A stretch of 63,733 bases of DNA, filler included, from Cercozoa sp. M6MM (taxonomy: Eukaryota > Protista > Endomyxa: Ascetosporea), in NCBI GenBank assembly GCA_040357565.1. It is 9 parts of 9 records of this genome, joined end to end, with 100 filler letters (N's around TTAATTAATTAA, not from the genome) between each part and the next. Parts side by side here need not be neighbours in the genome. Positions count along the whole stretch, not along the records: positions 1 to 19,142 come from JBDODJ010000218.1; 8 more parts are not named here. One strand, 5' to 3'. The notes under the pieces are model-generated. The model did no database searches, was not told the origin of the DNA, and saw only the letters and a program-made list of their open reading frames with translations. This document shows, piece after piece, positions 1-63,733 of the stretch. The position numbers and the translations under genes are program-made. Each line of letters begins with the position of its first letter. The stretch's first letter is position 1.

Positions 1-4
1 AGGA

Positions 5-1639
<1,635 letters not shown>

Positions 1640-1825
1640 CTGCCTATGAAATTGTGTTAGACACGCTGTGGATACGCCAGACAGCACGATCGTGGAAAGC
1701 GACTGGTTTGACTGTCGGCTCGAGGTCCGACTCTGGCTCAGTGCTTCTGGTTGTTGGTTCGGCAGGTGCGTTTGTTGCATTATCGTACGCCTAATTGTGC
1801 TACTGCTGGAGGAAGGTGGTTACAG

Positions 1826-4361
1826 ATGGAGGAAGACCGGATCGGGGAATATCTGGACGATCAGAAAATCATCGAGCCGTGTTCCGAAGATTCTAGGAGC
1901 GTTCTCGCTTTCCTGAAGGACAAACTCGCCGTGTTGAGCCAAGACCCGAAGAACGAGACGGCGAACGCCGAGATTCATTCGAAATTATGGGAGCTGCTCT
2001 TGTTTCCGGAGTTGTTTCTGGAGGTGTTTCCGCAGGTTCACATGTTTGGACGACAGCGGTCACTGTATTGATACCTTCGATGCATGGATTTTGTTTACAG
2101 GTGGCACTGAAGGCAGCGTTTTGTACAGGAACAGCGCAGAGCTGCACCAGCTGGGCGGCTGCTCGAACCGCGAGAATGAGACACTCGTGCAGAGCATCAT
2201 TCGGCACAAGGACGTGGAGAGAGCTAACAACTGGGCCGACTCGTGTTTCTACCTGATCCACAATGACCCGAGAACTTTGTGCGTTTCTCTATGTGTCCAA
2301 TTGATATCCGCGCGGAAGTTTGTGTGGCGTGAACTTTAGACCACTCGCAGTAGCGTCGAAAGACGAGAGACTGCTGACGGCGCTGCTTCCGAGCCGTCGA
2401 AACCTCTTGGTACAGTTTGTATGGCTGCTTTACTTACCCCTCTATCATTCCCGGACCCGTTGTCTCTCTAGGTCAGGAGTGAAGAGAAGTTGCCCGGGAT
2501 TTTCGAAGCGTTGTTCGAGTTGCACTTTTCTGGCACCTGGCACAATGTCAACACATTGAATCTGGTACAGCACTCGTGTGTACCCTCATGTTTTCCTGCT
2601 GTTTTGAGGCTACATACCTCTGACCAGTAGGCTTTGGAGAGTATGATTGAAGTTCCAACACATCTTGGGACAGAATCGCCGCCGAACTCGCTATTTTTGG
2701 CTACTGTTGCACTGCGGATTCCCATGTACCTGTAGCATGTTCCTTCCTTTCATCCTTTCCTTCATTACTTTTCTTCCTTTCCTTCATTGCTTTTCTTCCT
2801 TTCCTTCATTCCTTTTCTTCCTTTCCTTTTCTTTCCTTTCTTCCTTTTCTTCCTTTCCTTTTCTTTCCTTTCTTCCTTTCCTTTCCTTTCCTTTCTTCCT
2901 TTCCTTTATTCCTTCCGTTTCTTCCTTTTCTTTCTTCCTTTCCTCTTCCTTTACTTCTTTATCTCCCTTCCTTTCTTTCCTTCTTTGCCTTCCTTCCTTT
3001 GCTTCTTTTCTTCCATCCTTTATATCCTTCTTGTTATTTAGGATCAAGTATGTGAGGGACGAGGACCCTGTGCGGAGTGCCAAACTACTCGTGAAAATGA
3101 CTCGCTCCTTTGTTCATGTACTTGTTGACTTTCCTCCTCTTTATTTCCTTTGACTGTGCTGTGTTATTGTCAGCCATTGTGGGTGTTCAATTCGCTGTGT
3201 GTCTGCGCGATTCACAATCGCGGCACGCCGAAGCAACAGCCGCTTTTGGCTTTCATCGAAGCGTTTGCTGACGTGTGTTTTTACTCTGTACACCCCCCCC
3301 CCCCCCTGTACCCTTTGCTCCTTGCAGTGCGACGAACTACGCGAGCTGTTCAGAGACCAGCGGCAGATCTACGGCATCACACCGCTGCATGAAGCCGCCA
3401 GAGAAGGCGACTCTGATATGATTCGATTCCTTTGCGAGCACATCTTGGACGCCAATATTGGTCTTAATCGGGTACAGCTTGGACACACAAGATAAGTCAA
3501 GGCAGAGTTACCTCGTGTATGTGAGTACACAGGGCCAGACGCCACTCGAGTCGTTGATAGGCGTGGCTGACGAAATGCGGCGCAACTTGGACGAATCTGC
3601 CGACACGCTGGAGCGACTTGACGCCGAGCCCTGTCAGTCCTCTTCGCGTTCAATACCCTTCTTAATCCCATGCCTTATGCGTGTTTCCCACAGGGTACTC
3701 CAGGATAAGAAAACGCGCAGAACGAGCACGTGTTCAACGCTTGCAAGACAGTATTGAAACCTCTCCACTTTCTTATCAGAAACATGTGCACTCATAAAAG
3801 TTTGTGTGTTTTAGTGATGGAAAGTCAGTACGAAACGAAGAAGGGAAAGTTAATGTCGGCTGCGCGAATTCTCCTGGATTTTGGTACTTGCTTTTTTCCA
3901 AATGGGCATTTGGGAAAGAATAAGCTCGGCGAATGCATCTGCGCAGGAGCCAAAGTGCGGTTGTTCGGCGAGTGGAACCACCTGCTGCGCGAAATGATGC
4001 ATCACGAAATCGCGGCTGTGGCTGAGGTATCGATAGCCTTTGGTCTTTTGGGTTGTCCATTCACTCCAACTATGGCGTGTTTTTCTGCGAACAGGCTGTG
4101 CTGGAGTACCGAAGTGGGCAGCCAGAGCTGTGCGCTGAAGTAGCAGGGCTTATCATGAACTATGCGCTGTGTTGTCCGGTGCCCTATGATTCAGTCAGTA
4201 TCGATATGGTTTCTGACACCTGACACCAGTCGTTTTGGATTCTGTAGGAACTCGGGGTCAACGAACGGTCCGTTGCGCGGCAAGTGCACGAGGTTTTGCA
4301 GCTCGACTGTGACGCAGCTTCCAGTACGTGTAGCGCCAGCGCGAGTCTAGGCGAGAGTTGA
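1826..4361 (+). CDS. Ankyrin-repeat protein, multi-exon
   Basis: Ankyrin motifs YGITPLHEAAREGDSDMIRFLCE and GQTPLES. Exon chain runs from MEEDRIGEY to ..ASLGES*; internal exon boundaries approximate. Confidence 0.6.
2741..3030. repeat. Polypyrimidine (TTCC/TTTC) low-complexity tract inside an intron of the ankyrin gene
   Basis: Seen directly; it explains the spurious F/S/L- and K/E/R-rich ORFs here. Confidence 0.9.
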
Positions 4362-4719
4362 CGATCGTAGCGCGGTCTCGGCTCGACTGATCCGTCCATA
4401 AGCACGCGAGAATGGGCACCGAACTGGTGGACAATCCACCTGGGCACTCTGCGTGTGACTTTTCATGAGCACGTGCTGCGCCCTTGCAATTCGATTCACG
4501 ATGTACTAATAGATTTTAATCGAATTTTAGTAGGAGCGGTGCGCGGCGGTGAGTTTCGGAGTTTAAAAAAATGCGGAGGCGGAAAAAAGTTCGCCGCGTG
4601 CCACATTACGTTACTAGCACTCAAGAGAGAGCGCGCGCGCGCGAGAGTCCAATTAGTACACGACGCAACTTGCAGTCTGTTGTGCAAAAGCGTGTACGTG
4701 TGACGGTCGCAAGTCGGGT

Positions 4720-6555
4720 ATGATGATCCTGGGGCGACTCTTTTCACGTGCGAGATCGCTCGCGTGTCACGGAACGCAAGCGAGATCGAGTGCGAGAGTG
4801 TATAGTCCGTCTAGATCTAAATGTAAAACGTCTCGGATTGTCAGAACTCTGTGTTATGACTACAGCAAGGAGCTGACTAAGCGATTCGGTAAAAGGATTG
4901 TCGTTCAGTTGCCCCTTCAGTTCACTCACCCAGTTTAGTTTAGAAGAAGATGAGCGCACATTGGGCGACTTCATTGAGACTGCTCTCTCGCCAGAGCAGC
5001 AGATGCGCGAAAATCGGCGTCTTCGTCGAAGACAAAAGCGGCAGGAGATGCCAAAGCCAGCATGGCTCAAAGCCTCTCTGCCTAGCACGGGGGTAAAGTC
5101 TTGACACCCTGGCCACTTAGAGCTGAAACATTGTGAACATATTTATCGCTGTGCTTTCTGAGTGCAGCGAGACAGCAAGTTCATGCAGATGAAAAGCACG
5201 GTGAAGTCACTCGGACTCGCAACAGTGTGTGAGAGTGCGCGCTGTCCAAACATTGGCGATTGCTGGGGCGGTGCAGATGACAGCACAGCCACAGCAACAA
5301 TCATGCTGATGGGCGACCACTGTACTCGCGCCTGCCGCTTCTGCGCAGTCAAGACGTCGGCGAGACCGCTGCCTTTGGACCCACAGGAACCAGTACCTTT
5401 AAAGCTAAATTCGTGTAAATTTACTCATGCCAAACTAATTAAAAAAAAAACTGGCGTGTTTGCAACAGCAAAAGGTGGCGGATACAATCAAGAAGTGGAA
5501 CTTAGTAAGTACCCGACTGTACCCTACCATGTGATTTAAAACTTACTTGTTGACGTTGTTTCTGCCCAGGACTACGTTGTACTAACGTCGGTAGATCGCG
5601 ACGATATCGAGGACGGTGGTGCCGCACACATTGCGGTACCTATCAGTTTAATATAACTCTTTGATATAGGTCTTACCTGGTGAATCTAAACTTATAATTT
5701 AGAAAACCGTGCGTCGCCTAAAAGAGTCGTCAATCTTGGTGGAGGTCCTAACGCCCGACTTCTCGGGGAGCACCGAGGCCATTCGACGCGTCGTTGACTC
5801 AGGTAAACTTAAGCTCGACCAACTGTTTCACTAAACATACTTCAGCCACGCATACGTTTACCTGGGACAGGACTGGATGTGTTCGCACACAACATTGAAA
5901 CCGTCGAACGTCTGTCTCCTTCCGTGCTATTGCTTTATGCTATCAATTTCGTTTGTGCTTTGACTGATGTCAGCTTTACAGGTACGCGACCGAAGAGCCA
6001 ACTATCGTCAGTCATTGCAAGTGCTGAAGACAGCCAAATCAATGTCATCCAAGTAGACTTAACTTTGCCTCCTACCGTCTACTTCTACCTCCCCTCCTAT
6101 ATGTAGGCTTTTGACAAAGTCGTCAATCATGCTCGGATGCGGCGAAAGCGACGATGAGGTGCGCCAGACGTTGCGCGACCTGCAGGAGCACCAAGTCGAC
6201 ATTGTTACTTTGGGTTCTCTCCCTCTAGTTTCTTTTACCAGACTCCAAAAATAGAAACACGGTCCTGTAAACTTATATGTGTAGGTCAATACATGCAACC
6301 GACAACACGTCACATGAAGATTCACGAATACGTGCATCCCGACAAGTTCAACACGTGGTACACGGAGGCAATGAACATGGGTAAACTTAGTGTCAGTTCA
6401 TTTTCATTGATTTCTTTCGAGTCAGTTTGTGATGATACAAACTAATCCTTGTGCTGGCAGGCTTCATGTACTGTGCCAGCGGTCCTCTCGTTCGCAGCAG
6501 CTACCGCGCTGGTGAACTCTTTGTCAAGCACAAACTACGCGACGTCAACAACTGA
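4720..6555 (+). CDS. LIAS: Mitochondrial lipoyl synthase (radical SAM), about 10 introns
   Basis: [81 protein letters not shown]; all joined by GT-AG introns. Confidence 0.95.
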
Positions 6556-7046
6556 AATTAGCGACTAGAACCCAGAGTCTTTTCAGTCACTCGCTCCCGC
6601 TGTTTGAAGTCAGTCGCGTCCTGATAACTACTGCGACTGAAATTAACCTACTGTGCGTACTAAAACGACCTGCCTCAGAAGCACTAAATGCCCGGAAATC
6701 CGAAAACTGCACACTCAACTTGCCCCCCCCCCCCCCATCCCCTCATTCACCCCTTTTCTCCCTCGCACCCTGCTAAGGCGGACCGAAAATTTGCATGCGC
6801 GATAGTTCGCCACGTTGTTGTTGGTCTACTACAGTACGGAAGCATCCGTCAAGACGTAGCAGGCTCCGCCGAGCCTTGGGCGAAGGTATGTTGACCGTTT
6901 GATTCGCACCGCAAGTAAAATAACTAAACTAGTTCGACTGAACCCTGATATGTCCCGGTTTTAGTCGAGGACCGAAACGCAACTACAAACAAAACCCGAA
7001 CTGCCTGAATTGAACTAAAATAGGCGAGGCTGTTGCAAGTTAAGTT

Positions 7047-7517
7047 CTAGTGCACGAGCGAGCTGAGCGGCGCAATGTGCAGCAGCGTGCCGGTGGTGTC
7101 ACTGGGCACGCCGTCCACCTGGTCCTCGAGACCATCGGCCACGACGGCCTGGAGCACCTCGTCCGTGCTCTTCCACCTGTCAGTTCAGTTAGGCCCAGAC
7201 GTAGATAAATATACCGTCACACCAGCTCAGTCAACTCAACTAAGTAGAAGCATACTGACCTGAAATTTATTTACAAGCAGACTTACGGGCAGGTCTTGAT
7301 GTTGCGCGAGCACATCTCAGACAACTTGACGGCCACGGCACCTGCCACGGGGGGGGGGGGGGGGNNNNNNNNNNNNNNNNNNNNNNNNNNNNNNNNNNNN
7401 NNNNNNNNNNNNNNNNNNNNNNNNNNNNNNNNNNNNNNNNNNNNNNNNNNNNNNNNNNNNNNNNCCCCGGATAGATTGAACTCAGCAAGATAAGTTTAGT
7501 TTGTCCGTTGTGTGTCC

Positions 7518-7575
<58 letters not shown>

Positions 7576-9329
7576 GCGTGTGTGTGTACCAGCAACATGC
7601 GGCGATGCCATTGAGGTGCCCGAGAGGACTGAGGTGCCCTGTGGAATGGCGTCCGGGTCGCGGTACGGCTGGTGCGACGGCGCCTTGATGTTCTGGCCCT
7701 GTGGGACGGTACACCAAGAATAATAGTACCAAGACAGTATGTGTGTTCATATACACCAAGGGGACACGGGGGAAAGAGTGAATTTACAGGTGCAATGATG
7801 TCGACACAAGGACCACGTTCCGAGAAGGAGGCCAGACGATCGCCGCGGTCACTGGCACCCTGTCGTGACAGTAGCAGAGAGACACACAGGTAGAGAACCC
7901 AGAGTACAGTACAATACAATACTAGCACAGCAGGTATGCGCGTGTGTGTGTTTACCACAGTGAACGCTGTGGGCGCACCGGCAGGCGACAGGTTGCATGC
8001 GTTGCCGCGCGAGTTGCCGGCAGCAACGACGTTGACAACGCCGGCAGCAGAGGAAGCGTCTACTGCCTCTTCCTGTGGGGGGGGGGCGAAGGCGGCAAGG
8101 TAAATTTAACATAGATTGGCTGGGATAGGATTAGCTCACCAAGGCACGGTGCTTGCCGCCGCCGAGACTCATGTTGATCACCGAGAAGGCCTTGCCGCTC
8201 TTCTCGTGCTGCCGCGTCGAGTAGTCGACGGCGTCAATGATGGCAGAGAAGGCACCAGCGCCCCAGCACGACAGTGCCTTGACTCCCACCAGCGTGGCCT
8301 TCTTGGCGATGCCGTAGCGTGCTCCGCCCACTGTGCCTGCCACGTGGGTTCCGTGCCCGTTGCAATCCTGCCCCGCAAGGCACACTCACACAGTACCCCC
8401 CCCCCGTGTGGGTCCAGGGAGTGGAGTAACTTACTGTCTCTGGCCACGACGTTGTCGGCGGGAAGGCAGCACCGAAGCGAGAACGACCCTCAAAGTCAAT
8501 GTGCTTGGTCTGCCCAAACCACCGATTTACTAACTCGAGCCTGCAAATATAAATACTACATCGAGAGCATTGGATACGTTGATGCCCGTGTCAATCACGT
8601 AGACATCGACGTTCTCACCGCCGGCGTCAGAATAGTGGTACTGCCGGGGACACACATTGTGTTGTCAACACCTTACCGTAAATTTTACACATTGAGTTGT
8701 ATCGTTGGTTTTTACCTTCTGGTCCAACTGTGTCATTGGCTGGTCCGAACGGTCCAGTCTGCAAGCAAGACACACAACTCATATGAGTAAAACGTTTGGC
8801 ATCTGTTGTCGTAAAGAGCCAGAGAAAGAAAAAGAACCCCCAGCTGCATTCGTTGCCACACGATTGTACGCCGAGGGCACGCACCACGGCGTCCTTCTCT
8901 ATGTACTTGACAAAGGGCAAGTGCTGCACTTGTGCCAGCATGTCGTTGGACAGAGCAGCACTAAAGCCTCTGAACTGCCCGCCGTTGATGTCGTACATGT
9001 GCGTCGGTTCAACGCCCATGTCACGCAGCGCACTGATCCAGCCAAAATTTCTTCATACACCGAACAGCATCCTCATTCAAAGTGATCGATCGGACTTACG
9101 ACTGCAAGGCGTGGCGAGAGCGCGGTCCTTCCTGATGCTTCAGGACGACAATGTACTCGCCCTGAACAACGTCGCTTTGCTCCACGAAGCTCTCCTACGA
9201 GTTAAATCAGCTTCTTACCACCCCAACAAACACAGGTCCACACCTAAATTACTCTAGTGTTGTATGTGGTACCAACGGAGCAACGTGTGCTGCAGCACTG
9301 GCAACCAAAGCCGACAACAACAAGCGCAT
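7047..9329 (-). CDS. Secreted subtilisin-like S8 protease (proteinase K type) with I9 propeptide; spans a 100-N gap
   Basis: Signal-like [14 protein letters not shown], propeptide [16 protein letters not shown], catalytic motifs [32 protein letters not shown]. Confidence 0.92.
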
Positions 9330-9704
9330 AGTTCCGTTATGTGAGTAGTGTAAGAACTGGTAACAACACGAGCTAACGAGCACAGGTGCGTCGCAGTTTC
9401 TCTCTCAATTTTGATGCGGTAATCTGCACGTTGCACAGGCGTGCAGCAGACTGCGCATCTTTTTGCCTGGCGGGCAGAACAAAAACTTCAAATGAGTTGT
9501 TGTTTCTCGATCAAAATGTGCGTCTTATATCCACTTTAGAGTACCGCAAAGCTAACGCTTATTCTCATGTACTTACTTGCTTCCGAAAATGTGCCTGTTG
9601 AGCGCCACTAGCTGTAGGGCAAAAACTTTCGGAGCGCCGGAAACAGCAAAATTCAAGACGACGCGCGGACTCGACACCCCCTTTTTTGGATCTTTCAACC
9701 GACA

Positions 9705-10991
9705 ATGGCTGGGTGAGTCTCGTCATTGCAGCGTGCTGAGTTCCAATCGGCTTCGTGTCGATTTTTCGTGGGTAGCCCGAAAATTTTGCGCTCCGAATGA
9801 GTATCGTGCTCAGTTCGGTCCCGCAGTGCTGGGAGTGAAGCGGCGGTGCTTGCGCACTGCGTGGCAGCCGCGTGCGACGTGTGTGCCGCCAGTGCAGAAC
9901 TTTTTTTGTTTTGTGCCGGTGTGTTGCCACGCGTCGCGCCGGGCTTGCCTGCTTCTCTCCTGAAGAACCTCCGCAGACCTGTTGATTGGCAGCGCCGAAA
10001 GACAGTGTCGGCAAGCCCACGATCCCTGAGTCCTAGCTTGGCCAGGGGATGCTGTCGTGTGAAGCAAGCGTGTTGGCCATGCCTCCTCTCTTGGGAAGTG
10101 CGTGCCATGCCGCAAGCTTCTCCGATAAAAGAGTAGCGGGAAACCACGGCCTTGTTGTGCCCTCGTGTGTGGTTATCCTTGGTGACTCCCTGATATGCTT
10201 GTGTGTTTTGTGATTGATGCAGCACCACCCCGGAGACGGCTCTCAAGCAGCGCAAGACGCTCGAGCAGATCAAGGCTCAGCGCGATGCCCGCATCGCTGC
10301 CGGTACCGCCTGTCTCGCTGTGTGTGTGTGCTGTTATAATTACCCTACGTCCCCTGCAGGCAAGAAGAAGCGCACGGCCCTGCGCAAGGTTGCCTTCAAG
10401 CGTGCCGAGCAGTACGTGAAGGAGTACCGCACGCAGGAGCGCTCGCTGGTGCGTCAGCGTCGCCAGGCCCGCAAGTTCGGCAACTTCTTTGTCGAGCCGG
10501 AGGCCAAGGTGGCCGTGGTGATCCGCATCCGCGGTATCAACCGCATGCACCCCAAGACGCGCACTGTGCTGCGTCTGCTGCGTCTGCGTCAGATCCACAA
10601 CGCCGTGTTCGTCAAGCTCAACAAGGCCACGATGAACATGCTCAAGCTCGTCGAGCCCTACGTGGCCTACGGCTACCCGAACCTCAAGACGGTCAAGGAG
10701 CTCGTCTACAAGCGCGGTTTCGCCAAGGTCAACAAGCAGCGCATCCCGCTCTCGAACAACCAGATCATCGAGGCCGCTCTCGGCAAGTTCGGCATCATCT
10801 GCGTTGAGGACCTCATCCACGAGCTGTACACGGTCGGCCCGCACTTCAAGGAGGCCAACAACTTCCTGTTCCCGTTCAAGCTGTCGTCGCCGAAGGGTGG
10901 CTTCGCCCAGAAGCGCCGTCACTTCCTCGAGGGTGGCGACTTCGGCAACCGCGAGGAGAAGATCAACGAGCTTGTCCGCAAGATGAACTAA
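9705..10991 (+). CDS. RPL7: 60S ribosomal protein L7 (uL30); exons 9705-9712, ~10223-10302, ~10360-10991
   Basis: ATG GCT GG|GTGAG splices to C ACC ACC CCG GAG ([11 protein letters not shown]); [51 protein letters not shown]. Confidence 0.97.
9961..10029 (+). ncRNA. Candidate box C/D snoRNA (SNORD25/snR56-like guide) in the long first intron of RPL7
   Basis: C-like box TGAAGA; guide CGCAGACCTGTT complementary (one G-U) to conserved 18S AACAGGUCUGUG; D'-like TTGA; terminal D box CTGA; 69 nt; the host intron is ~510 bp versus the usual <100 bp. Confidence 0.5.
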
Positions 10992-11122
10992 GTGTTCGCG
11001 TGCTTTCGACGCCCTTGTCTCCCGTTGCTTAATCGATCCAATTCTAAGCAAACTCTTCAAACTAGCCTCAGTGTAAATGTGGGACTTGCTGATCTGGGTG
11101 CTATCAGCGACACGTCAAGTCG

Positions 11123-11521
11123 GCGACTGAACTGAAGGAACTCGAAGATACTGTGCTCTAAGTGCGGCAATGTTACCGCAGCCTTACAGAAATTGAGGCC
11201 TTGGCAGTGCAAAAAAGTACAGGAAGAGTAGGCCCGGTAGTCAGAAAAAGGAAGGAAGGAGAAGTAGGGCCTCTGGAAAGGCAGAGGACGGGTAGATGCG
11301 GAGACAACTGGTCCCTGGAGAGATCAGATTACCTGGTCGAGAGAGAGAGAGAGCCCTTCTTTGGGTTCAGCTGCAAAAGCTTGCTCAACCACAGGTATTC
11401 CACAGTTTGGACTGAAGCTCTCAGTAGGTCAGGATACCAGCGAACACACGCCAACAACTTCCACACCTCTCTTGAGTTTTTTTGTAAGTCTTAAAATGGC
11501 TTCCGCGCGGATACAGTAGAT
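11123..11521 (+). repeat. Dispersed ~400-bp element, copy A (homologous to 39407-39849 in opposite orientation), ending in TCCGCGCGGA
   Basis: Shared collinear blocks GCGACTGAACTG, GGAGACAACTGGTCC(C)TGGAGAGATCAGATTACYTGGTCGAGAGAG, CTTCTTTGRGTTCAGYTGCAAAA, CTCTTGAG, GCTTCCGCGCGGATACAGTAGAT. Confidence 0.85.
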
Positions 11522-11571
11522 CATGCTGTAACAGCAAACTAACACAACGTTCAAGGCGCCTGACCAGCCGC

Positions 11572-11729
11572 TTACAACGGCAGCAGGAAGGCAATGTTCG
11601 CGGTCTCGCACATGAGCTTGAGCACGCGGCTACCGTCGTCGGCGCGCACCACAGGCCGTAGCACGTGCGTCGCTGTGCGCATTAGTCGGTAGGCACGCAG
11701 CAGGCGCTGCCAGAGCCACTGCGGGGAGG

Positions 11730-11784
<55 letters not shown>

Positions 11785-12144
11785 AGGTACAAGACACAGA
11801 GGCAGTGCAGAGTCAACATACCTGCTTGTCAGAGCCCTCGAATCGCGAGGCGGCGTCCTGTGAGTTCGGCAGCAGAAGTCGCTTGACGCCGTCGAATGCC
11901 ACCGAGAAGAAGTGCGTGCCAATCAGTGTGTGGTTCAGCGAGAGACTGCAGATAGTAGAGGTAACCTGGGACACGAGTGTACAAGCGAAACACAGTGTAC
12001 CCAGACAGTAAACGCATCGGTCCATGCGAGTAGTAGCCCTGCTTGGCGACGTAGCCAAAGAAGGCGCTGCACAGGTCAGGGTTCACCGAGAACACGCCGT
12101 ACAAAGCATCTACTCAGGACAAACAGAGGTGTTCAAATCCTTCC

Positions 12145-12183
<39 letters not shown>

Positions 12184-13882
12184 ACAGACACACAGACACA
12201 GACACAGACACACAGACACACAGACACACAGACAGGCAAGCAAGTACCGGCGAGAACGTTGAGTGTAGAGACACGCGGCACACGCGTGTTGTAGAAGGCG
12301 TCGCACGCCTTGTCGAGACAGCCGTGCTGGTGCCACAAGCCGCGCTGGTGCAGACTGCGCAGGCGGCGGCCCACGTTCTGCACATCGAGCAGCGCCACCG
12401 TCATGCCGGCGCCTGTCACCGGGTGCCGCATGTTCAAAATGTCGCCCAGCACGAGTGCGCCGTCTGTGTTCTTGCGCGGCGTGCCACTGCCAGACGTACG
12501 ATGTATATGGCCACACAGAGAAGACACAGTTAGTGTTACCACAGCATGATGTTGCGACAGGCTTGGATCGAGCTACCGTCCAGCACGGCGGCGACAAAGG
12601 CCTCTCGCACGGTGACAGGCATGGCCGGTGCCACCACTCCGAGCATGTACTTTTTCAACTTGTCGTTGCTGCCACACATAGGAAAATGTCTCTCTCCTAC
12701 ACCACCTAGACAGCATCAGTATGGAGTGAACGGTATACCCACTGCTGCCGAGATCGTAGGGCACCTCGACACCTTCCAGAACCTGCACACAGACAAAAGG
12801 TAACCCATCAAGGGTGTGTGCAAGAAGCATGTGGGTACCTTATCAAGCGACATGCCGGCGGGAATGTCGACCAGCACACGCATGTGACCCTTGCCGTTGT
12901 TCTCGCTGCTGCTGGCGATCGGGTAGTACAGCACCTGTCGTATCACATGTGTATACATCCATATACAAGCTGCCAGTACAGGAGAGAGTACAGGAGCAGG
13001 CTGCATTAGCACAACGTGAGCCCTGGCGTCCTCGGGAACGTCGACCTAGGTGCAACACAGGTAGCCAGGTGGGAGGGGACAGGGTCAAGTGAAAGGCAAA
13101 GTGTACCTCGAGCTGCACGCCAACGAAGCGACCGCGCACACTGGCGGTGCCGTTAACGAGCTCGCTGCGGAACTTGCTGGCACTGCCGTTGGCCACCACA
13201 GTGAGCGGCGCTGTCACGCGCTGCACCGTGCTGTCGCCGTCGCTCTGCGTCGTGTAATCCACGCCTGTGATACGTCCTGTCCAACCGACACATACCATAC
13301 ACATTAAACACAGAAAAACAATCTCTTGAAGTGTCTCAAGCTGTACCATTGTCGGCACGGACCAAGGAGCGAACCGTGGCCTGCACGAGTTGCACACTCG
13401 GGTGGCTACACATAGACACAAGCATGAGTACTGTCAATAGGTATCTCACAACAGGCAGTGTACCTCGTGCAGATCTCACGCATGCGTCGCACGAGTCGGT
13501 GGTGGTGCATGCCGACTGCCCTAGCACGGACGTCGCTGCCGTCGTCCCGGGCAGGGTACCAGTCGCCCGAGTTCACGTGCGGGTAGTCCAGCAGCATCGA
13601 CTGCTCACCTGCGACATCTCTCTCATCAGTAGGTCTATAAAGCACCCCCAGCCACCCTCAGTACAGTAGCTAACGTACCGAAATGGACCTCGTATCCCGA
13701 GGTCCTCTGAGCGTTGATGTCGTCAAAGCAGGCGCCCATACCAATCTCCTCCAAGACACGCACACCGGCCGGCTGCATGAGCTCGCCAATGATGGTGTTC
13801 TCGTCGCCCGTGTTGCGCTCCAGCAGCTGCACAAGCGGTCCAGCAATTCAGAAAAGAGGAACAGAGACATACAAAGAAACAA

Positions 13883-13914
<32 letters not shown>

Positions 13915-14264
13915 CGAGAGAGAGGATACAATCACTTTAAGACCTGCCTCGCCCAGGACATGAGCGAGTGCCGTGCCAACGACACCGGCACCCACAATCA
14001 CGAGATCGGCATCGTATTCAGTATCCTTCGGCACTGCCGTCGGTCGGTGGAAGCGTCCGCGCGGATACGAGCGCTTCGATGACAGCAGCTTTGCGAGCGA
14101 AATCGTTGACAATCTGCACCACATGACAATGACCTCCAGGCTGACCTCCAGTGCGAAAGCGGGTACGCAAAACAATACCCTGCTGCAGCGAGAAGTGACA
14201 GAGCACGCGGCGACAACCCCGTCCGCGCGGACGCCTGCGACAGCAACGCCTGTGCGTGCTGCAT
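11572..14264 (-). CDS. SQLE: Squalene epoxidase (squalene monooxygenase), multi-exon
   Basis: DLVIVGAGVVG, IIGELMQPAGV, APLTVVANGSASKFR, YYPIASS..MRVLVDIP, LGDILNMRHPVTGAGMTVALLD, HFFSVA; exon 1 MQHAQALL..AAG splices in phase. Confidence 0.93.
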
Positions 14265-14796
14265 GATCCTACGTCCCCGAAAAACTATCAACCGACTCTC
14301 GGCAAAAACAACAAAGCACGTGGCGATCAGACAATCAAATTTCGCACACAGACAGCATCAGAGCGGTTATGACTCACCTCAGTGTCTGTGTACAAAACGC
14401 GCCTCACGATCGCGACTATCCTGGACCATTCACACGCGACGCTGCGGCTTCTGGCCCGTCGCCATCGGAACACTTTTTAATTTTTCTTCCCGATCGGTCA
14501 GTCGTCCGAGTTTCCGGTGATCGCTTAGTGCAAGAGTGTGCAGCATATTATTTTAGAACATTGATGTGCCGTAAATAGGATAATACTGCTCTATAGTCGA
14601 TCTTCGATCAATTATCAGCAAAAGTAAAATACTGAGCTGTAGTTTTTTTCAAAAAAGCTGTTTAATTCGTTCAACTAACGTAACACTAAAACGAGAGATT
14701 ACACACACGGTCAAAAGGAAGCTAGGAGACTGGACGCGACTGAGGGCGAGCCCAGCCGGCATGTACAAGCCACTGGGAACTTGCAGTGTCGGGCGT

Positions 14797-15740
14797 TTAC
14801 ATGATGAGGCAAGCCTTCTTCTTCTTCTACTCACAGATAACACGGGATATACAGACAGAGAGGGCGGGACGAAGGAGATTACCTTGGTGGGCCGAGTGAG
14901 CGCGGCTCGGATGGCCTCGTCGAAGACGTTCTTGAGGCCCTCCTGCGTGAGGGCAGAGCACTCGAGGTACTTGACGGCGCCGATCTGCTTCTGCATGGCG
15001 AGTGCCTCCTCCTCGGCAATGATGTGTTGGCCTACGGGAGTAAGGGAGGGGTGAAGTCATATCGAGGGGTCAAAGAAAAGCAAGGAAGGCAGGCACTACC
15101 CTTGGCGGCGAGCTGCTGCTTGGTGGCCTCGTCGCCGCGCAGATCGCTCTTGGTGCCCACCAGGAGCAGCGGCACACCCGGCGCGTGGTGCTGGATCTCC
15201 GGGTACCACTTGGCCTTGACGTTCTCGAACGAGGGCGGCGAGATGATCGAGTAGCACACCAGGAACACGTCTGTCTGCGGGTACGACAGCGGCCGCAGAC
15301 GGTCGTAGTCCTCCTGACCGGCCGTGTCCCACAGGCCCAGGTTGATCGGACGGCCGTCCACCATCACGTTGGCCGAGTAGTTGTCGAACACCGTCTGCGC
15401 GCACACAAACACACGTACACATGTAAATATGCCAAATCCAAACTGTGAGTGGACAACGTACCGGGATGTACTCGCCCGGGAAGGCGTTCGTCGTGTACGA
15501 GATCAGGAGGCACGTCTTACTGCACACATGAGAGTATACATACATACGTGCACCAATTCCGACGTGGTAAAAAGCCTACCCGACGGCGCCATCACCGACG
15601 ACCTAAGCAGCAAGGAAGAAACACGCGTGTACATTGTTTGACAACAGAAAACACAAGCAGACACCAGCACAAAACCAGAAACGGCACAAGCAAAAAGAAG
15701 CACAGAAGGAGTGACTTACGACACACTTAATGTTCTGCAT
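14797..15740 (-). CDS. RAC1: Rac-type Rho GTPase, 5 introns, C-terminal [14 protein letters not shown]
   Basis: MQNIKCV|VVGDGAVG|[19 protein letters not shown]|[55 protein letters not shown]. Confidence 0.97.
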
Positions 15741-16329
15741 TGCGTAGCGGGGAGGGGTATCGGCTGCTTACAGGCGAGGCAGCGGCTGAGTGACTGTGCT
15801 TGAGGGCAGGCACACGAAAAAACACAAAATAAAAGCTTTGGTCAAGCAAGCGAGCTTTGGGCGTCTCCGGAATCTTCCCAGAATGTACTATATTTTATCT
15901 AAATTTGTTCCCCGCATTTTACATAGTGCTTCGGGGAATCTTCTGGCACAAAATTGATCAGTGATCATTCTGTTTTTTTTTAATCGATCAGTCAGCAGGC
16001 AATAGTACTACATTCCTGTGCGTGGCCACTCAGACTGGGATTGTGCTCCTACCTGTGCTAGCTGCATAGGCTAGTGCCCACTAGCGCAGAGTCAGTCTAA
16101 ACAGTTTTAGTTCCAAGTAGTCATGCTCGACTCGACTGGGCGACCAATCTCGGGGTCATCATTCGCACAAATTGAGCTAAATGGTGTGCAAATTGGCACA
16201 GAAGACGACTTTTGTGATGACGGTACTACTTTCAGCACCCTGACGTATCGCACAGCGAAGTGCTTGTTTGTTGTCTAGCGAAATCGGAGGTGTCAATCGA
16301 CTCGCGGGTATTGTCGAAGAGTGTTGATG

Positions 16330-17234
16330 TCTAGACGGGTCTGTGTGTATCCAGTGTGCACGCAGTTAGAGATCGAAGCTGCGGCGACAAATGGAACGAC
16401 CGAAGCAGGAAACGACACAGGTGGTGGGCCTCGTGCCACTCTGAGGTACGTCGATGCAATCCTCCCTTTGTTTTTCTAGTGTGGATTCACCTTACGTGTA
16501 TGAAAATTCAGCCCTGAAGAACGAAGAACGATACTGAACGGTCGTAGGCGTCTGCAGCTGGTTGCTTTCACTCTGCCATTTGTTTATATTGGCATCGAGC
16601 TGCTGCTGGGAGTGGTTCCGGCACTCAAGGGTGCCAGTGGACTCGCCATTGGTCTCATGTACGGTCTGAGCCTCGTCTGTATCACATTCTTTCTCTCTTT
16701 ACCGGTGTCTCTGTATTTATCCATAAACTGCCTGTCTGTGTATGTTCACTGATACACGCACATACATACATGTCTGTATAATAAACTGTAATGTTATCAA
16801 CTCCTGTCTTTCATCCGCAGTTGTGCCACTCATACTAATCTTCATGAATCACTTTCTGACCACTCGCCCATTCAGACTTAACGGCACCCTCGTTCCGATC
16901 GTAAGCTGTACCCTAGTTCTTATGCGAATCTGATCCACGTTTAGAGTTTGCCTCCCACTGCAGGTGCTCTGTGCCGGCACGTGTCCCTGGATCGCAATTT
17001 TCACTTCCGTCGCTGTCGGCTTTGCTGTGTAGATTAACCCCCTGAATTGTGTTTGACTTTCATTTTTTCGCTTCAACTGTGTAAGTTACCTGGTATTCGC
17101 AATTCTGTAGACCATACTACCGACAAACGACGTTTCCTGAGCTAACGCTGTCTCGACCTTTCGAAAGCTCACTCGAGGACAACTCTGAAGTCTCAGCACT
17201 TGCTTCTTTTCGCGACACCAATGGCGGTACTGAC

Positions 17235-17305
<71 letters not shown>

Positions 17306-17538
17306 AGTGCTGTGTGTGTGCTTGCTGTATTTTATGTACAAGCATTGCTCTTTGGGGGAAGAACAGGCTTCAAACTTCGACTGGCCGACGATGTCTACCC
17401 CGAGTTGAAGTTCGCCAAGAAGGCCAATGTCAATACGGACGGAAGTACTTCCTCGCCGAGGTTCTGCTGCATTGCACCGGTAAGCTCTTTCCTCCCAATC
17501 CATGGATTGCTTGTGCATGTGCATTGTGTGTGTGTGTG

Positions 17539-17619
<81 letters not shown>

Positions 17620-18017
17620 AGTTGATGACAAGGTCGGTGCGAACTGCTTCGTACGTAATGGCGGTGAAATGCGGCGGTAACTGTCAGCGCGAGCTTGAGA
17701 CGGTGTTTCCTGCCACGACTCGAACCGCCTTGTCCGACAAGTGGGTCGGCGACAGTCACCGCGCACTCCTGTTTCGCCTACTTGAGAATGACTTCGTACA
17801 GTCTATTTTTGACCTGTGTTCCTGTCTTTTTTGACTGCAGCGTGTATCACAGACCACCGAACTGAAGGGTACGGAGTTCTTGTGGTTGGGCGACCCCGAA
17901 GACAAGCAAGAGCTACGAAGAAAGGTCATGTACGCCATGATTGGCACAACGCTATGTGGCACGTTTGTGACGATCCTCTTCATCCTCGCTTGCGGCCGCT
18001 GCTGTGCACTCTACTAA
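16330..18017 (+). CDS. Hypothetical multi-pass membrane protein (start uncertain)
   Basis: Spliced hydrophobic segments LVAFTLPFVYIGIELLLGVV, LAIGLMYVVPLILIFM, WIAIFTSVAVGFA and C-terminal MIGTTLCGTFVTILFILACGRCCALY*. Confidence 0.5.
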
Positions 18018-18153
18018 ATTACACTAAAATGTATGTACGGTCAATGTGAAACGGCACTGGTTCGATACGATATGACCGACACAGGCAGTCAACTAATAAA
18101 TTTTAACGTATCGTAAAGTTCAAATAGCTCACATTAAATCATGCGACGTGATG

Positions 18154-19068
18154 TCACGATACACGCGCACGGATAGGAAACCAGCTCTCATTGTCATTGA
18201 CCATGACAAACCTTTTGCTGTCATGGTCGGACTGGCGTTCGCGTTGCCGGTGTCGGCGCCCGCGCTGCTGCCGCTTGGAGCAGCAGCTCGAAAAGAACTG
18301 AGACACCGCACGGAGACAGACGTAGACGAGGCCGCATGCAAAGCCGACACAGCACCACAGCACTCTCACAGGCCAATAGAGAGAGCGACCCATCCAACGC
18401 AACAGCTTGACCAGCACTCGCACTACCTGCAATTGCATGCCACACTCTATCGTGACCCCGCATCATGTTTATCATGTGCATGTCTATCCGTAGTACCAAG
18501 CGACCACGCAGCACGTCGAACAACACGCGAGCCACTGCGCCAATCGCATGAAGGCCTTGGTAAAACGACCGACGTACTCTGACTTCGAGCCTGTCCGACA
18601 GTACTCTCCGATATGACACGGCCATCTGGGAACTGAAACGTAGGTCGGTACCACTGTGCTGCGTTGCCGATGCGGTCGCACACGGCGTTGCAACAGCGGC
18701 GACGACGACGACGCCGCTGGAAAGTTGTTGGCGCATGCAAAAGTGCCTCCGCCCGGTCAACCAGTTGCGCCCAGTCCCGACGTTCGGTGTCGTTCAGAAT
18801 GTAGTCCAATGTCTCCACTTGCGCGTTGACACTGTCGCCGAGTGACTGAGCACGGACACTATGACGCACCTTCCCAGTCTTGCCCAGCTCCCACCGCTCG
18901 GTACAGAAGGCAGAGTTGTGTCCGCGGTGCGGCATCAGGCACACGTAGCTATCAATGAAACAAGATAGCAGCACAGGTGACAGCGCGGGAGGAAGCAACT
19001 ACCAGAACTCGTGCTTGCACTTGCAAGTCATGTGGTTGCAGCCTGCCGTGCGACTGATCAGTGCGCCC
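18154..19068 (-). CDS. RBR (RING-between-RING) E3 ligase, 3' fragment with Rcat/RING2 and a hydrophobic C-terminal segment
   Basis: GALISRTAGCNHMTCKCKHEF|CYVCLMPH..C, which includes the catalytic GCNHM; 5' part lost at contig end. Confidence 0.8.
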
Positions 19069-19080
19069 TATGCAGTGTGC

Positions 19081-19142
<62 letters not shown>

Positions 19143-19242
19143 NNNNNNNNNNNNNNNNNNNNNNNNNNNNNNNNNNNNNNNNNNNNTTAATTAATTAANN
19201 NNNNNNNNNNNNNNNNNNNNNNNNNNNNNNNNNNNNNNNNNN
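19143..19242. other. Artificial contig spacer N..TTAATTAATTAA..N (also ~25520-25619, 26755-26854, 30421-30520, 33857-33955, 39959-40058, 44341-44440, 58533-58632)
   Basis: Identical 100-bp N-padded linker with stop codons in all six frames; genes are cut abruptly at each one. Confidence 0.97.
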
Positions 19243-20430
19243 ATAGCAGCGCGCCATAGAAGGTTAAAGGTAAAGTACCCGCCTTGCGAATCGAGAAGCA
19301 CATAAGGCTTCTGCGTGGCACGTTTGAACGCATTCAGCGGCGGTCGCATCAGTTCGACAAAGCCGACCAGATTGGTGCCGTTGCCTTCTTCGTCCTCGTC
19401 ATCGTCGCCTTTCGCAGGAAAAGTTGCATTCGAACAGTCGCACAACGGCGTGCACTGGTGCGCCGCGCGAAACGGCTCTTGCCAGTTCTGCACAATCCTT
19501 CAGCTTTCTCCGTTTTTTTTTGGTTGCCCTCCAGCTTCCACTGTGAGAAAAACACAAAACTCACGTTTTTTGTGACCAAACGAAGAAGTCGCAGTTCGCG
19601 CAGCGTTCGCACAGAAAAAATCTGCTCGATTCAAGCAAACAGTCGTGTTTGATTGAAAAGTGAAACAAATGAAACTTGCGAACGCACAGGATGATAGTCA
19701 TGCAACTGAATACGCTTGATCGCTACGCGACGGTAGCGAATCCGCGCACATACTGGCGTGTGTGGAACGCCCAACGGCGGCGTGGCTGCTAACACGGGAC
19801 CCTGCGACAAAAGAAAAATCAAATTAATCAGTTTCAGTTGGAACTCTTTTCATCAGTTTGGAAAATCAATCCAGTTTGCAGCGAACTGCGAGAAATCGCA
19901 CGAGGTACCTCATCTGGCAGTGGAACAGGTAGTTTCTGCGACACTGGGTGCGAATACTCACGCACAGGTTGGAGTAAATCTTCCGCAAGGAGGACCTGGG
20001 TTAGAGAAACAAAGTTGCTTGGGATTAAAAACAAAAATATCAGATTCAAAAAGAGCGAGTGAAACAAACCTTTCCGTAGGCGCCTTCGCCAAGAATGTCG
20101 ATCGGTCGGTAACGCGCATGTACGGAGAAGGACCAACTGCTGGTATCGGAACCGCCTTCAGTCTCTGGCTTCCGCGCGGCCTCAGTGAAGTCGTAGGTGA
20201 TGTACTTGTGTCCAGCAATGTCCTCGGCGGCCGCCGTGATGCGTGGCAGCGTGTTGGCGCCGATCTGCGCAAAACACAGGCACACACTCAAAGTTGCTCA
20301 TCTCGAGATCAAAGAAAAGAAACTCAAAACCCACCGCCACCTGTCCTTGCGCCCACAAGAAGTGCCGCAGAATCGCCGGGTTCTGCAGGAGGTGGCGCTC
20401 CTTCTGACGCGCCTGGCGCGACGTCAACAT
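19243..20430 (-). CDS. MAP kinase (ERK-like), 5' fragment with large inserts
   Basis: RYRPIDILGEGAYGK|V, VAIKRI, RTLRELRLLRL, NLVGFVELMRPP (subdomains I-IV). Confidence 0.8.
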
Positions 20431-21162
20431 CGCTGCGTGCCGAGCAGCTTCAGCTTACGGAATCCCAGCGAAGCGCGGCGTGAGCGCAAAAGCGCCAAAT
20501 AATAGGCGGACTTGGCGGTTGCTGCGGCGACAACAAGCAACAGGGCGACGCAGGATCACAACACAGCGATCTGTGTCTTGAGGAACTCAAAGGAACGGCT
20601 ACCAAGCAAGACCACACCAGTGCTCTTGTGCGTGCGTGCTGGAGAGCCTGCTGATCCAGGCCACACGAACCCGAAGTAGCAGTTGCTCAAGTATCACCCG
20701 CGTCGCCTAGAGGGGTGGTCTGAGAGTCGCTGTATCTGATCGCAATCAAACGGCAGCACTGGCCCCAGCAAGAATAACGCTCAACTCTCCAGTCAAGCCA
20801 AGCAAGACCACGCGTGACAACCGCACAACGTCGCTCGAAACGCGAACGCCGCTCGATGCACAATAAGTGGCCACTGTACGTTTCGACCGCTCGACACACA
20901 AGCCGCGTGACGCTGGAGCGAGCAAGCAGTTCGCCCAGCGATCATTGGATCTTGCTCGAGATCAAGATCGCATCGGATCGACCACTGATCGGTTTTGAAA
21001 ACCGGCAGTCGACATCATGCACCGTCAGGGTACAGTACAATACGAGTCCATTTGGCTCAGCAGAATCAGACTCGTGATTCCGATCGTGCCTAATGTCCTT
21101 TAACGCACCGCAGGCAGCCTAAGGACGCGCTACTACAATAAGTTCGTCGGTAGAACCGCGCA

Positions 21163-24489
<3,327 letters not shown>

Positions 24490-25475
24490 CGATCAGCACA
24501 GTGTCGGTTAGCGTAAGTAACTTAGCTACAGTTGTCGACCAAACCGAACGCGCATGCAGAAATCAAATCACTGATGAACCGTGACCCAATTGTGGGAGTG
24601 TGAGAGTTTTGAGTTTTCACTGCTGTTAAGACTCTCAACTTAGTACAGGCACAATGCAGAGCACGTCAAATATCAAGTTTCCAGGAGAGAGGTTTTTTGT
24701 TTTATGGTACTTCTTGCACGGGGAGGTACCCATTGCCTCTCTTCACACTTACAAAAAAGGATCCTTCCCCGACTGCTCAACAAATGTCGGTTTGCCTTAC
24801 ATGACAACTGGGACAGCCCCGCTTGACTGCTGAGGGAGAGGACAGAAAGAGGAGCGTCAGGTAGGTTGCAGTTGGTTCTTCAAGCCGGCGTGTTGTATAA
24901 ATTGAACACATGTGGTTTGGCAGTAGATGCGAGCTCGAGCCTTGCTGATCGTTGTGATCAGTTTGCTGACACAGGCTTTGGCACGTATAGTTGTTGGTAA
25001 GTCTTCCCAAATTGGACCGGATGATTGCGACTGATCTGTTGTCGCAGTCAGTGCGCCTGCTCCACAAGACCTAGCCATGAGTTTCGTCGATGAATGTCGC
25101 GTATAAATCGCCTTTTCTTCAAAATTCAACCAAGAACGCGAGTTTTGTTCTTTGTTAACAGCGAGTGTTATCGTGGAACATTCCGTATGACTCGGATCAC
25201 CCTGTGAGTTTCATCTTGAGATTGTCTTGTGTCTGTTTACTGCTCTTGTGCAGCTGAAAGCTTACACACAAGAGTCGCATGCTCTCATTAACTTGCCACG
25301 CAGCGATGGCTCTTGGCGTAGTGTGGCACTTTCAATGTCGCCTGGAGTTTGTGCACGCTTGATACCCCTGGGCAGAAAGCTTCGATGTCATGTGTCGCAC
25401 CTCCGACATGGAGCACAACCTGCTGTCATTAGAAGTGAAGGTTGCAACTACTAAAACAACGCTGCTAATTCAATT

Positions 25476-25519
<44 letters not shown>

Positions 25520-25619
25520 NNNNNNNNNNNNNNNNNNNNNNNNNNNNNNNNNNNNNNNNNNNNTTAATTAATTAANNNNNNNNNNNNNNNNNNNNNNNNN
25601 NNNNNNNNNNNNNNNNNNN

Positions 25620-25942
25620 TATATTTTTTCTTTGATATATTTATATATCTTTATATATTTGATTTATATTTATACATATATTAATTTATATATATATATA
25701 TATATATATATCTATTTATATTTTTTCTTTGATAGATTTATATATCTATATATATTATATATCTATGTTTATTTCTACATATATTTGTATTTATAGATCT
25801 ATTTATATATATATATATATATCTATATTTGTATCTCTATGTATCTCTATATATTTATATATCTATATGTATTGATATATATATATATATATATATATAG
25901 ATATGTCTTTATTGATTTATTTATTTATTTATTTATTTATTG

Positions 25943-25986
<44 letters not shown>

Positions 25987-25990
25987 TATG
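25620..25990. repeat. AT-rich low-complexity (TA)n/(TTTA)n intronic tract
   Basis: Seen directly. Confidence 0.9.
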
Positions 25991-26042
25991 TTTGTGTGTT
26001 TGTATTTACCTGTATAGACCCGTGCTGTGTACCACCACGTAG

Positions 26043-26718
26043 GCCAGCGAGAGTGTGCTGCTGCCGACGCTGTGTTTCTTCGCACTGACGGCGCTGTTCG
26101 CCACGCAGGACATCGCGGTGGACGGCTGGGCCCTCACGATGCTGAGCGAGCAGCGCGTGCACCTGGCCTCGGCCTGCCAGAGCATTGGCCAGAACGCCGG
26201 TTTCTTCCTCAGTTTCACCATCTTTTTGGCTCTCAACTCGCCCGCTTTCTCCGCGCGGATTCGCGGTCTCTACACCGCCGATCCTGTGCAGGAGGTATAC
26301 GCGTCTTGACCCTTACCCCCCCCCCATTTACACCTCTATTACCCCCCCTTATCCCCCGCTATACCCCCCGCCACACCCCCTATTTACTCTCCTGCTTCCC
26401 CCCCTTTCCCCCCCCCCCCCCCCCCAGAGTCTAGTGACACTGCCAGGCTTCATGCGCTGGGCCGGCGCAGCGATGCTGCTGTGCTCGGTGTACCTCCTGG
26501 TGGCACGGTCGGAACGACAGGACCGACGCCGCGCGGACGCAGAGAGCGGACAGGTCAGCGGACAGGTCAGTGTGCGTGAGACGTACGCGCGGATGCTCGG
26601 CGTGCTGAAACGACCGGCCGTGCAGCGACTGCTGCTGCTGCTGCTGACGGCGAAATTCGCTTTCGCCGCTGCCGACGGCGTCGCCGGTCTCAAACTCCTC
26701 GAACGCGGCCTGCCCAAG
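26043..26718 (+). CDS. SLC33A1: Acetyl-CoA transporter (SLC33A1/AT-1, AmpG-like MFS), internal fragment
   Basis: FATQDIAVDGWALTML, ASACQSIGQNAGFFLS, LVTLPGFM, LKLLERGLPK. Confidence 0.9.
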
Positions 26719-26854
26719 GTAAACAGGGGGGTCAACAGGGGGGTAAACAGGGGGNNNNNNNNNNNNNNNNNNNNNNNNNNNNNNNNNNNNNNNNNNNNTT
26801 AATTAATTAANNNNNNNNNNNNNNNNNNNNNNNNNNNNNNNNNNNNNNNNNNNN

Positions 26855-26891
<37 letters not shown>

Positions 26892-26899
26892 ACACACAC

Positions 26900-27856
26900 A
26901 CTTCTTCTAGTCGTCGTGTAAGAATCAAGATCTGCAACGATGTCTCGCAGCTGTTAAAACTGGCAGATTACTTGCTCGCGCCCTCTATTTCAAGTACCTG
27001 GTTTCTGCCTCTTCTAGCAGCTCTCCTTGTAGCCGGTATGACATGCGCAAACAGCTCTGCTTTTGGAGGCGATTGATCCCGCGAACCGTCCGCTTTCGTC
27101 TGTGGCCAGATTACTCGTAGTTCTGCACAAGCATACCCCGTCTGTGTCTTTTCAACGTGCCCTTGTGTCTTTGACACAGAACGAGCTAATGCCGAGCTAT
27201 CTCCACTTGGACGAGATGAGCAACAATGTGGAGCGAATGGCCGATAACGACACCAACACCGGCAGCGATGACCCTGTACTTTGGCCTGGAGATGAGAGGC
27301 TCGCATCATGATATGATACCACGTTCCCGTCTAGGTATCCACGCTATTGTCACGCACGGTGCAACTCCTTGGAGCGGCCTTCTACTCGGCCAAGACAGAC
27401 GCTCTGCGCGATGCCGTCCTACGTCTCGACCGGTAACTGTCTCTGTAATGTTCTTCTGTCTGGGGACCAAATATACTTTGATGGCGTCACAGCAACGTGT
27501 TAGAGCACATTGTGGTCACTGGTTTCGCCGACGGCCGTGTTGTGACGTCGCCGCGTGCGCTGCTCATGATGGCTTGGTATTGACAGCCATTCTTGTATAT
27601 ATATGCATATGTATATACGGTAACTACGGGGTTTCTATGCGAAGGGTGGACGTGGCACGTGCACGCCGGCTAGTTCCCGATCCGCGGAATTTCCTGTCGG
27701 TTTACCCTCGTGAGGTAGCGCAAGGCTCGACCTTCTGTCTGTACATTGTGCATGTGCGCATGTGTGTGTATGTGTGTAGATGATGCTGTACGTCTTCCAA
27801 CCGACCGGCGTCTTCACCGATGCCGAGATTATGTACTCTTGATGTGCCTTGTGACC

Positions 27857-27903
<47 letters not shown>

Positions 27904-28927
27904 GTATATGTGTGTGTGGTGACTGCAGCGAGGCACTGAAGGACGCGACACCGATTCACGTCGCTGGTCCGGCCGAAGTCGAGTGTATACCATATATATA
28001 TAATGTAGGTCTGTGTATGTACACATGTTTTATCAATGTTATATATGAAGATTATTTACATGTATCTGTGTGATATATGATATACGTATGTATGTATGCT
28101 TTACATGTATAAATGAATGTTGTATATGTATGCTTTACATGTATATATATGTTGTATATGTATGTTTTAATGTATGTTTTATGTCTGCCATATTCATACT
28201 ACACATACACATATACCGGTGCGCAGTGACCTACTCGGACGCGTTTCGTGAGATACACGAGCGCGAGTGGCGTGCCGCACTTCAGCAGTAACTACGCTCT
28301 CCATTGGACTCTGTGAACTGGTGTGTGTGTGTGTGTGTGTACTGATGACGCATGTACAGAGGTGATCAAGTCGATGCCATCGATACTGTGCACATGTGGT
28401 ACCCTCGTCATCATAGGAGGTAACGTGTACGGTCACTTTGCACTCTTGTACATAGGTACCGCTGTAACATTCTCGAGGCGGATGCCGAACGAATCTTGAT
28501 CCACTACATTGGTACCGTATGCCATATGTCAGTAGTGATCTCGTGTACATATACTCGGCATCGTGCAGGATGGCCGGACCGGTGGAACGAGTACATTGAT
28601 CGCAACTCGGAGCGCCTGATGCCGGCCGGCACGGTGACGCAGGCTGAGGGGCGCGAGCACGGCGTCAATCGCGAGCAGGCGCAGCAGCGACTCCAGGAGC
28701 ACCACAATGCCGCGAGGTCACACCTGCCCAACAGTCGCTCCAGGGACAGCAATAGCGCCGGCGAGGATGTCCTCGATTTCGAGAACGAGGCTACGGTAAA
28801 TTAGCTCTTGTTTGTGACTGTTCATCGCTCCAGGTCCAGTCATGGTTTGTGCCACTGCCTCAAGAAGGACGGAATCGACGCCACTGAGCCACTTGACTCC
28901 GAGTCGCCAGACACCAACGTCGCATAA
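26900..28927 (+). CDS. Protein with a C-terminal Tudor-knot/MBT-like domain, 3' fragment
   Basis: GDQVDAIDTVHMW...ILIHYI|GWPDRWNEYIDRNSERLMPAGT fits the D-W-HYxGWxxxWxEWI pattern; upstream exon structure uncertain. Confidence 0.55.
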
Positions 28928-29038
28928 AATCTCACGTCAGCCGATACTTTCGTATGTGAATCAAATTATTATTAGACTGTGACAAGTACTGCCCGTGCAA
29001 GTACGAATGAATTAATTGCGTCGGTTCGAGAGCGAAGA

Positions 29039-30378
<1,340 letters not shown>

Positions 30379-30642
30379 GCGGGAGGGAATAAGATGGGTG
30401 AGAGGGTAAAGGGGGGGGGGNNNNNNNNNNNNNNNNNNNNNNNNNNNNNNNNNNNNNNNNNNNNTTAATTAATTAANNNNNNNNNNNNNNNNNNNNNNNN
30501 NNNNNNNNNNNNNNNNNNNNGTATGAAAGATGTGTATGTATGTATGTATGTATGTCTGTGTGTATGTATGTATGTATGTACGTATGTATGTGTGTGTATG
30601 TATGTATGAAAGATGTGTATGTATGTATGTATGTATGCACGT

Positions 30643-30710
<68 letters not shown>

Positions 30711-30730
30711 GGGGGGGGGGTAAAAACACC

Positions 30731-32456
30731 CTTGTAGGCGCGGAAGGGTTCCTGTCCACCGCCGACGTCGTCGATGCACATGACACTCTCCTCCAGTTCG
30801 TCGGCATGGTGTCCCAGCGCAAAGGCCTCTCGCACCATGTCCACCACGAAGGGACACTCCTTGGCCTAGAAGGAGGGGGGTAAAGGAGGTGTGGGGGGGG
30901 GGGGGNNNNNNNNNNNNNNNNNNNNNNNNNNNNNNNNNNNNNNNNNNNNNNNNNNNNNNNNNNNNNNNNNNNNNNNNNNNNNNNNNNNNNNNNNNNNNNN
31001 NNNNNGGGGGGGGGGTAAACTACATCGAGTGCTTCATCGCGAGTTCCATGAACGAGTCCACCGTGCTACGTGAGGGGGGGTAAAGGGACAAGGGAGGGGG
31101 TAAAGCCCAGCGTACTTGTCAATACGTTCCCTAAGCACCTCGTCGTCGATCTCTTCGTACGACATGTTTCGCACCTTGCGCGGTGTCAGTGGCAACTGCA
31201 GGGGGTAAAGGGAGGTAAAAGAGGGGGTAAGGGGGTAGGGGAAGGGGGTAGGGAGTAAGGGGGTAGGGAGTAAGGGGGTAAGAGTACATCGCGCAGCGGG
31301 TTCTGCCCGTACACGCCTTGATCGTCGACGTCAGACAGCACCTCGGTGGCATCACTATCGACATCGGCCGTCTCTTCGTCCTCATCACCTTCATCGTCCT
31401 CGTCGTCCGCGTCGGCGCCCTCGTCCTCGTCCATATCGTCGTGGTCTGCGCGCACGTCCGCGCGGACGCCTCTGTCGTCGTCCTCGGTCGTGTCGGGGTT
31501 CCCATCGCGCAGCAAATCCGCTGCTTCAAAGTCCTGCGGGGAGGGGGTAAAGGGCAGGGTCAAAAGGTAGGGAAAGGAAAGGAAAACAAATAAGAGGGTA
31601 AATGAGAGGGTAAATGAGAGGGTAAATGAGAGGGTAAGGGGGGGTAAAGGGGCACACCTCGTAGCAAGCACTCACGAGCGAGCACAACAACGCGCGCAGT
31701 TCGACTTCGGTCACGCGTCCGTGGTCGAAACTCCACATACGCCACACGAACTCCTGTGGGGGCGGGGTAAGAGGCAAGCAGGTAAGGTGGGTGAGGGGGG
31801 GGAGGTTAAACAGTACCAGTCGCTCCTCGGCGTTGCCTCGCGCGAATCGCGACAAACCAAAAATAAACTCTTCGAAATCGAGTTTTTGATTGCGTTTTCG
31901 ATCAAAAACGGCGAACAATCGCTCTCCCAGCAGGCCTGGCAGGTCTATGGAACAACTCACATACAATCTATGCACCTTTAAAGTACACTTAAACACATAA
32001 AGCTATCTGAAAGCTATAAACCAGCTTTTAAAAGCTTCAAGTAACTTTCAAACACTTTACACATTCTAGCATGATTTAAAGCATTCTTTAAGCACATTGA
32101 AAGCGAAAGCACTCATAAAATGTCAAACAAGGCAAACAACAAGTACCAAACAACGTCAGGAACGTCGCTTTGTCGATGCGCAAGCGCGACCAGTCCGTGT
32201 CACGGGGCTTGCTGCGTCGCTTTCGCGCGGCCGAGCCGCCGTCGCCGCCACAATTTTCGTTTTCGTTCACGTCGCGACAACGCGCCGCCAGCGACGCAAA
32301 CAGATCCAGCAAAATGCGCAACTCGGACTCATTGACTGGAAACATCATTCAATCTCAATCACAACATACACCACAAAAACTTTACTTACATCGACCAAAC
32401 GCCTCGGCGTATGATGACGTTGTTGCCGACGGCAACTTTGAGTTCGATTGGCCCAT
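30731..32456 (-). CDS. N-myristoylated EF-hand protein (NCS/calcineurin-B-like N-terminus plus acidic region), 5' fragment
   Basis: MGQSNSK start, LPGLLGERLFAVFDRKRNQKLDFEEFIFGLSRF, D/E-rich exon; continues across the N gap. Confidence 0.7.
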
Positions 32457-32960
32457 CGGAAGATCGATTCACGCGGCGAAAAACCGAGAGCGTGCAACCA
32501 AATCGAAAAAAAAAATTCTCGATTTGATCAAAAGAGCGACTTGTGCCCTCCCGAGAGACGCTGACGGCCCGTCCCGGAGCTAGTTACGTACTTTCGCACC
32601 ACCAAGCGCTCTCGCGACTGCAGAAAAGCTGTAAATTCCGAGCTTCAGCAGAAACTTGATACGCGCTCTCGAAAAGTGGCGTTTCCTCTCGATTCAAAAT
32701 CCGAAATACCAAGTCGAGACGCACTCAAAATAATCAAGCAGTTTGTGTGGCTTTTAGTGACGTTGGCTGACGTCAGAAAAAAGGCCCATCTTTTTTGGTG
32801 TTCTGCTGATCGATCTGTGTCGACTTGAGACCAGCAAATTCCCGCAGACAAGCAAGCCCACTCCTTGGGTCTCGTTTTAGAGCTTCAAGCAGCGCTTGAT
32901 CAGTGGTATTTTAACGAAATGCTGGCCTGCACGCGGTCCTAGCGCACCAGAGTGCCAGAA

Positions 32961-33856
32961 CTAACGGAGGAATTTCTCGTGGTGCTGTCCGAGGATGCGT
33001 GCACTGCTGCGAGCGTCCAGGAAGAGCGTGGCAGCGTCGCTGACGTCTTGCTGCGTCACTGTGTCGCGGCCGGCTGTTTTCATTATTTTACGGGGAGTGG
33101 ACAGATAACAGTGCTTGATCATTATTATTGAAGACGTACCAGCCTGCGCGAGCGTGGCACACGGCGACAACAACTGCACCGAGTAGCGCAGCGAACGCTC
33201 GGCGCCCAAAGAGGCCAGCGCTTGCAACGCGTCGTCGGCAATCTTCTGTGCTCGGGGGGGGGGGGGGGAAGCAAGGTAAAGATAGAGAGGGAGACGGTAA
33301 AATACAAGTTTCTCAGCAGTGGCACGCAGGCGCAGAATGCGGCTAACCTCGTCCATGCTGTACGGCTTGGTGGCGATCAACATCTGGGGTAGGCACAGAG
33401 GGGTACACAGAGAGTTAAGGGGGGTAAGGTAAGGGATAAACTACCACACGCTGCAGCAGATCGCGCGGAATGCCGTGTGGCTCCGACACATCCGTGCCTC
33501 GTACCTAAACATGAGGGTAGGTAGGTGGGTTGAGGGGGTTAGGGGGGAGGTGATAAAACCTTGCAGTGACCGCGGTTGGTCGCAAAGACCACAATCGGCG
33601 CGAGCGGCGATTCCAAGGCTGGCGTAAGGGGTAAGGGGATAGGGGAGAAGGGTAAGGGGATAGGGATAAGGGGTAAGGGGATAGGGATAAGGGGTAAGGG
33701 TATAGGGATAAGGGGTAAGGGGATAGGGATAAAGGGTAAGGGATAGGGAGAAGGGAAAGACGTACCTTTGTTAAGGAAAGAGAAGCACTCAATATCGAGC
33801 AGCGATACTTCGTCGATGAAGAGCACGCCCGGCACCAGTTCCGCAATGCCTCTGTC
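32961..33856 (-). CDS. RUVBL1: RuvB-like 1 (Pontin), 3' fragment
   Basis: [64 protein letters not shown]. Confidence 0.9.
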
Positions 33857-34218
33857 NNNNNNNNNNNNNNNNNNNNNNNNNNNNNNNNNNNNNNNNNNNN
33901 TTAATTAATTAANNNNNNNNNNNNNNNNNNNNNNNNNNNNNNNNNNNNNNNNNNNNCACAACATGCAAACAGAAAAAACAAAACACCCCCGACGAAAAAA
34001 AAAACCGATCACGCAAATCACGGATCACATTGCAGCCGCAGCATGCAGGCATAAGCCCCACGGCAAACAGCCGTGCATCCTCGCTGCACAAGAATGTGTG
34101 GTGGGTTTTTTGGGACTGATGATACGATGGTACTGTAATTCACCGTCAGCTCAAGTTTGCTGTGGTTTGCTGACTGGTCAAGCTGATCGTTTTTGTTTTT
34201 AAAACTCAATTTACTTAT

Positions 34219-36376
34219 TTACTTAGTATGCATGCCGTCAATCAGGTTGTCTGAGTTCTGGTGCTCCGCGCGGAAGTCACATTCGGCGCTCAGATGGGCT
34301 CGCCGTGACTCTTGGCGAGTCGGCGGAACTCGGCCGGGAAGTGCCGCCGAACGTAGCCGGATTTCGTGGTCAAAGGCATCATTGGCAACAAGGCGCGCTG
34401 TGTGCAGTTGTATCATACATATCCACACACATAAAGCTAAAGGAGAGGGAGGGGTTACTTGCATTCGACCAGGGAAGGCCAGCGACAGAGCAACGGCAGC
34501 ACCCACAACTGGAGGGACATCCATACACACCTAGACATATATGCATACTCGGGTACCAGCCATGCTGCCCCAGGTGATGGCATAGGCCGCGTGCTTGGCC
34601 GGATCGATCGCGACTTTCTGGAGTTGCGAGGCGCCTCGTCTCACCAGTGCAATCTACACAGACCAACAGGTAGTAGGGTAGTCAGGTAGCAGGGTAGTAG
34701 GGTAGATAGTAGGGTAGTAGGGTAGATAGTAGGGTAGGTGGGTAGGCAGTAGGGTAGGTTGTAAGGTAGGTAGTAGGATAGTAAGGCAGGTAGGAGGTAC
34801 AGGATGCGACTCGGGATTGTCGTCGATCATCTCGAACAGAATGATGTCCTCAGGGTCGGGTATCCTCGCGGAAGTCGCTTTCTTCGTTTCTGTCGACACG
34901 AAGTGCTGCATCTCCTTCGCACTGATCATCGGCATCAGCGTGTGCACCTCCGTCTTCTGGGCTGCGTGTGTGCACAGTTATACCCCCCTGTTTACCCCCC
35001 CTATTTACCCCCTGTTTCCCACTACCTTTGCGTGCCTGCGTGAGCATGAGCTGCTTGTCGCATCCGCGCGCACTCACGATGATTTCCTGCGCGCCTTCGT
35101 CGCTATTTTCGTGCGTCGACATGGCCAGTGCGTCCAGCACGTTCGATGGCGCGTGGTGCAGTGTGTCACCTACACGCGTCCGCGCGGAGACACAAATACA
35201 ACAAAACAACAAAATACAGCAAAAACAAAACAAAACAAAAACAAAACAAAAAGACACAACAAACAACAACAAAAACAACAAACAACAATAAAACAATAAA
35301 ATACAAAAAACAACAACAACAAAAAACAACAACAACAGCAACAACAACAACAAACAACAAAATGTACCTGGCATCGGCGCCCATCCTCGCAGAACCCACA
35401 GACGTCTCTGAGGGGGAGGGGGGGGGTTAAGGGGGGTAGGGGGTAAATGTGGCTGGTAGGGGTAAATAACCTCATTCAAAGGCGCTTCTGGCGGCACGTC
35501 CGCGCGGAAGAAGGGTGTCAACACAAGGTAGCCTGGTCGTTGCTTATCACCCGATGACATTATATTGTCCTGACAGGCAAGGGAAGGTAAAGGGCGCGCG
35601 GGGGGGGGGGGGGCAAAACTCAAATACATCGCGCTGGCGTGCTTTGTCGCTCCCGGCCTGTTTCCGCACCGGTGTCGATCGCGGTCCCACCAGCACCTGA
35701 AGGGAGGGGGGTAAAGAGGGGGGGGGGGGTAAAGAGGGGGGTAAAAGGGAACTAAGAAACCACACACACACCTGATGCGAGTAGTCGAAACGACCGGTAA
35801 CTTTCCAACGACGCTGGCGCAATTTGTGAATATCGAAAAACGGCGCTACTAACTCGTCCTTTGACGATCCCACACGCTCTGTGTCCTTAAAAATGCTCCC
35901 AAAAGGCAGTTTCTGCGGCCGTTCGCGCAACTGACGCTCCATCTGACCTGTGTCAGTCAGACAAATACGAAAAATCAACTGCCGAAATACCAAAGACGAT
36001 TCACTTGCTTAAATCAGGACATGCACACAGAAACGAACCAATCACTCCGATTTTCCATTGACGACGCTCGAGTTGCCAACTGCAGATAATTTTTTTGCGT
36101 GTTAAGGGGGCCGTGGCTTTTAACAACCAGACTGTACCGACACAGAAATACGCCGAGAATTGAGATCATGCCAAAAGCCGCAGCAGCCACTGGGTGCACA
36201 TTCCTCGTCCGATACAGTCGGTCCACAATCACCTTGTCCAAGTCTCGCTCTACAAGTCGCATACACAACCATTTAACAAAGCAGTTCTCAACATTGGGCA
36301 GTCGCAAAGAGAAATAACCGAAAGTGCTACGAAGGCGCACATTTCGCGCGCGCGACACAGCATGCCGCATAAACAT
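34219..36376 (-). CDS. SURF1: SURF1/Shy1 cytochrome c oxidase assembly factor
   Basis: Presequence, TM followed by WQLERRQWK, KVTGRFDYSHQ|VLVGPRS, GYLVLTPF, VLRGWAP, HLCYAITW. Confidence 0.85.
35191..35361. repeat. (CAA/CAAAA)n low-complexity intron of SURF1
   Basis: Seen directly. Confidence 0.9.
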
Positions 36377-36588
36377 GGAACTCAGCACGTGTTCACACAG
36401 TACGTCGCGCTCCGAGATCTCTCAAGCACGGCCGATCGGTAGTGACGCACCCTTAAGTGAACAACGTCTGACCCGCGAGAAGGTGCCACACTATCACAGG
36501 CGTTGTGTATTGTCGGTACGTTAGCCCTGGCAGCATTTCTGTGCATAGGCAGCGGAAAAGTTTTTTTGTGTCGCAGCCAGCGCATCGC

Positions 36589-38824
36589 ATGATGCTGAAG
36601 CGAGTTGCCACGCACGCGTGTGGCCGCCGGCATGCTGCGGGTGCTGCTGCTGCTGCTGCCAAAGAGTCGGCTGGCGTCGAGCTGCCGCCGCTGCCCGAGT
36701 TCGACATTTCGCGCGTACTGATCACTTTCATTTTTTTTGTGTATTACGCTGTATCCGCGCGGACGGTGTAGAACCAAGGTGGAGTCCCAACGTTGAACCC
36801 GATCTGGGTCATGAAGAAACGCAAGATTCTGCCGGTACCCTAAGAACACTGTGGCACAGCTCTGATGGCAAATTGATGTCGATTTCAGTCGCACACCGAG
36901 ATTCGCCTCCTGTCGGCTCCGTCAAATCTGAGTCGTCCTTTGGGTGCTTTACTGTGATTGCTTAACCGTGTACGAAACGACTCACGATGCTTTGGCCTAA
37001 CAGGTGGCGTCCCGCAGACCTGGGTGCACTCGGTGCAGCAGGAGTTCTTGCACGCGCATGAGCAGAAGGAAGCTCCGGCCAAGTCGGTACTTTATCTGCG
37101 CACTATTTGACTGACTAAACGAAGCGAAACTAAAGAAAAACCCTTTTTTTTCAGATGATGGAGCTCTCGCCGGCGCTGTTCAACGTTGATCCAGTTTCGG
37201 CCGAGTTGATTTCGCAGGTGTCTTTCTCTGTCGATGTGATTGCATTGTTTGGGTCACTGTGGTTCTTGACAGGTTGTCACGTGGCAACGCGCCTCGTGGC
37301 GTCAAGGTACGCACGTGACGCGCACGCGTGCCGAAGTGCGCGGCGGTGGAGCCAAGCCGTGGCGACAGAAGGGCACTGGCCGTGCTCGTCACGGCTCGCG
37401 TCGTTCGCCGATCTGGTAGACTTCGCACCCCTTGCTTTAGCCTTGCTTTAACCTTGCTTTAGTCTTCGTATTTGCTTTACTCGCTGAAACATAGGGTGGG
37501 CGGTGGTAAGGCCTTCCCCAAGTACATGCGCGACTACTCGTACGACCTGCCGATCGTGATGCGACAGCAGGTGTGTTGTCTTCTTGCTTTAGACTTTTGG
37601 ATAGATTTGACAGTTTCTAAAAGTTAAAACAATGCTTTAATTGAAACGTGTGCGCGAAAACAGGCGTTGAAGCATGCGCTGACACTCAAGTTCCGCGAGA
37701 ACAACTTGCGATTCGTCGATGCTCTCGAGTTCTCGTGGTAGCTTGACTTTGCCAGCTTTTGACTGACCCTTCATTGCGCACACGAATAGGTTTGACGAGG
37801 CCTACGAGCAGGGTCTGCTCGATCAGTTCCAAACGGCCGAGGATGCCGAGTCTGGCGATCTGGAGGTCTTGCGACAGATGCACAAGCGCGACACGGTCAA
37901 GAAGGTGCTCACGCGTCTGCTGAAGAACACCGATGTCGCCAAGGCTGGGTACTTTGCTACTTAAGCTCTGCTTTCGCTGGTTTCGCATTTATTCAACACT
38001 TCTCACCTCAGACTACACCAAGACGACCGTGTGTTGCTGGTCACTGGTGTGTTTCTCTCACTTGACTGAGCAAAATGTCAGATTGCAAAAAAAAAACGGT
38101 AGGTGGCTCTGGCCAGCCTGAGACGGAGCGACCGCCATGGCAGAAACGTTTTGGCCCGTCTCAACAGCGTGACCCTGTCGTATGATTTCTTCTCGCATCC
38201 TTTCATTATTTTTTGGATTTGAAGAAACGCCCTTTTGAATCGATTATTTGTCTCGAATGAAATAGGATGTGTGCCCGGTGCTGCAAGGTGCCGTCGATGA
38301 CTCGCCTGCCGTTTCTTTGGTGAGTTGTGTCATCCAGTTTTTTTTTTTTGTGTTTTCTTAACGATGTGTGCAGATCAGTGTTGAGGACCTCAACTGCTAC
38401 GACATGCTGCTGCACCGCGTTGTTGTGGTAGGTTTTGCAAATCGTTGCAAGCTGATATGCTTTGTTTACTTGAGGTTTTTAGTTTGTGTGTTTTTTATGT
38501 TTGCGCGAATGATAGTTTGACAAAACGGCGCTGGAGCGACTCGAGGACGATTTGTGCGACAAGATGGTACACAAGAGGAAGTCTTTGTGTGTCTGTGTGT
38601 CTGTGTCTGTCTGTGTGTGCTGCAACTGGAAGTATGATGCAGTTCCTCGAGCGATGGAACGCGGGCGCTCGTCTGAACCGCGCGTTGCAGGTGTGTGTGA
38701 CTTTACCCCCCCCCCCCCCATATTAATCTATTGTTAATCTAACAGGGCATGTTCGCGCGACGTGCCAACTTTGACGAGGCCGACAACTCGCATCTGCGCA
38801 TCGACCTGCCCACCAAGGTATTAA

Positions 38825-38856
<32 letters not shown>

Positions 38857-39271
38857 GTAATCTAGGTATGTGGCTTACATACATGTAATTTAATAGGAGG
38901 AAGCCGAGTGGACCAAGGCAGTCACGGCGCACGTGTCAAATATGGTGTTCGAAGCCGTGGTGCCCAAGGAGATCCAAGAGGTACCCTTGTCTCTCGTGTG
39001 TATCTTTATCGGGAGACTTGACTTAATGAGACTTGAGCAAATGATTGCGTGGCTGTGGCAGCACGTGGCGCCTGCGCACGTCTACCGACAGATGCAGCAG
39101 CAGGCCGACGGCATGCGCGCCGAAGACGGCGACCAGAGCGACTTGATGCTGTACCAGCAGCAGGAGGAGCTGCAGCACAGCAGCACGCTGGACGACGACA
39201 ACAGCGTCACACTGCACGACGTCGAGCGACTCATCCAAGAGCAGTGGCACGGCCTGCCCGACGCCGAGTAG
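36589..39271 (+). CDS. MRPL4: Mitochondrial ribosomal protein uL4m with a long C-terminal extension
   Basis: [48 protein letters not shown]|[16 protein letters not shown]. Confidence 0.88.
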
Positions 39272-39406
39272 ACCAACTGCGCTGCCCCCTGAGGACAGTT
39301 CCTTCAAGTCTAGAATTCTTAGAACTGGGTCGACCTTGTACCATTTGGACAAAGCTAGGACACAGCCGGAGCCACGTAGTGGGCGAGCAATTTGTTGCCG
39401 TACGGC

Positions 39407-39849
39407 ATCTACTGTATCCGCGCGGAAGCAACCCTACAACTTATGAAACCTCAAGAGGGGCATGGTAGATTTTGCAACTGAACTCAAAGAAGAGCTCTCT
39501 CGACCAAGTAATCTGATCTCTCCAGGACCAGTTGTCTCCTCTTCTTCACACCAACTCAAGGACTGCTGAACCCTCACTACCCAGTTCTGACGACGCCTTT
39601 CCGTGAACCCTAACTGACTGTCCTTCCTACTGACAAAAAACACTGACGGGTGACTTTCCCGTCCACCAGTGCTTCGCCGCCCCAGCTGAACCGTTGGGGT
39701 AACTCATTCTTTCAAGTGACACTTGGCCACTCTCCCTCCAAGAACTGACTTTCTTACGTTCCTTAGTTTTTTGTACCACTGACAAACACCCTCAATATTC
39801 ACCAAAGCCTAATCCCTCTCTGAGAGGGCTGCTGTAACAGTTCAGTCGC
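39407..39849 (-). repeat. Dispersed ~440-bp element, copy B (homologous to 11123-11521)
   Basis: The reverse complement shares the ordered blocks listed for copy A, including the terminal GCTTCCGCGCGGATACAGTAGAT. Confidence 0.85.
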
Positions 39850-39885
39850 ATACGTGGCTGCAAGAATAAAACACACTTCGGTAAG

Positions 39886-39933
<48 letters not shown>

Positions 39934-40058
39934 ACACACACAAACACACACACAAAACNNNNNNNNNNNNNNNNNNNNNNNNNNNNNNNNNNNNNNNNNN
40001 NNTTAATTAATTAANNNNNNNNNNNNNNNNNNNNNNNNNNNNNNNNNNNNNNNNNNNN

Positions 40059-40097
<39 letters not shown>

Positions 40098-40106
<9 letters not shown>

Positions 40107-41461
40107 GTGTGTGTGTAGGAGTGCAAGGTACGAGGCCGAGATGCCAAGCTCGCCACGTTCCTCCTCCAGGTCGACCGGAGCACCCGGAGCTCGCCGCGAC
40201 GGTTCCGACGGATGAGCACCCTCGTCGTCGCGCATCTGATCCGACGGCTTCATCGGCTACAGCACACTCATATTTCAGCCAGTATGTCACAAGGGGAGAA
40301 AAGGTCAAACCTCTCCGCGCGGAAGCGCCGCGACATCGAAGCCGCTCATGGCGTTGTTGACGGTGGCGGCATTGGTGGCCACGTTGCTGATCTGACGGAA
40401 CTCGATCGTGCGACCGCAGATCTCCATGCCCTCCAGCTCACGGCGACACACCTGTGTGTGGGGGGGGGGGGGTAAGGGTCAAGGGAGGAGGTGGGGTAGG
40501 GGGTAAAACCTTGGCCTCGCCAGCACGACAGAACTGCACTTCGACCTCGCCGCAGAAGTCCTGCTCACCGTCGTCGCCATGTTGCTGCGTCTTGTAGGTG
40601 AAGTCCTCCAGGTCGCCGAACGCAGCGAACAGCGGCTTGATCTCGTCGGGCGAGAAGCCCGAGTAGAAACCGCACGCCACCAGACGCAGGGGCATGTTGT
40701 CTTGCCTGGTGAGAGGGGAGGGGGGTAAAGGGGTAGGGGGGTAAGGGGGTAAGAAAGCAAATACTTGGCCCTCTCGAACTCTTCGCCTTCGACACTCTGC
40801 GTCGCCTGCACCGTCACCGGGATGCCCGCAAGCTTGTGTCCCGTGAAAGCGATCGCGACCGGCACGGCATCGATATCGTGGAACTCCACGTAACCCAGCG
40901 AGCGCGACTTGTTTCTGCATTAGCAAAGCTTTAAATTTCACAAGTATTCAAAGCGAAAGCTAAGATTTCGAAATTGTCTCAAGATCAAAAGCGAAGAGCT
41001 TACGTGGCATGGTCGCGCAGAATGTGCACATCGCGCACCTTGCCAGCCTGTAAAGAAAGAAAAGCACGAGTGAAAGGAAAGCACGTACAAAGCGAAAGCT
41101 ACCTGCGAGAAGAACTTGAAGACTTGCTTCTCGTTGAGCTTGGGACTGAAGTTCGAAATGAACACTGTCAGCGACTGTCGCTGCGCGCGAGTCAGTCGCG
41201 GACTGAAACGCCAAGCTTTTAGAAACACAGCAATGACAGCAAAATCATAAAATGAAAACTACCTCGGACTGCGATGACGGTGTCTGCTGCTACTGCGGTC
41301 GCGGCTGCGGCGACGACGCGAGCGCGATCTGCGTCTGCAGAGAAAAAACGCTGGTCGATTGACGCAGATAATAGAACTCAAAAAACGCACCGGCGACTAC
41401 GGCTGCGGCGACGGTCGCGGCTGCGACTGCGCCGACGGTAGCTTCTGTCGTACTCCGCCAT
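40098..41461 (-). CDS. RBM39: RBM39/CAPER-like splicing factor (RS domain plus RRMs), 5' fragment
   Basis: MAEYDRSYRRRSRSRD.., TVFISNF, FFSQ|AGKVRDVHILRD, SRSLGYVEF, TGHKLAGIPVTVQATQ, second RRM LFAAFGDLE. Confidence 0.8.
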
Positions 41462-41747
41462 GGTTTTTTGGTTTTTGGTTTTTTGGTTGATTTGAAAAAA
41501 CCAGCGTCAACAAATCGACAGCTTCCCGATGGTGCCTCCAAGACAGCTAGAAAACTGTCACAGCTTGCCTCGGGCACTGGGGACAGTGTTGTGGGCCGAA
41601 TGCCGAAGAACAGTGTTGTATTTTTGGCTACTATTATGTACAGCGCGAGTATTATTGTACTTGGACGTAGGCTTAAAAATTGTGACGACAACAAACGCCG
41701 CTACTAGACAGTGTTGACGTGCGCAGGAGTGGTTTGGTACTTTGAAG

Positions 41748-44283
41748 TCACTATGTCAGCGCCAGCCACGGTACAAAGTTGTCCTCGACGGTCGAGAAGG
41801 TTTTTGTTCTGCAATTGATTTATGTTGACCGTTATGGGCAGGATTTGGCGGCGCTGCGCGCATCGTTGCGCGAAAAGAACGAAGCCGCATGGGAAGAGAA
41901 AGAAACCCCAACGAAGAAGCTGGACTCGTCGCTTAAAAAGGTGCGTTTCTCCGGTGTTTCGATTTTTGGAATGTTTGGATTGTGTTGCTTCATTCAGGTG
42001 TCTGCCTTCAAACGGCGCGTTTCGTCCCTGGGCGAGTCAATCACGGTGACTGACAGTGTGATTGAGTCGCTTCTGGCCGATTTTGCTTCCCTGAACCTGC
42101 GACGTTATGTTGATGAACTGGTACTTATTAATTTTACTGTTGGCTTTTGCAGCAGTGTTTTGCTTTGTTGCTTCGAGTGTCCCGTTGATTTGATTGCTTT
42201 TGCAGGCCGAAACGATCGCCTGCAAGCTACCACTGAAAAACGAAAAGGAAGTATCAGCGGCGTTGCAGCTCGCTTCGGCGATTCACCGTCGCTACGACGA
42301 GTTCGCCGATGTGCTGAAGCAAAAACTGCTCACTTCGCTCAACCCGGTTTCTTCTTTGTCCGTGCTGTATCATTTTTAAAGCATTCAAAGTTTATGCCTG
42401 CTTTTCAGAGCACTCACAATGCCGAAGCCTTGTTTGAAAGCATCTGTCCCAAATTCAAAGAGTACTTTGAGTTTTTTTTAATTCTTGGCGTGTTTTTTAC
42501 TCGCCACTGCAGGGAGCAGCCGTGCGGCGAACTTGACGACAAAAGCAACGAGCGCAAGCTTTTGAGCAATTTGCGCATCAAGCAGGTGCTTTTTCTTCAG
42601 CTGTTGGATTCCTGTTATTCCATCAATTTCAATGTTCACACAGTCCCGTGCGCTTGCGTTGTTGACCCACTGCGCACTGTGCGCTTTGGTTGAAGGTGTG
42701 CTTTGCTTTTGTTGTCTCGGGTGGTCCAGTTGTTGTTTTTGCTTTAAAATCTCCGCAAACCCAGGCAAAGAAACGATCCTAGCGAAACTCGCGAGTTTCT
42801 TGGTCAAGTCGGATCTGAAGTCGCTCAAGCGGCGTTTCACAAAAGAAGCGGAACGCGAAAAGGTTTCGCTTCGGCACGCCGATCGAGTTGCTTCACTCGC
42901 CTTCAACGACGCCGCGTTGCGTTTTGATGCGTCGCTGTCCCACCTGCCTGTAAGCTTTTGATGTTTGCAGCTTTACTGTGGTAGTCTGATTGAGAGTGAA
43001 ATGGGCTTTTTATGTGTGGGCACATGTGCGCAGTTGCTTTTGGAGATGGCGCAAGTGCTGCTGGATTCAACGAACGAAAAAACGAAGAATCTCAAGATTC
43101 TCGCCGAATTTCGCGAGCACGCGGCGACGTGGGCGAAACTGCTGCGTTGGGTAAAGCAAGCGCTTTCTTCTAACTTACTCTTTGTCATTTTCCCGATCCT
43201 CTTTGTGCTCTCGCAGATGTACCTTTCGAAACACCGCTTGAATTACGTCAACGAGCAGACTCGTTTCGCCAAGGTAAAGCAGCCCACTTCACGGATCAAG
43301 CTGAGGTTCAGTTTGTTCTTTTTCGTGTTTAGGGCGGCGAGATTGCCGAGTGGCGTGTCCAATTGAGTGAGCTGGTGACTCAAAACGCAAGCAAGCTTGA
43401 GTCGCTGCTGCGTCGACTGTTCGACTTGTCGGAACTCGAACTGGGGTGCTTTTTGAAATTGACAGCTTTCAGTTCTTAATTCAAGTTGTGTTGCTTTGCA
43501 GTGATCTGGAAGAAGAGACAGAACGCGCACACTTGGAGGACGTGCAGGAGGTCGAAGATGCCACGTTGGTGCTCAAGGACGACATCGCACTGGAGGATGA
43601 TGCCGCATTCGCGAGTACAGTGTTATTCTAAGTGTGTTGGGAGAAACGCTCCAGCGGTTGAAACGCTGATGTTAATTCTGTGTGACAAATTAAAACAGAT
43701 AGCGAAGAGCGCAAGTTCTACACTGGTACTGGTTGGCCCCTATCCTCGTTATCCCCTTAACCTCCTGCGCCTGTAGACATCCCGGACCTACGCGAGAGGC
43801 TGTCAGCCGAGTTGTTCGGCGGTCGTGCCAAGAAGTCGGTGATCGCTGATACGCAGGTGAGTCAGAATGACGACGGTGAGGCAGTCGGTGAGGGCGATGA
43901 CGGTTCTGGCGACGGTTCCGGCGACGGTGACTGGGACGAGATCGATCAGGAGCACGCCGAACTGATCGGCGACATTGAGGACATCAGTGATGGTTCGGCT
44001 GACGGTGACGGTGTGATCGATCAGAGCGATCAAGATCAGGCCGAGACAGATGATGACGAAACCGTCATTGACGAGAAGCACGGTTTCGAGGGCGGCGACG
44101 ACGAGGAGGACCGACTGCTGCAGCTGCTGCTGGCCGAACGCAGCGTTCGCACCAACAACAACAACAACAAGGAGAAAAACAACAACAGCGAGAACAACAA
44201 CAACAACAAGAAGGAGGAGGAGGAGGAACAGGAGAAACAACTCGGCGGCATGCAGTTGTTGCTGCACAATCTGTGCAATGCCA
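41748..44283 (+). CDS. UPF2: Nonsense-mediated decay factor UPF2, 5' fragment (start uncertain)
   Basis: KKLDSSLKK|VSAF, LNLRRYVDEL, IHRRYDEF, EERKFYTDIPDLRE match UPF2 MIF4G-1 region motifs. Confidence 0.8.
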
Positions 44284-44451
44284 GGTTGCTTTACCCCCCT
44301 GTTTACCCCCCTGTTTACCCCCCACTTTACCCCCCCTGTTNNNNNNNNNNNNNNNNNNNNNNNNNNNNNNNNNNNNNNNNNNNNTTAATTAATTAANNNN
44401 NNNNNNNNNNNNNNNNNNNNNNNNNNNNNNNNNNNNNNNNCCCTAAGAATC

Positions 44452-46068
44452 ACCTTGGACGGGAAAGCGACGCCGTAGATGCGCTGCAGCGACTCCTGCT
44501 CGGCGTCGTTGTGCCAGTAGGCCGAGGAGTTCTTGAGCACCTTGAACGCCTTGATAAGCTTCGTGTTTGGCAGGTGAGGGCCACGACACAAGTCCACCAG
44601 CGGGCCGCATCGGTAGGCAGTCACCACGGCACCGTCTGGGATGTTGTCTGGGGAGGGGGGATAAGGGAGGTGGAGAGGGTAGGACATGGTAGAACAAAGC
44701 ATAGGACACAAGCATAGGACATAAGCATACTGGCCACAGTCTCCTGCTTGAACTTGTTGAACTTGAACATCTCGAGAGCCTGCTCCTTGGTGAGCACGAT
44801 GCGCTCGAAGGGCTGCTTGGCCTTGGCAATCTTGCTGGCCATGCTCTCCACGCTGCCGTAGTCCTCACCCGACACGGCCTGGCCCTCCAGGTCGGCCGAG
44901 TAGTAGAAACCGTCCTCACGTGCCGGGCCGAATGTCAGCTTGCCGCCGTACCTAAGGAAGGGGATAGGCGGGGGAGGGATGGGGGCTAAGGCCTAAGGTA
45001 CAGTCGCTCCATGCACTGGCCCATGACGTGAGCCGACGAGTGCCAGAAGGTCTCGCGACCATCCTCGCTGTCGAAGTCGCACAGCGTCAAAGCGCAATCG
45101 AACTCGAGCGGTCGCATCAGGTCCCACAGCTTGCCCTCGCTCTCTACACGACGCAGCCTTAATAAGTGGGCGCACCTTTAAATACATTAAGGGAACTGAG
45201 GGTACCCTTCTTCTTTTTGCCGGCATCGGCGGCGCCGTCAAAGTCGATGTCGTCCTCGATGTCGTCGTTGGACTCGGCGGCTCCGGCCAGCGGCACGACG
45301 CGCGCCACGACGAACTTGCTCGGCAGACGCAGCTCCTCCATGATCGACAGCGGCGTCGTCGCAAAGGCCGTGGCCTCCACCTCGCGGCCTGTGCAAGAGG
45401 CATAACCATGACACATAACACATGACACACACATCGCGTAGGCCAGGGGAGACTGCGAAACTACCATCTGGCATGACGACCTTGATGGGCGCACGCTTGG
45501 CCTCGTGCTGCGCGGCCTGCTCGGCTAGGATGGCCGAGAACATGGCGTCGCGGTGACGAATGTACTCGGGCCACGTGTCCGGCGCGCCGGCGCACTTGTC
45601 CGTGAGGTGCGAGGCATTGCTGCCCTTGGCCTTCTTGCCCTTCTTGCCGCCCTTGGCCTTCTTGGACTGCTGCTTCTTGGGTGCGCGCTCGGCCGCCTCG
45701 GCCGCCGCCTGCTGCGGCTGCTGCTCCTCCTGTGCAAAGACAGCACCGGCATCATGCGAGAAACACCGTCGGCCTGTAGCCTGTGCTGTAGCCACCGACG
45801 GCTGTGCTGGCCGCTGGAGCGACATCGAGCCGCGCGGCTGCAATCTCAGTGCACGCACCGCTTGCAGCGACAAGGCACGCCGCGAACTCACGCTGCGACG
45901 CGCGATGTCGCGCAAGCTGCGCCCTGCGACACCGCCGGCCAGATTGCTGGCCAGATTGCTGGAGAGATTGCGACGCGCGGCCGAGTCGCTCCCAGCGACC
46001 GAGCCACCCCCGCTAGCGCCACGTGGCACACTGCGCGGCCTCACACACGCTGCTGCCACTCGCCGCAT
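44452..46068 (-). CDS. TARS: Threonyl-tRNA synthetase, 5' fragment (long N-extension, TGS and editing domains)
   Basis: [74 protein letters not shown]. Confidence 0.95.
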
Positions 46069-46407
46069 GCCCTCAAGTGCACGCACACACCACCAAGCTC
46101 GACAGCAAGGGCCAAAAAGCGCTGTGGATTGGATTATCTCCCCCCAAAACAATCAAACAAGCTTTTTCTGCCCTCGCGGGCCTTTCGTTTTACAACCTCT
46201 GTACCTGACTCATGAATAAGAACGCCGTGGAGATGCGTGAAAGTGACGAGAGAACTTGAGTGCGCTGTAGCCGTTCAACTTTTCGATTTTCCTGTCGGCT
46301 CATCCGGCTCTGCATTGAGCCCATAAAACTGAGCGCGGATTTCGTCTGCCCTCGCCTTCCTCGCACGCATCTGGCAGCACGGACAGTGAAGCCGTTGTTG
46401 ACGCAAC

Positions 46408-48109
46408 ATGGTGCGTGCACGAATAGGACAATCATTGTGTCTGTCAATTTTTCTTTTCAATTGCGTTTCTTGTGGGGTAGCCTCGCTACGGAAGAAGGCG
46501 CAAGAAGCGACGCACTCACGTTGTCGAGGCCGCCGATGAAGGTAACTCGTCGCAGAAGGTGCCGCGTAGCTTCATCTTCAAGCGCGGCAAGGTGAGCGAG
46601 TCGGCGCAACAGTTGGTGCAAAACCTGCGTCGTGTGCTGCTTCCGTACACGGCGCTGAACCTGCGTGAGACGTCGCGCAACACTCTCAAGGTGATTTTTC
46701 GCTTATTTTCGGTGTTTTTTGCCGTTTTCGCCGCCTTTCCGCTTTGTTTCATGCGTTGCTTTCTGTTGATTTGCGCTTTGGGCGAGGTGGGTTGCTTTGG
46801 GCGAGGTGGAGTTGCTTTAAGCGAGGTGAAGTTGTTTTGAGTCGAGTGAGTAGCTTGGCGTGTTGCGCAGGACTTTGTGTCGGTGGCAGGACCGCTGGGC
46901 GTGACGCACTTCATGATGCTGCAGCAGAGCGAGCTGGGCACGACGCTGCGCATGGCGCGTGTGCCGCACGGCCCGACGCTGACGTTCAAGATCGCGGAGT
47001 TCTCGCTGATGCGCGACATTGCGCGCATGCAGCGCCGGCCGGCGTCGCTGACGAGCGAGTTCCGCGACCCGCCGCTCGTGGTGCTCAACGGCTTCAGCGG
47101 CGCGCCGCACAAGCAGATCACGGCCGCGCTGCTGCAGGGCCTGGTGCCGCCGCTCGACCTGGAGAAACTCCAGCTCTCGCAGTGCCGCCGCGTGTTGCTC
47201 TTCAACTACGTCGGCAAGGCCGAGAACGAGGCCGAGGACAAGGCCGAGGACAATGCAGAGGACTCGTCGCAAGGCAATGCTGACGACTGGCGCAACATGT
47301 GCGACCGCATCGAGATGCGGCACTACCTGGTGACAGCCTCGCCGGTCGGTATCAACAAGAACGTCAAGAAGATCGTCAAGGCCAAGCTGCCCAACCTGTC
47401 CAAATACAAGGACATTGCCGACTATGTCGAACGCGAGGCCGGCGCCATGACCAGTGACTCAGAGGTAGCCACTTTACACAGGGGGTAGGGGTACACAGAG
47501 GGTAAGGGGGGTGAAGATAATTATTGATGTGTGAGTGCAGGTGGAAGACGACGAAGAGAACCGCTTGGAGTTGCCGGACAAGTTCGGTGCTGCCAAGGGC
47601 AACCGTGTCAAGCAGACCTCGGCTGTGCGACTCAAGGAAGTCGGTCCGCGCGTCTCACTGCGTCTGCTCAAGATCGGTATGTCCTGGAGTATCTGACCTT
47701 GAGTCTGCTCACAACGGCCCCCCCCCCCCCCCGTATAGAGGAAGGCCTCGGCGACGGTCGTGTGCTGTACCACTCGCTGGTGAAGAAGTCGACGGCCGAG
47801 GCGGCGGCACTGGAGCGACGCAAGCTGCAGGAACGCGAGCTGCGTGCCGAGCGACGCGCCAAGCACGAGGCCGCTCGCGACGCCAAGCTCGAGAAGAAGC
47901 GGCAGAAGAAACTGCGCCGCAAGCAGCGACAGCAAGAGCGACAGCAGCAGCTTGCCGCCGAGAACGAGGCCGCGCTCGACGAAGAGCTGCGACAACGCGC
48001 GCTGCTAAAGCAGCCCACTGGCACGCCCGATGCCGACGCTGACTTCTCCGCCTCGGACTACTCGGACGACGACGACTTCTCCTCCGACGACTCCGACAAT
48101 GAGATTTAG
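46408..48109 (+). CDS. PPAN: Peter Pan/Ssf1 Brix-domain ribosome biogenesis factor
   Basis: M|PRYGRRRKKRRTHV, PRSFIFKRG, PYTALNLRE, DFVSVAGPLGVTH, GPTLTF, PLVVLNGF, IEMRHY, LKEVGPRVSL, IEEGLGDGRVLYH. Confidence 0.93.
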
Positions 48110-48411
48110 GTCGCCATCGCTTTCTATGATCGGTTTTAGGTACGGTACATGTCACATGCACGGCAACGTGCCAAACAGACGTCGGCACTCGGGACAAGGT
48201 ACTAGATTTCGTCTACGCTAGTCCGGCGGGTCTACTAACAGCCGAGTGTGCTGGCGTACCGCACCGATCATGGATCGGGCCATATCGTACTGTAAATTTA
48301 TACAAGTACAGAAAGTGCGGTGAGTCAGTTGGCCGGTCAGAAAAGCCTAGCTTCTCAAACAAAAACCGAATGCGAAAACTGAAACCCCCCGGGCTTTCTC
48401 TGATGTTTGTT

Positions 48412-50347
<1,936 letters not shown>

Positions 50348-50624
50348 ACGATTCGAACTCGTGCTGTACCGAAAATTATCTTTTGTGAGGAGTGTGTTAG
50401 CTAAGCTTGAGCGTGAGCCAGGCGTTTCAACTCGCAGATTTTAGCACCCTAGACAAACTACTAACTGAAACTTGAAGCCAGCGAATGTAACAATGGTATC
50501 TGAATAAAACGAAGACATTCAGTTGCAGCTGTCGTGACAGTGCTAGTTTGTCGTCGCCTACTCATAGTTTCCTACTGTACCAGTAAGTGTGTGTGTGCCG
50601 TCAGAGTTTTTTGGCGAGTCACTG

Positions 50625-51448
50625 TCAGTTTTGCAGACGTGAGCGTCGCGAACGACGACGGAAACCATCGCCACGGCTGCGAATGTCGTCCTGCGGGAAC
50701 TGTCCCTTCTTGTTGGCACTTGGGCTCGTTGATGTGCTCCGCGCGGTGTCGCGTTGGGTGTTTCCAGGCGAACGCTGGTTGCGCGGACTCTTCCACGGCA
50801 GAGGTTCGCAATCGGTCAGGCGCGACTTTGATGTCGCACTGCTACTGCTCCACCTGCGGGTAAATTTCTTTACAACTCACTGTTTAGACTAAAACCTCAA
50901 ACGCGACACAGTAAATTACCAAGAGCCACGATGTTCTTGCTTCGACAGACCCATCACTGCGAACTCGCGAGACAGGTCTGCCAACTTCTCAGGAGTGTTG
51001 AGTGCCGACTGAGAGGCAACAGAGATTGTCTTTTTGGGCGTCATAGTGGCGCTCGCGCTCGTGCCTTGATCAGAAATACTGCCACCGCTCTGCATCCCGT
51101 GCGCGTCCAGGTTCTGCAGATCCTCAGATGCAATGGTATCGGTGTCGCACGCCGACATCTTCGATCGAGCATCGGCTTCATCGTCCGACGCCTCGCTTGG
51201 GAGCTTGTGCAGAAACCGACTGCAGCAAAGTGAATGAGTTCAGAACTGAGTCATGAGTAGCGACAGAAGTTACCATTGGTCGCCATAGCGACACATTCCC
51301 GTTGTTTCACTAAATACCCCAAATGTAATTCACACAAGTCAATCCAATCCTATGGGAGAAATGAGGCGTAAATTTACTAGCTGAAGCAGAGACGGCGCCG
51401 AGGACTGTGCTTCTTCTCTATCGTCTTGCCCTGTGCCTTACGGTCCAT
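50625..51448 (-). CDS. Single CCCH zinc-finger protein (TIS11-type finger split over three exons)
   Basis: Splicing gives RLCFSY|ETTGMCRYGDQ|CRFLH, a C-x8-C-x5-C-x3-H finger that the ORF track misses. Confidence 0.75.
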
Positions 51449-52125
51449 CGCATTTGTTTGAGTGCGAGAAAGCTTCAACATGATCGTCTTTCAAGTTTAA
51501 TCTTTCGCTTGCACTCTAAAACGAAACACATTTCGTTCAGGCAAGACAGGCAAACTGAAGCGTGCTATGCCAACCGGTCTTTCCGGTTTGCAAGTTGCAA
51601 ATTGCAACAACACAAGGCTAAAACCGAACAAGGTGAAACGCACTAACTCAGTCGGTGCGGTCCAGGTGTACTATCGATGGAACTGCGTCAATACTTCAGA
51701 CAGACTATGAATCGCCAAAAACTCGTGCGGTTGCTGGTTTAGGGTTAGCAAACAGACACGACAGTCTTCCGCGCGGACGCAGTTGTTCAAACTCAAATTG
51801 ACAAACTGATGCTTCGTTTGACTGACTGGGGGAAGGACAAACTGGTTTGGAAACCCCGACAAACTGAAATATCGATTAACGACTATTGACAAAAAGTGAC
51901 GATCTTGGGTAATCCCAACCCTCGAACTAAGAATTTAGAGTACTGTAATACATTCGAGTCCTCGACTGTCAGGTGTCAACCTTAAATTTAATTGTTTGGT
52001 TTGTCTCAAAAGTGATACATCGGAATCGTTTCGCAGCTGTTTTGAGAAACGCTCTTCGCAGGCGTCAGCCAGCTAGGTTAATTTGACTGGGGTACATCAT
52101 TGTTCCAATCTTAGAGCGTCGAGAC

Positions 52126-53152
52126 ATGAAGTCAGCGAGGAGTATCGTACTAGATGAGCGGTCAGTTGGTGGCAGAGCCACGATCTTGGAAGGTAGAACG
52201 CACTCTTGACTTCAACTGAGTGCGTGTTTGACATTTGCAGTTTTCTGTTTTGTGCTAAAATTAGGTCGCATTCACCATGCGAAGCAAATGCACCAAATCG
52301 ACTCTCAACCGAGTTCGATGCGACAGCCTCTAACACCCGACGCTCCGACTTCAATCCTTGAGTATAGACTCAAGCGCGCCCGTATGCTGTCGAAAGAAGC
52401 TGAGACAGTGAAACACACTCGCGAGATTCAATTGCTGGTATCCAAAGCACCGTGTTTGTACGGATATGAAGCTGCTGGAACTGATTTCGTGAACATAAAT
52501 TGTTAAATTTAGTATAAGAAATTTTCTAAAGAATGACAGGATTAAGGCATACAACTCTCCATACCGATACGAGGAACACGAGAAGTCGAATGCGAGGATG
52601 CAAGAGTTCGCCCGCCTTCGGAAACCGGTTCATCGGTTGGCGCCGATCTCGAGTGAACTTATTCATCGTTGCGCACAATGGAACATCGACGTGCCAGAGC
52701 ACCACAGGCCAGCCGCAGCAGGGACAATCAAACGAAGCTCCTTTCAAACTGTTCGAAAGAGCTACCTTAAACGTCTCAAACGAAACGAGAGCAGGCGACC
52801 AAGAAGCGCCCAATCGAGCTTGCGTCGTCCAAGCAGCGAGAGAAAAATGACGTCGGACAAGAACACAGTAGTGTACTGGAAGGAACGTCTTTTGCAAGAA
52901 CTCGTCGAAGGCCAGGTAGTGTCGCGCGCCGAGATCGCAAAATACAGCGCAAAGTTCAAGCGTCGGCACAGAAAGCATCTCACTCGCGCTCTGCGCAAGG
53001 TCACCGTGGAAGAGCAAGAGATGGCGTCACAGTGCTTGCATCAGGAGGCACGCAAACTGCTTCAATTTGCAAAGGAACTCACCTCTCGCATCGTCACGCT
53101 CGAGAAGGCCGTCGCCGAGGTCCAGCTTGACTTACAAGTCGACGCTCGCTAG
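52126..53152 (+). CDS. Hypothetical basic protein with a C-terminal coiled coil
   Basis: Three GT-AG-joined exons; the long last exon ends LTSRIVTLEKAVAEVQLDLQVDAR*; no family recognised. Confidence 0.5.
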
Positions 53153-53679
53153 AAGGGCATACGCCAGCCTTCATTTTGACGGAGATATCCAATCATGTGG
53201 AACGACAGATATCGCCTATCCCTAATGCGCACCAATAAGATTTCTCCGATACGATAGTCACATTCGAGCAGGTGCACGTGATCAGTGTACTGGCGACGTG
53301 TAGGGTATTTAGTTAACCGCGTTAATTTACTAATCTTAGATAACGAAACTCCGAAATTCCGGACGCGTTTAATTCGTTCGGCATTCCGTCCGGCACACGG
53401 CAGTACGCCAGCCGGTACGGTACGCAGTACGGTAGTATGTAAGGTACGGTACACGGTGATGCCCGCATGCGCACGTGACCCGATATACTATACATAGCTA
53501 GATCCGGTATGGTGGTGTCATATGACACCTGGCTCTCACACAACAGCTCAGTTGTGAACAAGAGGAGGCGTCGACACCGGGGTGATAATTCCGTCTTCGT
53601 CACATAAACGCAGGACGAAAAACAACGAAACTTCACCAGCGAGAAAGAGAAGAACCTCAGTCAGCAAAGTACTGACTGA

Positions 53680-55736
53680 GATACGAATCGCGTTCTGACG
53701 ATCGCGGCACAGCTTGCTTTTGTTTTTGCTTCTTGTGCTGATGCTTCTGTTTCTACACGTACATCAAAATAACAAAATAAGAGAGGAGAAACTCCAGACA
53801 AACTGACCGGAGCACGCGGCTGTCGTCGTTGCTTTTTCGGTTGTTGCAACTTGTGCAGTTTCTTCTGCCAAAAGTACCGTGTTCATACGTTGCATAGAAA
53901 CCAGTTCAATCAAGTGGATAGTTGTACCACAGCAGGCTTATGCTTGTGGGTTTGCTTTTGAGCCGGCGTGGTTTCGGTAGGCGGTTGTGGCGACGTTGCG
54001 TGCTGCGTGTTCGAGGCCCCATGCGCATACCGCATCGTTGGCACATCGTGGTATTGGTCTAAACAGCAACAGTCTGTAGATACAATGGCACATTTGTGTG
54101 CAGTGCCAATAGTACAAGCACGCGAAGGCAAGCCGACATGCGCCGGCGGCGGATGAGGCACCGGAAACGGCTGCTGATTCGTGGCCGGGTAGCGATGCAC
54201 ATGCAGTGGCGCACTTGTCTGCACAGGTCCCCCATCACCAAGTCAACACGACGGGATACACACAGAGTGAGAGCAGTACATAGTGCTGCGGGCGGAGCGG
54301 AACAGGCGGCCGGAAGTGCACGGCTGGGCGCGGCACAACAGACGGCAGGCCGGGCACCGGGTAGTACGGCGATTCCGGTCCAGGCATAGGCGGCGGCATC
54401 ATCGGCATGCCCGAGCGAGACGACGGTCGGGGCATCATTGGCCCAGGAGGTGGCATCATCGGATGTGGCGGCATTGGAGGCATCACGTGCTGTTGCAGGT
54501 GCTGCTGGTACTGCTGCTGGGGCGGCAAGTGTTGCTGCAGGTGTTGCTGTGTGCCATGGTGCACAACACGCACCGGCGCAATCTCCGGTGACGCCGATTC
54601 GCGACTGTTGCGTCGCTTCTTGCGTTCCTGACGCGCCCACTTTCGCAAACGACGCGTGAAGCGATGCACCGTCCAGAACAAGTGTCGCGACTGCCCGTCG
54701 CTTTTCGTTGTCGGCAGCTCGCTTAGCGCGTACCACGCCACACCGGCCACTTCGCACTGCGTGTGCGCCTACATCGACACGAAACAACCCACGGTACAGG
54801 ATACCAAAAAGGAGGTAGGTATAGAGGTAGGCAGGGGGGAGGGGACTACCTGAAAGCGAGCAAGCGCAGCCGGCGAGTTGTCAGCTTCCAACGCATTGCT
54901 GCCTGAAGGAGCCACCACGAAAACCGAGATCGCTTTGTTCATGAAATCCGCTCGAATTGGCTGCTGCGACTCTGCAACACAAAACACAGTGTCCAAAGTA
55001 AGGTGTTGCACTGACGCAACACAGAGAAACACTAACCGTCAACAAAAGGCGACGCATCGAAACCGGTTTCTTCGAGCGTTTCGCGAATCGCACACTCGCG
55101 CTCGCTTTCGTTCTTGTTGCGCTTGCCCTGTTACAAAACCGGGCAAAGTTAATTAACAAAAAGCCAAAGTCAAAGCAAGTCAATATTGGATTCAAGTTGA
55201 ATCAAGCACAAAGCACCTTGGGAAAACTCCAGGTGCGTCGTCGCTTGGACGGCTCGTGCATCACGAGCAGTACGTGTCGCAGGGAGCGATCGAGAATGGC
55301 GACGCCGCACACGGGCACTCGCTGCTTGTAGTCCTGGTACTGCCGAAAGGCCTCGCGGTAGGCCTCGTGGAACTGCCGAAGCACGTGTGAGTGGCGAAAC
55401 CACTCCTGGCAAAACGACTTGAGCGTATGCGACGGCAGAATCACTTCGTTGGCGGCTTCTTTCGCGCTGCTCGCGGAACTGTTGTCGTCCTCGCGACTCG
55501 AGTCGCTCGGCAAGTTGTTCTCCAGTCGCAAAGCATCCTCGTAGAGCCACCAGGCTTCCTCCAGCTGGAAGAACAGTCGTTGCCAGGTCGATAAATCCTC
55601 TTCCGGCAAGTTCACAATGAACCGGCTGTCCCAGATGCACAGTTGTCCAGCAAGTGTGTAATTCAAGCGGACTAAAGCACCTGTCGAGATCGTGAAAGAC
55701 CTCTTCAATGTTGTTGTAACGTGGCACCACCATCAT
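53680..55736 (-). CDS. DCP2: mRNA decapping enzyme Dcp2 (Box A plus Nudix plus Pro/Gln-rich tail); 3' end approximate
   Basis: SRFIVNLPEE..RLFFQLEEAWWLYED, YKQRVPVCGVAIL, WSFPK|GK..ESERECAIRETLEETGFD. Confidence 0.93.
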
Positions 55737-56353
55737 TCCGTTTTCCTTCTTGTGGTGCTTTTCAAACTCTCGTGTCTCTTTGTCTTACTCGGTCAAATAA
55801 CGAACCCAGCGCCGACACGCAAACTACTTCGCGTGACTACAGCAGTAGTGGGCACATGTCAACATGTCAACAAACGAATCACTCCGGACATTTTACAAAC
55901 TCCAAAAAACGAATCGCACAAAGCTAGGGCCTGCTCACCTCGCTGTCGTCTCAAAAACGTGCAAATTCTACCCTGTTGGACGCCTGTGACGCACATTAGG
56001 GCACAAAAACGAGAGGATGAGTGTCGTTCTGAGGGTTTTCCGTTCCTTGCAGCTTGGGTTCCGCTTGGGCAGTTCGGGCTCACGTTGGGCTCGCGCGAGT
56101 CGACACAAGCCAAATCGATAAAGGGCACCAGAAAGCGACGTGAGCAGCACTTAGAGCAAAAACTGCAGCCTACGGTAGTAGGTAACCTCTGACGGCGCAG
56201 ATCTTCGCGATTCTGGGCAGGCAGCGATCATTCCCTTCAGACCAGACAGCTTTTTTTGGCGTTTTGCGCACTTCGATTGAAGAGACGCCGCTTCTGAGGT
56301 TCTCGTCGACCGGCACGCAAACGCACTAGTTCGCTTTAGTGTGAGCGTGAGGC

Positions 56354-58532
56354 ATGTCGCGTTCACATCCCCTCTCGGACCTCCGGCGCTACCAAAGCGA
56401 AAGTAAGCACACCACTTTCACTCGATTCACTGTCGCTTTGTGTACTTTCACGATGCCTTTCGCTTTGTTGCTCATGTTTTCGTGTTCTCGTGTGCAGTGG
56501 ATGTTATTTCGCAAGGGAAGCGCGAAAGCAAGGTGCGATTCGCGGCGCAATCGGACGAAATCGAGCAGGAGTTGAGCGATCGAAGCGGAGACGAGTTTGA
56601 GAACGAAGACGACAGTGAGTACGACGTGCCGATGCGCCGCAGCACGAGTGTTTTCGGTGCGGCAGAGTTGCGCTGCGACAGACTGAGAACTCCGACTGCC
56701 AAGACTCGTCGCCACTCGGCCGAGTTCAGTTCCGAAGGTGGTGCCGATACACACAGCAGCGCCTCGAGCAACTCGCAGTCGCAGTCGCAGTCTCGGTCGC
56801 AGTCGCAGTCACAGTCGCCTTCCGCGCGCTTTCGCACACCCGAGAGCAAACCGGCTTCCAGAGAAACGCTTTTGTCAACAGCCATCAAAAACACGCACGG
56901 CAAGAGCAACAGCGCACCGCGACCGCCGCTCAAGCGAGCGCAGTCGCAGTTCGCGATCACGTCGCCGCAGACTCGCGCGAATCTCTCCTTCAATCGCGAT
57001 TCCGTAGCTTGTGCTTCAGCTGTCTCTTTGTTGCGTTTGCTTTGCTTGAGAGCTTTTTGCTTCGAAGCCATTTTGAAGTTTTGTTTTTGCTTTTTCGCGG
57101 CTCTTCTTTAATTCGAGTTTTCAGCTTTCGCCTTTGCTTTGCTACTTTCACTTCAGTTTTCGCCTTTGCTTTCACTTCAGTTTTTGCCTTTGCTTTCGCC
57201 GCTGCTTTCACTTCAGTTTTCTCAGCTTGCACGTCAGTTTTGTCTTTTCAGTTGCACGTTTTGTAGCAACCGCGCGCGCCGGCGACATCGACGTACCACA
57301 CGCGACTGATGTCGGTGATCCGGTCGTCCGAGCGGACGCTCGAATCGCTGTTCGCCAAGGCGGGCGTGCCGACCAACGAAGCGCACGTGCCGGACACTCG
57401 AAAGGAGCACTTGTCGCTCAGTGGCACTGACGTGTCGGCCTTGCGCGATGGTAGCTTTCTTACCCCCCCCCCCCCACCATTAACCCCTTTACCCCCCACC
57501 ATTAACCCCCTTTACCCCCACCATTGGTCCCTTTACCTCCCTACCTCCTCCCCGGGTAGTGCTGCGGCAACTGTCGCTGATGAAAGTGCTGGCGGGACGC
57601 GACCTGCCGCAGCGTTCGATTCGGCCGTTGCAGAAGCAGCTGCTGCGGCGGTCGCGTCGCAGCAACAAGGAACTCGAGGTGGCGCAGTACCTGTCGCGCG
57701 AGTTTCTCGAAGACGTCGGTCATCGCGACTCGCGTACACGCAGTCGATTCCAGACGCTGTACCGGTCCAACGCCAAGACGGCCAGTCAGTCCACGAAAGA
57801 GTCGAGCAACGCCAGCAGTCGCTCCGGCAGTCCCGTGGCTCTCGAGAGCGCCGCCATCTCGCCTGTCACCATGACACGCAGCGAACGTGTCAACGCGCTG
57901 AACCGCGCGCCGCCCACTCCCATGCGTCCGCGTGTACTCCAGGTACCTCTTGTCTCAAGATAAGGGAAGACTTTGTACGAACTCTACGCAGCTAATGGAC
58001 GCTGTCGTGAGCGACGACTGGTCGCGTTTCGACATTTTCGCACTGGCCAGCGAAGTGCGCAGCGACTCGATTCTGCTGTCGCTCGTGTTCACGCGACTCA
58101 TGCAACACCACGGACTGGTGCAACGTTTCGGACTGTCTCCACGTGCGCTGTCGGCTTTTGCTACTGTATCTCCACACCATACTCCCCGCCCTACTTCCCA
58201 TCCTACCACTATACCCCCCCCCCCCGTCCCTCAGACGGTTGCACGAAACTACAACGCCAAGAACCCGTACCACAATGCGTTGCATGCGGCCGATGTGCTG
58301 GTGACGACGTCGTTCTTTTTGAGAGGCGAAGCTGCCCATCAGACACTGCGCGACATCGACTGTCTGGCCGCACTGACGGCTGCGCTGGTGCATGACGTCG
58401 GTCACCCTGGCACTAGCAATTCCTTCCAGGTGGCCACATCGTCGGTGCGTCCCCCTCCTGTTCCCCTCATTTGACTTACCCCCCCCCCCCAGGACCTAGC
58501 ACTGCTGTACAACGACCGATCGGTGCTGGAGC
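56354..58532 (+). CDS. Class I cyclic-nucleotide phosphodiesterase, 5' fragment
   Basis: FDIF, NPYHNALHAADVL, AALVHDVGHPGTSNSFQ, LALLYNDRSVLE. Confidence 0.92.
57148..57220. repeat. About three copies of a ~24-bp tandem unit TTCACTTCAGTTTTYGCCTTTGCT in a PDE intron
   Basis: Seen directly. Confidence 0.8.
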
Positions 58533-58632
58533 NNNNNNNNNNNNNNNNNNNNNNNNNNNNNNNNNNNNNNNNNNNNTTAATTAATTAANNNNNNNNNNNN
58601 NNNNNNNNNNNNNNNNNNNNNNNNNNNNNNNN

Positions 58633-58674
<42 letters not shown>

Positions 58675-58675
58675 C

Positions 58676-60417
58676 AGTTTGATTACTCCCTCCCTTTTGT
58701 GGGCCCAGAACGCCGCTGTCTGACCTAGTGAACCGCTACCGTCAGACGGTGCAATCCTCGCGGGACGACCAAGGTCAGCAGTGGTCGAGCGACGTGTTCG
58801 AATACGAGAAGTGGCCCCATTTCCGGCGTGGTCTGCCGTCGTTCGTGCAGAAGCACTGCCTCGAGTTGCTTCGGCAGATTGACGACGTTTCGCGAACGCA
58901 TACTTGGCTGCGCAAAAGTACGAACGACTTATTATTTTGTGTTTGACACTGCTCTGATAATATCTCAGTTCCAGACTTGCTTTGAAATAATAGGTCTCGG
59001 CCGTGGCTATCCTGTCGGTGAGTTGGCAAACTAAAAAACGTCCGCGCTAAGTCCTCAATTTTCTCTGCCTTTGACTGAGTGCTGATTTACAGAAGTCTAC
59101 GCAAAACTTCGAGGCGCTGTGTTGGCTGAACTGCCGCGATTCTCACCTGACAATTTGGCCTTGGTATTGTCCTCCTGTGTTGTATGAATTGTGAGTGTGT
59201 GTGTCATATATATATATATGTATATATGTATATATGTGTATATATGTATATATATATATATATATTATATGTATATATGTATGTATATATGTATATCAAT
59301 AAAATGTATATATCGATAGATTGAGTGTGTGTCAGTGGTACAAGGTGTTTGGTCTGGAGATCTCCGAGGATGGCGTGGCGCGTCTCGCCGACGCGTCCGT
59401 CCAGCCTGCGCAGTTGGCGAGTGTCGCGCGTTTCGTTGGCGCCGCCGATCGAGGTCGTCCGAGCCCGTACGCCTGTCGTTTTTTAGTGCACGTGGTGCAG
59501 GTGCTGCTGCTGCACCTGCAGGAGAAAAGGAACGGTGCCGCCCTCCCGTCTGAGGAGAGAACGCGCGTGTTTGGCCTGCTGAACACCGTTTGGTCTGGTG
59601 TGAACAATGGCTTGTACGAACTCAAAACACAACTCTCGCTTTCTGACTCGGTAGCTTTCTCGTCTTTCTTTAGAAGCAATCTGTGCGTGTTGTCCTGTGT
59701 GGGTGTATATCTACAGATGGTATGTACAGGTGACCATGTGCGACTACGTTCCTCGTGTCCGTCGCTTTCGCGTCAACCCGCGGCAGTTGCTGCCGCTTGT
59801 GTTGGATCTGTCGTCGCCAACTGAGCGCTTTGGCTTTCTAGAGTTTCTCTTTGAGACGGCGCGGCATTCTTTGATGCTGGTACACCGATGCATCGTGCTC
59901 CACTCAAGATTTGGTGACTGGACTGTAGTCCAGCCAACACGGCAGCAGTCGGGATGCATTGGCCTTCTTAAGCGTGCTGTACTGGCTCGAGTCGTGTCCC
60001 TCACTGCGCTACTATACCCGTAGGTTCCTACACGTGTGTTTGTTTATTAGTACGAATGTCCTCGGGTTTTCTTGCAGCCTCAGTGGCACAGGACGAGGCG
60101 CTGTGGCTTTGCACCTGTGGAGATGTCTTGCAGCAGAGAAACCGCGCGCTGCTGGTGACGCTGCTGTCGTTCCGCTGCTGGAAGAATCACAGCGCTGGCC
60201 ACACGTTCGCGTCGCAAGCGTTCGAGGCATACCGGGAGGAACTCTTTGCTGCGGCTTCGGGCTTTCTCGCACTCGACGAATGTCTGGCCGCGGATGTGTG
60301 CGGCATCGTGCGAGACTACGTTCTGTGCGGAGGTGGCTCCAACGAGGGAACCGTCTGCACTGAGAACACCAACCGTGGCGACCTCGAGTTGCCTGGCAGT
60401 CTCGACAGTGGGGTCAG

Positions 60418-60480
<63 letters not shown>

Positions 60481-61098
60481 AGTTCTAAGTTTAGTGCATA
60501 TCTGTGTTCGCAGGACTCAAAGTCACTCAAACTGCGCAGCAGCGATGGCGAGTTGTTCGAAGTAAACGTGGACGTGGCACTGCAGTCCAAGCTCGTCCAG
60601 GCGACGCTTGAGTCGTGCCGTTACTTCTGTGCATCCATGGGGGTACTGTGTGCAACAGCTGTCCCCTCCTCCACAGGGACCGCGAGCACGACGATTTCGC
60701 GATGGAGGTTTCGTCTGAGGTGCTTCGGAAGGTCATTGAGTACATGGAGTACCATCACAACGTAAAACCCTCTTTCGTTGTTTTTTTCCAGACGATGTTT
60801 TGTGTATGTCTTTTGATAGAGACCGGCCAAGTCCATCGCGCAGCCGCTGCGCACGGACCTCGCTGACGTTGTCGAAACGTGTACCGCTTCGTGCTCTTGT
60901 TTCCTCGTTCTGTACGTCAAGCTGTACTCAGGGGACGCCGTCTTCGTCGACGCCGTGTCGCAAGATCGAAGGCTGTTGGAGCTCACACGCGCCGCCAACT
61001 ACATGAACATTGAGCCGCTGCTGCATCTCGCATGTGCCAAGCTCGCCTCAATAATCAAGTGCATGACATTCCGGGCCTGCGACGATGACTGTGCGTGA
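58676..61098 (+). CDS. Unknown multi-exon protein with a C-terminal Skp1 domain (5' end missing)
   Basis: LKLRSSDGELFEV..ALQSKLV, VSSEVLRKVIEYMEYH, LLELTRAANYMNIEPLLHLACAKLASIIK; in-frame phase-0 splice 60412|60514 from the upstream exon. Confidence 0.75.
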
Positions 61099-61307
61099 CT
61101 AGGCTCGGCTGGGATGTTTCAGTTATTGCGTTTGGACCACGGGCGGTAGCGGTTGAGCTGTTGGGTCGATGTCACGACAGTTGACACGGCAGTATCGATA
61201 CGTCAGTATCGTATGTATCTCAACCGAAACTGCGTAGCAGCGACGGCGGCGGGTTTGCATGTCTTTCCCAGGGAGGAGGGGGTACTACAAGTACTTCATA
61301 GGAATCT

Positions 61308-61388
61308 CCTCTTTCGTTTTCGTCTCCGAGACGACGGATGCTGTGTCTGTTGTTTGATAGAGACCGGCCAAACCGATCGGGCAGCCGC
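61308..61388 (+). pseudogene. Decayed duplicate of a Skp1 intron/exon junction (of 60769-60847)
   Basis: CCTCTTTCGTT...TGTGT..GT..TTTGATAGAGACCGGCCAA..C.ATCG.GCAGCCGC is shared. Confidence 0.7.
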
Positions 61389-61797
61389 AAGAACCGACGC
61401 TTCTCCAGGGAAAACTTCAAAGCCGAGGGCAGGTTTATCTGAAGAAATAACATAACGCAATCGGCCTGGCAAAACGCAAAAAGTGACTGTATCGTACCAC
61501 TCCCGGTCCCGAGCGAACGAGCGCCGCGCGGTGCGAAACGGCGAAACACTTTGATCAATTTTTGGCCGAGTGACCACACTATATCTACAGAGTTCTATCG
61601 AACACGCGTTGAAACGACGGGAACTCGATTTGCGACCTCTTACCTTTGACCTCTCAGTCTCTAACTGTTTTATTTTTCTTTTCTGGCCGCTAACCGACGC
61701 TCCCAAAAATGAGTGCGCGGCTGATTAAAACTGAAGCTCCACGCCCTTCTAAGGGCTCGCCTGTATCCACGTGCGTGTGTGTATATCATAGACAACG

Positions 61798-62453
61798 ATG
61801 GACCTGCTACTGGAAGATGTGTTTGAGGTGACGGCGGTCGACTCACAGGGCAAGAAGTTCGACAAGGTCTCGCGACTCGATTGCCGCGGCACTGGCTTCC
61901 AGATGACGCTTCGATTGGTTTGTTTTGTTTTTAGATCCATATGATCAATCGAATATCCGAGAACTGTTTTTTTAAACTCGTTTGTCTGCTTCTCGGTAGG
62001 ACGTCAACACGGATTTGTTTGAAGCCGATGTGCAGGACCAGTTCCGTCTCAGAATTTGCAAGGTGCTTTAGTGTTGGCACTGTCCGCGTGTTTGTGTTGC
62101 AGCAATTTTTGTTGGCAGGCAGTGGACGTGAACTTCGATCAGATGTCGACCAGTGAATTCGCCGGCTTTGACTACGTCATGTACGTCTTTAGAGTCAAAA
62201 TCATTGTCCATGTGGACTCATTGTGGCCTTGTGTGCAGGTACGGCAAGATCTTCAAGATCGACGCTGCCAGCGACAACCAATTGTACCTGTCAGATACGC
62301 GATTGTGCCCTGTGTGTCGATGGTGTGTTTGTTTGTCGCAGCGAGGTCTACGTTTCGTTCGGCGGTCTGCTGCTGCTGCTGAAGGGCGAGGCACAGCACG
62401 TTCGCAAATTGCCGCTCGACCAGCGCGTGTTCCTGTGTGTCAAGCGGTCTTAA
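61798..62453 (+). CDS. POLR2H: RNA polymerase I/II/III common subunit RPB8
   Basis: LLEDVFEV..D..GKKFDKVSRL, L|DVNTDLF, FDYVM|YGKIFK, VYVSFGGLLLLLKGE. Confidence 0.96.
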
Positions 62454-62628
62454 CTGATCGTCCAGTCCGTCGGCGTCCTCGCGAGCTCACATTAATCCAT
62501 GTTTCGTTTGAGTCGTGCTATATAGTACTATACTGCAAAAGTCACTGGCAGTGCAACACTAGATCGTCGTGCACATAGAGGGCAGAGGCATCGCAAGTGT
62601 CTGTAGAGCGTGAAGCGGTGTTGGCAGT

Positions 62629-63733
62629 CTAGGGCTGCGACACAGGCGGCGGCGGACGCGTCGGCGGAGGAGGGCGCACCACGGCGTCGCTGCTGTGTGT
62701 GAGCACATAGACATCCTCTGTTGGTGTCCCTCTGAGTATACCCTCTGTATACACTCAGCCCCGAAGTTACCTGGCAGGCAGCGGGCGCACCGACACACTG
62801 CGACTGCGACGGACCGAGACGCTGCGGCTGCGGCTCTTGCTGCGACTCTTGCTGCGGCTACGAGGGGCCTTGCTCTTGCTCTTGCTGCGGCTGCGAGGAC
62901 GACTCTTGCTGCGGTTGCCCTTGCGTGCACGACGGCTGCGACTGCGACTACGGCCAGCGTGGCGGCGGCGGCGACTGCGACTGCGCGAGCGACTACGGCG
63001 ACGGCGGCTGCGGTCGCGGCTGCGGCGACGGCGACGGTGGCCGCGACTGCGACTGCGCGAGCGACTGCGGCGACGGCGGCTGCGACTACGCATGCGCAGA
63101 GGTATGGTATATCGTGTAGATACAAAGTAAATATACATAGTATATATATATACATAGTAATACATACATATATACTATATATATATATATATGTATATAC
63201 AGATATACAGTATCTATATCGTATATAGTGTAGATATAGCACATACACGACATAATCTTTAAGTACAAATAGCGTAGGTATAATATCTCATAGAGACAAA
63301 GTAAATCTCAGATGTAGTATATTATATAGTACAGATACACATATAGATATGTGCAGTATAGACAATACAAAGCAGGAGGGAAGGGAAGGAGGTACGATCG
63401 ACGACGTCGGTGGCGGTCGTTGCGGCTGCGGCTACGACTGTCAGCACGGGTATAAGGGAGTATATTGGGTATATGGTATAGGGTAAAGGGTATATGGTAT
63501 AGGGTACGGGGTAAGGATATAGGGTACGGTGTATAGGATATAGGGTATATGGGGTATATGGGTATGGGAGAGAGGTACGATCGGCGACGACGACGCGACG
63601 AACGCTTCGGACGAACCGGACTGGACAGGCAGCGAGTAAGGGGGCATGGGTAAAGAGGAGAGGGCAAAGGTACGAGCGCGACTTGCTGGCAAGCACGCGA
63701 CCGAACTTGTCGCGACGCACCGGACTAACAATG
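62629..63733 (-). CDS. Arg/Ser-rich (RS domain) protein, 3' fragment
   Basis: Exons RRDKFGRVLASKSRS, SRSRNDRHRRRRS and a long (RS)n exon, separated by TA/CCCTAT-rich introns. Confidence 0.7.

What the first reader, a model, noticed from the sequence alone, without database searches (positions are those of the whole stretch)
11123..11521. A dispersed ~400-bp non-coding element that terminates in the palindrome
Seen: the RPL7-SQLE convergent intergenic region (11123-11521) and the region downstream of MRPL4 on another contig (39407-39849, reverse strand) share collinear blocks. These include a ~70-bp near-identical core (11300-11378 vs 39470-39539) and an identical 23-bp end, GCTTCCGCGCGGATACAGTAGAT. 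The segment holding the palindrome is perfectly conserved while much of the rest has diverged with indels. I see no TIRs, poly-A tail or ORF. Inference: an unclassified non-autonomous mobile element or structured ncRNA that carries, targets or seeds the palindrome. The site at 51766 (CTTCCGCGCGGACGCAGTTGTTC) and the reverse strand of 36754 (TCCGCGCGGATACAG) resemble this end.
Basis: partly seen in the sequence, partly recalled or inferred. Interest (0 to 1): 0.72.

Follow-up and report, generated by a model that had tools for sequence, protein, structure and literature searches.

The report
High-copy solo-LTR-like mobile repeat
The two look-alike stretches are copies of a many-copy, non-coding jumping-DNA relic in a marine amoeba, most likely the left-over end piece (solo LTR) of a retrotransposon; it carries the palindrome near one end but holds only 2 of the 15 palindromes in this window, so it is an ordinary kind of element.

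Summary
The two stretches are homologous and belong to a dispersed family: in a DNA run that may be the window's own source, 883 and 659 contigs lie on the two loci, with summed depth 12-459 times that of the flanks. Copy A is 11171-11533, not 11123-11521; copy B starts at 39839 (minus). 'No TIRs' is wrong: the ends are TGTTACAGCA...TGCTGTAACA, they fit the published LTR integrase signal TGTTRNR...YNYAACA, and A has a 4-bp duplication (GCAA) on both sides. No support for a structured RNA. Best reading: solo LTRs of an LTR retrotransposon (0.55). Rival: a non-autonomous DNA transposon with short TIRs, moved by a Ginger/IS481EU-like integrase (0.33). No primer site, internal domain or partner was seen, so the class is not settled. 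The palindrome lies inside the element, 23-32 nt from its 3' end; 13 of 15 window palindromes lack element flanks, so the element carries it without explaining it. Ordinary kind; the genome-wide palindrome is the better lead.

The parts
11171..11533 (+). Copy A, 363 bp, both ends present; lies between the convergent 3' ends of RPL7 (stop 10989-10991) and SQLE (stop 11572-11574)
   Evidence: Depth rise in bin 11169-11219 and loose ends at 11533; coordinates; genes by Pfam
11167..11170 (+). Left 4-bp target-site duplication GCAA
   Evidence: Only k=4 matches among k=2..8; chance 0.005 once the ends are fixed
11534..11537 (+). Right 4-bp target-site duplication GCAA
11171..11180 (+). Left terminal inverted repeat of A, TGTTACCGCA (9 of 10 with the right end)
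11524..11533 (+). Right terminal inverted repeat TGCTGTAACA; fits YNYAACA
   Evidence: the same end appears in the loose-end majority of 18 contigs at B
11294..11381 (+). Conserved core of A, with a (GA)n expansion
   Evidence: contigs lacking 6 or 8 bases at 11339
11502..11511 (.). Palindrome TCCGCGCGGA, 23-32 nt from the 3' end of A
39407..39839 (-). Copy B, 433 bp to the last clearly homologous base; 5' end intact, 3' TIR decayed; downstream of a uL4 (MRPL4-like) gene
   Evidence: uL4 motif [15 protein letters not shown] read (the motif assignment is recalled, no Pfam hit was obtained for it)
39830..39839 (-). 5' terminal inverted repeat of B, TGTTACAGCA (10 of 10 with A's right end); fits TGTTRNR
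   Evidence: 4 of the 8 listed pieces stop at 39836-39839, three of them running on into unlike flank (670 pieces not shown)
39467..39545 (-). Conserved core of B
39417..39426 (.). Palindrome in B
   Evidence: none of the 33 listed variants at 10% share or more falls in 39400-39506
39396..39407 (.). Perfect 12-bp palindrome where B's 3' TIR should be; likely the decayed end; no TSD can be read for B

Best explanation
A and B are two copies of a many-copy non-coding repeat with TG...CA ends and a 10-bp terminal inverted repeat, most likely solo LTRs left by an LTR retrotransposon (Ty3/gypsy- or copia-type). Shown: many dispersed copies, the ends, the 4-bp duplication at A, a variable 5' half and a conserved 3' half, the palindrome 23-32 nt inside the 3' end. 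Inferred: a full-length element was reverse-transcribed and inserted by its DDE integrase, which reads the TGTTACA...TGTAACA ends and cuts the target with a 4-base stagger; recombination between its two LTRs then removed the interior, leaving one LTR between the duplicated bases; copies then decayed by substitution and indel (B lost its 3' end). Inferred: the palindrome is a host genome-wide motif that the LTR acquired once and spread with itself; most host palindromes arose otherwise.
For: Multi-copy: 883 contigs on A's stretch and 659 on B's, at all identity bands from under 90% to 99+%; depth steps from about 500-950 in the flanks to 59,000-218,000 (A) and 6,000-234,000 (B), 12-459 times the flank. 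Ends fixed by contigs, not by eye: 23 contigs leave at 11533-11537 with flank agreement 0.39-0.6; contigs stop at 39836-39839 and the loose-end majority at B's other end contains the reverse of A's last 13 bases. B's 5' end and A's 3' end fit TGTTRNR...YNYAACA, the integrase signal of LTRs, with R/U5 more conserved than U3 (PMC3601003, passages). TG...CA ends and 4-6 bp TSDs are the LTR norm (PMC12440569, passages). The inverted repeat stops at 10 bp: no longer one was significant (best 54 of 1000 shuffles), against 40-270 bp for Ginger1 and 50-180 bp for Ginger2 (PMC2836005, passages). Length 363-433+ bp is like a fission-yeast solo LTR of 407 bp (PMC10085805, passages). Class I elements are reported in this organism (PMC13746701, section 7).
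Against: No primer-binding site, polypurine tract or internal domain next to A or B and no shared continuation among the contigs leaving the 3' end (agreement 0.39), so no full-length element was seen. No AATAAA or TATA box on either copy, which animal Ty3/gypsy LTRs have. A's 5' end misses TGTTRNR at position 7. The TSD rests on one copy; B has none. A blind scan finds TG...CA pairs with a 9/10 inverted repeat and a TSD about once per window by chance (2 in the window, 0-2 in each of 12 simulations), so the structure counts only because the contigs fix the ends. The organism's curated library has 10 TIR-only families left unclassified and the main text does not name Gypsy. The summed contig depth is, by the tool's own note, no copy number, and the run may be the window's own source, so it is not independent.
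Confidence: 0.55

Rival explanations
1. A non-autonomous cut-and-paste DNA transposon (MITE-like) with short TIRs, moved in trans by a transposase of the retroviral-integrase kind (Ginger1, Ginger2/Tdd or IS481EU-like); the copies are internal-deletion derivatives that keep both ends.
For: TGTNR ends and 4-bp TSDs are the Ginger signature; IS481EU has TGT...ACA ends, TIRs mostly under 50 bp, 4-bp TSDs and non-autonomous families (PMC10045372, passages). Many contigs skip or replace 38-245 internal bases (15 and 12 listed joints), and A-type and B-type middles are both multi-copy. No full-length LTR element seen. Ten unclassified TIR families are reported in this organism.
Against: TIR of 10 bp is far below Ginger's 40-270 bp. 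GCAA fits neither CCGG/CCGT (Ginger1) nor RTATAY (Ginger2). IS481EU is described from parabasalids only. No transposase found in the window.
Confidence: 0.33
2. The repeat is the source of the genome-wide palindrome: older waves of the element decayed and left the 10-mer behind.
For: Both copies carry it; no listed variant at 10% share touches it in B; site 36754 shares 5 more bases (about 0.03 expected); one-mismatch variants are also enriched, 11 against 2.0 expected.
Against: 13 of 15 palindromes lack element flanks; two lie in the SQLE N-terminal frame; extrapolation gives about 6,400 palindromes in 27 Mb against a few hundred copies by depth ratio, or about 860 by window density; exact copies (15) outnumber all one-mismatch variants (11), which fits active upkeep better than decay (inference).
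Confidence: 0.07
3. A structured non-coding RNA gene family or SINE.
For: Non-coding, multi-copy, with a conserved 80-bp core.
Against: No Rfam match at either copy at E up to 1 (10 matches in the window, all microRNA models; those I could place lie on AT/GT microsatellites); folds no better than shuffles; no tRNA, no B-box pattern, no poly-A tail; TG...CA ends with a TIR are not a SINE anatomy (own knowledge).
Confidence: 0.04
4. A two-copy segmental duplication.
For: Only two copies in the window.
Against: Hundreds of contigs and at least 23 different flanks at one end.
Confidence: 0.01

Closest known systems
Solo LTRs of LTR retrotransposons (Metaviridae/Ty3-gypsy, Pseudoviridae/copia); PMC3601003, PMC10085805
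   Same: TGTTRNR...YNYAACA ends, short inverted repeat, 4-6 bp TSD, about 400 bp, variable 5' half and conserved 3' half, intergenic
   Different: No AATAAA or TATA box; no full-length parent, primer site or polypurine tract seen
Non-autonomous Ginger1 and Ginger2/Tdd DNA transposons; PMC2836005
   Same: TGTNR ends, 4-bp TSD
   Different: TIR 10 bp against 40-270 bp; target GCAA is neither CCGG/CCGT nor RTATAY; no transposase seen
Non-autonomous IS481EU; PMC10045372
   Same: TGT...ACA ends, TIR under 50 bp, 4-bp TSD possible
   Different: Known from parabasalids only; 15- and 25-bp TSD classes not testable here; no transposase seen
The 10 unclassified TIR (class II) families reported for Lemnamoeba sinaloensis (formerly M6MM); PMC13746701
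   Same: Same organism label as protein P0001, which is identical to the window's RPL7 exon; short TIRs, no coding signature
   Different: Their sequences were not in the 4 supplementary files held, so identity could not be tested; that paper's main text has no 'palindrom' or 'MITE'
HIP1 of cyanobacteria (for the palindrome only); PMC13756078, search listing and start of abstract
   Same: A short, strongly over-represented CG-rich palindrome that also falls in coding frames
   Different: Eukaryote, 10-mer, no methylase link tested

Membership tests
Solo LTR | TG...CA ends with short inverted repeat (TGTTRNR...YNYAACA) | tested here: met
   B 5' and A 3' fit; A 5' has one mismatch
Solo LTR | 4-6 bp target-site duplication | tested here: inconclusive
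   GCAA at A (1 of 2 copies; chance 0.005), none readable at B
Solo LTR | Dispersed multi-copy family with unlike flanks | tested here: met
Solo LTR | Same sequence bounds a full-length element (primer site, gag-pol, polypurine tract) | not testable with these tools
   No genome held; contigs' flanks cannot be fetched; none in the window
Solo LTR (animal Ty3/gypsy type) | AATAAA signal and TATA-like stretch | tested here: not met
   Absent in A and B; the feature is not universal, and AATAAA followed only 1 of 5 host 3' regions inspected
Ginger1 / Ginger2 | TGTNR ends and 4-bp TSD | tested here: met
   (TSD on one copy)
Ginger1 / Ginger2 | TIRs of 40-270 bp | tested here: not met
   10 bp; longer repeat not significant
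Ginger1 / Ginger2 | Target preference CCGG/CCGT or RTATAY | tested here: not met
   GCAA, one site only
Ginger / IS481EU | Autonomous partner with integrase-like transposase and the same ends | not testable with these tools
   No genome held
IS481EU | TNT...AYA ends, TIR mostly under 50 bp | tested here: met
   not specific
Structured ncRNA / SINE | Conserved fold, Rfam or tRNA-derived head, poly-A tail | tested here: not met
   covariation not tested (only two full copies in hand)
Helitron / Helentron | TC...hairpin-CTRR ends, insertion in AT or TT, no TSD (features recalled) | tested here: not met
   Ends are TG...CA with a TIR and a 4-bp duplication

The most novel reading that the evidence does not exclude
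A rhizarian non-autonomous DNA transposon with LTR-like 10-bp ends, moved by an undescribed integrase-type transposase, which has captured a eukaryotic HIP1-like palindrome as a subterminal protein-binding site and keeps delivering it to gene 3' ends.
Probability: 0.1. Interest if true: 0.6.

Novelty: new member of a known kind. Interest (0 to 1): 0.25.

Why it matters
Modestly. Rhizarian transposons are barely classified: a recent genome paper on this organism left 10 TIR families unassigned, and this family may be one of them, possibly a solo LTR filed as a DNA transposon. It also narrows the search for the source of the palindrome: the element accounts for 2 of 15 sites in the window. The palindrome itself (15 copies against about 0.1 expected; none of the 20 listed of 27 papers holding the string concerns such a motif by title or abstract start) is the stronger lead.

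Tried and rejected
No genome is held for the window, so no assembly-wide BLAST. Pattern scans: core 21-mer in metagenome contigs 0 hits; end 19-mer 2 hits, both in the same bacterial coding region next to a sigma-factor-like gene, matching the window only over the 19-mer, rejected as chance; viral contigs 0; prokaryote genomes 0. No RNA holder listed; three runs guessed to be RNA have contigs on RPL7 and none on the element, which is no evidence on expression. Longer or bipartite TIR: not significant. Internal direct repeats as in TRIMs: none (465 and 272 of 500 shuffles as good). Helitron reading: rejected by the ends. Sigma-70 promoter/terminator scan empty and not relevant to a eukaryote. 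Other TIR+TSD elements around the remaining palindromes: of 223 TG...CA pairs only A has both a TSD and the palindrome. Earlier scan notes on this DNA or genome: none. Papers: a search for solo LTR + MITE + short inverted repeats + target site duplication + integrase found 0; Cercozoa + Rhizaria + transposable elements + LTR + genome found 3, of which two were read in passages. [quoted passage not shown]

Full report
Setting. The window is a string of about 11 short eukaryotic contigs joined by N spacers (10 gaps), with intron-rich housekeeping genes. An RPL7 exon is identical to protein P0001, which its source labels Cercozoa sp. M6MM. A genome paper describes an amoeba formerly called M6MM as Lemnamoeba sinaloensis: 27 Mb, 10% repeats, 33 curated repeat families, 10 of them TIR-only and unclassified (PMC13746701: passages, section 7 and a term search of 4 supplementary files). 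No whole genome was held.

Observation. The homology is real: core 11294-11381 vs 39545-39467 (E 5e-19) and end block 11452-11521 vs 39474-39407 (E 1e-7), with the identical 23-mer. The left halves align better than 500 of 500 shuffles and 499-500 of 500 window segments. The palindrome occurs 15 times against 0.05-0.1 expected under Markov orders 1-4 and 0.76 under order 5. The 23-bp identity is not special at this divergence (48-86% of simulations).

Copy number and ends. Run X1 (DNA by guess; holds 97% of the words and may be the window's own source) was laid on both loci. On 10200-11725, 883 contigs lay down: 183 at 99% or more, 350 at 95-99, 213 at 90-95, 137 below 90. Depth is 648-723 over most of RPL7 and up to bin 11118-11168, 59,000-218,000 from bin 11169-11219 to 11525, and 945 again after 11628. 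Sixteen contigs leave at 11533, five at 11534, two at 11537, into flanks that do not agree (0.39-0.6). On 39150-39885, 659 contigs lay down; depth is about 500 in the flanks and 6,000-234,000 inside; four of eight listed pieces stop at 39836-39839; 18 contigs leaving B's other end carry in their majority the reverse of A's last 13 bases. The tool warns that summed contig depth is no copy number; the ratios (12-459) suggest the order of hundreds (inference), and the 23 different flanks are a floor.

Anatomy. With those ends, A is 11171-11533 (363 bp) and B begins at 39839 on the minus strand. The ends are TGTTACAGCA and TGCTGTAACA: B's 5' end matches A's 3' end at 10 of 10, A's own 5' end at 9 of 10; A is flanked by GCAA on both sides, the only match among lengths 2-8, chance 0.005. 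B's 3' TIR has decayed into a 12-bp palindrome and shows no TSD. The inverted repeat does not extend. Control: a blind scan finds such TIR+TSD pairs about once per window by chance, so the claim rests on the contig-defined ends. The 5' half is modular: A-type and B-type segments are each multi-copy, and single contigs skip or replace 38-245 bases. The palindrome lies 23-32 nt inside the 3' end; none of 33 listed variants at 10% share touches it in B, though contigs that align there are selected for carrying it. Depth at the palindrome end is about 35-70% of peak core depth (152,000 vs 218,000 at A; 79,000-87,000 vs 234,000 at B), so a large part of the family has it.

Class. TG...CA ends with 4-6 bp TSDs are the LTR norm (PMC12440569, passages). 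LTR ends follow TGTTRNR...YNYAACA, with U3 more variable than R and U5 (PMC3601003, passages); B's 5' end and A's 3' end fit, A's 5' end misses one position. Ginger elements share TGTNR ends and 4-bp TSDs but have TIRs of 40-270 bp and other target preferences (PMC2836005, passages). IS481EU has shorter TIRs but is known from parabasalids (PMC10045372, passages). Against an LTR: no AATAAA or TATA box, no primer site or purine tract at either copy, no full-length element seen. I put solo LTR at 0.55 and a short-TIR DNA transposon at 0.33. It works like an integrase-inserted element in either case; membership of a named superfamily is not shown.

Not an RNA gene. No Rfam match at either copy; both fold no better than shuffles (83 and 97 of 100 shuffles as good); no tRNA in the window. 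Covariation could not be tested with two copies.

Relation to the palindrome. The element holds 2 of 15 window sites. The other 13 show no element flank beyond chance, apart from a weak 5-base extension at 36754; 14056 and 14222 lie in the 181-aa frame that runs into the SQLE FAD-binding motif. Scaling the window's density to 27 Mb gives about 6,400 palindromes against some hundreds of element copies (the window may not be typical). The element therefore carries the motif; it does not target it, and direct seeding explains little. Whether the motif is a binding site that the element uses is untested.

Verdict. I found no description of this family or of the palindrome in the searches named or in the organism's genome paper text, whose repeat library I could not see.

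Noticed in passing
window, 15 sites: 653, 2307, 11502, 14056, 14222, 23185, 26250, 31457, 34265, 35179, 35499, 36754, 39417, 40314, 51768: TCCGCGCGGA is about 150-fold over-represented, also in a coding frame (SQLE) and with a preferred outward extension (G at position 2 in 19 of 30 half-sites, C at position 3 in 15 of 30): a possible eukaryotic counterpart of cyanobacterial HIP1 or a chromatin-protein site. The better lead in this window.
   Followed up: partly
window 10989-11574 and 39269-39900: Both copies sit at gene 3' ends. A lies between convergent RPL7 and SQLE, 38 nt past the SQLE stop; B lies past the uL4 gene and just after what looks like a minus-strand splice acceptor near 39860, so it may be in the last exon or 3' UTR of a convergent gene. 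Two cases only.
   Followed up: partly
window 11166-11180 and 39396-39407: Both damaged ends have changed toward local palindromes (A's 5' mismatch pairs with its flank; B's 3' end is a perfect 12-mer), which could reflect template-switch mutation.
   Followed up: no
window 11499-11532: One contig of run X1 repeats the last 34 bases of the element, palindrome included, head to tail (table 5c).
   Followed up: no
window 60769-60847 and 61308-61388: A second two-copy match (78% over 81 columns) next to a Skp1-like exon; probably tandem paralogues.
   Followed up: no
window-wide: Long (AC)n/(GT)n tracts in introns and at contig ends, and G-rich GGGGTAAA-type repeats; both kinds are reported for this organism (PMC13746701).
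   Followed up: partly
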